64,000 nucleotides of DNA from Alphaproteobacteria bacterium (GTDB lineage: Bacteria; Pseudomonadota; Alphaproteobacteria; MPNO01), in contig OZ219866.1 of NCBI GenBank assembly GCA_964291675.2, positions 1,088,001 to 1,152,000 on the forward strand, written 5' to 3'. Made by a program: the position numbers and the translations under genes. Of the stretch, positions 1 through 64,000 are shown one piece after another (position 1 is the stretch's first letter; each line of letters begins with the position of its first letter). Under the pieces are notes generated by a model. It searched no databases, was not told the origin of the DNA, and saw only the letters and a program-made list of their open reading frames with translations.

Positions 1-1019
1 TGCGCTCGCTCGCCCGCGACGGGCTCGACGATTTCTACCGGGGAGCCCTCGCGCGGCGCATCGCGGCCGACCTCGGCCGGCTCGGCGCGCCGCTGGACGC
101 GGACGATCTCGCCCGCCACCGGGCGCGGCGCGTCGACCCGCTCTCGGTCGATCTCGCCGCCGGCACGGTCTACAACATGCCGCCGCCGACGCAGGGCGCG
201 ACCGCGCTGATGATCCTCGGGCTGATCGACCGGCTCGGGCTGGAGGACGCGGGGCCGGACGGTTTCGCCCATATTCACCTGATCGTCGAGGCGACCAAGC
301 GCGCTTTCATGCTGCGCAACGCGCATCTCGGCGACCCGGCGACGATGGAGGTCGACGCCGCGGACTGGCTCGCACCCGGGTCGCTCGACGAGACGGCGCG
401 CGGGATCGACCGCAAGACCGCCGCGCCCTGGCCGCAGGCGGGGCCGGACGGCGACACCATCTGGATGGGCGCGGTCGATGACGCCGGGCGGGCGGTCAGT
501 TTCATCCAGAGCCTGTATTGGGAGTTCGGCTCCGGCCTGGTGCTGCCGGAGACCGGGCTGTTGTGGCAGAACCGCGGCTCCGGCATGCGGCTCGCCGGGA
601 GCGGACCCAACCGCCTTGCCCCCCTGCGCAAGCCGTTCCATACCCTGAACCCGCCGCTCGCGCGTCTCGCCGACGGGCGGGTGATGGTCTTCGGCACGAT
701 GGGCGGGGAAGGCCAGCCGCAGACCCAGGCCGCGCTCTACAGCCGCATCGTGACCTTCGACCGGGACCCGCAGGCGGCGGTCAGCGCGCCGCGCTGGCTG
801 CTCGGGCGCGCCTGGGGCGAGGAGACCACGTCGCTCAGGATCGAGGAGGGCTTCGAGCCGGAGACGGTGGGCGCGCTCGTCGAGGCCGGGCACGAGGTCG
901 AGCCGGTCCCCGCCCACAGCGACGTGATGGGCCACGCCGGCGTGGCGATCCGCCACCCGGACGGGAGCCTGTCCGGCGCCAGCGACCCGCGCAGCAACGG
1001 CGCGGTCGCCGCCTGGTGA
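1..1019 (+). CDS. gamma-glutamyltransferase family protein (5' truncated by window edge)
   Basis: Frame open from position 3 (RSLARDGLDDFYRGALARRIAADL); GGT motifs PPPTQG, GDTIW (Thr nucleophile), SFIQSLYWEFGSG, FHTLNP, GTMGGEGQPQ, ASDPRSNG. Confidence 0.9.
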   Translation, partial: RSLARDGLDDFYRGALARRIAADLGRLGAPLDADDLARHRARRVDPLSVDLAAGTVYNMPPPTQGATALMILGLIDRLGLEDAGPDGFAHIHLIVEATKRAFMLRNAHLGDPATMEVDAADWLAPGSLDETARGIDRKTAAPWPQAGPDGDTIWMGAVDDAGRAVSFIQSLYWEFGSGLVLPETGLLWQNRGSGMRLAGSGPNRLAPLRKPFHTLNPPLARLADGRVMVFGTMGGEGQPQTQAALYSRIVTFDRDPQAAVSAPRWLLGRAWGEETTSLRIEEGFEPETVGALVEAGHEVEPVPAHSDVMGHAGVAIRHPDGSLSGASDPRSNGAVAAW

Positions 1020-1023
1020 GGCC

Positions 1024-1866
1024 TCAGCCCGCGTTGACGCGGCGCAGGAAGTCGAGCACCTGGGCGTTGAACCGCTCGGCGTGCTCGATATTGGGGCAGT
1101 GCCCGCAATTCTCGTAGACGTGGACCTCCGCGCCCGCGATGCGCGCGGCGAGCTTCGGCGCATAGCCCGGCTCGCGCAGCGGATCGTTGGCGCCGGCGAC
1201 GATTAGGGTGGGCACCGCGATGTTCTCGTAGGGCGTCGCGTCCGGGGTGCCGAAGCCGGAGCCCGCGCCGCCCTCCGCCGGCGGGCGCAGGCGCGGCGCC
1301 GACTGGCACTCCCAGGCGCCCTTCATGCGGGCGAACTCCTGGCGCCGGGCCACATGGTCGTCGTCGTCGCCCCATTTCGGGTCGTGCAGCATCGCCTTGA
1401 CCAGCGCCCGCATCGCGTCCTCGCTGCCGTCATAGGCGAGCAGGGTCTTGCGCTCCTCGGTCTCCGGGGTGAACCCGCCGCCGCTGCACAGCACGATCGA
1501 GCGCAGCGGCAGGAGGTCGGGCTCGGTGGCGGCGATGCGCGCGAGATTGCTGCCGCCCATCGAGTTGCCGATGAAGTCGGCCTCGGCGATCCCCATCGCC
1601 TCGACGAAGCGCTGCATGTGGCGGTAGACGCGGCTTCGCGCATCGCCGAAGTCGAACACCTTGTCGGTGCGCCCGAAGCCGAGCCAGTCGGGCGCGACGA
1701 CGCGGAACTCGGGCGCCAGCGCCGGCATGGTGAACTGCCAGCTTATCTCCGCCGCGCCGCCGTACTCGCCGGAATGCAGCAGCACCACCGTCGGCCCCTC
1801 CCCGGCCTCCAGGTAGTGGGTGCGGATGCCGTCGATGTCGACGAACCTGCTGGCGATCTCGGTCAT
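1024..1866 (-). CDS. alpha/beta hydrolase (MhpC/BphD-like)
   Basis: Real start MTEIASRF inside the longer ORF; VVLLHSG, APDWLGFGRT, GNSMGG nucleophile elbow, GAND, CGHCPN. Confidence 0.85.
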   Translation of the reverse strand: MTEIASRFVDIDGIRTHYLEAGEGPTVVLLHSGEYGGAAEISWQFTMPALAPEFRVVAPDWLGFGRTDKVFDFGDARSRVYRHMQRFVEAMGIAEADFIGNSMGGSNLARIAATEPDLLPLRSIVLCSGGGFTPETEERKTLLAYDGSEDAMRALVKAMLHDPKWGDDDDHVARRQEFARMKGAWECQSAPRLRPPAEGGAGSGFGTPDATPYENIAVPTLIVAGANDPLREPGYAPKLAARIAGAEVHVYENCGHCPNIEHAERFNAQVLDFLRRVNAG

Positions 1867-1871
1867 CGGAC

Positions 1872-3104
1872 CTACCGCACGAAGGCGAAGCCGAGATCGC
1901 CGAGCGAGGTCGCCTCGACGTCGGGCAGCGAGTTGCGCAGATAGGTCATGCGGTCGGGATCGTAGGATTCGGTGAGCTCGCGCAGCCGCGGATAGACTTC
2001 GTCGTTGAACAGCTGCATCGAGCTCAGCGTGTCGCCGTAGCTGAGGAACCCGGCCTGGCCCATCATCAGCAGATGGCCGAAGCCGCCGGAATACTCCCAG
2101 AACGCCTTGATCTGCTCGAACACCTTGTCCGGCGTGCCGGCGAACACGTTGCCGCGCGCCATCTGGTCGTCGAGCTGCGGGTTGAGCGGCACCCCGGCGC
2201 CGCCGCGCGCGCCCTTCATGATCATCGCCGCGACATGCGGCGGGTGGTAGCCGGGCGGGTTGTTCCACTGCGCCGCGACCTTGTTGGAGGTCATGTACCA
2301 GAGGATCTTTTCCGCCCCCTCGCGCGCCCGGCTCTCGTTCTCGCCGACATGGATCAGCGCGCAATAGGCGAGCCGGTCGAGCGGCGCCTCGGTGCCATGC
2401 GCCTCGCGGTAGCCGCCGCGGTAGCCGTCGAAGATCGTGCGGATGCCGTTATAGCCGGCGAGGAAGACCGCCCCGACATGCTTGTGCTTCGAAACCTGGA
2501 CGCCGCTGCCGGCGCTGCCGATGGTCACCCAGACCGGCGGGTGGGGCTGCTGGTAGGGGCGCGGCCAGATATTGACCTGGCGCATGTGGTAGAAACGGCC
2601 CTCGAAGTTGAACGGACCCTCGTGGTGGGTCCACGCCTTCATGATCAAATCGTGCGCCTCCCACAGCCGTTCGGTGCCGCGGAACGCGATCACGTTGGCG
2701 GGCGCGGACTCGTAGGGCACCCCGCGCACGAAGCCGCATTCGAGCCGGCCGCGCGACAGCACGTCGACCATCGCCATCTCCTCGGCGACGCGCACCGGGG
2801 TGTTCCGGTTGGATATCGGGTTGCCGAGGATCAAGAGCCGCGCGCGCTTGGTCTCGCGCGCCAGGATCGCCAGCATCAGCGGCGCCGCCGGCACCACGCA
2901 GGTGGCGGTCTGGTGATGCTCGTTGAGCATGATCTCCAGGCCGATCTCGTCGGCCGCGTTCCACATGTCGAGATAGCGGTGGTAGAGGTCGGCGCCGATA
3001 TCGGGATCGTAGTGCTTGTTGGGCAGGTTGACCCGGATCGACTCGTAGGTGTCCGGGTCGGGCAAATACGGGTAGGCGTCTTCGGTAAAGAACCAGGTCT
3101 TCAA
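1872..3104 (-). CDS. LLM-class flavin-dependent oxidoreductase (luciferase-like monooxygenase)
   Basis: NEHHQT, PVRVAEEMAMVDVLSRGRLECGFVRG, WPRPYQQPHPPVW. Confidence 0.9.
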   Translation of the reverse strand: MKTWFFTEDAYPYLPDPDTYESIRVNLPNKHYDPDIGADLYHRYLDMWNAADEIGLEIMLNEHHQTATCVVPAAPLMLAILARETKRARLLILGNPISNRNTPVRVAEEMAMVDVLSRGRLECGFVRGVPYESAPANVIAFRGTERLWEAHDLIMKAWTHHEGPFNFEGRFYHMRQVNIWPRPYQQPHPPVWVTIGSAGSGVQVSKHKHVGAVFLAGYNGIRTIFDGYRGGYREAHGTEAPLDRLAYCALIHVGENESRAREGAEKILWYMTSNKVAAQWNNPPGYHPPHVAAMIMKGARGGAGVPLNPQLDDQMARGNVFAGTPDKVFEQIKAFWEYSGGFGHLLMMGQAGFLSYGDTLSSMQLFNDEVYPRLRELTESYDPDRMTYLRNSLPDVEATSLGDLGFAFVR

Positions 3105-3119
3105 GGTCGGGCTCCTCGA

Positions 3120-3896
3120 TCAGGACGCGAAGGCGAGAAATTCGGCGAGGAAGGCCTCGGGCTGCTCGGCCTGCGGCGCGTGCCCGGCCTCGGGGATCAC
3201 CGCCAGCCGGGCGCCGGGGATCATGTCGCGGAAGGCCGCCCCGTATTCCGGGGTGACCAGGCGATCGCTCTCGCCCCAGATCAGCAGCGTCGGGATGTCG
3301 ATGCGGTGCAACAGCCCGGGAAGCTTCGGGTTGTGCATGTAGGGATCGAAGGTATAGAGCGCGAGCGCGACCCTGTTGCCGGCCATCGCGGCCAGCGCCT
3401 CGTCGTCCATCTCGGCGATATTGGGCGCCTTGGAGGTGTCGTGCCAGGTGATCTTCACCAGCTCCGCCGGGGGCAGCGCGAACACGTCGGCGACGTCCCG
3501 CGTGTCGCGGTCGCCGGGCTTGATGCCGACGGAATCGACCAGCACCAGTTTGGAGAAGCGGGCCGTCGTCATCACCGCGAGCTCGGCCGCCGTCCAGCCG
3601 CCCATCGAGAACCCCATCACCACGGCGTCCTCGATGTCGAGCGCGTCGATGAAGTCGAGATAGAGGAATTTGAGGTCGTGGATGTCGTCGAAGCGATCGG
3701 GGATGCGGGTGCCCGCGAAGCCGGGATGGATCGGGGCGATCACGTCGAACCGCTCCATCAACCTGGCCGCGAAGGGCATCGGCGCGACCGGCCCGCCGCC
3801 GCCATGCAGCATGAGCAGCGTCTGCCCGCTGCCCCGGCGCATATAGGGCAGCTCGATCCCCTGCAGCGTTATCGATTCCATCTTGCCGTCAGACAC
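3120..3896 (-). CDS. alpha/beta hydrolase
   Basis: LMLHGGGG, HPGF, GFSMGGW, WGESD, AGHAPQ. Confidence 0.88.
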   Translation of the reverse strand: MSDGKMESITLQGIELPYMRRGSGQTLLMLHGGGGPVAPMPFAARLMERFDVIAPIHPGFAGTRIPDRFDDIHDLKFLYLDFIDALDIEDAVVMGFSMGGWTAAELAVMTTARFSKLVLVDSVGIKPGDRDTRDVADVFALPPAELVKITWHDTSKAPNIAEMDDEALAAMAGNRVALALYTFDPYMHNPKLPGLLHRIDIPTLLIWGESDRLVTPEYGAAFRDMIPGARLAVIPEAGHAPQAEQPEAFLAEFLAFAS

Positions 3897-4066
3897 TATC
3901 CTCGTCCGCTTCCTGTTCGTCCGTCATGCGTGATGCGGCCGGTCCGGCGCGGCGCGCCGACCGTTAGCTGGCCACGGAACACTACGCACCGGCCCGGCGG
4001 TTGGCAACGCGGCTTTGACCGGAGACTCGCCCGCCGCTATCGTCCGCCGAAGCTGGGAGGCGCGCG

Positions 4067-4654
4067 ATGGAACGGACCGGAATGCTGCCCGCGGTGGAGG
4101 ATTTCGTGGCGGCGCTGCGCGCGGCCTGCGCCGCCGGTCTGGAGGGCGAGGCGCGCTGGCGGCGCTGCGGCGAGTTGCTGGGGCCGCTGCTCGCCGACCC
4201 GGCGCTCAAGGCGCATGCAAGGGGCTGGCCGGTCGGCGGCTTCGACGGCAGGAAGGTCGAGAACCTGCTGTTCTATGTCGACCCGGATTACGGCTTCGCG
4301 CTCAACGGGCTGATCAAGCGGCCAGGCGGGCGGGCGCAGATCCACGATCACGGCCCGGCCTGGACGGTCTACGGCCTGCTCGAAGGGCGCGAGCGGATCG
4401 TCCGCTTCGGCGTGGTGACCGGCGAGGGCGGCGCGAGACGGCTCGAAGAGACGGCGTCGATCGAGTGCGGCCCGGGCGATGTCGACATCGTGCCGCCGCA
4501 CGAGATCCATTCCGAGTATGCCGGCGACAGCAGGACGGTCGCCTTCATCGTGCGCAGCCAGCGCACCGGCACCTTCAGGCAGAAGGGCTACGAGACCGGC
4601 GTCGACGGCGAGCCCATCCCCGGCCCCAACCAGGTGCCCTACGCGCTGGGCTGA
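4067..4654 (+). CDS. cupin / cysteine dioxygenase-like metalloprotein
   Basis: IHDHG..W.VYG.L.G.E plus PPHEIHSE (3-His cupin pattern); start may be 4082. Confidence 0.65.
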   Translation: MERTGMLPAVEDFVAALRAACAAGLEGEARWRRCGELLGPLLADPALKAHARGWPVGGFDGRKVENLLFYVDPDYGFALNGLIKRPGGRAQIHDHGPAWTVYGLLEGRERIVRFGVVTGEGGARRLEETASIECGPGDVDIVPPHEIHSEYAGDSRTVAFIVRSQRTGTFRQKGYETGVDGEPIPGPNQVPYALG

Positions 4655-4657
4655 GCC

Positions 4658-5707
4658 CTATTCCGGGACCGCCGCGCCGGCGCCGCTTGCAACGCCTTCC
4701 CCCCAGACATCCGGCAGGGTGAAGCCCGCGGCGAAGGGGTCCGACGGGTCGGCGCCGAGCGTGCCGCGGCCGAATATCCAGGCGCGGCCGGATATCTCGG
4801 GGACGATCGCGGCATGCCGCCCGACCCGCGCCGGGCGGGCGATGCGGGCGGTGAACGCGCTGTCGACGATCGAGCGCGTCTCCAGCGACCCGCCGACGCC
4901 GAGCTCGCCGCGCGCATGCAGCGCGGCCAGCAGGGCGGCGCTGCCGGTGCCGCAGGGAGAGCGGTCGAGGCGCCCGGGATACATCACGTTGCCGGTCCGC
5001 ACGGTGTCGCCCCGGCGGCGATGGAAGAGCGCGTATTCCACCGCCTCGAACCCGTCGAGCAGGGGATGGCGCAGGGCGATCTGTTCGCGTGCGGCGGCGC
5101 GGATCCGGCTGCCCAGCGAGACCAGCTCGCGCGCCTCGGCGGGGGCGATGTCGAAGCCGAGCGCGGCCGCATCGACCAGCACGAACCAGCACCCGCTGAA
5201 GGCCGTATCGACGGCGAGCGTCCCGAGCCCTTCGACCTCGAGCGGATGGTCGAGAGCGGCCGCAAAGCTCGGGACGAACTCGAGCGTCACGCGCTCGCAC
5301 CGCCCTGCGGCGCAGGACGCCACGGCGCGCACCAGCCCCGCCGCGGTCTCCAGCACGACCGGGGTTCGCGGGCCGGCGATCGGCAGCATGCCGGTCTCCA
5401 GCAGCACCGTGACCACGCACATGGCGTTGGATCCGGACATCGCATGCACCCCGTCGGGCTGCAGGATCACGAAGCCGGCATCGGCCGCCGCGTCGCTCGC
5501 CGGCAGCACCAGGTTGGCCGACATCTGCGGCTTGCCGCGCGGCTCGAACAGGGCGAGGCCGAACAGGGGATGGTCGCCCGGGGCGAGATGCGCCAGCTTG
5601 TCGGCGACGGTGCGGCCCGGGATCTCCGGCGCGCCGCCGGTGATCACCAGCCCCACCTCGCCCTCGGCGTGGGCCCAGACCACGTCGAGGCTGGGAGACA
5701 GGCTCAT
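4658..5707 (-). CDS. proline racemase family protein (Ser/Cys dyad)
   Basis: HAEGEVG, EPRG, AMSGSN, DRSPCGTG, DPSDPF. Confidence 0.9.
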   Translation of the reverse strand: MSLSPSLDVVWAHAEGEVGLVITGGAPEIPGRTVADKLAHLAPGDHPLFGLALFEPRGKPQMSANLVLPASDAAADAGFVILQPDGVHAMSGSNAMCVVTVLLETGMLPIAGPRTPVVLETAAGLVRAVASCAAGRCERVTLEFVPSFAAALDHPLEVEGLGTLAVDTAFSGCWFVLVDAAALGFDIAPAEARELVSLGSRIRAAAREQIALRHPLLDGFEAVEYALFHRRRGDTVRTGNVMYPGRLDRSPCGTGSAALLAALHARGELGVGGSLETRSIVDSAFTARIARPARVGRHAAIVPEISGRAWIFGRGTLGADPSDPFAAGFTLPDVWGEGVASGAGAAVPE

Positions 5708-5783
5708 CGCGGCATTTCCCGAGGGCAGGAAAAAGCAATGATATAATGTTGCAATATTCCGCAGGGCGGCTTATCGTCGGTTC

Positions 5784-5860
5784 CGCGCCCGGCCATTGCC
5801 CGGTGCACCTTCGTTCTAACTGCCCCCGGATGTCGTGCCGTCATCCGGGGGTTTTTCTTT
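5784..5860 (+). ncRNA. candidate small RNA
   Basis: TTGCAA-17-TATCGT (5749-5777) and TGaTATAAT (5739-5747) upstream; 5' hairpin, pyrimidine-rich linker ACCTTCGTTCTAACT, strong terminator; no credible + strand CDS upstream. Confidence 0.5.
5823..5860 (+). terminator. rho-independent terminator
   Basis: CCCCCGGATG...CATCCGGGGG stem followed by TTTTTCTTT. Confidence 0.75.
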
Positions 5861-5889
5861 CTGCCGGCGCCCCGCGGCCAAGACCGACA

Positions 5890-5917
5890 GGGGCCCGGCC
5901 GTTTCCGGCCGGGCCCC
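5890..5917 (-). terminator. hairpin downstream of tRNA-Ala
   Basis: GGGGCCCGGCCG-tttc-CGGCCGGGCCCC, 12-bp stem with a GAAA loop on the - strand; no clear U tract. Confidence 0.5.
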
Positions 5918-5923
5918 CGCTAC

Positions 5924-5999
<76 letters not shown>

Positions 6000-6024
6000 C
6001 TCTCTCGTCGACCCGCCGGCGGAC

Positions 6025-6405
6025 CTACCGCCCGCCGTCCATGACGCCGGGAAGGTCGTCGTCCTCCTCGTCGTCCTCGTCCAGCTCGGACGTGTCCTTG
6101 ATCATACCGTCATCGTCTTGCGTGTCGATAACCTCGTCGTCGATATCGCCGTCCTCGACCTCGACGATGCCGGCCGCCTGCTCCTCTTCGCCCTCGATCC
6201 CGGGGGTTTCCCGCTTGGCCGCCGGCTTCGCCGCGGCGGGCGGGGCGGCCACCGCGGATGGGCGGGCGCGACGCGGCCTCAGCATCGCCAGCGGATCGAA
6301 CACCGCCTGGCAACCGGGGCAGACGATGGGATCGCGGCGAAAGTCGTAAAACCGTTTGCCGCAATCCCGACAGCTCCGCTTCAGTCCCCATTCGGGCTTC
6401 GCCAA
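6025..6405 (-). CDS. TIGR02300 / FYDLN_acid family protein
   Basis: TTG start (M)AKPEWGLKRSCRDCGKRFYDF...CPGC then acidic tail; usual position between tRNA-Ala and aroA. Confidence 0.88.
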   Translation of the reverse strand: MAKPEWGLKRSCRDCGKRFYDFRRDPIVCPGCQAVFDPLAMLRPRRARPSAVAAPPAAAKPAAKRETPGIEGEEEQAAGIVEVEDGDIDDEVIDTQDDDGMIKDTSELDEDDEEDDDLPGVMDGGR

Positions 6406-6576
6406 CTCGTCCTCCGTCGACATCGAAACGGGGAGCCATTGCCACGAACGAAACGTTCTGTCAAAGCCAAGTTGCACCCGCCGCGCGCGCCCGATTGGCG
6501 CATCGCGGCGGCGGCTCTGGCGGTGCCCGCCGGCGCTGTGCTACACCCGGCGCGCCCAATTCAAACCCGTTCCAAG

Positions 6577-7923
6577 ATGGCGATGCTGGATTCGGGAACC
6601 GCCGGCACGCTGTGCGGCACCGTGCGGGTCCCAGGCGACAAGTCGATCTCTCACCGCGCCCTGATCGTGAGCGCGCTCGCGGTCGGGGAGTCGCGTATCG
6701 ACGGGCTGCTGGAAGGCGACGACGTGCTCGCCACGGCGGCGGCGCTCGGCGCGCTCGGCGCGTCGGTCGAGCGTGTCGGGCCCGGACGGTGGTCGGTTCG
6801 CGGCGCCGGGATCGGCGGGCTGGCCGAGCCGGACACGGTTCTCGACCTCGGCAATTCGGGAACCTCGGCGAGACTCCTGCTTGGCGTGCTCGGCACCCAC
6901 AACCTGACCGCGTTCCTGACCGGCGACGCCTCGCTGCGGTCCCGGCCGATGGGCCGGGTCTCGGAGCCGCTGCGCGGCATGGGTGCGACGGTCGCGGCGC
7001 GCGATGGCGACAGGCTGCCGCTGATGGTGACCGGCGCGCGGGACCCGGTGCCGATCGAGTACACGCTTCCCGTCCCCTCGGCCCAGGTCAAGTCGGCGAT
7101 CCTGCTCGCCGCGCTCAACACGCCGGGCGAGACCACGGTCATCGAGCCGCGCGCGACGCGCGACCACAGCGAATTGATGCTGCGCCATTTCGGGGTCGAT
7201 ATCGCCGTCGCCGAGACCGGCGCACGCCGCGCGATCACGCTCCGCGGCCAGCCGGAGATCGAGGGCCGCGCGGTGTCGGTCCCGGCCGACATCTCCTCGG
7301 CGGCGTTCCCCGGCGTGGCCGCCCTGCTGGTGCCGGGCTCGGAGGTCGAGATCCCGGATGTCGGGCTCAACCCGACGCGCACGGGCCTGCTCGAATGCCT
7401 CGACGAGATGGGCGCCCGGATCGCCATCGCCGGCGCCGCGCCGGACCGCGCCGAGCCGGTCGGCGGGCTCTGCTTCCGCCATCCCGGGCCGGGCGGGCTG
7501 CGGGCGATCGAGGTGCCGGCGGAGCGCGCGCCGCGGATGATCGACGAGTACCCGATCCTCGCCGTCGCCGCGGCCTTCGCGCAGGGCACGACGCGGATGC
7601 ACGGGCTCGGCGAGCTCAGGGTCAAGGAGAGCGACCGGCTGGCGGCGATCGCCGGCGGGCTGCAAGCCGCTGGCGTCGCCGCGGCGGCGCGGGGCGACAC
7701 GCTGACCGTCGAGGGCGCCGCCGGCCGGCCGCCGGGCGGGGTGACGATCGATGCCGGGCACGACCACCGGATCGCGATGGCCTTCCTGGTGCTCGGCCTG
7801 GCCTGCGAGCGGCCCATCCGGGTGACCGGCAGCGAGACCATCGACACCAGTTTTCCCGGTTTCGTCGCGGCGATGAACGGGCTCGGCGCGGCGATCGCGG
7901 CGCCGGACGCGGCGGATGGCTGA
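6577..7923 (+). CDS. aroA: 3-phosphoshikimate 1-carboxyvinyltransferase
   Basis: PGDKSISHR, LDLGNSGT, SAQVKS, RDHSE, LRVKESDR, DHRIAM. Confidence 0.97.
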   Translation: MAMLDSGTAGTLCGTVRVPGDKSISHRALIVSALAVGESRIDGLLEGDDVLATAAALGALGASVERVGPGRWSVRGAGIGGLAEPDTVLDLGNSGTSARLLLGVLGTHNLTAFLTGDASLRSRPMGRVSEPLRGMGATVAARDGDRLPLMVTGARDPVPIEYTLPVPSAQVKSAILLAALNTPGETTVIEPRATRDHSELMLRHFGVDIAVAETGARRAITLRGQPEIEGRAVSVPADISSAAFPGVAALLVPGSEVEIPDVGLNPTRTGLLECLDEMGARIAIAGAAPDRAEPVGGLCFRHPGPGGLRAIEVPAERAPRMIDEYPILAVAAAFAQGTTRMHGLGELRVKESDRLAAIAGGLQAAGVAAAARGDTLTVEGAAGRPPGGVTIDAGHDHRIAMAFLVLGLACERPIRVTGSETIDTSFPGFVAAMNGLGAAIAAPDAADG

Positions 7924-8575
7924 GGCGCCGGTCGTCGTCGCCATCGACGGCCCGGCGGCGAGCGGCAAGGGCACGCTGGCGCGGCGCCTTGCCGCGCAGC
8001 TAGGCCTCGCCCATCTCGACACCGGGCTGCTCTACCGGGCGACGGCGAGACGGGTGATGGAGGCCGGCGGCGATGCGGCGGACGGCGCCGCGGCGCTGCG
8101 CGCTGCGCGGTCGTTGACGGCCGCCGATCTCCAGGGCGACGGGCTGCGGGATGAGACGGTGACGGCGGCGGCCAGCGTCGTCGCCGCCGATGCGGCGGTG
8201 CGCGCGGCCCTGCTCGACTACCAGCGCGGCTTTGCCGCCGCCCCGCCGGACGGCGCGCCCGGCGCGGTGCTGGAGGGGCGCGACATCGGCACCGTGGTCT
8301 GCCCGGACGCGCGGGTCAAGATCTTCCTCGACGCACACGAAGACGTGCGCGCCGGGCGGCGCCTGCGGGAGTTGTTGCAACGCGGCGCAAAAGGTATACA
8401 TGCAGAGGTTCTGCGTGACTTGAGAGCGCGCGACGCCCGGGATCGGGGTCGCGCCGCGGCGCCGCTGGCACCCGCCGAAGACGCCTTCGTGATCGATAGC
8501 TCGACCATGGATGCGGACGAGGTGTTCCGTCGGGCGCTCGCGCTTATCGACACGCGGACGACGATCCGAAAGTAG
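7916..8575 (+). CDS. cmk: cytidylate kinase
   Basis: AIDGPAASGKGT, LDTGLLYR, EGRDIGTVVCPDA. Confidence 0.96.
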   Translation: MAEAPVVVAIDGPAASGKGTLARRLAAQLGLAHLDTGLLYRATARRVMEAGGDAADGAAALRAARSLTAADLQGDGLRDETVTAAASVVAADAAVRAALLDYQRGFAAAPPDGAPGAVLEGRDIGTVVCPDARVKIFLDAHEDVRAGRRLRELLQRGAKGIHAEVLRDLRARDARDRGRAAAPLAPAEDAFVIDSSTMDADEVFRRALALIDTRTTIRK

Positions 8576-8669
8576 TGTCGCCCGGAAAACCTGCGATGCG
8601 CACGGTCTTCCGGACGGCGCCGGTTTCGGGCCCGACAGGCAGGAAAACAGAGGCCAGGCAGGAACGCCG

Positions 8670-10526
8670 ATGTCGAACGAAGCAGCCGCCGACCAGCAGG
8701 TGGCGGAGATCTCCCCCGCAGCGGTCGGGGGAGAGAATTTCGCGAGCATGCTCGAGGAGAGCTTCGCGGAGCGCGAGCCCGCCGAGGGCTCGGTGGTCAA
8801 GGGGATCGTGATCAGCATCGAGAACGACTCGGCGCTCGTCGATGTCGGGCTCAAATCCGAGGGGCGGGTGGCGCTCAAGGAGTTCGCCGCGCCGGGCCAG
8901 GAGCCGGAGCTCAAGGTCGGCGACTCGGTGGATGTCTATCTGGAGCGCATGGAGGACCGCAACGGCGAGGCGGTGCTGTCGCGCGAGAGGGCGCGCCGCG
9001 AGGAGGCGTGGACCTTGCTGGAGAAGGCGTTCAACGCCGGCGAGCGGGTCAGCGGTACGATCTTCGGCCGGGTCAAGGGCGGCTTCACCGTCGACCTGTC
9101 GGGCGCGGTCGCGTTCCTGCCGGGCAGCCAGGTCGATGTCCGCCCGGTGCGCGACGTCTCGCCGCTGATGGGCACGCCGCAGCCCTTCCAGATCCTCAAG
9201 ATGGACCGGCGCCGCGGCAATATCGTGGTGTCGCGCCGCGCGGTGCTCGAGGAATCGCGCGCCGAGGCGCGCAACGAGCTGCTCGCCAATCTCAAGGAGC
9301 GCCAGATCCTCGAAGGGATCGTCAAGAACATCACCGATTACGGCGCCTTCGTCGATCTCGGCGGGGTCGACGGGCTGCTGCACGTCACCGATATCGCCTG
9401 GCGGCGCATCAACCATCCGAGCGACGCGCTCTCCATCGGCCAGACCGTCAAGGTGCAGGTCATCCGCTACAACCCGGAGACCCAGCGCATCTCGCTCGGC
9501 ATGAAGCAGCTCGAGGCCGATCCCTGGGACGGCGTCGAGCACAAATATCCGGTCGGCGTCAAGTTCACCGGACGGGTCAGCAACATCACCGATTACGGCG
9601 CCTTCGTCGAGCTGGAGCCCGGCGTCGAGGGGCTGGTGCATGTCTCGGAGATGAGCTGGACCAAGAAGAACGTCCATCCCGGCAAGATCGTCTCGACCAG
9701 CCAGGAGGTCGAGGTGATGGTGCTGGAGGTCGATCCCAACAAGCGCCGCGTCTCGCTCGGCATCAAGCAGTGCCGCGAGAACCCGTGGGACCATTTCCTG
9801 GAGCACCACCCGGTGGGGTCGGTGATCGACGGCGAGGTCAAGAACATCACCGAGTTCGGCCTGTTCATCGGCCTCGACAGCGAGATCGACGGCATGGTGC
9901 ACCTCTCCGACATCGACTGGTCCAGGCCCGGCGAAGAGGCGTTGCGCGGCTACAAGAAGGGCGATCTGGTGAAGGCCCGGGTGCTCGACGTCGATCCCGA
10001 GCGGGAACGCATCTCGCTCGGCATCAAGCAGCTCGAGGAAGACAAGTTCGAGGTCGCGCTGGAGAACGTCAAGCGGGGCGACGTGCTCACCTGCACGGTC
10101 TCGCAGATCGTGGACAATGGCGTCGAGGTCACGGTGGCGGGCGGGCTGCCCGGCTTCATCCGCCGGGCGGAGCTGGCGCGCGACCGCGCCGATCAGCGCC
10201 CCGACCGCTTCGCGCCGGGCGACCGGGTCGATGCCCGGGTCACCAATATCGACCGCCGCGACCGCAAGCTCACGCTGTCGATCAAGGCGCAGGAGGTGGC
10301 CGAGGAGAAGCAGGCGATGGCCGAGTTCGGCTCGTCCGATTCCGGCGCCAGCCTGGGCGACATCCTGGGTGCGGCGATCAGCCGCGCCAACCGCGAGCGC
10401 GCCGAGCGCGAGGCCGCCGAGGCGGAAACCGGGGGCGACGACGCGCCGGAGGCCGAAATCGAAGCCGCCGCTCCGGAAGAGGAAGCAGCTGCCGAGGGCG
10501 GCGCGGCGGCGGACAAGGACGGCTGA
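8670..10526 (+). CDS. rpsA: 30S ribosomal protein S1
   Basis: Repeated S1 domains (VDVGLKSEG, KNITDYGAFVDLGG, GLVHVSEMSW); acidic tail. Confidence 0.98.
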   Translation: MSNEAAADQQVAEISPAAVGGENFASMLEESFAEREPAEGSVVKGIVISIENDSALVDVGLKSEGRVALKEFAAPGQEPELKVGDSVDVYLERMEDRNGEAVLSRERARREEAWTLLEKAFNAGERVSGTIFGRVKGGFTVDLSGAVAFLPGSQVDVRPVRDVSPLMGTPQPFQILKMDRRRGNIVVSRRAVLEESRAEARNELLANLKERQILEGIVKNITDYGAFVDLGGVDGLLHVTDIAWRRINHPSDALSIGQTVKVQVIRYNPETQRISLGMKQLEADPWDGVEHKYPVGVKFTGRVSNITDYGAFVELEPGVEGLVHVSEMSWTKKNVHPGKIVSTSQEVEVMVLEVDPNKRRVSLGIKQCRENPWDHFLEHHPVGSVIDGEVKNITEFGLFIGLDSEIDGMVHLSDIDWSRPGEEALRGYKKGDLVKARVLDVDPERERISLGIKQLEEDKFEVALENVKRGDVLTCTVSQIVDNGVEVTVAGGLPGFIRRAELARDRADQRPDRFAPGDRVDARVTNIDRRDRKLTLSIKAQEVAEEKQAMAEFGSSDSGASLGDILGAAISRANRERAEREAAEAETGGDDAPEAEIEAAAPEEEAAAEGGAAADKDG

Positions 10527-10566
10527 GCCGCGGAGCGGCGGCTGAGCCCCGCAAGGCGGGCGAGGC

Positions 10567-11481
10567 ATGGCGCTCGACGCGGACTACCTCATCGACCGGC
10601 GGCGCCTGAAGCGGCGGCTGTCGTTCTGGCGCGGGCTCGGCATCCTCGCCGTCCTGCTCGCCGCGCTCGCTGCGTTCGGCCGCTTCTCGGATTTCGGCAG
10701 CCGCGACTATGTCGCCCGCCACAGCGTCAGCGGGCTGATTACCGACGACCCGAGGCGCCACCGCAGCCTCGCCGCGATCGCCGGCGACGACGACGCGCGG
10801 GCGCTGATCGTGCGCATCGACAGCCCGGGCGGCACGCTCGCCGGGGGCGAGGCGCTGTACCGTTCGCTGCGCGCCGTAGCCGGGAAGAAGCCGGTGGTCG
10901 CCGTCCTCGGCGGGGTCGCGACATCGGCCGGCTACATGGCGGCGATCGCGGCGGACCGGCTGGTCGCGCGGCGCAGCACGATTACCGGCTCGATCGGCGT
11001 GGTCATGCACATGACCGAGATCTCCGGCCTGCTGGAGACCCTCGGGGTCGGCGCCGAGACCATCCGCAGCGGCCCGCTCAAGGCGATGCCGTCGGGCTTC
11101 GAGAAGCTGAGCGACGACGGCCGGCGGGTCTTGCAGGCGCTGATCGCCGACGGCCACGCGATGTTCCTCGATCTGGTCGCCGAGCGGCGCGCGCTCGACG
11201 ATGCAGCGCTGACCAGCGTCGCCGACGGCCGCGTGCTGACCGGGCGGCAGGCGCTGGAGGCCGGGCTGGTCGACGCGATCGGCGGCGAGACGGAGGCCCT
11301 CGCCTGGCTGGAGAGCGAGAAGGGAGTCGCCCGCGGCCTGCCGGTTCGCGATGTCGGCGGCGGCGGCGGCCGGCTCGCCAGGATGCTCGACCGGGCGGCG
11401 GCGCTGGGCGAAAGAACGATTTTCTCTGAACGACTTACGCTTGACGGTCTGGTGTCGGTCTGGCACGCTCAACTCCGCTGA
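10567..11481 (+). CDS. sppA: signal peptide peptidase SppA (S49)
   Basis: RIDSPGG, ATSAGY, TGSIGV, DGRVLTGRQA...GLVD. Confidence 0.92.
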   Translation: MALDADYLIDRRRLKRRLSFWRGLGILAVLLAALAAFGRFSDFGSRDYVARHSVSGLITDDPRRHRSLAAIAGDDDARALIVRIDSPGGTLAGGEALYRSLRAVAGKKPVVAVLGGVATSAGYMAAIAADRLVARRSTITGSIGVVMHMTEISGLLETLGVGAETIRSGPLKAMPSGFEKLSDDGRRVLQALIADGHAMFLDLVAERRALDDAALTSVADGRVLTGRQALEAGLVDAIGGETEALAWLESEKGVARGLPVRDVGGGGGRLARMLDRAAALGERTIFSERLTLDGLVSVWHAQLR

Positions 11482-11568
11482 CGGGTCTCGATGATCGCCG
11501 TCGGCCGCCCGCCCCGGGGGGTCGCTTGAAGGCGGCAGGGGGCGGAAGGAGTCGGGGAACGGCGGCGG

Positions 11569-11853
11569 ATGACCAAGTCCGAGTTGATCCAGCGTCTGGC
11601 TGACCAGAATCCGAACCTGTTCCGGCGCGACATCGAGCGCATCGTTACCACCATCTTCGACGAGATTTCCTACGCGCTGTATCGCGGCGGGCGGGTCGAG
11701 CTGCGCGGCTTCGGCGCGTTCTCCGTCAAGGAGCGGGCGGAGCGGGTGGGGCGCAATCCGCGCACCGGCAAATCGGTCAATGTCGAGAAGAAATACGTGC
11801 CGTTCTTCAAGGCCGGCAAGGATTTGCGCGACCGGCTGAACGCGGACTCCTGA
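11569..11853 (+). CDS. ihfB: integration host factor subunit beta
   Basis: [39 protein letters not shown]. Confidence 0.96.
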
Positions 11854-11896
11854 GAAGCGGCGCCGGCGTCGCGGCGGGTCGCGGGCGAGACCGCGG

Positions 11897-12271
11897 ATGA
11901 AACTGATCTCAAGGCTGCTGTTTATTCCCGTCGCGGCGGCGTTCGTCGTGTTCGCCGTCGCCAACCGCCACGCGGTGACGCTGAACCTTTGGCCGCTGCC
12001 GCTGGAGGTGGATCTTCCGGTCTATATCGCGGTGCTCGGCGCGCTCGCCGCCGGCATGGCCATCGGCGGCTCCGCGCAATGGATCTCCGACGGCAGGTGG
12101 CGCCGCCGCGCGCGCGCCGGCAGGCGCAAGGCGAGCGCGCTGGAGCGCCGGCTCACTTTGGTCGAGGCGGCGCGCGAGGCCGGCCACGAGGCGGGCGCAG
12201 CCGCCCCGGAGGCGCCGCCGAAGCGCCCGCGCCTGCCCCGGTTCCGCCTGAAGCCGCGGGATCCGGCATGA
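11897..12271 (+). CDS. LapA (lipopolysaccharide assembly protein A) domain protein
   Basis: FAVANRHAV.L.LWP, two hydrophobic segments, position after ihfB. Confidence 0.8.
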   Translation: MKLISRLLFIPVAAAFVVFAVANRHAVTLNLWPLPLEVDLPVYIAVLGALAAGMAIGGSAQWISDGRWRRRARAGRRKASALERRLTLVEAAREAGHEAGAAAPEAPPKRPRLPRFRLKPRDPA

Positions 12272-12915
12272 CGGTGCGGGTCAAGATCTGCGGCGTGAGC
12301 ACGCCGGACATCCTCGCCGCCGCGGTCGCCGGCGGCGCCGGCGATGTCGGGCTGGTGTTCTTCCCGCGCTCGCCGCGCAACGTGTCGGCGGACGAGGCCG
12401 CTTCGCTTGCCGCCGCCGCGCCGGCGCATGTCACCGTGGTCGGGCTGTTCGTCGACCCGCCGGACGAGGCGCTGGACGAGGTGCTGTCGGTCGCCCGGCT
12501 CGACCTCCTGCAACTGCACGGCAGCGAGCCGCCCGACCGGGTCGCCGCCATCAAGCGGCGCACCGGCAAGCCGGTGATGAAGGCGATCAAGGTCGCCGAG
12601 CGCGCCGATCTCGACGCCGCACTGCGCTATGGCGGGATCGCCGACCGGCTGCTGTTCGACGCCAAGGCGCCGTCGACCGAGGGACGGTTCATGCCGGGCG
12701 GCAACGCGCTCAGCTTCGACTGGCGCATGCTGGCCGGGCGGTCCTGGCCCTGCCCGTGGATGCTCTCGGGCGGGCTCACGCCGGAGACCGTGGCCGAGGC
12801 GATCCGGACGAGCGGCGCGCCGGGCGTTGATGTATCTTCCGGCGTCGAGACCGCGCCCGGCGTCAAGGACGCTTCACGTATCGCCGCCTTCATCGCGGCG
12901 GCGTCGGGCGCCTGA
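12268..12915 (+). CDS. trpF: phosphoribosylanthranilate isomerase
   Basis: VKICG, SPRNV, QLHGSE, LFDA, GGNALSFDW, LSGGL, DVSSGVE. Confidence 0.96.
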   Translation: MTVRVKICGVSTPDILAAAVAGGAGDVGLVFFPRSPRNVSADEAASLAAAAPAHVTVVGLFVDPPDEALDEVLSVARLDLLQLHGSEPPDRVAAIKRRTGKPVMKAIKVAERADLDAALRYGGIADRLLFDAKAPSTEGRFMPGGNALSFDWRMLAGRSWPCPWMLSGGLTPETVAEAIRTSGAPGVDVSSGVETAPGVKDASRIAAFIAAASGA

Positions 12916-12927
12916 GGGGCAGTGGTC

Positions 12928-14135
<1,208 letters not shown>

Positions 14136-14139
<4 letters not shown>

Positions 14140-14993
14140 GCGGCGGGCGCGCGCGCATCGCCCGGCGTTTCCGGGCGCTCGCGGCGGAGCGGCGGTCGGC
14201 CTTCATCCCGTTCATCTCCGCCGGCGACCCGGACCGCGAGACCTCGCAGGCCATCCTCTCCCGCCTGCCCGGGCTCGGCGCCGATCTGATCGAGCTCGGC
14301 ATGCCGTTCAGCGACCCGATGGCCGACGGCCCGTCGATCCAGGCGGCCGGGGAGCGCGCGCTTGCGGCCGGCCAGACCATGGCCGACACGCTCGCCATGG
14401 CGGCGTCCTTCCGCGCCGCCGACGCCGGGACGCCGCTGGTGCTGATGGGCTATTTCAACCCGATCTACCGCTACGGCGCCGAGGCGTTCGCGGCCGATGC
14501 CAGCGCCGCCGGGGTGGACGGGCTGATCGTGGTCGACCTGCCGCCCGAGGAGGACGCGGAACTGCGCATCCCGGCCGAGGCGGCGGGGCTCGCCCTGATC
14601 CGCCTGGTCGCGCCGACCACCGACGACGCCAGGCTCGGGCGCATCCTCGCCGGCTGCGACGGCTTCGTCTACTACGTCTCGGTGACCGGGATCACCGGCA
14701 CCAAGTCGGCGATGACCGACGAGGTGGCGGCGGGGCTTGAAAGGGTCCGCAGGGCGACCGATCTTCCAGTCGCGGTCGGGTTCGGCGTGCGCAATGCCGG
14801 CCAGGCGGCGGAGATCGCCGGCTTCGCCGATGCCGTGGTGGTCGGCTCGGCGATCGTGCAGCGGATCGAGGCGAGCCTGGCCGACGGGAAGGCGGCGAGC
14901 GGCACGATCCCGGCGGTCGAGGCGCTGGTCCGCGAGCTGGCCGGCGGGGTGCGCGACGGAAGGCGGGGCAACGGCGGAGGCGCCGACGGATGA
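14136..14993 (+). CDS. trpA: tryptophan synthase alpha chain
   Basis: GTG start overlapping trpB stop; [37 protein letters not shown]. Confidence 0.96.
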
Positions 14994-15907
14994 ACTGGCT
15001 CACCAACATCCCGCCCAAGATCCGCGCTTTGGTGGGCGGCACGCGGCAGGAGGTTCCCGAGCATCTGTGGGAGAAATGCCCGCAATGCGAGCAGATGATC
15101 TTCCACCGCGAGCTCGAAGCCGCCCTGCATGTGTGCTCGCATTGCGGCCATCACATGCGGCTCGATGCGGCAAAGCGCATCGCCTCGATCCTCGATCCCG
15201 ACGGCCGCGAGACGCTCGACCTCGCGCCCTGCGTGTCCGACCCGCTCAGGTTCCGCGACCGCAAGCGCTACTCCGAGCGCCTGCGCGAGAACCGCGGCGC
15301 GACCGGCGGCGAGGACGCGATCGCGGTCGCCGCCGGCACGCTCGGCGGCACGCCCGCGGTGGTGGCGGCGTTCGATTTCCGCTTCATGGGCGGCTCGATG
15401 GGGATCGCCGTCGGCAACGGCATCCTGGCCGCCGCCGACCGCGCGGTGGCCGACCGGGCGGCGCTGATCGTGTTCCCCTCCTCGGGCGGCGCGCGCATGC
15501 AGGAGGGCATATTGTCGCTGGTGCAGATGCCGCGCACCGCCATCGCCATCGAGCGGGTCAAAGGGGCCGGGCTGCCCTATATCGTCGTGCTGACCGACCC
15601 CACCACCGGCGGCGTCTCGGCCTCGTTTGCGATGCTGGGCGACATCGCCATCGCCGAGCCGGGGGCGGTGATCGGCTTCGCCGGGCGGCGGGTGATCGAG
15701 GAGACCATCCGCGAGACCCTGCCGGAGAACTTTCAGCGCGCCGAGTATCTGCTGGAACACGGCATGGTCGACATGGTGGTGCCGCGCGGCGAGCTGCGCG
15801 AGACCCTCGCCGATCTGATCGACATGACGATGAACCCGCTCGCCCCGGCGAATGGCGGGGACGACGGGGAGCTCGCCGCGCCGGCGGTCGCCGCCCTTGC
15901 CGAGTGA
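14990..15907 (+). CDS. accD: acetyl-CoA carboxylase carboxyltransferase beta
   Basis: WEKCPQC...CSHC zinc finger, FMGGSMG, SGGARMQEG, PTTGGVSASFA. Confidence 0.97.
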   Translation: MNWLTNIPPKIRALVGGTRQEVPEHLWEKCPQCEQMIFHRELEAALHVCSHCGHHMRLDAAKRIASILDPDGRETLDLAPCVSDPLRFRDRKRYSERLRENRGATGGEDAIAVAAGTLGGTPAVVAAFDFRFMGGSMGIAVGNGILAAADRAVADRAALIVFPSSGGARMQEGILSLVQMPRTAIAIERVKGAGLPYIVVLTDPTTGGVSASFAMLGDIAIAEPGAVIGFAGRRVIEETIRETLPENFQRAEYLLEHGMVDMVVPRGELRETLADLIDMTMNPLAPANGGDDGELAAPAVAALAE

Positions 15908-17174
15908 CGCCGTTCTCGAACGGCTGACCCGCCTCCACCCCAAGCTCATCGACCTCGGCCTCGACCGGATCGAGCGTCTGCTCGCCGCGCTCGGCAACCC
16001 GGAGCGCCGCCTGCCCCCGGTCGTGCATGTCGCCGGCACCAACGGCAAGGGCTCGGCGATCGCCTTTCTCAAGGCGATCTGCGAGGCGGCCGGGTTGACC
16101 GCGCATGTCTATGTCTCGCCGCATCTGATCCGCTTCGCCGAGCGCATCGCGCTCTGCGGCCGGCCGATCGGCGAGGCGCCGCTGGAGGACGCGCTCGCCG
16201 CCTGCGAGACCGCCAATGGCGGCGCCCCGATCACCTTCTTCGAGATCACCACGGCGGCGGCCTTCCTCGCCTTCTCCCGGGTGCCGGCCGACATCGCGCT
16301 GATCGAGACCGGGCTCGGCGGACGCTTCGACGCGACCAACGTGCTCGCCCGCCCGGCGCTCACGGTGATCACCCCGATCTCCCGCGACCACGTCCACTTC
16401 CTCGGCGAAACGATCCCGGAGATCGCCTTCGAGAAGGCCGGCATCCTGAAGCCGGGCGTCCCCGCCGTGATCGGGAAGCAGCTCCCGGAGGCATCCGCCA
16501 CCATCGCCGCCCGCGCCGGCGAGATCGGCGCGCCGCTCCGGCGCCACGGCGCGGAATGGGAATGCGACGGCCGGTCCTATCGCGACGCGGAGGGCGAGTT
16601 GCGGATCCCGCCGCCCGGACTCGCCGGCGCGCACCAGCTCGACAACGCGGGCATCGCCGTCGCGGCGGCACGCGCCCTGGGCTGGCCGGCGCTCGACGAG
16701 CAGGCAATCCGGGCCGGCATCGCCGCCGCGAGCTGGCCCGGCCGGTTGCAGCGCCTCCAGGGCGGCGCGCTCTCCGCCCGCCTCGGTCCGGGCTGGGAGC
16801 TCTGGGTCGACGGCGGCCACAACCCCGCCGCCGCCGAGGCGCTCGCCCGGGTCGCCGCGAGCTGGGCGGACCGCAAGCTGCATCTGGTGATGGGGCATCT
16901 GGCGGTGCGCCCGGCGGCGGACTTCCTCGCCCCGCTGGCACCCCGGATCGCGAGCTTCCGCGGCGTGCCGGTGCCGGGCGCCTATGCCTGCCACGACGCG
17001 GAAGCGCTCGCCGAGGCGGCGCGCGGCATGGGGCTCGCGGCATCGGCATCGGGCGACGTGGCCCACGCCCTCGACGCCATCGCCGCCGCCGCCCCCGCCC
17101 CGGCGCGGGTGCTCGTCTGCGGCTCGCTCTACCTCGCCGGCAGCGTGCTGGCCGAGGAGGGGGTAGGGGCGTGA
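15897..17174 (+). CDS. folC: folylpolyglutamate/dihydrofolate synthase
   Basis: HVAGTNGKGS, SPHL, TFFE, ETGLGGRFDATN, WPGR, DGGHN, CGSLYL; TTG start inferred. Confidence 0.95.
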   Translation: MPSDAVLERLTRLHPKLIDLGLDRIERLLAALGNPERRLPPVVHVAGTNGKGSAIAFLKAICEAAGLTAHVYVSPHLIRFAERIALCGRPIGEAPLEDALAACETANGGAPITFFEITTAAAFLAFSRVPADIALIETGLGGRFDATNVLARPALTVITPISRDHVHFLGETIPEIAFEKAGILKPGVPAVIGKQLPEASATIAARAGEIGAPLRRHGAEWECDGRSYRDAEGELRIPPPGLAGAHQLDNAGIAVAAARALGWPALDEQAIRAGIAAASWPGRLQRLQGGALSARLGPGWELWVDGGHNPAAAEALARVAASWADRKLHLVMGHLAVRPAADFLAPLAPRIASFRGVPVPGAYACHDAEALAEAARGMGLAASASGDVAHALDAIAAAAPAPARVLVCGSLYLAGSVLAEEGVGA

Positions 17175-17228
17175 TCCGTCCGTCGATACGCCGCGCCGCA
17201 AATGCCAGGACCGCCCCCGCCCCTCACC

Positions 17229-17275
17229 GTCACGCCCGGCCCCCGGATCGAGTCCGGGGGTGATCCGGGCATCCA
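17229..17275. repeat. REP-like palindromic element (nested)
   Basis: GTCACGCCCGG[CCCCCGGATCGAGTCCGGGGG]TGATCCGGGCATCCA; inner core recurs at 35376-35396. Confidence 0.6.
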
Positions 17276-17345
17276 TGGGCCGGACGCGCGCTCGACAAGG
17301 GCGGCGCCGTTTTGCATCCTGCATCCGGGCCGGATGGAGGGGAAT

Positions 17346-20111
17346 ATGGCGGAGACCGCAGGACAGGGCGCCGAGCCGGTCTATCTGGTCGACGGCTCGG
17401 GATACATCTTCCGCGCCTTCTACGGCCTGCCGCCGATGACCAACCCCGAGGGGGTGCCGGTCAACGCGGTGTTCGGCTTCTCCAAGATGCTGGCGAAGCT
17501 CCTGAGCGATGCCGGGACCCGGCGCTTCGCGGTGATCTTCGATACCGCCCGGGTCTCGTTCCGCAACGACATCTTCCCCGAATACAAGGCGAACCGGAGC
17601 GACCCGCCGGAAGAGCTGGTGCCGCAGTTCGCGCTGATCCGCGAGGCGACGCGCGCCTTCAACGTCCCCTGCATCGAGCTTGCGGGGTTCGAGGCCGACG
17701 ACCTGATCGCCACCTTCGCCCGCAAGGCGCGCGAGGAGGGCCACGAGGTGGTGATCGTGTCCTCGGACAAGGATCTGATGCAGCTCGTGGGCGACGGCGT
17801 CTCGATGCTCGATCCCGCCAAGAACCTGACCATCGGGCGCGAGGAAGTGATCGAGCGCTTCGGCGTCGGGCCGGAGAACGTGATCGACGTGCAGGCGCTC
17901 GCCGGCGATTCGACGGACAACGTCCCGGGCGTGCCGGGGATCGGGGTCAAGACCGCCGCCGAGCTGATCCGCAGCTACGGCGACCTCGACACGCTGCTCG
18001 AACGGGCCGGCGAGATCAAGCAGCCCAAGCGGCGCGAGAACCTGATCGGCCACGCCGGGATGGCGCGCATCTCGCGCGATTTGGTGACGCTCAGGATCGA
18101 CGCGCCGGTCGAGCACGCGGTGGACGATTTGATCGCCGTCCCGCCGGACCCCGCGACGCTCGGAGAGTTTTTGCGCACCCACGGCTTCAAGTCGATGCTG
18201 GCCCAGATGGGCGATTTGGTCGGCGCCCCGGGTGGAGCCGCCGCGGAAGCGGCGGAAGCGCCGCCGGCGGAGCGGGACTACACGCTGGTGACCGACGCGG
18301 CGGCGCTGGATCGCTGGATCGCCGAGGCGGTGCGCGCCGGCGCGGTCGCGGTCGACACCGAGACCACGTCGCTCGATTCCATGCGGGCGGAGCTGGTCGG
18401 CGTCTCGCTCTCGGTCGAGCCGGGGCGGGCGTGCTACGTCCCGCTCGCCCATGTGGCGCCGGGCGCGGCGGCGCCGGACCTGATCGAGGGCGCGCCCGAG
18501 GCGCCGCCGCAGATCCCGCTCGACGACGCGGTCCGTGCGCTGAAGCCGCTGCTAGAAGACCCGGGCGTGCTCAAGATCGGCCACAACATCAAGTACGACG
18601 CCGAGGTGCTGGCGCGCTACGGCATCGAGGTGGCGCCGGTCGACGACACGATGCTGCTGTCCTACGTGCTGGAGGCCGGGCTGCACGGCCACGGGCTGGA
18701 CGAGCTCTGCAAGCTCCATTTCGAGCACGTCAACATCAAGTTCTCCGACGTCGCGGGGTCGGGGCGGAACGCGGTGACCTTCGCCGAGGTGCCGCTGGAC
18801 GCGGCGCGCGACTACGCGGCCGAGGACGCCGACATGACGCTCCGGCTGCACCGACGGCTAAAACCCCGGCTGGTCGCCGACCGCATGGCGACCGTCTACG
18901 AGACCCTGGAGCGTCCGCTGGTCGGCGTGCTGGCCGGGATGGAGCGCGCCGGAATCCGGGTCGACGCCTCGGTGCTGGCGGCGCTCTCGCGCGACTTCGA
19001 GGAGCGCGGCGCGGCGCTCGCCGAACGGATCTGGCGCGAAGCCGGGCACGACTTCAATATCGGCTCGCCCAAACAGCTCGGCTCCGTGCTGTTCGAGGAG
19101 ATGGGGCTCGAAGGCGGCAAGAAGACCAAGCAGGGCGCCTACGGCACCGGCGCCGATGTGCTCGAAGGGCTCGCCGCCCAGGGCCACGCGCTCCCCCGCC
19201 TGGTGCTCGACTGGCGCCAGCTCGCCAAGCTGCGCAGCACCTATACCGAGGCGCTCGCCGAGGCGGTCAACCCGGCGACCGGGCGGGTGCACACCTCGTT
19301 CGGCCAGGCGATCGCCTCGACCGGGCGGCTGAGCTCGAACGACCCCAATCTGCAGAACATCCCGGTCCGCACCGGGGACGGGCGCAGGATCCGCGAGGCC
19401 TTCGTCGCCGCAGACGGCCGCACCCTGCTGTCGGCCGACTACTCGCAGATCGAGCTCCGCCTGCTCGCCCATGTCGCCGACATCGCGCCGCTGAAGCAGG
19501 CCTTCCACGAGGGCGCGGACATCCACGCGCGCACCGCGGGCGAGGTGTTCGGACTGCCCGTGGAAGGCATGGACCCGGCGGTCCGCAACCGCGCCAAGGC
19601 GATCAATTTCGGCATCATCTACGGCATCAGCCCGTTCGGCCTCGCCCGCCAGCTCGGCATCCCGCAGGGCGAGGCGAAGCGCTATATCGAGGCCTATTTC
19701 GAGCACTACCCCGGCATCCGCGACTACATGGAGGAGACCAAGGCGTTCGCGCGGGCCCACGGCTATGTGAGGACGGCGTTCGGGCGGCGCTGCCACACGC
19801 CGGCGATCGCCGACAAGAACCCGGCCAGGCGCAATTTCTCCGAACGCGCGGCGATCAACGCGCCGCTCCAGGGGGCGGCGGCGGACATCATCAAGCGCGC
19901 CATGATCCGCCTGCCGGGGGCGATCGAAGACGCCGGGCTCGGCGCCACCATGCTGCTCCAGGTGCATGACGAGCTGCTGTTCGAGGTGCCCGACGCGGAG
20001 CTCGCGGAGACCGCCGCCCTGGTGAGCCGCGTGATGGAGAGCGCCGCCCGCCTCAGCGTCCCGCTCACCGTCGAGACGGGGTCGGGCGGGAGCTGGGCCG
20101 CGGCGCATTAG
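17346..20111 (+). CDS. polA: DNA polymerase I
   Basis: YLVDGSGYIFRAF (5' exo), DTET (3' exo), TGRLSS, ADYSQIELR, AKAINFG, LQVHDEL. Confidence 0.98.
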   Translation: MAETAGQGAEPVYLVDGSGYIFRAFYGLPPMTNPEGVPVNAVFGFSKMLAKLLSDAGTRRFAVIFDTARVSFRNDIFPEYKANRSDPPEELVPQFALIREATRAFNVPCIELAGFEADDLIATFARKAREEGHEVVIVSSDKDLMQLVGDGVSMLDPAKNLTIGREEVIERFGVGPENVIDVQALAGDSTDNVPGVPGIGVKTAAELIRSYGDLDTLLERAGEIKQPKRRENLIGHAGMARISRDLVTLRIDAPVEHAVDDLIAVPPDPATLGEFLRTHGFKSMLAQMGDLVGAPGGAAAEAAEAPPAERDYTLVTDAAALDRWIAEAVRAGAVAVDTETTSLDSMRAELVGVSLSVEPGRACYVPLAHVAPGAAAPDLIEGAPEAPPQIPLDDAVRALKPLLEDPGVLKIGHNIKYDAEVLARYGIEVAPVDDTMLLSYVLEAGLHGHGLDELCKLHFEHVNIKFSDVAGSGRNAVTFAEVPLDAARDYAAEDADMTLRLHRRLKPRLVADRMATVYETLERPLVGVLAGMERAGIRVDASVLAALSRDFEERGAALAERIWREAGHDFNIGSPKQLGSVLFEEMGLEGGKKTKQGAYGTGADVLEGLAAQGHALPRLVLDWRQLAKLRSTYTEALAEAVNPATGRVHTSFGQAIASTGRLSSNDPNLQNIPVRTGDGRRIREAFVAADGRTLLSADYSQIELRLLAHVADIAPLKQAFHEGADIHARTAGEVFGLPVEGMDPAVRNRAKAINFGIIYGISPFGLARQLGIPQGEAKRYIEAYFEHYPGIRDYMEETKAFARAHGYVRTAFGRRCHTPAIADKNPARRNFSERAAINAPLQGAAADIIKRAMIRLPGAIEDAGLGATMLLQVHDELLFEVPDAELAETAALVSRVMESAARLSVPLTVETGSGGSWAAAH

Positions 20112-20144
20112 CGCGCGCCGGGAAGGCGTCGATCGACGTCCGGT

Positions 20145-20645
20145 TTCCGCGGGCGCGAGCAGGGTCGCGTTGCCCCCGGCCGCCGTCCTGTCCACGCATA
20201 GATGGCGTTCGACGACGTGGCGCTCCGGCGCGGACGAGTCCGCGATCGGGGGCGGGATCGGCCCCGCGCGCCGGGCCGGCGCGACGCGGATCGCGGCGAG
20301 GACATCCGGGTCGGCGCCGCAGGCGACGGCGGCGACACCCTCCGGCGTGGCGAGCATTTGCGGAAAAACCTGCCCGTCGAGGATCGCCGCATGCGGGTCC
20401 GGGGCGCGGCCGGCGAGGGCCGCCTCGATACCGTCGGCGACCGCGACCGCGGCATTGCCCGCGTCCCGGGCCGCCGCGCGCTGCCCGTCCGCCGCCTCCG
20501 CGCCCGGACCGAGGCAGAGGACCGCCCCCCGCGGCGCATAGGAGAGCAGGTTCGACTCGCCGGTCGCCTGGTGCGCGTATAAGCGGGCGAAATCGCACGC
20601 CTCGCGCAGCTCCGCCACGCAGCCCGCCCGGGTCTTGCCGGCCTC
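20145..20645 (-). pseudogene. putA: internally deleted remnant of bifunctional PutA (P5C dehydrogenase part)
   Basis: EAGKT...ELREACDFARLYA joined directly to TGESN...LCLGP...ERHLCVDRTAAGGNATLL; no normal start or stop. Confidence 0.75.
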
Positions 20646-20747
20646 GCCGGGTTGCGAATTTCCCTGCCCCCGTCCGGGCGGCGGCATCGAACGGCTCTCC
20701 GAACGGGCCCGGATTGGCGGTTCGCGAGATATTGTTGAAGGAATGTC

Positions 20748-20761
20748 GATTGTCTACAATC
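20748..20761. promoter_or_regulatory. GntR/FadR-type operator palindrome
   Basis: GATTGT-CT-ACAATC inverted repeat 40 nt upstream of the SBP start; operon ends in a GntR gene. Confidence 0.55.
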
Positions 20762-20800
20762 CTAATATCGCCACGGTGTGTCGTTGCAAGGGAGGTAGAC

Positions 20801-21640
20801 GTGCTGAAACGGATTCTCGGGACGGCGGCGGCATTCGCGCTTGCCCTGTCCATCCTGTTCCCGGCAGCCGAAGGCGCTCGGGCGCAGTCGGCATCGACCT
20901 GGCAGGCGATCAAGGAACGCGGCAGCCTGCGGGTCGGCGTGACCCAGGCGCCGCCCTGGTTCTTCAAGCAGCCGGGCGGCAGCGAATGGACCGGGCTCGG
21001 ATCGGCGGTCGGAAAGGCCATGGCCAAGGAGATCGGCGTCGAGTTCGAGCCCGTCGAAGTGACCTGGGGCACCGCCGTCGCGGCGCTCCAGGCCAACAAG
21101 ATCGACATCATGTTCGTGCTCGACGCAACGCCCAAGCGTGCGCTCGCGATCGACTTCCCGGCGCAGCCGCTGCTGTACTACGCGCTGGCGGTCCTGGCCG
21201 ACGACAAGCTGGCCGTGAAGAGCTGGTCCGACCTCAACAAGCCGGGAATCAAGATCGCGGTGACCCAGGGAACGACCATGGACCGCTATGTCAGCGCCCG
21301 GTTGACCGAGGCGACCATCCTGCGCTTCCCGACCAACGGGGAATCGGTGGCGGCGTTCCAGTCGCGCCGGGTGAACGCGGTGTCCCTGTTCCATCCGCCG
21401 CTCATCGCCATGCGCAAGAAGATCGGCCGCGGCAAGATCGTCCTGCCGGTCCCGATACGGCAGTCGGCCTCCTCGGCCGGTGTCAGGCGCGAGGCCGACA
21501 AGACGTTCCGGGACTGGGTGAACACCGCGATCGCCTACTACTACGCGACCGGCCAGACGCAGGTCTGGTACCAGGACTTCCTGGAGTCCTTCGGCGTCGA
21601 TCCGGCGACGGTTCCGGCCATCCGCCGCGAAGACTGGTAG
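20801..21640 (+). CDS. polar amino acid ABC transporter substrate-binding protein
   Basis: GGAGG RBS + GTG; signal peptide; IKERGSLRVG, ALQANKIDI, TPKRA, IAVTQGTT. Confidence 0.9.
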   Translation: MLKRILGTAAAFALALSILFPAAEGARAQSASTWQAIKERGSLRVGVTQAPPWFFKQPGGSEWTGLGSAVGKAMAKEIGVEFEPVEVTWGTAVAALQANKIDIMFVLDATPKRALAIDFPAQPLLYYALAVLADDKLAVKSWSDLNKPGIKIAVTQGTTMDRYVSARLTEATILRFPTNGESVAAFQSRRVNAVSLFHPPLIAMRKKIGRGKIVLPVPIRQSASSAGVRREADKTFRDWVNTAIAYYYATGQTQVWYQDFLESFGVDPATVPAIRREDW

Positions 21641-21650
21641 CCGGTCGGGA

Positions 21651-21676
21651 CCGGGCGGGGCGCGCGCCCCGCCCGG
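21651..21676. other. 26-bp perfect palindrome after SBP gene (mRNA-stabilising hairpin)
   Basis: CCGGGCGGGGCGCGCGCCCCGCCCGG is self-complementary. Confidence 0.45.
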
Positions 21677-21706
21677 ACGGCGCGCCCGGCGGACGGGGGC
21701 ACGGCG

Positions 21707-22387
21707 TTGGGCTACGAATGGGACTTCGCGATCGTCTTCCGCGAATGGGGCCTGCTGTTCCAGGGTCTCGTCAACACCCTCAAGGTCACCGGCCTGGCGC
21801 TCGCGTTCGGGGTGCCGCTGGGCCTGGCGCTCTCGCTTTGCCGCCTGTTCGGCCCCGCGGTCGTGCGGGTTCCGGTCGGTGTCGTCATCGAGTTCCTGCG
21901 CACCACCCCGCCCATCGCCCAGCTGTTCTGGTTCTTCTTCGCGCTGCCGATCCTGATCGGGGTGGAGATCGACCCGTTCGCGGCGTCGGTGCTGACATTC
22001 TCGCTCCAGTCGTCGGCCTTCTTCGCCGAGGTCTTCCGCGGCGGCATCCTCTCGGTCGAGCAGGGCCAGTGGGAGGCCGCCAAGGCGCTGGGCATGGGCC
22101 GCAACCCGGCGCTGCGCCGGATAATCCTGCCGCAGGCGGTGAAGCGGATGATCCCGGCGTTTCTGGAGCGCGCCATCGAACTGATGAAGACGACCACCCT
22201 GGTCAGCACCATCTCCTACGCCGACCTGCTCTATCAGGCGAACAACATCGCGCAGTCGACCTACCGGGCCCTCGAAGTCTTCACCGTCGCCGCCGGCATG
22301 TACTTCATCGTGATATTCGCCTGCTCGCTGGGCGTGCGCGTGCTGGAGAGGCATCTCGGGCGAACCGGCGAGCTGACCGTGGGCTAG
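21707..22387 (+). CDS. amino acid ABC transporter permease
   Basis: EFLRTTP, AEVFRGGI.S...GQWEAAKALG, ILPQA. Confidence 0.92.
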   Translation: MGYEWDFAIVFREWGLLFQGLVNTLKVTGLALAFGVPLGLALSLCRLFGPAVVRVPVGVVIEFLRTTPPIAQLFWFFFALPILIGVEIDPFAASVLTFSLQSSAFFAEVFRGGILSVEQGQWEAAKALGMGRNPALRRIILPQAVKRMIPAFLERAIELMKTTTLVSTISYADLLYQANNIAQSTYRALEVFTVAAGMYFIVIFACSLGVRVLERHLGRTGELTVG

Positions 22388-22392
22388 GCCGG

Positions 22393-23061
22393 ATGTTCGA
22401 GCACAGCTGGGATTTTTCCGCGGTCTACGGCAATTGGCCGGTCCTGCTTCTGGGGCTCCGCAATACGGTGATTCTCGCCGTCACCTGCCTGTCGGCGGGG
22501 CTGTTCCTCGGCCTGTTCGTCGGCATGGCCCGCTATTCGAGCCGGCCGCTGCTGAACTGGCCGGCGACGGCCTTCGTCGAGGTGTTCCGCAACACGCCGG
22601 TCCTCGTCCAGATCATGTGGTTCTTCTTCGCGTTTCCGATCGTTTCGCCCTTCGACATCGATGCCTTCACGGCGGCGACGCTCGGCCTCACCCTGAACAC
22701 GGTCGCGTTCTCTTCGGAAATCTATCGCGCCGGCATCCAGTCGATCCACCGCGGCCAATGGGAGGCGGCCAGGGCGCTGGGCATGCGGTATGCCGACCAG
22801 ATGCGGCGGATCATACTGCCCCAGGCGGTGCGCAGAATGATCCCGGCCTTCATGAACCGGGTCGTGGAGCTGGTGAAGATGACGTCGCTCGCGTCGGTGA
22901 TCGCCTATGGCGAGCTGATGCACCAGGCAAAGACGATTTCGACCATCTCGTTCAATCCGATCGAGACCTATACCGCCATCGCGATCGTATTCTTTGTGCT
23001 GATCTATCCGTTGACGATCGCCGTGGGCAGGCTGGAACTGCGATCGAGGCACGGGAACTGA
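22393..23061 (+). CDS. amino acid ABC transporter permease
   Basis: EVFRNTP, SEIYRAGI...GQWEAARALGM, ILPQA. Confidence 0.92.
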   Translation: MFEHSWDFSAVYGNWPVLLLGLRNTVILAVTCLSAGLFLGLFVGMARYSSRPLLNWPATAFVEVFRNTPVLVQIMWFFFAFPIVSPFDIDAFTAATLGLTLNTVAFSSEIYRAGIQSIHRGQWEAARALGMRYADQMRRIILPQAVRRMIPAFMNRVVELVKMTSLASVIAYGELMHQAKTISTISFNPIETYTAIAIVFFVLIYPLTIAVGRLELRSRHGN

Positions 23062-23065
23062 CGGC

Positions 23066-23851
23066 ATGACGGCGGTCCTCGAAATTCGCAACCTGAGCAA
23101 GTCGTTCGGGAACCTGACCGTCCTGGACGGCATCGACCTGAAGATCGGCAAGGGCGAGACGGTGGTCGTCCTGGGCGCCTCCGGTTCCGGGAAATCCACC
23201 CTGCTTCGTTGCGTCAACTTCCTGGAGATCCCGACCGGGGGCCGGATCGTTCTCGGCGGCGAGACGGTCGGCCGGACGGCGGGGGAGAGGACGGTCTACG
23301 CCGAGAAGGAGCTCTCCGCGCTGCGCGCCCGGGTCGGCATGGTGTTCCAGCACTTCCACCTGTTTCCGCACATGACGGTCCAGCAGAACGTGATGGAGGG
23401 GCCGCGCACCGTGCTCAGGCGCCGGCACGAGGAATGCGAGGCGAGGGCCCTGCGCTATCTGGACAAGGTGGGGCTGGGCTGGAAGAAGGACGCCTTTCCC
23501 TCGGAGCTGTCCGGCGGGCAGCAGCAGCGCGTCGCCATCGCCCGGGCGCTGGCGATGGAACCCGAGATCATGCTCTTCGACGAGGCGACCAGCGCGCTCG
23601 ACCCCGAGCTGGTCGGGGAGGTGCTCCAGACCATGAAGGAGCTCGCCGAGGAAGGCATGACCATGATGGTCGTCACCCACGAGCTGGGCTTCGCCTACAC
23701 CGTCGCCGACCGGGTGCTGTTTCTCCAGGACGGCAAGATTCTCGAACAGGGCGATCCGGCCTCGGTGCTGCTCGACCCCAGCGAGGAGGGAACGCGGAAC
23801 TTCCTGCGCGGTCACAGCTCGTTCCGGCTGCCCACGCCGGCGGCGGAGTAG
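23066..23851 (+). CDS. amino acid ABC transporter ATP-binding protein
   Basis: GASGSGKST, LSGGQQQR, FDEATSALDPE, VTHE. Confidence 0.95.
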   Translation: MTAVLEIRNLSKSFGNLTVLDGIDLKIGKGETVVVLGASGSGKSTLLRCVNFLEIPTGGRIVLGGETVGRTAGERTVYAEKELSALRARVGMVFQHFHLFPHMTVQQNVMEGPRTVLRRRHEECEARALRYLDKVGLGWKKDAFPSELSGGQQQRVAIARALAMEPEIMLFDEATSALDPELVGEVLQTMKELAEEGMTMMVVTHELGFAYTVADRVLFLQDGKILEQGDPASVLLDPSEEGTRNFLRGHSSFRLPTPAAE

Positions 23852-23862
23852 GCGGGATCGCG

Positions 23863-24786
23863 ATGGAAGCCCTTCTGCCCGGCACCGCGCACGACGCCGA
23901 AGACGATATCCGCAACCGCGATATCGGGATCTATGTGAACGGCGAGATCGTCCACCGGGACGATGCGAAGGTGTCGGTCTACGATTCCGGCTTCATGCTG
24001 GGCGACGGCATGTGGGAGGGCATGCGGCTGCACAACGGCAAGTGGGCGTTCTTCGACGAACACATGGACCGGCTGTTCGACAGCTGCAGGGCGGTGTCCA
24101 TCGACATCGGCATGAACCGTCGGGAGATCGCCGAAGCCTTGCGCCGGACGGCCGAGGCCAACGGGATGTCGACCGACGTCCATTGCCGGTTGATGGTCAC
24201 CAGAGGGGTCAAGTCGAGGCCCTTCCAGCATCCCGGCCTCTCGCGTTCCGGACCGACGGTCGTCATCATCATGGAACATTCCAGACCGGTCGAGCGGTTC
24301 GCCAAGCGCGGAATCCGGCTGGCGACGGTGCCGCAGGTGCGCGGACTGCCGCATTCGCAGGACCCCAAGCTCAACTCGCACTCGAAGCTCAACTGCGTCA
24401 TCGCCAGCCTTCAGGCCCGGGCCGCGGGCGCCGACGAGGCGCTGATGCTCGACCCCCACGGATTCGTAAACACCACGAATTCGTGCAATTTCTTTATCGT
24501 CCGGCGCGGCGAGGTCTGGACCTCCACCGGCGATTATTGCATGAACGGCATCACACGCCGGAAAGTCATCGAAATCTGCCGCTCCCACGAAATACCGGTC
24601 TTCGAGAAGAACTTTTCGCTCTTCGATGCCTACAATGCCGAAGAGGCATTTCTTACCGGGACCTTCGGCGCGCAGACGCCTGTCGGCGATATCGACGGCA
24701 CCGAGATCGGCACCGGTTCGGCCGGACCCGTCACCGGCCGGATCCGCGACCTCTATGCGGAACTGGTAAGGGCCAATACGGGCTGA
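23863..24786 (+). CDS. aminotransferase class IV-like protein
   Basis: AKVSVYDSGFMLGDG, HMDRL, GITR, AFLTGT; atypical DPKLNSHSKLN. Confidence 0.85.
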   Translation: MEALLPGTAHDAEDDIRNRDIGIYVNGEIVHRDDAKVSVYDSGFMLGDGMWEGMRLHNGKWAFFDEHMDRLFDSCRAVSIDIGMNRREIAEALRRTAEANGMSTDVHCRLMVTRGVKSRPFQHPGLSRSGPTVVIIMEHSRPVERFAKRGIRLATVPQVRGLPHSQDPKLNSHSKLNCVIASLQARAAGADEALMLDPHGFVNTTNSCNFFIVRRGEVWTSTGDYCMNGITRRKVIEICRSHEIPVFEKNFSLFDAYNAEEAFLTGTFGAQTPVGDIDGTEIGTGSAGPVTGRIRDLYAELVRANTG

Positions 24787-24789
24787 GCG

Positions 24790-25521
24790 ATGAATACCGC
24801 GCTGTCCGCCCTGGAGCCGCTCGCGCCCGCGACACGACGGGGGCAGATCGTCCAGAAGCTGCGGATGCTGATCGCCGAGGGCAACGTATCGCCGGGCGAA
24901 CGGCTGACCGAGATCGAGCTGGCAAGCCGGCTCGGCGTGAGCCGCGCCCCGCTGCGCGAAGCCATACGCGAGCTGGTCGAGAGCGGCCTCGTCGAGAGCG
25001 TCCCCTACAAGGGGCTATACGTCCGCCGGGTGACGCGCAGGGATCTCGAAGAGCTCTACTCGATCCGTACCGCGCTGGAGCAGTTCGCGTTCCGGGAGTG
25101 CTGGCCGAAACGCACGCGCGAGCGGCTCGACGATCTGGCCGGCCGCCATCGCCTGCTGGTTGGCGAGGTGGACGCGAACCGGAATCCCGCCCGGGCGATC
25201 GAGCTCGAGATTCAGCTCCATTCCTGGTGCTACGAAATCTCGGGCCATGCGATTCTTCAGAAAATGTGGGACCGGCTGAAGCCCAACCTTCAATTCTACT
25301 TCACCTTGCACCAGAAGGCGCACAACCGGCTGGGTCCGCTGCGGGACGCGCACGACGTCTATGTCGCCTGCGCGACCGGCGACAGTCTCGAAGCGATGCT
25401 CGCGCATCTCGAGGAGCACATGCGCCAGGGGCTGGAAACGACCATGCAGGACCTGGTGTTCGAGCAGGACGGCGAGCGGCCGGAACCGAGCGACCGGTCG
25501 AGCGACCCGCTGCCGGGCTGA
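24790..25521 (+). CDS. GntR/FCD family transcriptional regulator
   Basis: PGERLTEIELASRLGVSRAPLREAI; FCD-type C-terminus with conserved His. Confidence 0.93.
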   Translation: MNTALSALEPLAPATRRGQIVQKLRMLIAEGNVSPGERLTEIELASRLGVSRAPLREAIRELVESGLVESVPYKGLYVRRVTRRDLEELYSIRTALEQFAFRECWPKRTRERLDDLAGRHRLLVGEVDANRNPARAIELEIQLHSWCYEISGHAILQKMWDRLKPNLQFYFTLHQKAHNRLGPLRDAHDVYVACATGDSLEAMLAHLEEHMRQGLETTMQDLVFEQDGERPEPSDRSSDPLPG

Positions 25522-25552
25522 CGCCGCGGCCGCCCGTCGCACCCCGTCATTC

Positions 25553-25697
25553 CCGAACCGGTTTGCCAAGACCTGCCGGCAAGCCCCTGGCGCGGGGAAG
25601 CCGGCCCCGCCGCGGCGGCCGCTTCCGTCCCCGGGGGACAGCGTTCCCCGCGAAAACAGGTCAACAATGTTGACCATTGTTTCACGTGAAACATTAG
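25553..25697 (+). repeat. composite parS-containing module, copy 1
   Basis: CCGAACCGGTTT (25553), GTCCCC-G-GGGGAC (25627-39), GGTCAACA-A-TGTTGACC (25659-75), parS (25678-93); inverted copy at 32327-32506. Confidence 0.85.
25678..25693. promoter_or_regulatory. parS: parS centromere site
   Basis: Perfect TGTTTCACGTGAAACA consensus. Confidence 0.93.
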
Positions 25698-25879
25698 CCG
25701 CGCCTGAACAGCCCCTCGACGCCCGCGCGGTGGCGCTGCTTCCTGTCGATGTCGGCGCGCACGCGGCGGATCTCGGCCTCCAGCTCTGCGATGTACTCTT
25801 CCAGCTCCTCGATCGACAACGAGTCGAGCTCGCGCAGCCTGGCGGGCGCCTTTTGCGGCGTCAGATCCTCTTCTTCCAC
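25694..25879 (-). CDS. DUF1192 family protein
   Basis: LDSLSIEELEEYIAELEAEIRR...LFR; divergent from quinone oxidoreductase as usual in alphaproteobacteria. Confidence 0.8.
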   Translation of the reverse strand: MEEEDLTPQKAPARLRELDSLSIEELEEYIAELEAEIRRVRADIDRKQRHRAGVEGLFRRG

Positions 25880-25964
25880 CCTGGCCGTCCCCCCTGATCC
25901 GCCTTGCCAGTGTGTCGCCCAGCGGCTAGACAGGCAACCCGTTCCAACCAGCCGAATCCCAGCC

Positions 25965-26966
25965 ATGCCAGAGGCCGTTCCCGCCTCGATGAAGGCGATC
26001 GAGATCACCGAGCCCGGCGGGCCCGAGATGCTGCGCCCGTGCACCCGCGCGGTGCCGCGGCCGGGCGAGGGCGAGGTGCTGGTCCGGGTGGCGGCGGCGG
26101 GCGTCAACTTCCCCGACATAGCCCAGCGCCGCGGCAGCTACCCGCCGCCGCCCGGGGCGAGCGACCTGCCGGGGCTGGAGCTCGCGGGCGTCGTGGTGGC
26201 TCAGGGGAAGGGCGTCGCCGCGCCGGCCTTGGGCGAGGCGGTGTGCGCGCTGGTCTCGGGCGGCGGGTATGCCGGGTACTGCGCGGTGCCGGTGCCGCAA
26301 TGCCTGCCGGTGCCGGACGGGCTCGGCATGGTCGAGGCGGCCGCCCTGCCGGAGACCTTCTTCACCGTCTGGACCAATTTGTTCGACGGCGGGCGGCTTC
26401 AGGCCGGCGAGACGGTGCTGATCCATGGCGGCTCGGGCGGCATCGGGACCGCCGCCATCCAGATCGCGCACGCCTTCGGCGCCCGCGTGTTCGCCACCGC
26501 CCGCACGGCCGAGAAGTGCGCCTTCTGCGAGCGTCTCGGCGCCGAGCGCGCGATCGCCTACCCCGACGAGGACTTCGTCGCCGTGGTGCGGGAGCTGACC
26601 GACAAGCGCGGGGTCGATCTGATCCTCGACATGGTGGGCGGCGAGTATCTCGCGCGCAATATCCGGGCGCTCGCCGTCGAGGGGAGGCTGGTGCAGATCG
26701 CGGTCATGGCGGGCGCCGAGGCGGCGATCCCGCTCGGTCTCCTGATGGTCAAACGGCTGACCCTCACCGGCTCGACGCTGCGGCCGCGCAGCGTGGCCCA
26801 GAAGGGCGCCATCGCGGATGCGCTGAAGGAGCGGGTCTGGCCGCTGCTCGCCGACGGGCGGCTGCGCCCCATCGTGCATGCGACATTCGGTCTCGACCGG
26901 GCCGCCGAGGCGCACGCGCTGATGGAATCGAGCGCCCATATCGGTAAGATCGTGCTCACCAATTGA
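25965..26966 (+). CDS. NAD(P)H-quinone oxidoreductase (PIG3 family)
   Basis: GVNFPD..QRRG.YPPPPGASDLPGLE, HGGSGGIG, TGSTLRPR, HIGKIVL. Confidence 0.93.
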   Translation: MPEAVPASMKAIEITEPGGPEMLRPCTRAVPRPGEGEVLVRVAAAGVNFPDIAQRRGSYPPPPGASDLPGLELAGVVVAQGKGVAAPALGEAVCALVSGGGYAGYCAVPVPQCLPVPDGLGMVEAAALPETFFTVWTNLFDGGRLQAGETVLIHGGSGGIGTAAIQIAHAFGARVFATARTAEKCAFCERLGAERAIAYPDEDFVAVVRELTDKRGVDLILDMVGGEYLARNIRALAVEGRLVQIAVMAGAEAAIPLGLLMVKRLTLTGSTLRPRSVAQKGAIADALKERVWPLLADGRLRPIVHATFGLDRAAEAHALMESSAHIGKIVLTN

Positions 26967-27005
26967 ACCCGCCCCGGGCCCGCCGGGCGCGATGAAAGAG
27001 AACGC

Positions 27006-27623
27006 ATGAACCAGCCCCTGATGCCCAAGGCCACCGCGGTGTGGCTGATCGAGAACACCGCGCTCACCTTCGAGCAGATCGCCGCGTTCTGCGGCCTGCA
27101 CGAGCTCGAGGTGCAAAGCATCGCCGACGAGGAGGTGGCGATCGGCATCATCGGCTTCGACCCGATCGCCAACGGCCAGCTCGCCCGCGCGGAGATCGAG
27201 CGCTGCGCGGCCGATCCGGGCGCGAGGCTGGAGATGGCGACGCAGGACATCCCGCGCCCCTCGCCGCGCACCAAGGGGCCGCGCTACACCCCGGTCGCGC
27301 GCCGCCAGGACAAGCCGGACGCGATCGCCTGGCTGGTGCGCCACTGCCCGGCGCTCACCGACGGCCAGATCTCCAAGCTGATCGGCACCACCAAGCCGAC
27401 CATCGTGGCGATCCGCGAGCGCACCCACTGGAACATGGCCAATATCAAGCCGCGCGAGCCGGTCGGGCTCGGGCTGTGCTCGCGCACCGACCTCGACGCG
27501 GCGCTGGAGAAGGCGGGCTACGTCCCCGAGCCGCCGCTGGAGGACAGCGACGCCTTCCCGGTCGAGCAGCTCGCGCGCACCGAGCCGGACCCGCCGCCCG
27601 ACCCCGATCCTCAGCTCGGATAG
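27006..27623 (+). CDS. trcR: DUF1013 / cell-cycle transcription regulator TrcR
   Basis: PLMPKATAVWLIENTALTFEQIAAFCGLH, KGPRYTP..RRQDKPDAI, RTHWN. Confidence 0.88.
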   Translation: MNQPLMPKATAVWLIENTALTFEQIAAFCGLHELEVQSIADEEVAIGIIGFDPIANGQLARAEIERCAADPGARLEMATQDIPRPSPRTKGPRYTPVARRQDKPDAIAWLVRHCPALTDGQISKLIGTTKPTIVAIRERTHWNMANIKPREPVGLGLCSRTDLDAALEKAGYVPEPPLEDSDAFPVEQLARTEPDPPPDPDPQLG

Positions 27624-29506
27624 CCGGCGTCGCCGAGCGAGTCGGCGATCTCGTCGAGCGCCGCCGGGTCCTCGATGGTCGCCGGCATGGTCCACTCCTC
27701 GCCGTCGGCGATCCTGCGCATCGTGCCGCGCAGGATCTTGCCCGAGCGGGTCTTGGGCAGGCGGGCGACCACCGAGGCCGCCTTGAAGGCCGCCACCGGG
27801 CCGATCCGCCCGCGCACCATGCCGACCACCTCGCCGACGATGTCGCCAACCTCCCGCTCCACCCCGTCCTTGAGCACCAGGAAGCCGAACGGGATCTGGC
27901 CCTTGAGCGAATCGGCGACGCCGATCACCGCGCATTCCGCCACGTCGGGGTGCTCGGCGAGCACCTCCTCCATCGCGCCGGTCGACAGGCGGTGGCCGGC
28001 GACGTTGATGATGTCGTCGGTCCGGGCCATCACGAACACATAGCCGTCCGCGTCGATATAGCCGGCATCGGCGGTCGCGTAGTGGCCGGGGAACTCGCTG
28101 AGATAGGCCTCGCGGAAGCGTTCGTCCGCGTTCCACAGCGTCGGCGCGCAGCCGGGCGGCATCGGCAGCCTGGCGACCAGCGCGCCGATCTCGCCCGGCT
28201 TGCGCTCCTTGCCCGCCTCGTCGAGCACGCGCAGATCCCAGCCCGGCACGGCGCGCGTCGGCGAGCCGTGCTTGACCGGCGCGCGGCCGAGCCCGACGCA
28301 GTTGGCGGCGATCGCCCAGCCGGTCTCGGTCTGCCACCAGTGGTCGATCACCGGCACGCCGAGATGGGTCTCGGCCCATTTGACGGTATCGGGATCGGCC
28401 CGCTCGCCGGCGAGGAACAGGGTCTCGAAGCCGGACAGGTCGTAAGACGCCCGGAGCGCGCAGTCGGGGTCCTCCTTCTTGATCGCGCGGAACGCGGTCG
28501 GCGCGGTGAACAGCGCCTTGACCCCGTGCTCGGCGATCACCCGCCAGTAGACCCCGGCATCGGGCGTGCCGATCGGCTTGCCCTCGAACAGGATGCTGGT
28601 CGAGCCGTTGAGCAGCGGCGCGTAGACGATATAGGAATGCCCCACCACCCATCCCACGTCGGAGGCGGCCCAGAACGTCTCGCCCGGCTCGATGTCGTAG
28701 ATGTTGGGCATCGACCATCTCAGCGCCACCGCATGGCCGCCATTGTCGCGCACGATCCCCTTGGGCTGGCCGGTGGTGCCGGAGGTATAGAGGATGTAGA
28801 GCGGATCGGTGGCGGCGACCGGGACGCAGTCGGCCGGCGACGCGCCGGCGAGGGCCTCGTTCCAGTCGACGTCGCGCCCGGGGATCAGCGCCGCCGGGCC
28901 CGCCTCGCGCTGCAGCACGATGCAGAATTCCGGCTTGTGCCGGGCCAGCTCGATCGCCCGGTCGAGCAGCGGCTTGTAGGCGACGATCCGCCCGGGCTCG
29001 ATGCCGCAGGAGCCGGCGACGATGGCCTTGGGGGTGGAGTCGTCGATCCGCACGGCGAGCTCGTTGGCCGCGAAGCCGCCGAACACCACCGAGTGGACCG
29101 CGCCGATCCGCGCGCAGGCGAGCATGGCGATCGCCGCCTCGGGCACCATCGGCATGTAGATCACCACCCGGTCGCCATGGCCGATGCCGCGGGCGGCGAG
29201 CGCGCCGGCGAACTGCGCCACGCGGTCGCGCAGCCCGGCATAGGTGAAGCGGCTCTGCGTGCCGGTGATCGGGCTGTCGTAGATCAGCGCCACCCGTTCG
29301 CCGTTGCCGGCTTCCACATGGCGGTCGAGCGCGTTGTGGCAGGTGTTGAGCTCGCCGCCGGCGAACCAGCGCGAGGCCGGCATCGCGCGGTCGTCGAGCA
29401 CGCGGTCCCACGGGCGGTGCCAGTCGATGGCTTCGGCGGCCTCGGCCCAGAAGCCCGCGGGATCGTCGATGGATTGGCGGTAGGCTCGGTCGTAGCGCTT
29501 GCTCAC
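27611..29506 (-). CDS. prpE: propionyl-CoA synthetase
   Basis: YTSGTTGQPKG, RDNGGH, DHWWQTETG, AGHRLSTG, LPKTRSGK. Confidence 0.9.
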   Translation of the reverse strand: MSKRYDRAYRQSIDDPAGFWAEAAEAIDWHRPWDRVLDDRAMPASRWFAGGELNTCHNALDRHVEAGNGERVALIYDSPITGTQSRFTYAGLRDRVAQFAGALAARGIGHGDRVVIYMPMVPEAAIAMLACARIGAVHSVVFGGFAANELAVRIDDSTPKAIVAGSCGIEPGRIVAYKPLLDRAIELARHKPEFCIVLQREAGPAALIPGRDVDWNEALAGASPADCVPVAATDPLYILYTSGTTGQPKGIVRDNGGHAVALRWSMPNIYDIEPGETFWAASDVGWVVGHSYIVYAPLLNGSTSILFEGKPIGTPDAGVYWRVIAEHGVKALFTAPTAFRAIKKEDPDCALRASYDLSGFETLFLAGERADPDTVKWAETHLGVPVIDHWWQTETGWAIAANCVGLGRAPVKHGSPTRAVPGWDLRVLDEAGKERKPGEIGALVARLPMPPGCAPTLWNADERFREAYLSEFPGHYATADAGYIDADGYVFVMARTDDIINVAGHRLSTGAMEEVLAEHPDVAECAVIGVADSLKGQIPFGFLVLKDGVEREVGDIVGEVVGMVRGRIGPVAAFKAASVVARLPKTRSGKILRGTMRRIADGEEWTMPATIEDPAALDEIADSLGDAGYPS

Positions 29507-29558
29507 GGCACTTCCTCCTTACTCGGGGTGACGGCCGCGCGACCGTTCTCCGCGAAAT

Positions 29559-29732
29559 CTACCCGGTCGGCACCGTCAGCTTGGCGAGTTCGTCCTTGAT
29601 CCTGAGTTTGCGTTTCTTGAGATCGGCGATCGTCGCGGCGTCGGGCAGCGGCCGCGCGTTTTCCTGGGTCAGCGCCTCCTCGAGCTCGGCGTGGCGAGCC
29701 TTCAAGGAGGCGACCTGCTCTTCGACATTCAT
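29559..29732 (-). CDS. YdcH/DUF465 family small protein (57 aa, below ORF-track cutoff)
   Basis: MNVEEQVASLKARHAELEEAL...RPLPD...LKKRKLRIKDEL; AGGAGG RBS upstream. Confidence 0.85.
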   Translation of the reverse strand: MNVEEQVASLKARHAELEEALTQENARPLPDAATIADLKKRKLRIKDELAKLTVPTG

Positions 29733-29822
29733 CGCCTGTCCTCCTTTTGCGGTCGGCGGGCTGGAATCAGGATACCGCGACCGGCGTTGGATGCAATCGG
29801 AACTCCGGCGCGGCGCGGGGAA

Positions 29823-30392
29823 TCAGGCGACCAGCCGGGACCGCGCCGCCCGGGCGACGGCCTCGCCGCCGAGCCCGGCGAAGGCGGGGCCCAGCACGAC
29901 CGCCGTCTCCGCCGCGTCGGCCTCGTCGGGGGCGATCCCGGCGGCGGCGAAATAGGCGCCGACATTGGCCAGCGCATCGGCCAGGCGGCGCGCCTCGTCC
30001 AGCCCCTCGTCGGGCTCGCGGGCGAGCGATCCCGCCAGCATGAGCTGCTCGACATGCTCCAGATCGACCTCGATCTTGGCGATCCGCCGGCGCAGCGGCT
30101 CGCTGAGCGCGAGCGGCGCGGCGCCGAGCCCGCCCTTCAGCCTCTGGCGGACGGCGCGCACGCCGCGCACGATGTCGCGGTGCCAGTCCCCGACGGTCTC
30201 GCACACCAGGGCGATCTCGCCCCCGCCGAGCGCGCCGCGGCCGCTCGCCCCGAGCCAGCAGCAATAGAGCATCACGTTCACGTCGATTTGATACCGCTCC
30301 TGGAGCGCCAGGCAGGCCTCGGGCACGCCGTCGCTGCCATAGACGCGGAGCGAGAAGTCCCAGAACGGGTGATCGGGAAAGTCGGCCGCCAC
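29823..30392 (-). CDS. TIGR02444 family protein
   Basis: FWDFSLRVY..GV..ACLALQ....DVN.MLYCCW. Confidence 0.85.
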   Translation of the reverse strand: MAADFPDHPFWDFSLRVYGSDGVPEACLALQERYQIDVNVMLYCCWLGASGRGALGGGEIALVCETVGDWHRDIVRGVRAVRQRLKGGLGAAPLALSEPLRRRIAKIEVDLEHVEQLMLAGSLAREPDEGLDEARRLADALANVGAYFAAAGIAPDEADAAETAVVLGPAFAGLGGEAVARAARSRLVA

Positions 30393-30492
30393 TTTTCTGC
30401 CTCCCTGCGGGCATCTCCGTCCAGCCAGTGATAACGGTTCCGGCCGCACTCTGCTATCCTGCCGGCGGACCGTCAGGACTGTTGTCGGTGCC

Positions 30493-30693
30493 ATGGGAGA
30501 CCAGGACATCCTGCGGCGGCGCCTCGCCGAGCTCGAGACCGAACATCGCGACCTCGACGATGTGATCGCCCGCGTTATGGATGCCGTGACCTACGACCAG
30601 CTGCAGGTGCAGCGCCTGAAGAAGCGCAAGCTCCGGTTGAAGGACGAGATCGCGCGCATCCGCGCCCTTCTCGTGCCCGACATCATCGCCTGA
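30493..30693 (+). CDS. DUF465 family protein
   Basis: EHRDLDDVI...[14 protein letters not shown]...PDIIA. Confidence 0.9.
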
Positions 30694-30719
30694 AGCGCCG
30701 CGAAAGGGAGGCGTCGATC

Positions 30720-31235
30720 TTGCCCGCAGAGAGCGAACGGGAGGGTGCGCCCCGGGTCGGGGTGATCATGGGCAGCCGCTCGGACTGGCCGACCATGCGC
30801 CATGCGGTCGACGTGCTGGAGGAGCTCGGGGTCGCGGTCGAGACCCGCGTGGTCTCCGCCCACCGCACGCCGGACCGGCTCTACGCCTATGCCAGCGAGG
30901 CGCGCGGGCGCGGCTTGCAAGTGATCGTCGCGGGCGCCGGCGGGGCCGCCCATCTGCCGGGCATGGCGGCGTCGATGACCGCGCTGCCGGTGTTCGGCGT
31001 CCCCGTCCGCTCGGAGGCGCTGTCGGGTCTCGACAGCCTGCTGTCGATCGTCCAGATGCCGGGCGGGGTGCCGGTCGGGACGCTGGCGATCGGCAGGGCC
31101 GGCGCGCTCAATGCCGGGCTGCTGGCGGCCGCGGTCCTCGCCCTCTCCGATCCGGCGCTGGCGGACCGGCTCGACGACTGGCGCCGCCGGCGCACCGCCG
31201 AGGTGCCCGTCGAGCCGGTCGACCCGGCGGGCTGA
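30720..31235 (+). CDS. purE: N5-CAIR mutase
   Basis: [31 protein letters not shown]. Confidence 0.97.
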
Positions 31236-31236
31236 C

Positions 31237-32325
31237 ATGGCCGATGCGCCGCCCGGCCTCGAGCCGGGCTCGACGATCGGCATTCTGGGCGGCGGGCAGC
31301 TCGGCCGGATGATCGCGCTGGCCGCCGCGGCGCTCGGCTATCGCTGCCACGTCTACTGCCCCGAGCGCGACGCGCCGGCCGCCGAGATCGCGGCGCGGGC
31401 GACCTGCGCCGGCTACGACGATACCGCGGCGCTCGATGCCTTCGCCGCCGCGGTCGACGTGGCGACGCTCGAATTCGAGAACGTGCCCGCCCGGGCGGTC
31501 GAGCGGATCGCCCGCGCGACCCCGGTGCGGCCCGGCGCGCGGGCGCTCGCGATCGCCCAGGACCGCATCGCCGAGAAAAAATTCCTCAACGCCGTCGGGG
31601 TGGCGACGACGCGCTTCGCCGCCATCGCGTCCGCCGGCGAGCTTGCCCGCGCGATGGCCGGCATCGGCGCGCCCGCGATCCTCAAGACCGCGCGCCTCGG
31701 CTATGACGGCAAGGGCCAGCTTGCGCTCGGGCCGGGCTGCGACCCTCAGGCGGTCTGGCGGGCGCTCGGCGGGCGCCCGGCGATCCTCGAGGCGAAGGTC
31801 GATTTCGAGCGCGAGATCTCGGTGGTGCTGGCGCGCGGCCTCGACGGTGCGACCGCCGTCTTCGACACGGTGGAGAACCGCCACGAGAACGGCATCCTCA
31901 GGACCTCGCTTGTGCCGGCGCGCGTGCCGGGCGAGGTCGACGCCAGGGCGCGCGGAGCCGCGCTCGCCGTCGCCCGGGCGCTCGGCTATGTCGGCGTGCT
32001 TGCGGTCGAGTTCTTCGTCGCCCGCGACGGCGCCGTGCTCGCCAACGAGCTCGCCCCGCGGGTGCACAACTCGGGCCACTGGACGCTCGATGCCTGCGCC
32101 GCCAGCCAGTTCGAGCAGGCGGTGCGCGCGGTCTGCGGCCTGCCGCTCGCCGATCCCGCGCGCCATTCCGACGCCGAGATGACCAACCTGCTCGGCACCG
32201 AGATCGAGGACTGGCCGCGCCTGCTCGCCGAGCCCGGCGCGCGCCTCCACCTCTACGGCAAGAACGAGGCCCGCCCCGGGCGCAAGATGGGCCACGTGAC
32301 GCGGCTGTCGCCGCGCACGCGCTAG
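31237..32325 (+). CDS. purK: N5-CAIR synthetase
   Basis: GILGGGQLGRM, EFENV, GYDGKGQ, NELAPRVHNSGH, RKMGHV. Confidence 0.97.
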   Translation: MADAPPGLEPGSTIGILGGGQLGRMIALAAAALGYRCHVYCPERDAPAAEIAARATCAGYDDTAALDAFAAAVDVATLEFENVPARAVERIARATPVRPGARALAIAQDRIAEKKFLNAVGVATTRFAAIASAGELARAMAGIGAPAILKTARLGYDGKGQLALGPGCDPQAVWRALGGRPAILEAKVDFEREISVVLARGLDGATAVFDTVENRHENGILRTSLVPARVPGEVDARARGAALAVARALGYVGVLAVEFFVARDGAVLANELAPRVHNSGHWTLDACAASQFEQAVRAVCGLPLADPARHSDAEMTNLLGTEIEDWPRLLAEPGARLHLYGKNEARPGRKMGHVTRLSPRTR

Positions 32326-32326
32326 C

Positions 32327-32506
32327 CTAATGTTTCACGTGAAACAATGGTCAGCATTGTTGACCTGTTTTTCGCGCGAAACCTGCCCCGAAACGGTAAA
32401 CGCTCTGTCCCCCGGGGACAGCGGCGTCATGCGACACCCCCGCCTTGGGGCGGTTTGTCCGGGCTCGGTCGGGGGGTTGCCGGGCGCTCCCGGGAAACCG
32501 GTTCGG
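32327..32506 (-). repeat. composite parS-containing module, copy 2 (inverted)
   Basis: parS (32331-46), GGTCAGCATTGTTGACC (32349-65), CTGTCCCC-C-GGGGACAG (32405-21), AAACCGGTTCGG (32495-506); 32327-32371 matches the reverse complement of 25653-25697 at 44/45 nt. Confidence 0.85.
32331..32346. promoter_or_regulatory. parS: parS centromere site
   Basis: Perfect TGTTTCACGTGAAACA consensus. Confidence 0.93.
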
Positions 32507-32523
32507 ACGCGCCGCTCGGCGGA

Positions 32524-33180
32524 CTACAGCGCGCGGCGGCGTCCCCGCTGGAAGGCCGATGGCCGGCGCGCCAGCCCGGAGAGGCCGCCCGCGAGCCGCC
32601 CCGCGCGGGCGCGGAGCCGGCCGATGCGGGCCACGTCGGCGAGCCGGCGCCGCAGGAACCCGCGCGTCGCCGCGCCGTCCGCGGAGCGGTCCTCCAGCCA
32701 CACCAGCGTGGTCGCCGCGAGAATGCCGGCCAGCAGCGCGCGCTTGGTATAAAAGCTGAAATCGTGCGACCGGTCGCCGGAAGCGCGCCACATGCGGTCG
32801 ACCGTCCGGCAATGGCAGGCGAAGCCGAGGCCCGCGTTCTGCGGCATCGCGGCGAACGCAACGCCTCGCGCGACCGCCTCGCGGTGGGGCTGGAGCGCAT
32901 CGAAGCGGGCCAGCACTGCGGCCTCGACCCGCTCGTGGAGCCGCCGCCGCGAAGCCCCGCCGACCGCCGCCGCCATGCGCTCGTCGGCCCAGTCGTTGAG
33001 CGCCCGGAACAGGGCGCGCGAGCCGCCGCGCAGGATGCGCTCGGCGTCGACCGCGTCGATGCCGAGCTCGGCCGCGCCGGCGCGGATCGCCGCCCCGGTC
33101 CAGCCCTCGGACGCGGCATGGCGGACCGCGGCGAGGACCAGCCGGTCCCGCAATTCGCGCTCGGCGCCGCCGCCGCTCAC
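32524..33180 (-). CDS. COQ9 family protein
   Basis: EGW, VDRMWRASGDRSHDFSFYTKRALL, T.GFL.RR; GTG start overlaps def stop. Confidence 0.88.
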   Translation of the reverse strand: MSGGGAERELRDRLVLAAVRHAASEGWTGAAIRAGAAELGIDAVDAERILRGGSRALFRALNDWADERMAAAVGGASRRRLHERVEAAVLARFDALQPHREAVARGVAFAAMPQNAGLGFACHCRTVDRMWRASGDRSHDFSFYTKRALLAGILAATTLVWLEDRSADGAATRGFLRRRLADVARIGRLRARAGRLAGGLSGLARRPSAFQRGRRRAL

Positions 33181-33737
33181 CCCGCCGCCCTCGCCCGGTC
33201 GCGCGCCGCCTCGGCGAAATGGTGCATCTCGTCGGAGAAGCACAGCATGCCGAGATCGTCCATCCGCATGGTGTAGAGAATGCCGTCGAGATGGTCGATC
33301 TCGTGCTGCACGACGCGCGCGTGGAAGCCCTCTGCCTCGCGCTCGACCGCCCGCCCGTCGGGCGCGGTGCCGCGATAGCGGATGCGGGCGTGGCGCGGCA
33401 CCGCGCCGGTGAGGCCGGGGATCGACAGGCAGCCCTCCCAGCCGAGCTCGATGTCGTCGCCGACGGGCTCGAATTCCGGGTTGACCAGGGCGGTCAGCGG
33501 CGCCTCCTGCCCGTCCGCCCCGTCCGCCCCGTCCCGTTCGGCGGGCGCCTTGAACACGATGACGCGCCGGCCGACATGGACCTGCGGCGCGGCGAGCCCG
33601 ACGCCGCGGGCGTCCTCCATGGTCTCGACCATGTCGGCGATCAGGCGGCGGATCTCGCGCGATGTCGGATCGGCGACCGGCTCGGCCCGCTCCAGCAGCA
33701 CGGGGTGGCCCATGCGGGCGATCTTCAACAGCGTCAT
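33177..33737 (-). CDS. def: peptide deformylase
   Basis: GVGLAAPQV, EGCLS, QHEIDHLDG. Confidence 0.97.
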   Translation of the reverse strand: MTLLKIARMGHPVLLERAEPVADPTSREIRRLIADMVETMEDARGVGLAAPQVHVGRRVIVFKAPAERDGADGADGQEAPLTALVNPEFEPVGDDIELGWEGCLSIPGLTGAVPRHARIRYRGTAPDGRAVEREAEGFHARVVQHEIDHLDGILYTMRMDDLGMLCFSDEMHHFAEAARDRARAAG

Positions 33738-33893
33738 GCGCCTAATATCGTTCTCCGGCGGGGCCGGTCAAACCACTCCGTGTCCCGCAGGGTTTCGGAA
33801 ACGGCGGCGGCCGTCGCGGGCGCTATCCGCGGGTCCGCGCAAACCCGGCCAGCAGCGGATGCCTGTTCATGCCCTTGAAATATAGGCACGAAT

Positions 33894-34133
33894 CTACTCT
33901 TCGTGCATCTTCTTCAGTTCATTTAGGGACTGCGGGGACAGTCCCATGATGAAGGCCCTTACAGGTCCTTCCATGAACGAGTCGCGGTCTCCTTTCCTGT
34001 GATAGGTAAAGAAGAAGGGGACTCCCTCCGGGGATATCCAATACTCGGTTGTCGGATTGTTCGACCCCGGCCATACCTCATAACCGAGAAACCGCAGGAT
34101 TTCTCGTACGCGAAACGCGGGGACTGCTCCCAT
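33894..34133 (-). CDS. HicA-like small protein
   Basis: V.EIL..LGY...SPEG....YHRKGD...GPVRAFI resembles the HicA dsRBD-like pattern; lacks GSH. Confidence 0.5.
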   Translation of the reverse strand: MGAVPAFRVREILRFLGYEVWPGSNNPTTEYWISPEGVPFFFTYHRKGDRDSFMEGPVRAFIMGLSPQSLNELKKMHEE

Positions 34134-34135
34134 GC

Positions 34136-34432
34136 TCAGGCAACGGCAGCCAGCAGAAGGCCGGGCCTTTCATGGTCGGATAGGGGAATCCCGACCTTGT
34201 GAGCTCGGTAGCTGACAGGCCCCATGGCAGCTCCGATGTCCGCGATCTCCGCATCGAGGTAGTGCGAGAGAAAGACGCGAAGCGGCTCCCGCAAGGCATC
34301 CACCGGGGCTTCGTCAGAGTCGATCACCGCGTGAAAACCCGTCAGGTCGGGGCTGGTGACATAGATTCGCCCGTCCGCCAGCTCCTCGAAGGCGATGCGA
34401 ACGGCGATCTGGTGCGATGGATAGTTCTGCAT
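34136..34432 (-). CDS. HicB-like antitoxin domain protein
   Basis: MQNY...FEELADGRIYVTSPDLTGFH resembles the HicB partial RNase H fold; no DNA-binding tail. Confidence 0.55.
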   Translation of the reverse strand: MQNYPSHQIAVRIAFEELADGRIYVTSPDLTGFHAVIDSDEAPVDALREPLRVFLSHYLDAEIADIGAAMGPVSYRAHKVGIPLSDHERPGLLLAAVA

Positions 34433-34434
34433 TC

Positions 34435-34644
34435 CTAGTTCCCTTGCCATCGGGCATCGGCCGCGATACTTGCGATCCGCCTCCTCCTTTCCGCTTGGGG
34501 AGACGCGGCACGTGCCCGACCTCCCGCGATGTCGCTCTTGCGCTTCGCGGGGCGCTCCAACCTGGTATCCTGGATTTCGCCGACGGCGACCGCGCAGCCG
34601 AGGGCGTCGGCCGGGCGACTCTCGCCCCGGGGGCCTTTCGGCAT
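34435..34644 (-). CDS. small basic protein of the MPKGPxGEKRPAD family
   Basis: MPKGPRGESRPADALGCAV...GGRARAAS...ERRRRIASIAADARW; 2-nt gap to the next gene. Confidence 0.6.
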   Translation of the reverse strand: MPKGPRGESRPADALGCAVAVGEIQDTRLERPAKRKSDIAGGRARAASPQAERRRRIASIAADARWQGN

Positions 34645-34686
34645 GGCTACCGACCTGCGGCCACAGCCACCCTGTCGTTTGAGTGC

Positions 34687-34850
34687 ATGACCGAGGCTCC
34701 CTCCGTTGTTTCCGGCCCGCACACCGCGGACCATGCCGCTCGACGCTTGCACCGTTTTGGTGCTCGACGGCCATACCATGGTAGTGCTCCCCACCAGGGT
34801 CAAGTTCTTCTGCGATGCCGGTGTGGCATGCGGCGCTTCACCGCATGCCC
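34687..34850 (+). mobile_element. possible decayed N-terminus of an IS1-like transposase
   Basis: Divergent from the MPKGP gene; TRVKFFCDAGVACGA recalls TVxKLLxDAGxAC; frame broken. Confidence 0.3.
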
Positions 34851-34930
34851 AGCTTCCAATGCCCCGACCGCTCCGATCGCCGCCAGTCCCTTGCATCTTC
34901 GGACCGCGACGACCGCCCCCGGCGGCTCGG

Positions 34931-34959
34931 TTGACGCGCCACGACGGGCGGGTTAAAAG
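34931..34959 (+). promoter_or_regulatory. sigma70-type promoter of rpsT
   Basis: TTGACG-17-TAAAAG. Confidence 0.5.
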
Positions 34960-34995
34960 CGCCTCCCCTTGCGAAGCTGGTGACGGACGGCACCG

Positions 34996-35259
34996 ATGGC
35001 GAACATCAAATCGGCCAAGAAGCGGACGCGCCGCAACGCCCGCCGCACGGCGGTCAACGGCGCGAGGCGCGGCCGTATCCGCACCTACATGAAGAAGGTC
35101 GAGGCGGCGCTCGCGGACAATGAGAAGACCGCCGCGGCGGAGGCCCTGAAGGCCGCGCAACCCGAGCTGATGCGCGGCGTGACCAGGGGCGTGCTGCACC
35201 GCAACACCGCCGCGCGCACCATCGCGCGGCTGAACGCCCGCATCAAGGCTCTGGACTAG
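34996..35259 (+). CDS. rpsT: 30S ribosomal protein S20
   Basis: [20 protein letters not shown]. Confidence 0.97.
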
Positions 35260-35375
35260 GGGCGCCGCCCCCCGTCGTCGCTCGCCGCCCGGCACCCCTC
35301 GTCGTCGACACCCGAGCGCCCGCCCTGCGGGCCGTTCCCGGTCGAAATGACGGGGCGGAGACCGTCCTTGGAAAC

Positions 35376-35396
35376 GCCCCGGATCGAGTCCGGGGC
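35376..35396. repeat. REP-like palindrome
   Basis: GCCCCGGATCGAGTCCGGGGC; same core as 17241-17259. Confidence 0.6.
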
Positions 35397-35559
35397 TGCC
35401 CGGGATGAGGGGTAGGGTGCCGGGTCAAGGCAATTTCATCCCGAGTAGCGGCGCGGCCGCGTATCGAGGGACGGCCCGTCCAGTCCCGCGTTTTGCGGCT
35501 TGGCTGCAACACCCGCCAAAGCATTTTTGTAAGACGGTGCCGACCCGGACACGACGGCA

Positions 35560-35588
35560 TTGCAAGTTCCGCCGGGGCGGGCTAACGT
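35560..35588 (+). promoter_or_regulatory. candidate dnaA promoter
   Basis: TTGCAA-17-TAACGT. Confidence 0.4.
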
Positions 35589-35816
35589 TCTCCGACAGGG
35601 CAGCGCGGGGTTGTCCTCGACAAAATAATAATCGCTCGGGACTTGCCCTGTATTATCCCAGTTCTACCCAATTCTAGCGCCACAAACGCGGATATTTGTA
35701 TTCCGCAAGAATAAATCTGTATGCGGGCGGGGAATGGCCAGCTTCAAGAAGAAAGCCAACGCGCAGAGAGTCCGGCTAGGGGAAGGCTGGGGGTTCGGTC
35801 CGGGGACCGACGCTTC

Positions 35817-37244
35817 GTGACCGCGGGGGAGACCAGGATCGACTCGCGGATCTCCGCGCAATGGGCGCGGGTGCGGGGCGTGCTGCGGGCCGAGGTCGGC
35901 GATTCCTCCTATCGCAGCTGGCTCAAACCCCTGACCCTGCTGGCGGTGGACGGCGATGTGGTGCGCATCGCCACGCCGACGCGCTTCATGCGCGACTATG
36001 TCAGCGAGAACTTCGCCGGGCGCATATTGGAGCTGTGGACCGACGAGGACGCGGCGATCACCGCGCTCGACGTGCAGATCCAGGCCGAGCCCGCCAGGCG
36101 CGAACGCAAGCGGCTGGCGCCGGCGCAGCCCCGCAAGAAGCCGGCCGCACCGGCCGGCGGGGCGGCCGGCAACGGCGCCGCCGCCGCCCAACCGGTCGCG
36201 CCGGCGAGCAACGAGGGGGAGATCGGCGGGCCCCTCGATCCGCGCTTCCGCTTCGAGAATTTCGTCGTCGGCAAGCCCAACGAGCTCGCCTTCGCGGCGG
36301 CGCGGCGTGTCGCGGAGTCGCCCACGGCGACCTACAACCCGCTCTTCCTCTATGGCGGCGTCGGGCTCGGCAAGACCCATCTGATGCACGCGATCGGATG
36401 GCACATCCGCAACCGCCATTCGAACCGCCGGGTGGTCTATCTGTCGGCCGAGAAGTTCATGTACCAGTTCATCCGGGCGCTGCGCTTCCAGGACACGATG
36501 GCGTTCAAGGAGCAGTTCCGGTCGGTCGACGTGCTGATGATCGACGATGTGCAGTTCATCAACGGCAAGGAAAACACGCAAGAGGAATTCTTCCATACTT
36601 TCAACGACCTGGTCGGCAACAACCGGCAGGTGGTGGTGTCGGCGGACAAGTCTCCCTCCGACCTCGAGGGGATGGAGGAACGCCTGCGGTCCCGCCTCGG
36701 CTGGGGGTTGGTGGCCGACATCCACGCCACCACCTGCGAGCTGCGGGTCGGCATCCTGCAATCCAAGGCGGAGCAGCTCGGCGTCGACGTCTCCGACAGG
36801 GTGCTGGAATTCCTCGCCCACAAGATCACCGCCTCGGTGCGCGAGCTGGAAGGCGCGCTCAACCGCATCGTCGCGCATTCGACGCTGGTCGGGCGCGACA
36901 TCTCGCTGGAAACCTGCCAGGAGGTGCTGCAGGACCTGCTGCGCGCGCATGAGCGCCGGGTGACGATCGAGGAGATCCAGAAGCGGGTGGCGGAACACTT
37001 CAACATCCGCTTCGCCGACATGCATTCGGCCCGGCGCTCGCGCGCCGTGGCGCGGCCGCGCCAGGTGGCGATGTACCTGTCCAAGCAGCTCACCTCGCGG
37101 TCCCTGCCCGAGATCGGCCGCAAGTTCGGCGGGCGCGACCACACGACGGTCATGCACGCGGTGCGCAAGGTCGAGGAGCTGCGCCAGTCCGACGCCAGCT
37201 TCGACGAGGATGTCGAGCTCCTGAGGCGGATGCTCGAAGCCTGA
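35817..37244 (+). CDS. dnaA: chromosomal replication initiator DnaA
   Basis: SWLKPL, YNPLFLYGGVGLGKTHL, IDDVQF, RELEGA, GRDHTTV; start codon uncertain. Confidence 0.98.
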   Translation: MTAGETRIDSRISAQWARVRGVLRAEVGDSSYRSWLKPLTLLAVDGDVVRIATPTRFMRDYVSENFAGRILELWTDEDAAITALDVQIQAEPARRERKRLAPAQPRKKPAAPAGGAAGNGAAAAQPVAPASNEGEIGGPLDPRFRFENFVVGKPNELAFAAARRVAESPTATYNPLFLYGGVGLGKTHLMHAIGWHIRNRHSNRRVVYLSAEKFMYQFIRALRFQDTMAFKEQFRSVDVLMIDDVQFINGKENTQEEFFHTFNDLVGNNRQVVVSADKSPSDLEGMEERLRSRLGWGLVADIHATTCELRVGILQSKAEQLGVDVSDRVLEFLAHKITASVRELEGALNRIVAHSTLVGRDISLETCQEVLQDLLRAHERRVTIEEIQKRVAEHFNIRFADMHSARRSRAVARPRQVAMYLSKQLTSRSLPEIGRKFGGRDHTTVMHAVRKVEELRQSDASFDEDVELLRRMLEA

Positions 37245-37316
37245 GCGAGCGGCCCCGCGCGGGATCGCGCGGCGCCGCATCGGGCGGTCGGTTCTTCCCA
37301 TCGCGCCAAAGGGTTG

Positions 37317-37325
37317 TGTTATAAT
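37317..37325 (+). promoter_or_regulatory. extended -10 upstream of dnaN
   Basis: TGtTATAAT in the dnaA-dnaN spacer. Confidence 0.45.
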
Positions 37326-37440
37326 GATCGCGCTTCGCGCGGGGTTTCGCCCAAGGCGGCGCGCGCGCGTCGAATGCCGCCCGCCGGAGCCGTCGGACGC
37401 GCCGCGGCGGAGACTATCCTCAGACGGGGTTCCGGGGACG

Positions 37441-38562
37441 ATGAAGCTCACGATCGAACGCGCAGCGCTCTTGCGGTCGCTGCAGCACGCGCAAGGCGTG
37501 ATCGAGCGTCGAACGACGATACCGATCCTGTCGAACGTGCTGCTCAGGGCGGATGGCGGGACGCTGGCGCTGACCGCGACCGACATGGATATCGCCATCG
37601 TCGAACGGGTGGAGTGCGCGGTGGCGCAGCCCGGCGCGACCACGGTGCCGGCGCAGACGCTGTTCGACGTGGTCCGCAAGCTGCCGGAGGGCGCCGAGCT
37701 CGAGATCGCCAGCGGCGGCGAGCAGAACCAGCTCGTGGTGCGCTGCGGGCGGTCGCGGATCTCGCTTGCCACCCTGCCGAGCGAGGACTTCCCGGCGATG
37801 AGCGAGGGCGAGCTGCCGCACGGCTTCGCCATGGGCGCGAAGTCGCTGTGCGAGATCATCGACCGCACCCGCTTCGCGATGTCGTCGGAGGAGACCCGAT
37901 ACTATCTCAACGGCATCTACATCCACCCCGCCAGGGACGAGGACGAGCCCAAGCTTCGCATCGTCGCCACCGACGGCCACCGCCTGGCGCGGGTCGAGCT
38001 CAAGCTGCCCGACGGGGCCGACGACATGCCCGGCGTCATCGTCCCGCGCAAGACGGTGGGCGAGATCCGCAAGCTGATCGACGACGCCGGCGAGGAAGAG
38101 GTCGCGATCGCCCTGTCGGACACCAAGATCCGCGTCGAGATCGCCACCACCGTGCTGACGTCGAAGCTGATCGACGGCACCTTCCCGGATTACGACCGGG
38201 TGATCCCGTTCGCCAACGACAAGACGCTGCAGGTCGATCCGAGAAACTTCGCCAAGGCGGTCGACCTGGTCTCGACCATCGCGACGGAGAAGACCCGGGC
38301 GATCAAGCTCAGCCTCGACGACGGCTCGCTGGTGCTCTCGGCATCCAGCCCGGAGGCCGGCAGCGCCGAGGAACAGCTCGAGGTGGAGTATGCCGACGGG
38401 CCGCTCGAGATCGGCTTCAACTCGCGCTATCTGCTCGACATCGCGCAGCTCATCGGCGAAGACGGCGCGCGGTTCATGCTGTCCGACGGGACCTCGCCGA
38501 CCCTGGTGCGCGACAACGCGGACCCCGGCGCGCTGTACGTCCTGATGCCGATGCGCGTTTGA
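37441..38562 (+). CDS. dnaN: DNA polymerase III beta clamp
   Basis: PILSN, ATDM, EETRYYLNG, ATDGHRL, GTFPDY, VLMPMRV. Confidence 0.98.
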   Translation: MKLTIERAALLRSLQHAQGVIERRTTIPILSNVLLRADGGTLALTATDMDIAIVERVECAVAQPGATTVPAQTLFDVVRKLPEGAELEIASGGEQNQLVVRCGRSRISLATLPSEDFPAMSEGELPHGFAMGAKSLCEIIDRTRFAMSSEETRYYLNGIYIHPARDEDEPKLRIVATDGHRLARVELKLPDGADDMPGVIVPRKTVGEIRKLIDDAGEEEVAIALSDTKIRVEIATTVLTSKLIDGTFPDYDRVIPFANDKTLQVDPRNFAKAVDLVSTIATEKTRAIKLSLDDGSLVLSASSPEAGSAEEQLEVEYADGPLEIGFNSRYLLDIAQLIGEDGARFMLSDGTSPTLVRDNADPGALYVLMPMRV

Positions 38563-38612
38563 CCCTTCGCGCGCGGCACCGGCGGGAGTTTTCCGACACG
38601 GGGGCGGCGGCG

Positions 38613-42706
<4,094 letters not shown>

Positions 42707-42743
42707 CCCGGCTCTCCGCCATGGCAGCCTCATGCCGCGCCCC

Positions 42744-44615
<1,872 letters not shown>

Positions 44616-44708
44616 GGCTGGCTTGTCGTAGAGACGCCTCCGCCTGAGTGCAACCGCCCCCGCCGAACCGCTTGGCGATTCCGCGCCGCCGGCAGTACAT
44701 GGTGCGGC

Positions 44709-46541
44709 ATGGCACGGCGCCGAACCAGGGAGCGTGGTGGCAAGGCCGGCCCGGCGAAGCCCGCCGCGCGGCGCAAGCGTCGAATATGGGGGCGGCTCGC
44801 CCGCTGGGCGCTGGTGGCCGGGATCTGGGTCGCGGTCGCGGCGGCGGGCGCGATTGGCTGGTATGCCTGGGACCTGCCCGAGCTGTCCCGGCTGGAGACG
44901 CCGACGCGCCAGCCGGCGGCGCTGCTCAGGACCGCCGACGGGGCGGCGCTCGCGCGCTACGGCGAGCTCTATGGCGGCGCGGTGCGCTTCGACGAGCTGC
45001 CGGGATATTTCGTCCAGGCGGTGAGCGCGATCGAGGACCGGCGCTTCTTCGAGCATCCCGGAATCGATGTTTGGGGCATATTGCGCGCGGCCGTCGCCAA
45101 TATCCGCGCCGGCCGGGTGCGCCAGGGCGGCAGCACGCTCACCCAGCAGCTCGCCAAGAACCTCTTTCTCTCGCCGGAGCGGACCGTGCGGCGCAAGATC
45201 CAGGAGGCGATCGTGGCGCTCTGGCTGGAGGCCAGGTTCTCCAAGCGCCAGATCTTCGAGATCTACGTCAACCGGGTCTATTTCGGCTCCGGCGCCTATG
45301 GCGTCGCCGCCGCCGCCAGGCGCTATTTCGGCGGCACGGTGCGCGACCTCTCGCTGTTCGAGGCCGCGGTGCTGGCCGGGCTGCTCAAGGCGCCGTCGCG
45401 CTATTCCCCGGTGCGCGATGCCGACGCGGCGCGGGCGCGGGGAACCCGGGTGCTGCGGGCGATGGTCGACACCGGGGCGCTGACGGAGGCCGAGGCGAAG
45501 GCGGCCGAGCGCACCCCGCTCCGCCTGCGCGCCGAGAGCGGAGCCGGCGCGCGCTATTTCGCCGACTGGGCGCTGCAACGCGCGCTCGGCCATGTCGGGC
45601 GGGGCACGCGCGACATCGAGATCCGCACCACCCTCGATTCCCGGCTGCAACGCATCGCCGAGCGCCACGCCCGGGCCCTGCTGGCGAAGCAGGGCGGGGC
45701 CGGCCGGGTGTCGCAGGTCGCCCTGGTCGCGATGTCGGGCGCGGGCGCGATCCGCGCCATGGTCGGCGGGCGGGTCTATTCCGCGAGCCAGTTCAACCGC
45801 GCCACCCAGGCCTGGCGCCAGCCGGGCTCGGCGTTCAAGCTGTTCGTCTATCTCGCCGGGCTGGAGGCGGGGCTCGCGCCGGACGACGTGTTCGTCGACA
45901 GGCCGGTGAGCGTCGCCGGCTGGCGCCCGCGCAACTATGACGGGCGCTACCACGGCGCGATGCCGCTGATCCGCGCCTTCGCCCGGTCGATCAACACCGT
46001 CGCCGTCCAGGTCAGCGAGCGCGCCGGGCGGCGCCGGGTGATCGATGCCGCCAGGCGCCTCGGCATCACCACGCCGATCGCGCCCCACCCCTCGCTCGCG
46101 CTCGGCACCAGCGAGGTGACGCTGATCGAGCTCACCGCTTCCTATGCCGCGGTCGCCAATGGCGGGATCGCGGTCTGGCCCTACGGCGTCACCGCGATCG
46201 ACGCGGCCGGCGGCGAGCGCCTCTACCGGCGCAGCGGCGCGCCGGCGGCACGGGTGATCCGCGAGGACCGGGCGCGGGCGCTCCGGCGCATGCTGCGCGC
46301 GGCGGTGGCCAGCGGCACCGGGCGGGCGGCGCGGCTCGGCGGGTCGGAAGCCGGCAAGACCGGCACCAGCCAGAGCTTCCGCGACGCCTGGTTCGTCGGC
46401 TTCGCCAACGGGCTTGTGGCCGGCGTCTGGGTCGGCAACGACGACGACCGGCCGATGGCCAAGGTCACCGGCGGCGGGCTGCCGGCGCGCATCTGGCGGG
46501 GTTTCATGCGCGACGCCGAGGCGGCGCGCCGGGGGGCGTAG
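44709..46541 (+). CDS. class A penicillin-binding protein (PBP1A family)
   Basis: EDRRFFEH, GGSTLTQQ, RKIQE; SAFK, SIN, KTGT. Confidence 0.93.
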   Translation: MARRRTRERGGKAGPAKPAARRKRRIWGRLARWALVAGIWVAVAAAGAIGWYAWDLPELSRLETPTRQPAALLRTADGAALARYGELYGGAVRFDELPGYFVQAVSAIEDRRFFEHPGIDVWGILRAAVANIRAGRVRQGGSTLTQQLAKNLFLSPERTVRRKIQEAIVALWLEARFSKRQIFEIYVNRVYFGSGAYGVAAAARRYFGGTVRDLSLFEAAVLAGLLKAPSRYSPVRDADAARARGTRVLRAMVDTGALTEAEAKAAERTPLRLRAESGAGARYFADWALQRALGHVGRGTRDIEIRTTLDSRLQRIAERHARALLAKQGGAGRVSQVALVAMSGAGAIRAMVGGRVYSASQFNRATQAWRQPGSAFKLFVYLAGLEAGLAPDDVFVDRPVSVAGWRPRNYDGRYHGAMPLIRAFARSINTVAVQVSERAGRRRVIDAARRLGITTPIAPHPSLALGTSEVTLIELTASYAAVANGGIAVWPYGVTAIDAAGGERLYRRSGAPAARVIREDRARALRRMLRAAVASGTGRAARLGGSEAGKTGTSQSFRDAWFVGFANGLVAGVWVGNDDDRPMAKVTGGGLPARIWRGFMRDAEAARRGA

Positions 46542-46648
46542 CGGGGTGCGGCGGCGGGGACGCGCGCCGGCTTCCCATCGCGCGGCGCAGACCCCATTTT
46601 AGGGGCGAAACCAGGGGCCGGGCGGGGCAGCCGTCCGGAGCGCGTTGC

Positions 46649-49600
46649 ATGGAACTGGCTGAGGTCACGCTCGACGACAAATACGCGCTGGAGTCGGGCC
46701 GGGTCTACATGACCGGGACCCAGGCGCTGGTCCGCCTGCCGCTGATGCAGCGCCGCCGCGACCTCGCGGCGGGGCTCGACACGGCGGGGTTCATCTCGGG
46801 CTATCGCGGCTCGCCGCTCGCCGGCTACGACACCGCGCTGTGGCGCGCCAAAGGCTTCCTGGAGGACAACCACGTCCATTTCGAGCCCGGCGTCAACGAG
46901 GACCTCGCGGCGACCGCCGTCTGGGGCTCGCAGCAGGTGAACCTGTTCCTCGGCGGGCGCTATGACGGGGTGTTCGCGATCTGGTACGGCAAGGGCCCGG
47001 GGCTCGACCGGTCGATGGACGCGATGCGCCACGCGTCTGCCGCCGGGACCTCGCTCCATGGCGGCGTCCTCGCTCTGGTGGGCGACGACCACGGCGCGGT
47101 CTCCTCGACCCTGCCGACCCAGTCCGAGCACAACTTCGCGGCGATGATGATGCCCGTCCTGCACCCCGCCTCGGTGCAGGAATATCTCGATTTCGGGCTG
47201 ATCGGCTGGGCCATGTCGCGCTACTCGGGCAGCTGGATCGGCTTCAAGTGCCTGACCGAGACGGTCGAGAGCTCGGCCAGCGTCGCCGTGGACGAAGCCC
47301 GGGTCGCGATCGCGATCCCGGCCGACGAGCCGCCGTCGGATGTCGCGATCCGGCTCGGCGAGGATCGCCTCCAGGTCGAGGCCAGGCTGCAGGAGGACAA
47401 GGTCTATGCCGCGCTCCGCTTCGCCCGGGCGAACCGCATCGACCGGCTGGTGTGGGACAGCCCGAAGCCGCGCTTCGGCATCCTGACCGCCGGCAAGTCC
47501 TATCTCGACGTGCGCCAGGCGCTCGACGATCTCGGCATCGACGAGCAGGGCGCGGCGGCGCTCGGCATCCGCATCTACAAGGCGGGGATGGTGTGGCCGC
47601 TGGAGCGCTCGGGCGTGCGCGACTTCGCCGACGGGCTGGAAGAGGTGCTGGTCGTCGAGGAAAAGCGCGCGGTGATGGAGAACCAGCTCCGCGCCGAGCT
47701 CTACAACTGGAAGGAAAGCGCCAGGCCGCGCATCGTCGGCAAGTTCGACGAGGAGGGGAGCTGGCTGCTGCCGGCGGCGGGCGAGCTCACCCCGGCCATG
47801 GTCGCGAGGACCATCGCCCGGCGCATCGGGCGCTACCACACGAGCCCCCGGATCGCCGACCGCTTGGACGAGATCGAGGCCAAGGAGCGCGCGCTCTCGG
47901 GCTACGCGCCGGAGCTCCAGCGGAGCCCCTATTTCTGCTCCGGCTGCCCGCACAACCGCTCGACCAGGATCCCCGAGGGGAGCCGCGCCGAGGCGGGAAT
48001 CGGCTGCCACTGGATGGCGCTGCTGATGAACCGGGGGGCGGCGACCTTCTCCCACATGGGGGGCGAGGGGGCGAACTGGATCGGCCAGGCGCCGTTTACC
48101 GAGCAGAACCACGTCTTCGTCAATCTGGGCGACGGCACCTACCACCATTCCGGCATCCTCGCGATCCGCGCGGCGGTGAATGCCGGGGTCAACGTGACCT
48201 ACAAGGTGCTCTACAACGACGCCGTGGCGATGACCGGCGGCCAGCCCCAGCCGGTCGCCCCGCAGCAGATCGCGGCCCAGGTGCTGGCCGAGGGCGCCGC
48301 CCGTGTGGCGGTGGTCGCCGACCATCCGGGCAAGTACAACGGCCGGCCGCCCTTCCCCGGCGGGCTCAAGATCCACCATCGCGACGAGCTCGACCGCGTG
48401 CAGCGCGCACTCCGCGATGTCGCGGGCGTGACGGTGCTGATCTACGACCAGACCTGCGCCGCCGAGCTGCGCCGCCGGCGCAAGCGCGGCACCGCCCCCG
48501 ACCCCGACATCCGCGCCTTCATCAACGAGGCGGTGTGCGAGGGCTGCGGCGACTGCTCGGTCAAGTCGAACTGCGTCTCGATCGAGCCGCTGGAGACCAG
48601 ATACGGGCGCAAGCGGCGGATCAACCAGTCGGCCTGCAACAAGGACCTCTCCTGCGTCGACGGCTTCTGCCCGAGCTTCGTGACGCTCTCCGGCGCCCGC
48701 ATCCGCCGGGCGCGCGCGGGCGGCGATGCGCTGCCCGCACTGCTCGCCGGCCTGCCCGAGCCCGACCGGCCCCCGCTCGACGAGCCCTGGGACATCCTGG
48801 TGACCGGGATCGGCGGCACCGGCGTGGTCACCATCGGGGCGATCCTCGGCATGGCCGCCCATCTGGAGGGCAAGGGCGTGACCGTGCTCGACCAGTCGGG
48901 GCTCGCCCAGAAGAACGGCGCGGTGGTGAGCCATGTCCGTATCGCCGCCGCGCCGGAGGATTTGCACGCGGTGCGCATCGCGGCGGGGAAGGCGCGGCTG
49001 CTGCTGGGCTGCGACGCGGTGACGGCGGGCAGCTTCGATGCGCTGGCCAAGCTCGGACGCGGGCGCACGCGGGCGGTGGTCAACAGCGATGTCGCCCCGA
49101 CCGCGGCGTTCACGCTGGACGGCGATGCCCCGTTCGACACAGGCGCGCTGTTCGACGCGATCCGCGACGCGGCGGGCCACAACCTGACCGAGCCGGTCGC
49201 CGCCACGCGGACCGCCACCGCGCTCTTGGGCGACGCCATCGCGACCAACATGTTCATGGTGGGCTATGCCGCCCAGCGCGGGCTGATCCCGGTCTCGCTG
49301 GCTGCGCTCGACCGCGCGATCGAGCTCAACGGCGTGGCCGTCGAGGCGAACCGGGAGGCGCTGGGCTGGGGCCGCGTGCAGGCGGCCCGGCCGGAGGCGG
49401 TGGCCGACGCGCTCGCCGAGGCCGGCATCGCACCGGAGGAGGACCGGCGCCCGGAGACTCTGGAGGAGATCGTCGAGGACCGGGCCGCGCTGCTCACCGC
49501 CTGGCAGGACGCGGCCTACGCCGAACGCTACCGCGCGCTGGTGGCGCGCGCCGGGGCGGCGGATGATCCCTCGGGCGACGGCTCCGGGGCGTTCGCTCTC

Positions 49601-50140
49601 GCGGTCGCGCGCAACGCCGCCAAGGTGATGGCCTACAAGGACGAGTACGAGGTCGCCCGGCTCTATGTCGACCCCGGCTTCATGGCGAAGCTGAGGGCGC
49701 AGTTCGAGGGCGATTTCCGGCTCTCCTTCCACCTCGCCTTGCCGCTCTTGCGCCGCCCCGACCCGACGACCGGGGAGCCCGGGAAGCGCAGCTTCGGGCC
49801 GTGGACGCTGACCGCCTTCCGCCTGCTCGCGCGGATGAAGGGTTTGCGCGGCGGGCCGTTCGATCCCTTCGCGCGCAGCCCCGACCGGCGCCTGGAGCGG
49901 GAGTTGGTGGACTGGTATCTCGCCCTGGCGGACGAGCTCGCGGGCGGGCTCGACCGGGGGAACTACGAGACCGCGCTCGCGCTCGCCTCCCTGCCGGAGA
50001 AGATCCGGGGCTACGGCCCGGTCAAGGCGCGGAGCGTCGAGGAAGCGAGGCGCCGCGAGGCCGAGCTCCGACGTTCCTGGCCGCGGGCGGAGGCGCGGGT
50101 GACGGGCGCGGAAGAGGCGGAGCTCATTCCGGCCAGGTGA
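46649..50140 (+). CDS. fused indolepyruvate:ferredoxin oxidoreductase family protein
   Basis: [29 protein letters not shown] motif, [23 protein letters not shown]. Confidence 0.93.
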
Positions 50141-50558
50141 CGATGCGCTCCTCGGGATCGTCGCCGCGGCGTTCCGGCACCACGCGGCCGCGCACCGAGA
50201 TGCCGGCCCGGTGCACGGTCTCCGGGTCGCCCGAGACCAGCGGGTGCCACCAGGCGAGCTCCCGCCCCTCGGCGAGCAGCCGGTAGGCGCAGGTCGACGG
50301 CAGCCAGCCCAGCTTGCGCACCCGTTCCGGCGTGAGGTCGACGCAATCGGGCACCAGACGCAGCCGCTGGCGGTAGCGCGTGCAGCGGCAGGTCCCGGGA
50401 TCGAGCAGGCGGCAGGCGATGTCGGTATAGGCGATCTCGCCGGTATCGGCGTCTTCCAGCTTCACCAGGCAGCAGCGCGCGCAGCCGTCGCAGAGCGCCT
50501 CCCACTCCTCGCGCGTCATCTCCTCCAGCGTCTTGGTCCGCCAGTAGGGCTCGCCCAT
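50124..50558 (-). CDS. YcgN family cysteine-cluster protein
   Basis: [26 protein letters not shown]. Confidence 0.92.
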
Positions 50559-50568
50559 CGCGCGCGCC

Positions 50569-51159
50569 TCAGGACACCAGCTCGCGCAGCCGCTTCGCCA
50601 TCGTCTCGGGCGCGGTGCCGTGGCTGAAATGGGTGAGGTAGCGCCCGTCGGGGTCCATCAGGTAGATCACCGAGGAGTGGTCCATCAGGTAGTTCTCGCC
50701 CGCCTTGGGGTCCTCGACCTTGGCGTAGTAGACCCGGTAGACGCGGGCCGCCTTGCTCACCTGGGCGGGCGAGCCGGAGAGCCCGACCAGCCGCGGGTGG
50801 AAGTTGGCGACATAGTCCTTCAGCACCCTGGGCGTGTCGCGGTCCGGGTCGATGGTGATGAACAAGGGCTGCACCCGGGCCGCGTCGGGGCCGAGCTCGT
50901 CGAGCGCGATCAGCATGTCGGCGAGCGCCGTCGGGCACACGTCGGGGCAGAAGCTGTAGCCGAAATAGATCAGCGCGTGGCGGCCCCTGAAATCCGCCTC
51001 GGTGCGTTCCTGCCCGGTGTGGTCGACCAGGGTGAACGCCCCGCCGATGCGCGCGATCCCGCCGCCGTCCTCGCGCCACACATAGACCGCGACGATGGCC
51101 GCCAGCGCGACCGCCATGAACACGGTTGCGAGGATGATCGTGACCTTGCGATCGGACAT
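50569..51159 (-). CDS. SCO family copper chaperone
   Basis: [21 protein letters not shown]. Confidence 0.93.
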
Positions 51160-51446
51160 CGGGCGCTCGCCTTGGGGCAGGGGCTGGTAGGAATTTAGGG
51201 CGGTGAGGGCGGGTTGGCTACGGGCCAGGCGATCGCGCCGAGGGCGAGCAGCGCAGCCGGGGCAATCGCTGGGCTGCGCCAGAGATGGGTTCGGCATCGT
51301 CGGTTTGTCGAGCCCACATTCCAGACAGCCTCGGCTCACAGGATGGAGATGCCGGCGATCGGGGTCCCGGCCAACGACACAACCGACGACCGGCTGACGG
51401 GCGGGACTTCCCTTTCGACCCCGCCGGGGTAATTCTTTCAGGCATC

Positions 51447-51827
51447 ATGCCTGTCCTCGGCCGAATCCTGCTCTACGTCCGCGACATCGACGCCGTGTCC
51501 GAATTCTACGAATGCCATTTCGGTTTCCGAATTCACCGGGAACGGGGCGATCGCGTCGTGGAGCTGCAGAGCCCCGCCGGCGCCGGCAGCGATATCGTGC
51601 TTCATCCCCTTGGCCGTGGGCGCAAAGCCGGTCAGTCCGTCGCCAAGCTGGTCTTCGATGTCGCCGACGTCGAAGCGTTTTGCGCCCGCGCTGCCGAACG
51701 CGGGCTCCAATTCGGCACCGTACACAAGGCCGACGGTTATGTTTTCGCCAATGCCAAGGACCCTGCGGGCAACGCCATATCCGTATCGAGCCGCGCCTAC
51801 CGGCACGGCACGTCCGGAGACGACTGA
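51447..51827 (+). CDS. VOC/glyoxalase family protein
   Basis: LYVRD.....FY...FGF, KLVFDVADV, DPAGN. Confidence 0.8.
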   Translation: MPVLGRILLYVRDIDAVSEFYECHFGFRIHRERGDRVVELQSPAGAGSDIVLHPLGRGRKAGQSVAKLVFDVADVEAFCARAAERGLQFGTVHKADGYVFANAKDPAGNAISVSSRAYRHGTSGDD

Positions 51828-51849
51828 CGATATCGGGCCATGGCGGCCC

Positions 51850-53040
51850 TTACCGATCGAGCGCGGCGACGCCGGGCAGGGTCTTGCCCTCCAGCCATTC
51901 GAGGAACGCCCCGCCGGCGGTGGACAGGTAGCTGAAATCCTCCGCCACCCCGGCGTGGGAGAGCGCGGCGAGGGTATCGCCGCCGCCGGCGACGCTGCGC
52001 AGCGACCCCGCCCTGGTAAGCGTCGCGGCGGCCCGCGCAACCGCGACCGTCGCCGCGTCGAAGGGCGGCATCTCGAAGGCGCCGAGCGGGCCGTTCCACA
52101 CCAGGGTCCGGCAGTCCCCGAGCCGGTCGGCGAGCGCGCTCGCGGTGGCCGGGCCGAGGTCGAGGATCATCGCATCATCGGGCACCGCGGCGACCGGCAC
52201 CGTGTCCGCCGGCGCGCCGGCTTCGAGCGCGCGGGCGACGACGACATCGGACGGCAGCGCCACCTCGCACCCGGCGTCGTCCGCACCGGCAAGGATGGCG
52301 CGGGCGGCGCCCGCCATGCCGGGTTCGCAGAGCGATGCGCCGACATCGGTGCCGAGCGCATGCAGGAAGGTGTTGGCCATCGCGCCGCCGATGGCCAGGA
52401 TATCGACCCTGGCCGCGAGATTGCCCAGCAGGTCGAGCTTGGTCGAGACCTTGGCGCCGCCGACGATGGCCGCCAGCGGCCGGTCCGGCGTCGTCAGCGC
52501 CCCCTCCAGCGCCTTGAGTTCGGCCTCCATCGACCGCCCCGCGGCGGCGGGCAGCAGGCGGGCGAGGCCGGTCGTCGAGGCGTGCGCGCGGTGGGCGGCG
52601 GAGAAGGCGTCGTTGACGTAGACGTCGCCGAGCGCGGCGAGCGCCGCGGCGAAGCCGGGATCGTTCTCCTCCTCTCCCGCATGAAAGCGGAGGTTCTCCA
52701 GCAGCAGCACCTCGCCCGGGCCGAGCGCCGCCGCCGCCTGTTCGGCGAGCGGGCCCACGCAGTCCCCGGCGAAGGCGACGCGCCGCCCGCCGAGCGCCCG
52801 GCTCAGCGGCTCGGCGAGCGCATCGAGCGACAGCGCGGCCACGCGCTCTCCGCCGGGCCGGCCGAAATGCGACAGCAGGACGACCGAGGCGCCGCTCGCG
52901 CAGATCTCCTCGACGGTGGGCGCGAGGCGGTCGAGGCGGGCGCTGTCGGCGACCGCGCCGTCCTTCATGGGGACGTTGAGGTCGCCGCGCAGCAGCACCC
53001 GCTTCCCGGCGAGGTCGAGCCCGTCCAGCGAGCGCGGCAT
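51850..53040 (-). CDS. pgk: phosphoglycerate kinase
   Basis: [41 protein letters not shown]. Confidence 0.97.
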
Positions 53041-53053
53041 CGCCCGCGCCGGC

Positions 53054-54064
53054 TCAGCCGAGCCGGCCGAGCGCGGCGGCCACGTCGATCATCCGGTTGG
53101 AGAAGCCCCACTCGTTGTCGTACCAGCTCAGCACCCGGACCAGGGTTCCGTCGATCACCTGGGTCTGGGTGAGGTCGAACACCGAGCTCGCCGCGTTGTG
53201 GTTGAAGTCGGCCGAGACCAGCGGCGCGTCGTTGGTCGCGAGCACGCCCTTGAGCCGCCTCGACTTCGCCGCCTTCTGGATCGCCGCGTTGATTTCGTCG
53301 GCGGTCGTCCTGCGCCGGGCGACGAACTTGAAGTCGATCATCGAGACGTTTTGGGTAGGCACCCGGATCGCGGTGCCGTCGAGCTTGCCGTCGAGCTCGG
53401 GCAGGACCCGCCCCACCGCCTTGGCGGCGCCGGTCGAGGTCGGGATCAGCGACTGGCCCGCCGCGCGGGCGCGCCGCAAATCGCTGTGCAGGGTGTCCAG
53501 GATGCGCTGGTCGCCGGTATAGGCGTGGACCGTCGTCATATAGCCCTTCGAGACGCCCACCGCCCTGTCGAGCACCGCGGCGACCGGGGCGAGGCAGTTG
53601 GTGGTGCAGGAGGCGTTGGACACCACCCGGTGCGACTTGCGCAGCCGGTTGTCGTTCACCCCGTAGACGACGGTGATGTCCTCGTCGGTCGCGGGCGCCG
53701 AGATCAGCACGCGCCCGGCGCCGGCGGCGAGGTGCTTCTCCGCATCCGCGCGCCTGGTGAACAGCCCGGTGCACTCCAGCGCCACGTCGACGCCGAGCTT
53801 CGCCCAGGGGAGGTTCGCCGGGTCGCGCTCGGCGAACACCCGGATGGCATCGCCGTTCACGTTGAACCCGGTCCTGGCGACCCTGATACGGGCGTCGAAT
53901 CGCCCGTGGCTCGAATCGTATTCCAGCAGATGGGCATTGACCTCGGGCGAGCCGAGATCGTTGATCGCAACCACCCGGATGTCGTCGCGTCCCGATTCGT
54001 AGAGCGCGCGCAGCACCAGCCGCCCGATGCGTCCGAACCCGTTGATCGCGACCTGTACCGCCAT
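53054..54064 (-). CDS. gap: type I glyceraldehyde-3-phosphate dehydrogenase
   Basis: [27 protein letters not shown]. Confidence 0.97.
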
Positions 54065-54080
54065 GTCGTCTCCTCCCGGA

Positions 54081-56108
54081 TTACGCTGTTAGCCGCGCCC
54101 GCGCCGCGTCCGCCACCGCGCCCGGCGTCAACCCGAAATGCCGGTAGAGGTCGCCATGCGGGGCGGACGCGCCGAACCCCGTCATGCCGACGAACCCGCC
54201 ATCCGGGCCGAGATAGCGTTCCCAGCCGAGCCGGCAGGCGGCCTCCACCCCGACGCGCACGGCATCCCCGCCGAGCACCGCCTCGCGCCACGCGGCCGGC
54301 TGCTCGTCGAAGAGCTCCCAGCAGGGGAGCGAGCTCACCTGCGTCGGGATTCCCTCGCCTTCGAGGATCTTTCCGGCTTCGACCGCGATCGAGACCTCCG
54401 ATCCGGTGGCGAGCAGCGCCACGCGTGGCGCGCCGCCGCTCGCCGGAACCAGCACGTAGCCGCCCTTGGCGCCGAGACCCTTGTCGTGGTCCGGGCCGCG
54501 CAGCGCCGGCAGCGCCTGGCGCGTCAGCGCGAGCACCGAGGGCCCGCCGCGATGCGCCAGCGCGGCGGCCCAGCACTCGGCCGTCTCCACCGCGTCGGCG
54601 GGGCGGAAGACGCAGAGATTGGGCATCGCCCGCAGGCTCGCCAGATGCTCGACCGGCTGGTGGGTCGGGCCGTCCTCGCCGAGCCCGATCGAATCGTGGG
54701 TCAGCACGTAGATCGCCTGCTTGCCCATCAGCGCGGCGAGGCGGAGCGCCGGCCTGAGATAGTCGGAGAAGATCAGGAAGGTCCCGGCATAGGGGAGGAT
54801 GCCGCCATGCAGCGCCATCCCGTTCATCGCCGCGGCCATGCCGTGCTCGCGCACGCCGTAGTGGATGTAGCGGCCGGAGAAATCGTCGCCGGTGACGATG
54901 CCGACGCCCTCGAACAGCGTGTTGTTCGACCCCGTGAGGTCGGCCGAACCGCCGACCAGCTCGGGCAGCAGCGGCGCGACGACGTTGAGCACCGCGCCGG
55001 AAGACTGGCGCGTGGCGCGCCTGGGCGCGGCTTCGATCAGCTCGTCGACATGCGCGTCGAGCGCCGCCTTCCAGACATCCGCCGGCTCGCCCGCCATCGC
55101 GCGGTTGAACGCCGCCCTCCGGTCCGCGGGCAGGGCGTCGATGCGCGCGCGCCAGGCCGCGCGCGCCGGTCCCGACCGCGCCCCCGCCGCGCGCCAGGCG
55201 GCGAGCACGTCGTCGGGCACGGCAAACGGCGGCAGGTCCCAGCCGAGCGCCTCGCGCGCGCCGGCGATCTCTTCGGCGCCGAGCGGCGCGCCGTGCGCGC
55301 CGGCGGTGCCCGCCTTGTTCGGCGCGCCGAAGCCGATCACCGTCCGGCAGGCGATCAGCGACGGGCGCTCGTCGGCGAGCGCGGTGTCGATGGCGGCGGC
55401 GACGGAGTCCATGTCGTGGCCGTCGGCCGCGACCGTATGCCAGCCATAGGCCCGGAACCGCGCCGGCACGTCGTCGCCGACGGAAAGCGCGGTCGGGCCG
55501 TCGATCGAGATCGAATTGTCGTCGAACAGCACGATCAGCTTGCCGAGGCCGAGATGGCCGGCGAGCGAGGCGGCCTCGTGGCTCACCCCCTCCATCAAAT
55601 CGCCGTCCGAGGCGATCGCCCAGGTCCGGTGGTCGACCGCCGCGTCGCCGAAGCGGGCGGCCAGCATGCGCTCCGCCAGCGCCATGCCGACCGCTGCCGC
55701 GATCCCCTGTCCGAGCGGCCCCGTCGTGGTCTCGATTCCCGCCGCGTGGCCGTATTCCGGGTGGCCCGCGGTGCGGCTGCCGAGTTGGCGGAACCGGCGG
55801 ATCTCGTCCATCGTCATGTCGGGATAGCCGGTCAGGTGGAGCAGCGCGTAGAGCAGCATCGAGCCGTGGCCGGCCGACAGGACGAAACGGTCGCGGTCGG
55901 GCCAGTCGGGCGCGGAAGCGTCGAATTTCAGATAGCGCGTGAACAGCACCGTCGCCGCGTCGGCCATTCCCATCGGCATTCCGGGATGGCCGGACCGGGC
56001 CGCTTCCACCGCGTCCATGGCGAGCGCGCGGATCGCGTTGGCCATGCGCTCCGGGGCGACGCGGGCGGCGCAACCCTCGGTCGATGCTGGTTGGGTCCTG
56101 GTCGGCAT
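54081..56108 (-). CDS. tkt: transketolase
   Basis: [29 protein letters not shown]. Confidence 0.97.
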
Positions 56109-56243
56109 GACGGTCTCACACTGAGGAGCGAGGGCGTGCGGTTTCGCGCGATGAAAGGTAATCGAATCGGGACCCGTTGGGGCGCCGCAATGTGTCTCCG
56201 ACGCGGCGGCGATGCAAGCCCGTCGGGTGTCTGCGGGGCGTAT

Positions 56244-57770
56244 TCAGCGCGCCAGGGTGGCGAGCTTCACGCCGAGCCTCGCGCGGCGGGTGAGCCACGG
56301 GCTCGGGCGGTAGCGCGGATCGCGGTAGAAGTCGTGCAGCGCGTCCAGGATGGCGAGCACCTTGGCCGGGCCGAGATAATCGCCCCAGGCGATCGGCCCG
56401 CGCGGATAGGCGAGGCCGAGCTCGACCGCCGCGTCGATATCGGCCGGGGTGGCGATGCCCTGCTGGGCGATGTCGCAGCCGATATTGACGATGGTCGCGA
56501 TCACCCGCTGGGCGACGAAGCCCGGGCTGTCGGTGATCGCGGTGACCGGCGTGCCGTCGGCGGCGAGCAGCGCATGCGCCAGGTCGCGCCAGCGCGGCTC
56601 GGTTACCGGTGTGGTCATCAGCGTGCGCCTTCCGTCGAGCCCGAACGCGGTGTCGACCGCCACCGTGCGCTCCGCCGGCAGGCCCTGATCGAGCGCGGTC
56701 GTGGTCGCGTCCGTTCCCGTCGGGGTGACGATGCAGAGCGACCCCGGGCCGGGGCTCGCGCCGCTCTCGACGGTCGCCGCGTCGGCGATGGCGGCGATCA
56801 CCGCCTGCTGGCCCTCGGGATCGGCCGGGCTCACCCAGACCGGGGCGGGCGCGGCTTCCGGCACCGGCGCGGTCTCCGCCGCGGTCTTCCTGCCATCCTC
56901 ATAGGCGTAGAAGCCGCGCCCCGTCTTGCGCCCGTAGAGCCCCGCCGCCATGCGCTGGCGGGCGATCGGCACTGGGCGGAAGCGCGGCTCCTCGTAGAAC
57001 TGGCGGTAGATCGATTCCATCACCACGCCGGATACGTCGAGCCCGGTGATGTCCATCAGCTCGAAGGGACCCATGCGGAACCGCGTGCCGCCCTCGCGCA
57101 GCACGTCGTCGACGTCGCCGGGCGCGGCGATGCCTTCCTGGACGATCCTGAGCCCCTCGGTGCCGAACCCACGCCCGGCATGGTTGACCAGGAAGCCGGG
57201 CGAATCCTTGGCGCGCACCGGGCGGTGGCCGCAGCGCCGCGCGATGCCGTCCAGCACGTCGCCGACCCAGGGCGCGGTCAACAGCCCGTCGACCACCTCG
57301 ACCACCTTGAGCAGCGGCACCGGGTTGAAGAAGTGCCAGCCGGCCACGCGCTCCGGCCGGTCGCAATCCGCGGCGATCGCCGTGACCGAGAGCGAGGAGG
57401 TGTTGGAGGCGAGGATGCAGTCCGCCGCCACGATCTCCTCCAGCTCCGCGAACAGCCGCTGCTTGGCCTCCAGATCCTCGACGATCGCCTCCACCACGAC
57501 AGCGGCGCCGGCCATGGCGCCGAGCCCGTCGACGACTTCTAGCCGGCCGACCGCCGCTTCGGCCGCCGCCTCGGTCATGCCGCCCTTCTCCGCCGCCCGG
57601 CGCAGCATCCGCGAGACGAAGGCCACCGCTTCGGCCGCCGCGCCGGCGCGCGTGTCGAAAAGCCTGACGGCGATACCGCCCGCCGCCGCGATCTGGGCGA
57701 TGCCGCGGCCCATCGTCCCGGTGCCGACGACCCCGAGCGCGAGGGAGGGCGATTGCGGGTCGGTCGTCAT
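56244..57770 (-). CDS. 3-hydroxyacyl-CoA dehydrogenase (PaaH-like)
   Basis: GTGTMG.GI, EAIVE, SNTSS, HFFNP, duplicated C-terminal domain. Confidence 0.92.
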   Translation of the reverse strand: MTTDPQSPSLALGVVGTGTMGRGIAQIAAAGGIAVRLFDTRAGAAAEAVAFVSRMLRRAAEKGGMTEAAAEAAVGRLEVVDGLGAMAGAAVVVEAIVEDLEAKQRLFAELEEIVAADCILASNTSSLSVTAIAADCDRPERVAGWHFFNPVPLLKVVEVVDGLLTAPWVGDVLDGIARRCGHRPVRAKDSPGFLVNHAGRGFGTEGLRIVQEGIAAPGDVDDVLREGGTRFRMGPFELMDITGLDVSGVVMESIYRQFYEEPRFRPVPIARQRMAAGLYGRKTGRGFYAYEDGRKTAAETAPVPEAAPAPVWVSPADPEGQQAVIAAIADAATVESGASPGPGSLCIVTPTGTDATTTALDQGLPAERTVAVDTAFGLDGRRTLMTTPVTEPRWRDLAHALLAADGTPVTAITDSPGFVAQRVIATIVNIGCDIAQQGIATPADIDAAVELGLAYPRGPIAWGDYLGPAKVLAILDALHDFYRDPRYRPSPWLTRRARLGVKLATLAR

Positions 57771-57783
57771 GGCGGTCCCCCTG

Positions 57784-58566
57784 TCAACGCCGGAAGTCCG
57801 GCGCGCGCTTCTCGCGGAACGCCGCCCGCCCTTCCGCGAAATCGGCGGTGGTGAAGTTGGAGGCCTGGCCGAGGGCTTCCATCTCGAGCGCCGCCTCGAG
57901 GCTCGTGGGCGCGAGGCCGAGCTGCTGCTTGGCGAGCGCGAAGGCGAGCGCCGGCATGGCGGCGAGCTCCCGCGCGCGCTCCAGCGCGACGGCCTCGGCC
58001 CCGCCTGCCGGGGCGAGCTCGTCGGCGAGCCCCGCCTCGACGGCTTCGGCGCCCCGCAGCATCCGGGCGTAGAGCAGGATCTGGCGCGCCCTGGCGGCGC
58101 CGACGCGTCGCGGCAGGGTATGGAGGATCGCGTAGTCGGGGATCAGCCCGACCTTGAAGAAGGGAAAGCCGATGGCGCCGGTCTCGGCGAGCACGATGGT
58201 ATCCGCCAGCAACGCGATCCCGGCGCCGGCGCCGACGGCATAGCCCTCGACGGCGGCGACGATGGGCTTCTCCGCCTCGGCGATCAGCCGCACCATGCGA
58301 TGGTTGGACTTCATGCGCGCCCGGCCCGCCCCGGCGTCGAGCCCCTCCATCGAGGCGATGTCGCCGCCGGCGCAGAAGTGCCCGCCATTGCCGGCCAGCA
58401 CCAGGGCGCGCACCGCCTTGTCCTGCAGCGCCGCGTCGATGCCCTCGATCAGCGCCAGCCTGAGCTCGGGGTCGAGCGCGTTGCGCTTCTCCGGCCGGTT
58501 GAGCCCGACCCGGGCGATCCCCTCGTCCGGCCGGTCGACGGTCAGCACGGGCAGCTCTGCGTTCAT
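57784..58566 (-). CDS. enoyl-CoA hydratase/isomerase family protein
   Basis: LNRPEKRNAL, FCAGGDI, AVGAG, GLIPD. Confidence 0.9.
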   Translation of the reverse strand: MNAELPVLTVDRPDEGIARVGLNRPEKRNALDPELRLALIEGIDAALQDKAVRALVLAGNGGHFCAGGDIASMEGLDAGAGRARMKSNHRMVRLIAEAEKPIVAAVEGYAVGAGAGIALLADTIVLAETGAIGFPFFKVGLIPDYAILHTLPRRVGAARARQILLYARMLRGAEAVEAGLADELAPAGGAEAVALERARELAAMPALAFALAKQQLGLAPTSLEAALEMEALGQASNFTTADFAEGRAAFREKRAPDFRR

Positions 58567-58647
58567 GTCCTGAGCCTCGGTAGCGGGTCGGCGCGACTAT
58601 CCCGATTCGCGCGCGCGGCGACAAGGCGGGCGAGTTCGCAGCCGTCC

Positions 58648-59091
58648 TCAACTCGCGGCTTGCACCAGGAAGGGGTTTCTAACCGTCACCGTCCCGTACA
58701 TGCGGCCATGCTGAAAATCCTCGGACAGCAGCTCTTCGATCCCGTTGACTTCCGCGTAGGCCCAGAGGTGTGCGTCGAACCAGGACAGGCGGTACGCTGC
58801 CGCGCCCCGCAGCGCCGTCCGCAACACGGCTTCGTTGGGATAGAGGATCGGGCACTGCACCATGAATTCTTCGGCCTCCCGTCGCGCCACCGCAGGATCG
58901 AGCAGCCGGTCTTCCGGCCGGCCTCGGGTCGTTGCCGCGACGAACTCGACGATCGCCTGATGGGGGATGCGCAAGGTTCCCTTGTCCAGGCCGTCGCGCA
59001 GGACATCGGCGGCGATCGCCCGCTTGTCCGGGAATCGCTTGTCGTATCGATAGACGAGTATATTGGTGTCAATCAGCGTCCTGGAGGCCAC
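58648..59091 (-). CDS. PIN-domain (VapC) toxin
   Basis: IDTNILVY, Q.IVEF, SWFDA, LSEDF acidic motifs; GTG start inferred. Confidence 0.9.
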   Translation of the reverse strand: MASRTLIDTNILVYRYDKRFPDKRAIAADVLRDGLDKGTLRIPHQAIVEFVAATTRGRPEDRLLDPAVARREAEEFMVQCPILYPNEAVLRTALRGAAAYRLSWFDAHLWAYAEVNGIEELLSEDFQHGRMYGTVTVRNPFLVQAAS

Positions 59092-59365
59092 GCTCGTAGA
59101 GCTCCTCGCGAGTCCAGCCGCGCGTTTCGGCGCGGCGTGCGGGCCGGCCTGCATCGCGCAGTCGCTGGCGTTCGGTCGCAGCGTCGAACAGGCGCAAGCG
59201 CGCCTCCCTGTCGAGGACGGCGGTCGTCGTGGCGACATTGCCGGGCACAAGGCGGATGACCTCGCCCGCCGCCTCGAAACGGATTTCGTCGCCGGGCTCG
59301 ATTCCGTAGCGCTTGGCTAGCGCCTTGGGCAGCGTGACCTGGAGCTTGCTGGTGACTTTGCTCAT
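59069..59365 (-). CDS. AbrB/MazE family antitoxin
   Basis: KVTSKLQVTLPK...YGIEPGD; C-terminal WTREELYER. Confidence 0.9.
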   Translation of the reverse strand: MSKVTSKLQVTLPKALAKRYGIEPGDEIRFEAAGEVIRLVPGNVATTTAVLDREARLRLFDAATERQRLRDAGRPARRAETRGWTREELYERGLQDAD

Positions 59366-59802
59366 ATCCTTGTATTAGCAAGGACATGTTCCTTGTCAAG
59401 CGTGATCGATGCCAGGGCGTCAACAAGGCTCGGATCGACGGTCAGCAGATGCGCCTCGCAGGTCCGGCAGTCGGATGCGCCGAAGCGGGGCACGGGTACC
59501 CGGGCGCCGTGGGCGAGGGCGAAATCCGCGATGGTGCATTCCCGCCCGCCGGGATAGGCGACGACATCCTCGACCTGCGCCGCCTCCGTCAGGCGGTCGA
59601 CGTGCCAGACGGCCGCCTTGGGCTGTCTCAAGTGCCGGCCGACGCGGGCGCGGATGCCGCCGGGACCCCGGGCGCTGCCGGCGTACAGATAGAGCCCGGC
59701 GGGCAGCACGGGCCGGCCGAGGGTTTGGATGTCGAGGCGGGTGTCGCGGGCGAGCCGGAGGATCAGCGCATACGCGCCCGGCGCATCGGGCGTGGGGCTC
59801 AT
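59362..59802 (-). CDS. DUF123 / GIY-YIG (Uri superfamily) nuclease
   Basis: GAY.L...YLYAGSA...RVGRHL...WHVD.L...EC...FGASDC..C..HL. Confidence 0.85.
   Translation of the reverse strand: MSPTPDAPGAYALILRLARDTRLDIQTLGRPVLPAGLYLYAGSARGPGGIRARVGRHLRQPKAAVWHVDRLTEAAQVEDVVAYPGGRECTIADFALAHGARVPVPRFGASDCRTCEAHLLTVDPSLVDALASITLDKEHVLANTRI
59367..59399 (-). promoter_or_regulatory. TA promoter with operator half-sites
   Basis: Minus strand TTGACA...GCTAATAC; half-sites TCCTTG/CAAGGA/TCCTTG at 59367, 59379, 59390. Confidence 0.65.
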
Positions 59803-60910
59803 GACGGGCCGTTCCACGGATGCAGCCCGGCGAGCGCGGCTTCGAGCGCGACCATCAGGTCGTCCTCCCCGATGCCCGCGAACTCCACGTCCTCGCGGGC
59901 AAGGAAGGTCTGGACGGCCCGGCGCAGGGCGGCCGGCTCGGCGGGCGCGCCCGCCAGCGCGCGCTCCAGCCAGTCGACGGAGTCCAGCGGGCGCGGGTGC
60001 CAGTCGCCGTTGACGATGGCGCAGACCACGCGCCCCTCCCGCACCGCGAGCGTCGCGCGGATCATCCCGCCCATCGCCTTCTCGCGGCCCCGCCCGACCG
60101 TATCCCCGAAGCGAGCAGGCCGGCGAAGCGGATTCGCTCGGACTTGCCGAACAGCCAGCTTTCGGTGTCGAGCTCGGCCCGGAAGGCATCGGCATAGCCC
60201 CGCTCCGCCGGTTCGAGGGTCCCGCGCGCGAGCCCGGACTCGCCGAAGGCGCGCTCGGTACAGGCGACGGCGAACGCGGCGAGCTCCGCCTCGTCGATCG
60301 CCCTTCTCGCCTCCCGCTCCAGCCAGGTGAAGCGCGATTCCAGCGTCTTCAGCGCCTTGTCGCGCACCTTCTCCGGCGGCATCGGCATCGCCCTGCCGGC
60401 AAGCCCGGTGTCGATCGGCTTGACGTTGATGACGATGCGGAGCGTCATCACCCCGTCCTCGATCTTGAGCGAGGTGGGGACCAGCTTGCGCCCCTCGACC
60501 TGGATGTCGTTGAGCGGGCGGTACTCGGCCGCGAACCCGTAGCGGTCGCGGAACACGCCGGCCACCGCCGTCAGAATCTTGCGGAACGCCGCTTCGGTGG
60601 TGGCCGGCACCTGCTTGTGGGAGACCGGCAGGAAATAGATCAGGAAGGCCGACCCGGCGCCGGCATAGACCGGCCCGCCGCCATTGACCCGGCGGCGGAA
60701 ATCGATGCCGCGGGCGCGGCAGAACTTCAGGTCGAGCACCTGTTCGGGGTCCTCGTTGACGCCGATGGTGATCGAGTCGGAATCGAAGACGTAGAGAAAC
60801 ACCGTCGGCGGCGCCTCGCCGAGCGTGACCGCCTTCTCCACCGCGGGCGAGACGGAGACGGAAAAATCCGCATACGAGCCGCGGTCGACGAGCAGGCGCC
60901 AGACGCTCAT
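59799..60910 (-). pseudogene. lipoate-protein ligase A-like protein, split by a 1-nt frameshift (or sequencing error)
   Basis: RRVNGGGPVY, NDIQVEGRKL; adding one base to the C-run at 60104-60107 joins 60062..60910 to 59799..60074 (SGDTVGRGREKAMGGMIRA). Confidence 0.75.
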
Positions 60911-62082
60911 GCCTTGCCCCTGCGGTCGACGGCCAGCGGGCCGTCCTCGAGCGATTCGGCGACCTCGATCCGGTCGGCGCCGATCAGGGTCTGGCTGCGG
61001 AACCGCCGGGCGACCTCCTCCAGCGCATCGTCGCCGGCGCTTCCCTCCAGCGCGAGGGCGAGCCGGTCGCGCCCCCGCTCGCTGTCGACGGTGAGGCGGT
61101 ACTTGCCGGTCAGCCCGTCGATGCCGAGCAGGACGGCGCGGATCTCGGACGGGTAGAGCTTGACCCCCTTCACCTTCACCATCTCGTCGGTGCGGCCGAA
61201 GACGACGCGGGGCAGGCTCACCGTTCTTCCGTGCACGGGCGCGGCGATCCGCCGGACGGTGAGGTCGCCGGTGCGGTAGCGCACAAGCGGCTGCGCTTCC
61301 TTGACCAGGTGGGTCAGGACGAGCTCGCCGCGTTCCCCGTCCTCGACCGGCGCCGCGGTCTCGGGGTCGATGACCTCGGCATGGACCAGCTCGTCGAACA
61401 CGTGGACCCCCTCGCCGCCCGGAAAGGTCCGCGCGACGGGCAGGAACTCCGACAGCGAGAACGAGTCGACCAGCACGGTATCCGGCATCGCCGCCCGCAC
61501 CCGGGCGTACAGCGCCCGGTTGCCGGTGAACGCCTCGCCGCCGGCGAAGAACGCGCGGGGCGGGGCGAGCCCGGCCTCGATCAGCCTGAGCGAGAAGCTC
61601 GGATTGCCGGCAAGCACCGTCACGCCGTGGCGGTTGCAGATCTCGACCGCGCGTTCGGCCTCGCCGGGGCCGAGCGGGATGCAGGCTACGCCATGCGCCT
61701 CCATCTGCGACTGGTAGAACAGCCCGGCGACGAACAGGTGATAGCCGAAGGTCACCGCGCAGACATCGCCCTCGCCGATGCCGCAGGCGGCGAGATGGGT
61801 GCCCGCGGCGGCGATCATCCGCTGGAGGTCGCCGGCGGTCTGGAACACCGGCACCAGCGACGCCCCCATGGGCGTCAGGTTGACCCGGACCGGCCGCGCC
61901 CCGCCGAACCCGCCATAGTCCGGCTTCGCCATCTCGGCGACGAAATCCGCCCGCGTCGTCAGCGGCACCGAGGCGGCGAAGTCGTCCGCGTCGGCGATCT
62001 CGCGCGGCAGGCGGCCGCGATAGAACTTGTGGTCGCCGAGACGGTCCAGCGCCCGGTTGATGGCCTCCTTAGAAAAACCCAT
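60907..62082 (-). CDS. phenylacetate-CoA ligase (PaaK)-like protein with degenerate P-loop
   Basis: FGYHLF..G, GELVLT, RYRTGDL, GRTDEMVKVKGV. Confidence 0.82.
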   Translation of the reverse strand: MGFSKEAINRALDRLGDHKFYRGRLPREIADADDFAASVPLTTRADFVAEMAKPDYGGFGGARPVRVNLTPMGASLVPVFQTAGDLQRMIAAAGTHLAACGIGEGDVCAVTFGYHLFVAGLFYQSQMEAHGVACIPLGPGEAERAVEICNRHGVTVLAGNPSFSLRLIEAGLAPPRAFFAGGEAFTGNRALYARVRAAMPDTVLVDSFSLSEFLPVARTFPGGEGVHVFDELVHAEVIDPETAAPVEDGERGELVLTHLVKEAQPLVRYRTGDLTVRRIAAPVHGRTVSLPRVVFGRTDEMVKVKGVKLYPSEIRAVLLGIDGLTGKYRLTVDSERGRDRLALALEGSAGDDALEEVARRFRSQTLIGADRIEVAESLEDGPLAVDRRGKA

Positions 62083-63821
62083 CAGCGCCGGGAATCGGCG
62101 AGCGCCGCCGAGTCGTCGTAGGCCGTCCGGACGTTGAGCACCGCCTGGCGCCGGTCCACCTCGACCGCCTCGATGGCACGCTCCAGCGCGCCCGGCAGCG
62201 CGTCCGGGGTCTCGACTTCCTCGCCATAGCCGTCCGAGGCCTCGACGACCTTGTGATAGGCGGGCGAGGGTTCGAGATAGGTGAGCGGCGCCCGGTTGGC
62301 GCGCGAGGCGGCGCCGTCGGGATGCAGCCCCAGCGTCGCCTTGCGCACCGAGCCCCACATCCGGTTGTTGAGGATCACGGTCACCACCGGCAGGTCGTTG
62401 GCGGCGGAGACGAAATGCGCCGGCGTCGGGTTGCCGAACATGTAGGAGCCGTCGCCGACGACGCAGAACACCCGGCGGTCGCCATAGCCCAGCTTGGCGC
62501 CGAGCGACGCGCCCACCCCCCAGCCGAGACCGCCGGCCGGGCTGGTGGCGAAGAAGGTGCCGGGCTTGCGGAAATCGATATTGCCGAGTGCGAGCTGGGA
62601 CTCGCTCACCATCACGTCGTCGTCGTCCTTGATCCCGTCGATGCAGTGGGCGATCCAGGCGGCGTCGGCGGCGCCCGCCCGCCGCGCCGCGTCGATGCGC
62701 GCCGCGCGGGCCTCGGCCATCGCCGCCTTGCGCTCGGCGGCGCGCGCCCTGCGTGCGTCGATCCGCCCGTTCGCCGCGCCGTCGAGCGCGTCGGCGAGCG
62801 CGGCGAGCCCGAGGCTCGATTCCGCGGTGATCGCGAGGTCGCAAGGATAGCCGCGCACCGGATAGCTGCTGTAGAGCGGGTCGACCCCCATGTGGATCAC
62901 CCGGGCGTCGGGGTTGGGGCTGTGCAGGCTGGGGATCCAGGGCACGTCGCAATCGACCACCAGGATCAGATCGGCGTTCGGGAGCAGCCCGCCCGGTTCG
63001 AACCCCATATGCATGGCATGGTCGGTGGGGAGCGATACGTAGCGCGGCCGGTAGGCGACCACCGGCAGGGCGAAGCGCTCGGCAAGCGCGGTCAGCGCCT
63101 CGGCCGAGGCGGCGTTCCTTCCCGCGCTCGCGGTGATGACCAGCGGGTTCTCGGCCGCGCGGATCCACTGGGCGGCCTGGTCGATCGCGTTGGGGTCGGG
63201 CGCCGGGCTCGACGCGGCGAGCCGGCGCGACGGGCTCTCATAGGCGAAATCGCCCGGCTTCTCGGCCAGCACCTCGCGCGGCAAGGTGAGATAGACCGGC
63301 CCGCGCGGCTCGTTCATCGCCACGTTCACCGCGCGGTCGACGATGGTCTCCAGCTGGCGCGCGTTGCGCAGCTCGTAATCCCACTTGACCATCTCGCGGA
63401 CCATGCCCGCCTGGTCGAACATCTCCTGGCCCCAGTGGATGTAGATCGAGCGCGCGCCCGGCGCGCCGGTCTCGGTCAGCGGCGTGCGCCCCGAGGTGAA
63501 GATGATCGGCACGTTCTCGCGCGCCGCGTTGGTGATGCCGCAGATCGCGTTGGCGGTCCCCACATTGACGTGCACCATCACCGCCTGCGGCCGGCCGGTG
63601 GCGAGGAAATAGCCATGCGCCATCGCCACCGCGAGGTTCTCGTGCGGCACGGTCATCGGGGTGGGCGCGCTTGTCCCCTCGGTGGCCGATTTGGCGAGCG
63701 CCTCGATGACCGAAGCGAAATCGGTGCCCGCATTGCCGAACAGGTAGTCGACGCCCCTGTCCTTCAAAAGCGCGAGATAGGCTTCCGCCAGGCTGTCGAC
63801 CTGGATCCGTTGCTCGGGCAT
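62082..63821 (-). CDS. thiamine diphosphate-dependent enzyme (acetolactate synthase/benzoylformate decarboxylase-like)
   Basis: FGNAGTDF, PHE, HVNVGTAN, GDGSYMFG...NN. Confidence 0.92.
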   Translation of the reverse strand: MPEQRIQVDSLAEAYLALLKDRGVDYLFGNAGTDFASVIEALAKSATEGTSAPTPMTVPHENLAVAMAHGYFLATGRPQAVMVHVNVGTANAICGITNAARENVPIIFTSGRTPLTETGAPGARSIYIHWGQEMFDQAGMVREMVKWDYELRNARQLETIVDRAVNVAMNEPRGPVYLTLPREVLAEKPGDFAYESPSRRLAASSPAPDPNAIDQAAQWIRAAENPLVITASAGRNAASAEALTALAERFALPVVAYRPRYVSLPTDHAMHMGFEPGGLLPNADLILVVDCDVPWIPSLHSPNPDARVIHMGVDPLYSSYPVRGYPCDLAITAESSLGLAALADALDGAANGRIDARRARAAERKAAMAEARAARIDAARRAGAADAAWIAHCIDGIKDDDDVMVSESQLALGNIDFRKPGTFFATSPAGGLGWGVGASLGAKLGYGDRRVFCVVGDGSYMFGNPTPAHFVSAANDLPVVTVILNNRMWGSVRKATLGLHPDGAASRANRAPLTYLEPSPAYHKVVEASDGYGEEVETPDALPGALERAIEAVEVDRRQAVLNVRTAYDDSAALADSRR

Positions 63822-63895
63822 GCGGGGTCTCCCTTCGCGGCGGGTGCGGCTTGGCCCACTATAGGAGTTCGGCCGGCGCGGGTGAATTCGGGGCG

Positions 63896-64000
63896 ATGGG
63901 ATCGGCGGTGGCGATACGGCTCGCACTGTTCTACGCGGCGGTCTTCCTGTTCGTCGGCGTGGCGCTGCCGTTCTGGCCGGTCTGGCTGACCGCGAAGGGG
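63896..64000 (+). CDS. MFS transporter (HcaT-like), 3' truncated
   Basis: MGSAVAIRLALFYAAVFLFVGVALPFWPVWLTAKG. Confidence 0.7.
   Translation, partial: MGSAVAIRLALFYAAVFLFVGVALPFWPVWLTAKG

Follow-up and report, generated by a model that had tools for sequence, protein, structure and literature searches.

Chromosomal parS sites are usually arranged as one or two copies near the origin. Composite centromeres are known from plasmids, where sopC of the F plasmid consists of tandem repeats and the parS of P1 carries an IHF site, while the REP/BIME elements of enterobacteria are lineage-specific mosaics of palindromes and linkers that lie at gene 3' ends, are polymorphic and serve as targets for mobile elements. 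Known parS sites cluster near the origin and number up to 20-23 (PMC7333895, PMC7022226, PMC5815017), and experiments in Caulobacter and Pseudomonas indicate that cells put up with additional parS clusters only if these lie no further than about 500-600 kb from the native one (PMC7333895, PMC5815017). Published work also describes ParB spreading over about 10 kb in Caulobacter (PMC5815017), half-parS sites of P. aeruginosa ParB that are 7 bp long and give narrow peaks (PMC7022226), and a KorB clamp on RK2 that is locked by KorA (PMC11790492). Variation in parS number and the cause of site clustering are posed as open questions in one review (PMC7333895).

Here we describe a module built around parS, which is found twice in the window (the whole 64,000-nucleotide stretch of DNA analysed), with 20 more parS loci elsewhere in the same genome (G000). 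The original prediction, of two composite modules with perfect parS sites in inverted orientation, is confirmed at all of its coordinates. Both terminal parS sites match at 16/16 positions (25678-25693 in copy 1, 32331-32346 in copy 2), and each is separated by 2 nt from a dyad, which reads GGTCAAC-AAT-GTTGACC in copy 1 (25659-25675) and lies at 32349-32365 in copy 2. One unit further outward, both modules contain another parS that the original prediction had overlooked; it is decayed, matching at 10/16 positions in copy 1 (25642-25657) and at 12/16 in copy 2 (32368-32383, exactly 37 bp outward). Beyond this comes a GTCCCC-S-GGGGAC palindrome, here called the cap (GTCCCCGGGGGAC at 25627-25639, GTCCCCCGGGGAC at 32407-32419), and then an outer motif, CCGAACCGGTTT-N11-CCGGCAA, which represents the family extension and is found 74 bp from the cap in copy 1 (25553-25582, plus strand) and 87 bp from it in copy 2 (32477-32506, minus strand). 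About 22 bp present in copy 2 are absent between the cap and the decayed parS of copy 1; copy 2 also has, on its minus strand, the family's second spacer type, TACCGTTTCGGG (32387-32398). The modules measure 145 and 180 bp, their 45-nt cores are identical at 44/45 positions, and the co-occurrence of motifs within them is far beyond chance. The exception is the outermost motif, which had been taken for a conserved palindrome: AACCGGTT is confined to the two window copies, and the form found across the family is CCGAACCG-N-CAA-N-CSGSCAA.

The two copies are inverted with their parS ends pointing inward, and they occupy convergent intergenic gaps (gntR/DUF1192 for copy 1, purK/COQ9 for copy 2) at 3.4 and 10 kb from dnaA, as predicted. 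Copy 1 abuts the DUF1192 gene (25694-25879, minus strand), whose TAA stop (25694-25696) is the TTA immediately 3' of parS, and the stop codon of purK (31258-32325, plus strand) ends 5 bp before the parS of copy 2. The block of host genes enclosed between them (25698-32326) contains DUF1192, an oxidoreductase-like ORF, TrcR, propionate-CoA ligase, two DUF465 genes, DUF2390, purE and purK. On the outside, copy 2 is flanked by a COQ9-family gene (32524-33180, minus strand), and an amino-acid ABC transporter, an aminotransferase and GntR (about 5.5 kb; 20112-25552) lie between polA and copy 1. No promoter-like site was found in either window module and neither matched Rfam, a tRNA being the sole Rfam match in the window.

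Judged from its sequence and distribution, the window modules are copies of a genus-specific, polarised, chromosome-wide repeat, not an origin centromere. G000 carries 28 parS at 22 loci, and all 12 genomes of the genus have between 23 and 61 (the highest count being that of G007), whereas 49 further genomes from the same order have 0-7 each. In the single-contig chromosomes of G001, G008 and G010, 23-24 of 33-36 loci are more than 600 kb from parB. The predicted link to the origin also fails within G000, where parB (C2:869 kb) is about 245 kb from the dnaA of the window (C2:1124 kb) and from the window copies; the DUF299 gene, which we take to be an origin marker, lies at C2:918 kb, and GC skew is too flat for placing the origin. 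A search of viral contigs for the repeat returned 0 matches.

A single parAB operon follows mnmG-rsmG, alongside a native parS array (before mnmG) in which the dyad is present and the cap absent. The GERRWRA motif and HTH of ParB align to 6t1f at E 2e-61, the Walker A motif of ParA is intact, and SMC was found in 11/12 genus genomes. ParB shows a genus-wide change from AGHARA to AGHGRA next to a DNA-contact position, and its binding to the module is therefore an assumption. A second ParB/Noc-like CTPase, proposed in the original prediction, did not emerge: a count of ParB paralogues gave one strong HTH_ParB match per genome in 12/12, further matches being weak (E of at least 7.8e-6), with none in G000 or G001. 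The search for a cap-binding protein likewise yielded no candidate. The modules nevertheless likely load ParB, at positions well beyond the region in which loading is believed to be tolerated.

Across the family, the layout consists of a GTCCCCSGGGGAC cap, then 37-bp units, then an intact terminal parS set against a stop codon. Each unit comprises parS and a 21-bp spacer holding a GGTCARC-N3-GYTGACC dyad, and distances from cap to parS cluster near 26, 63 and 101 bp (125 modules). The outer-motif extension is present in 33/124 modules, and its usual distances from the cap are 87, 99 and 109 bp. There are 16 exact dyads in 4.8 Mb, every one of them within 250 bp of a parS, a zone that makes up at most 0.3% of the genome, and 37/39 exact caps lie within 135 bp of a parS that shows no more than one mismatch. 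Moreover, in 35 modules the dyad has on average 0.9 mismatches per 14 positions, versus 7.4 per 16 in the adjacent inner parS. The expectation that the extra motifs accompany parS in relatives, in fixed order and at fixed spacing, is thus supported, as is the reading of these motifs as selected sites: dyad and cap are found almost only beside parS and persist past decayed neighbouring parS copies, and therefore look selected. Conservation of the dyad could partly reflect palindrome self-repair or gene conversion.

The modules are also polarised with respect to genes. Based on our own ORF calls, the inner end faces a gene 3' end in 62 of 68 oriented modules, in 57 of them within 40 bp; for the outer end the figure is 39 of 66. 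The inner end is sharp, lying against the stop codon, and the outer end is ragged. Among 14 long copies, the outer sequence is common to all 91 pairs and the inner flank to 4 pairs only; the 45 longest of these pairs match out to 172-258 bp, with ragged ends. These copies therefore have one fixed and one variable end, as in the one-ended transposition of IS91/ISCR.

Species differ in the module copies they carry, through both gain and loss. In G003 and G010, neither window site is occupied. At the copy 2 site, purK and COQ9 directly adjoin in G003 and G001, with no module between them, and are separated by an unrelated short insert in G010; at the copy 1 site, polA is the outer neighbour in G003, G004, G007 and G008. 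Such empty sites may be losses rather than pre-insertion sites, and several sites common to G009 and G010 are missing only in G000. When copies are paired, they face inward in 18/18 cases (10 distinct blocks), with 0 outward or same-direction pairs. The partner is the closest copy for 12/36 pair members, as against 2 expected, and in 6/18 pairs the partners are unrelated, with both ranks at 6 or worse. In the closest relative, the 6.6-kb block enclosed by the window copies is inverted; the inversion is seen in G009, and one contig of run X3 shows it too. Where inversion within a single population was sought, in runs X1 and X2, the repeat interrupts the contigs. Gene-order breakpoints coincide with parS in 5/12 (expected 1.4) and 5/7 (expected 1.35) cases, in a set of loci chosen around parS and with several of the counted intervals spanning 0.9-2.2 kb. 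Sequence comparison thus reveals both flank exchange and inversion at parS. A reading of the pairs as cargo cassettes was rejected on two grounds: core genes are found in the blocks, and G003 carries the same block, unchanged in place and orientation, with no modules. This module-free block argues against replicative transposition with inversion, unless it was re-inverted.

A clade of tyrosine integrases (81-100% identity) was found about 250-270 bp behind parS-TTAA in 7/7 cases. Among integrases at 55-59% identity, 2/13 sit behind a variant of parS, and the G001 site that matches copy 1 hosts one of the two. The clade is represented in 10/12 genus genomes and in 0/8 other genomes of the family, with no member at E<=1e-60 in G007 or G003. 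The islands are bounded by an 11-bp core, GTGAAACATTA, which in copy 1 corresponds to the right half of parS together with TTA. As expected of an attB, the core is present at both island ends, the integrase lies inside and a relative has the empty site; island ends map to C2:3217780/3264351 (empty in G009, locus L151) and to C2:1632180/1568855. This integrase family thus appears to land in parS itself, and sister integrases in the same lineage use other targets. Known island junctions leave half a parS only (attR), with no new module. By Pfam, no transposase recurs beside the modules among the 58/113 ORFs near G000 modules and 68/98 outer-side ORFs; what turned up there was integrases, genes of toxin-antitoxin systems, a single restriction gene and a single IS110. 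In the long class, the remnant of an outward ORF is not a transposase but the start of an antitoxin gene. The module ends also differ from integron attC: R boxes of attC carry an AAC/GTT triplet and module ends read AAT/ATT. Searches for the TIGR02249 integron integrase at E<=1e-40 were positive in 0/12 genus genomes, with control genomes equally silent.

The reading we favour, to which we give roughly even weight for and against, is that the module is a repeat of this genus derived from the chromosome's own parS array, that its spread likely proceeds by one-ended copying, beginning at the parS end, and that each copy likely continues to load ParB. In this scheme the parS end would be joined to a new site at a stop codon by a recombinase, for which the island integrase that targets parS is the most plausible candidate; replication would then copy outward from the joined end over a variable length, often placing the new copy 2-13 kb from its parent. 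Same-direction pairs would be lost because recombination between copies would delete the intervening genes, a purging that does not explain the missing outward-facing pairs. Insertion at 3' ends would be tolerated, as ParB that spreads from such places would encounter few promoters, and the terminal parS, dyad and cap would be retained because proteins bind each of them, the putative binders being ParB and, on dyad and cap, its partner proteins. Telling against this reading are the lack of integrase-clade members (at E<=1e-60) in G007, the genome richest in parS, and in G003, the island junctions that leave half a parS, the empty sites that may be losses, the pairs with unrelated partners and the width and choice of the breakpoint intervals. 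More tentatively, the centromere may have turned into a mobile, directional ParB-loading cassette, with ParB on parS and other proteins on dyad and cap, with which the whole chromosome would have been seeded and which island integrases would exploit and propagate. If so, the chromosome would have many centromeres, each inward pair enclosing a bounded ParB domain, and its segregation would no longer be tied to one origin centromere.

Among the alternatives, a selected, chromosome-wide grid of directional ParB loaders is possible, if doubtful. It would likewise give a chromosome with many centromeres and is compatible with the one-ended copying route; a cap-bound protein would block outward sliding, and an inward pair would therefore confine ParB and SMC loading to blocks of 2-13 kb. 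Such a grid would accord with pairs that face only inward at about the scale of ParB spreading, an invariant cap at quantised distances from parS, outer-motif distances that rise by about 11 bp, and inner parS copies that decay while the terminal one stays. Against it, close species differ freely by the loss of single sites, the terminal parS is itself sometimes decayed (as at the G009 junction), and neither a conserved second ParB-family protein nor a cap binder came to light. The dif-like site counts in favour of such a grid in three genomes, falling in the widest interval between parS in G010 and in G008, and within a long parS-free stretch in G000; it counts against it in G001, where a parS lies 35 kb from that site. 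Exclusion of parS from the terminus, which fits 3/4 genomes but not G001, was rejected.

It is improbable that the module acts mainly at the RNA level, as a terminator or 3' stabiliser of the gene ending there, with parS as a passenger. Placement just after stop codons, a terminator-like score for dyad plus T-run on the transcript strand of both copies, slightly better dyad pairing on that strand (6.4 vs 6.0 of 7 pairs) and strong folding (z -2.7 to -10.8) would all fit; any palindrome would fold, however, double compensatory changes in the dyad are almost absent, and the cap, the inward pairs and the invariant parS letters are left unexplained.

A classical non-autonomous transposon, whether an IS630-type MITE or a REPIN moved by a RAYT/Y1 enzyme, is already weakened and seems highly improbable. 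The double-parS core at the native site does read C-TA-[inverted 17-bp ends]-TA-G, IS630 genes occur in 5/5 genomes, and the 3' niche is common to other REP-like repeats of the genus. Yet filled and empty sites show no target duplication, the G003 site included, although empty sites may be deletions, and only the double-parS core is symmetric, the ends of the mobile unit being unlike (cap or ragged flank versus parS). In addition, the two IS630 of G000 lack the module motifs, the Y1 transposase (PF01797) was found in 0/12 genus genomes (with the control positive in 6/14), and the Y2 transposase (PF04986) in 1/5, G010 only. Finally, the original prediction placed a fixed centromere of several proteins close to the origin, served by a second ParB/Noc-like protein or an anchor. 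It draws support from motifs that are confined to parS, in fixed order and spacing, and from a native array that has the dyad, but has very little chance of being right as a whole. The genome-wide spread of loci, many of them more than 600 kb from parB, refutes it as an origin-specific structure; a single ParB, encoded 245 kb away, and window sites empty in two relatives also count against it.

Taken together, the genomes of an entire genus, in which ParAB and SMC are intact, carry 23-61 perfect or near-perfect parS around the entire chromosome, a natural counter-example to the 500-600 kb tolerance in which questions of parS number and clustering become testable, and dyad and cap offer two candidate sites for ParB partners. 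Titles and abstract openings of the open-access literature yielded no description of a dispersed repeat bearing parS, or of parS as an integrase target. Like REP/BIME elements, the module is a dispersed, lineage-specific palindrome mosaic at gene 3' ends, polymorphic and targeted by mobile elements; unlike them, its repeated palindrome is parS, it shows strict polarity and inward pairing, and the RAYT/Y1 enzyme was not found. The islands resemble other tyrosine-integrase islands (Arm-DNA-bind_3 plus Phage_integrase) in having a short direct-repeat core at both ends, the integrase just inside the left end and an empty site in a relative, but those target a tRNA or gene end, and these a multi-copy non-gene site, half parS plus TTA. 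With the plasmid composite centromeres of F, P1 and RK2, the module has in common tandem ParB sites of fixed period and neighbouring candidate partner sites, the partner in plasmids being able to stop or bend the ParB clamp; it differs in being chromosomal and dispersed, with a 37-bp period. As in the half-parS sites of P. aeruginosa, ParB-type sites are found over the chromosome, here as full 16-bp sites in a conserved module. A close counterpart in machinery is the ParABS system of Caulobacter, which has the same parS consensus, parAB after mnmG-rsmG, intact ParB and ParA, and SMC; there the sites are clustered at the origin, and here 23-61 of them extend around the chromosome in a fixed mosaic.

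The two modules of the window were confirmed on the sequence, with a perfect parS (16/16) in each (25678-93 and 32331-46), a dyad of 17 bp lying 2 nt outward of it, and both the GTCCCC-S-GGGGAC cap and the outer motif CCGAACCGGTTT-N11-CCGGCAA. The 44/45 core match, the lengths of 145 versus 180 bp and the inverted arrangement with parS inward are also as first described. Copy 1 (25553-25693) lies between gntR and DUF1192, the TTA after its parS being the DUF1192 TAA stop, and copy 2 (32331-32506) is flanked by purK and a COQ9-family gene. Each module additionally holds a second, decayed parS one unit outward (10/16 in copy 1 and 12/16 in copy 2). The predicted tie between the palindromes and parS was borne out by an enrichment check in the window's own genome (G000), where 16/16 exact dyads and 14/16 caps (1 mismatch) lie beside parS. 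The original observation is real, but the element is built otherwise than was thought.

Modules run from the cap through a half-parS-like GCGAAAAA to 37-bp units, each made up of a parS and a 21-bp spacer, and the distance from cap to terminal parS clusters near 26, 63 and 101 bp (125 modules). Inner parS sites are decayed, with 7.4 mismatches/16 versus 0.9/14 in the adjacent dyad (35 modules), and dyad positions G2, C4, A5, T13 and G14 are invariant in 86/86, compensatory pairs being nearly absent. Among 39 caps chosen irrespective of parS (30 of 87 sites plus 9 in G000), 37 have parS within 135 bp. A CCGAACCG extension accompanies 33/124 modules, mainly 87, 99 or 109 bp away.

The pair had been read as an origin-linked, two-copy centromere, a reading that fails on the genome-wide count: G000 (4.8 Mb, contigs C1 and C2) has 28 parS at 22 loci, spanning C2:218-3555 kb and C1:337-340 kb, and its parB, downstream of mnmG-rsmG-parA at C2:869 kb, is ~245 kb from the window's dnaA. 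A double parS adjoins parB, with a dyad and without a cap. A perfect parS also lies at the rsmG start (L114:6379; G000 C2:867878), with a near-perfect one at the corresponding place in an outgroup genome (G015). Allowing one mismatch, parS counts are 23-61 in all 12 genomes of the genus and 0-7, mostly 2, in 49 other genomes of the order. In three single-contig chromosomes (G001, G008 and G010), 24/33, 23/36 and 23/34 loci lie >600 kb from parB.

As had been expected of relatives, the dyad-parS pattern recurs in 10/11 members of the same genus, versus 0/29 others, and it was absent from 400 other Alphaproteobacteria scanned (0/400). A one-genome-per-species scan returned at least 50 dyad-parS loci; 49 of those listed are titled Defluviicoccus sp. 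or Alphaproteobacteria bacterium, while the remaining one is labelled gammaproteobacterial and probably mis-binned; its main ORFs are 85% identical to G000. Sponge metagenomes (runs X3 and X4) contain close relatives. Since 13/30 metagenome loci come from unplaced lineages and carry dyad-parS, there without a recognised cap, the pairing extends beyond the genus; their proteins best match G000 at ~50-79% identity (11 of 13 loci gave hits). A dif-like GTCGCATAAT motif stands 81-93 bp ahead of dyad-parS in unplaced contigs (L282, L287, L294 and L301).

The parS end points toward a gene 3′ end in 62/68 oriented modules, at ≤40 bp in 57, on our own codon-based ORF calls; exceptions include integrase islands. 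Outer flanks are common to long copies (n=14) and end raggedly; of the 91 pairs, the 45 with the longest shared stretch reach 172-258 bp. Inner flanks of these 14 copies are unrelated save in 4 pairs. In one class the common outer part extends into an operator-like dyad and the first codons of an antitoxin gene. Such flanks are the trace to be expected if modules were copied one-endedly from parS. Toxin-antitoxin genes are found repeatedly on the modules' outer side, and also upstream of the native centromere (L110, L114, L158, L159, L169, L190 and L275), and an IS110 transposase (L277:15578-16945) lies ~0.4 kb beyond a G008 module.

Loci are also paired: gaps ≤10 kb number 9, 11 and 9 in the three single-contig chromosomes, a count that takes in the native parS in rsmG, against 1.8-2.5 expected. 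All 18 pairs with both members orientable (10 distinct blocks) face inward, and the partner is the closest copy for 12/36 members versus 2 expected, 6 pairs being unrelated. At the purK site, G000, G004 and G007 have a module, G006 and G011 a single parS, G008 a remnant, and G001, G003, G005 and G010 nothing (G002 stops at a contig edge, and the site was not found in G009); G003 keeps polA|DUF1192...purK|COQ9 in the G000 orientation with no parS within 18 kb. No target duplication was seen in filled versus empty site comparisons, and several of these differences look, from the sequences compared, like losses in G000. Window ~51840-51860 is an empty site that holds a one-unit module in G010 (L139). 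In G009 (95% identical) the outer part of copy 2 joins DUF1192, so the 6.6-kb block has inverted at the core; contig 17 of run X3, possibly G009's organism, has the identical junction. With some wide breakpoint intervals included, 5/12 synteny breaks between G010 and G000 fall at parS against 1.4 expected (P 0.004), as do 5/7 between G009 and G000 against 1.35 expected (P 0.0008). G000 GC skew is almost flat and the G001 dif-like site is far from the point opposite parAB, as would fit large rearrangements happening often.

G000 has 28 copies of GTGAAACATTA; three of them lie away from parS and are half sites. Two of these three, with modules, delimit islands, one of 46.5 kb (C2:3217780-3264351), which G009 lacks, and one of 63 kb (C2:1568855-1632180); in both, an Arm-DNA-bind_3/Phage_integrase gene sits inside the left end. 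Taking in 20 of 23 integrase hits (3 partial hits excluded), those at 81-100% identity lie behind parS-TTAA in 7/7 cases, one parS having a 1-base deletion, and those at 55-59% identity behind a parS variant in 2/13, one at the G001 site corresponding to copy 1. An orphan island right end (half parS) sits at a gene end at G000 C1:849694, where L086 has a full module; no matching left end was found. Searches for other enzymes gave no Y1 transposase in 12/12 genus genomes, a Y2 match in G010 only among 5 genomes, and module motifs in neither of the two IS630 copies of G000; integron integrase matches numbered 0/12 in the genus genomes, control genomes being equally silent.

Two further repeats occur in G000. 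One (20 copies) comprises a promoter-like TTGACA-17-TAGATT and, after it, a GC hairpin and a T run, often upstream of small or foreign genes (for example C2:3016331-3020850, five in 4.5 kb; C2:609156; C2:3117777); in two copies it is fused to parS modules, and in G010 this hybrid occupies other loci. The other, nine identical short repeats, holds a DnaA-box-like TTATCCACA (C1:192376, 530432 and 975080; C2:698897, 703429, 1453617, 3048182, 3346609 and 3528318), one adjoining an IS630 gene.

Each of the 12 genus genomes has one strong ParB, and the conserved second ParB/Noc-like paralogue once proposed was not found among them; no candidate protein binding the cap or the dyad emerged. In an alignment to 6t1f, both GERRWRA and the helix-turn-helix of ParB are intact; ParA is intact and SMC is present in 11/12. 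At what we take to be the parS-specificity positions, arginine and glycine are kept and threonine is alanine in 10/12; the genus has AGHGRA (12/12) versus AGHARA or MGHARA in 7 outgroups (L238 and other genus ParB loci). From established knowledge (PMC5815017), any perfect parS should be a loading site for an intact ParB, regardless of location.

We hold the descriptive part of our account (structure, spread, polarity, turnover, flank exchange and island junctions) to be very nearly certain from the sequence comparisons. Copying would begin at the parS end and proceed outward over a variable length; where a copy landed nearby, an inverted pair would result, direct pairs would be eliminated through deletion, and gene 3′ ends would be the least harmful location. 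The description together with one-ended copying, pair purging and 3′-end tolerance has, in our judgement, an even chance of being right as a whole. The copier would most plausibly be a parS-targeting integrase using secondary stop-codon sites, and that the island integrase is this enzyme is possible but doubtful. The main rival, selection for directional, bounded ParB domains, is compatible with one-ended copying, and of the two it is the only one that would explain the missing outward pairs; a dif-like site lies inside a large parS-free gap in 3/4 genomes, but G001 contradicts this pattern, and we consider such selection rather improbable.

The multi-protein centromere had been put forward as undescribed. 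On plasmids, P1 and F have ParB sites of composite build that involve partner proteins. KorB-KorA is a further plasmid case (PMC11790492), so the idea is not new in kind. Searches of open-access full text turned up no paper describing a dispersed repeat that carries parS, or the use of parS as an attachment site. According to PMC7333895, PMC7022226 and PMC5815017, parS lies near the origin, with up to 20-23 sites and extra clusters tolerated only within ~500-600 kb; unlike such an origin centromere, the sites here are not restricted to the origin region. The module differs from REPINs in having no Y1 enzyme and from MITEs in its unlike ends and lack of target duplication. It behaves like a BIME-type mosaic, the repeated unit being a centromere site.
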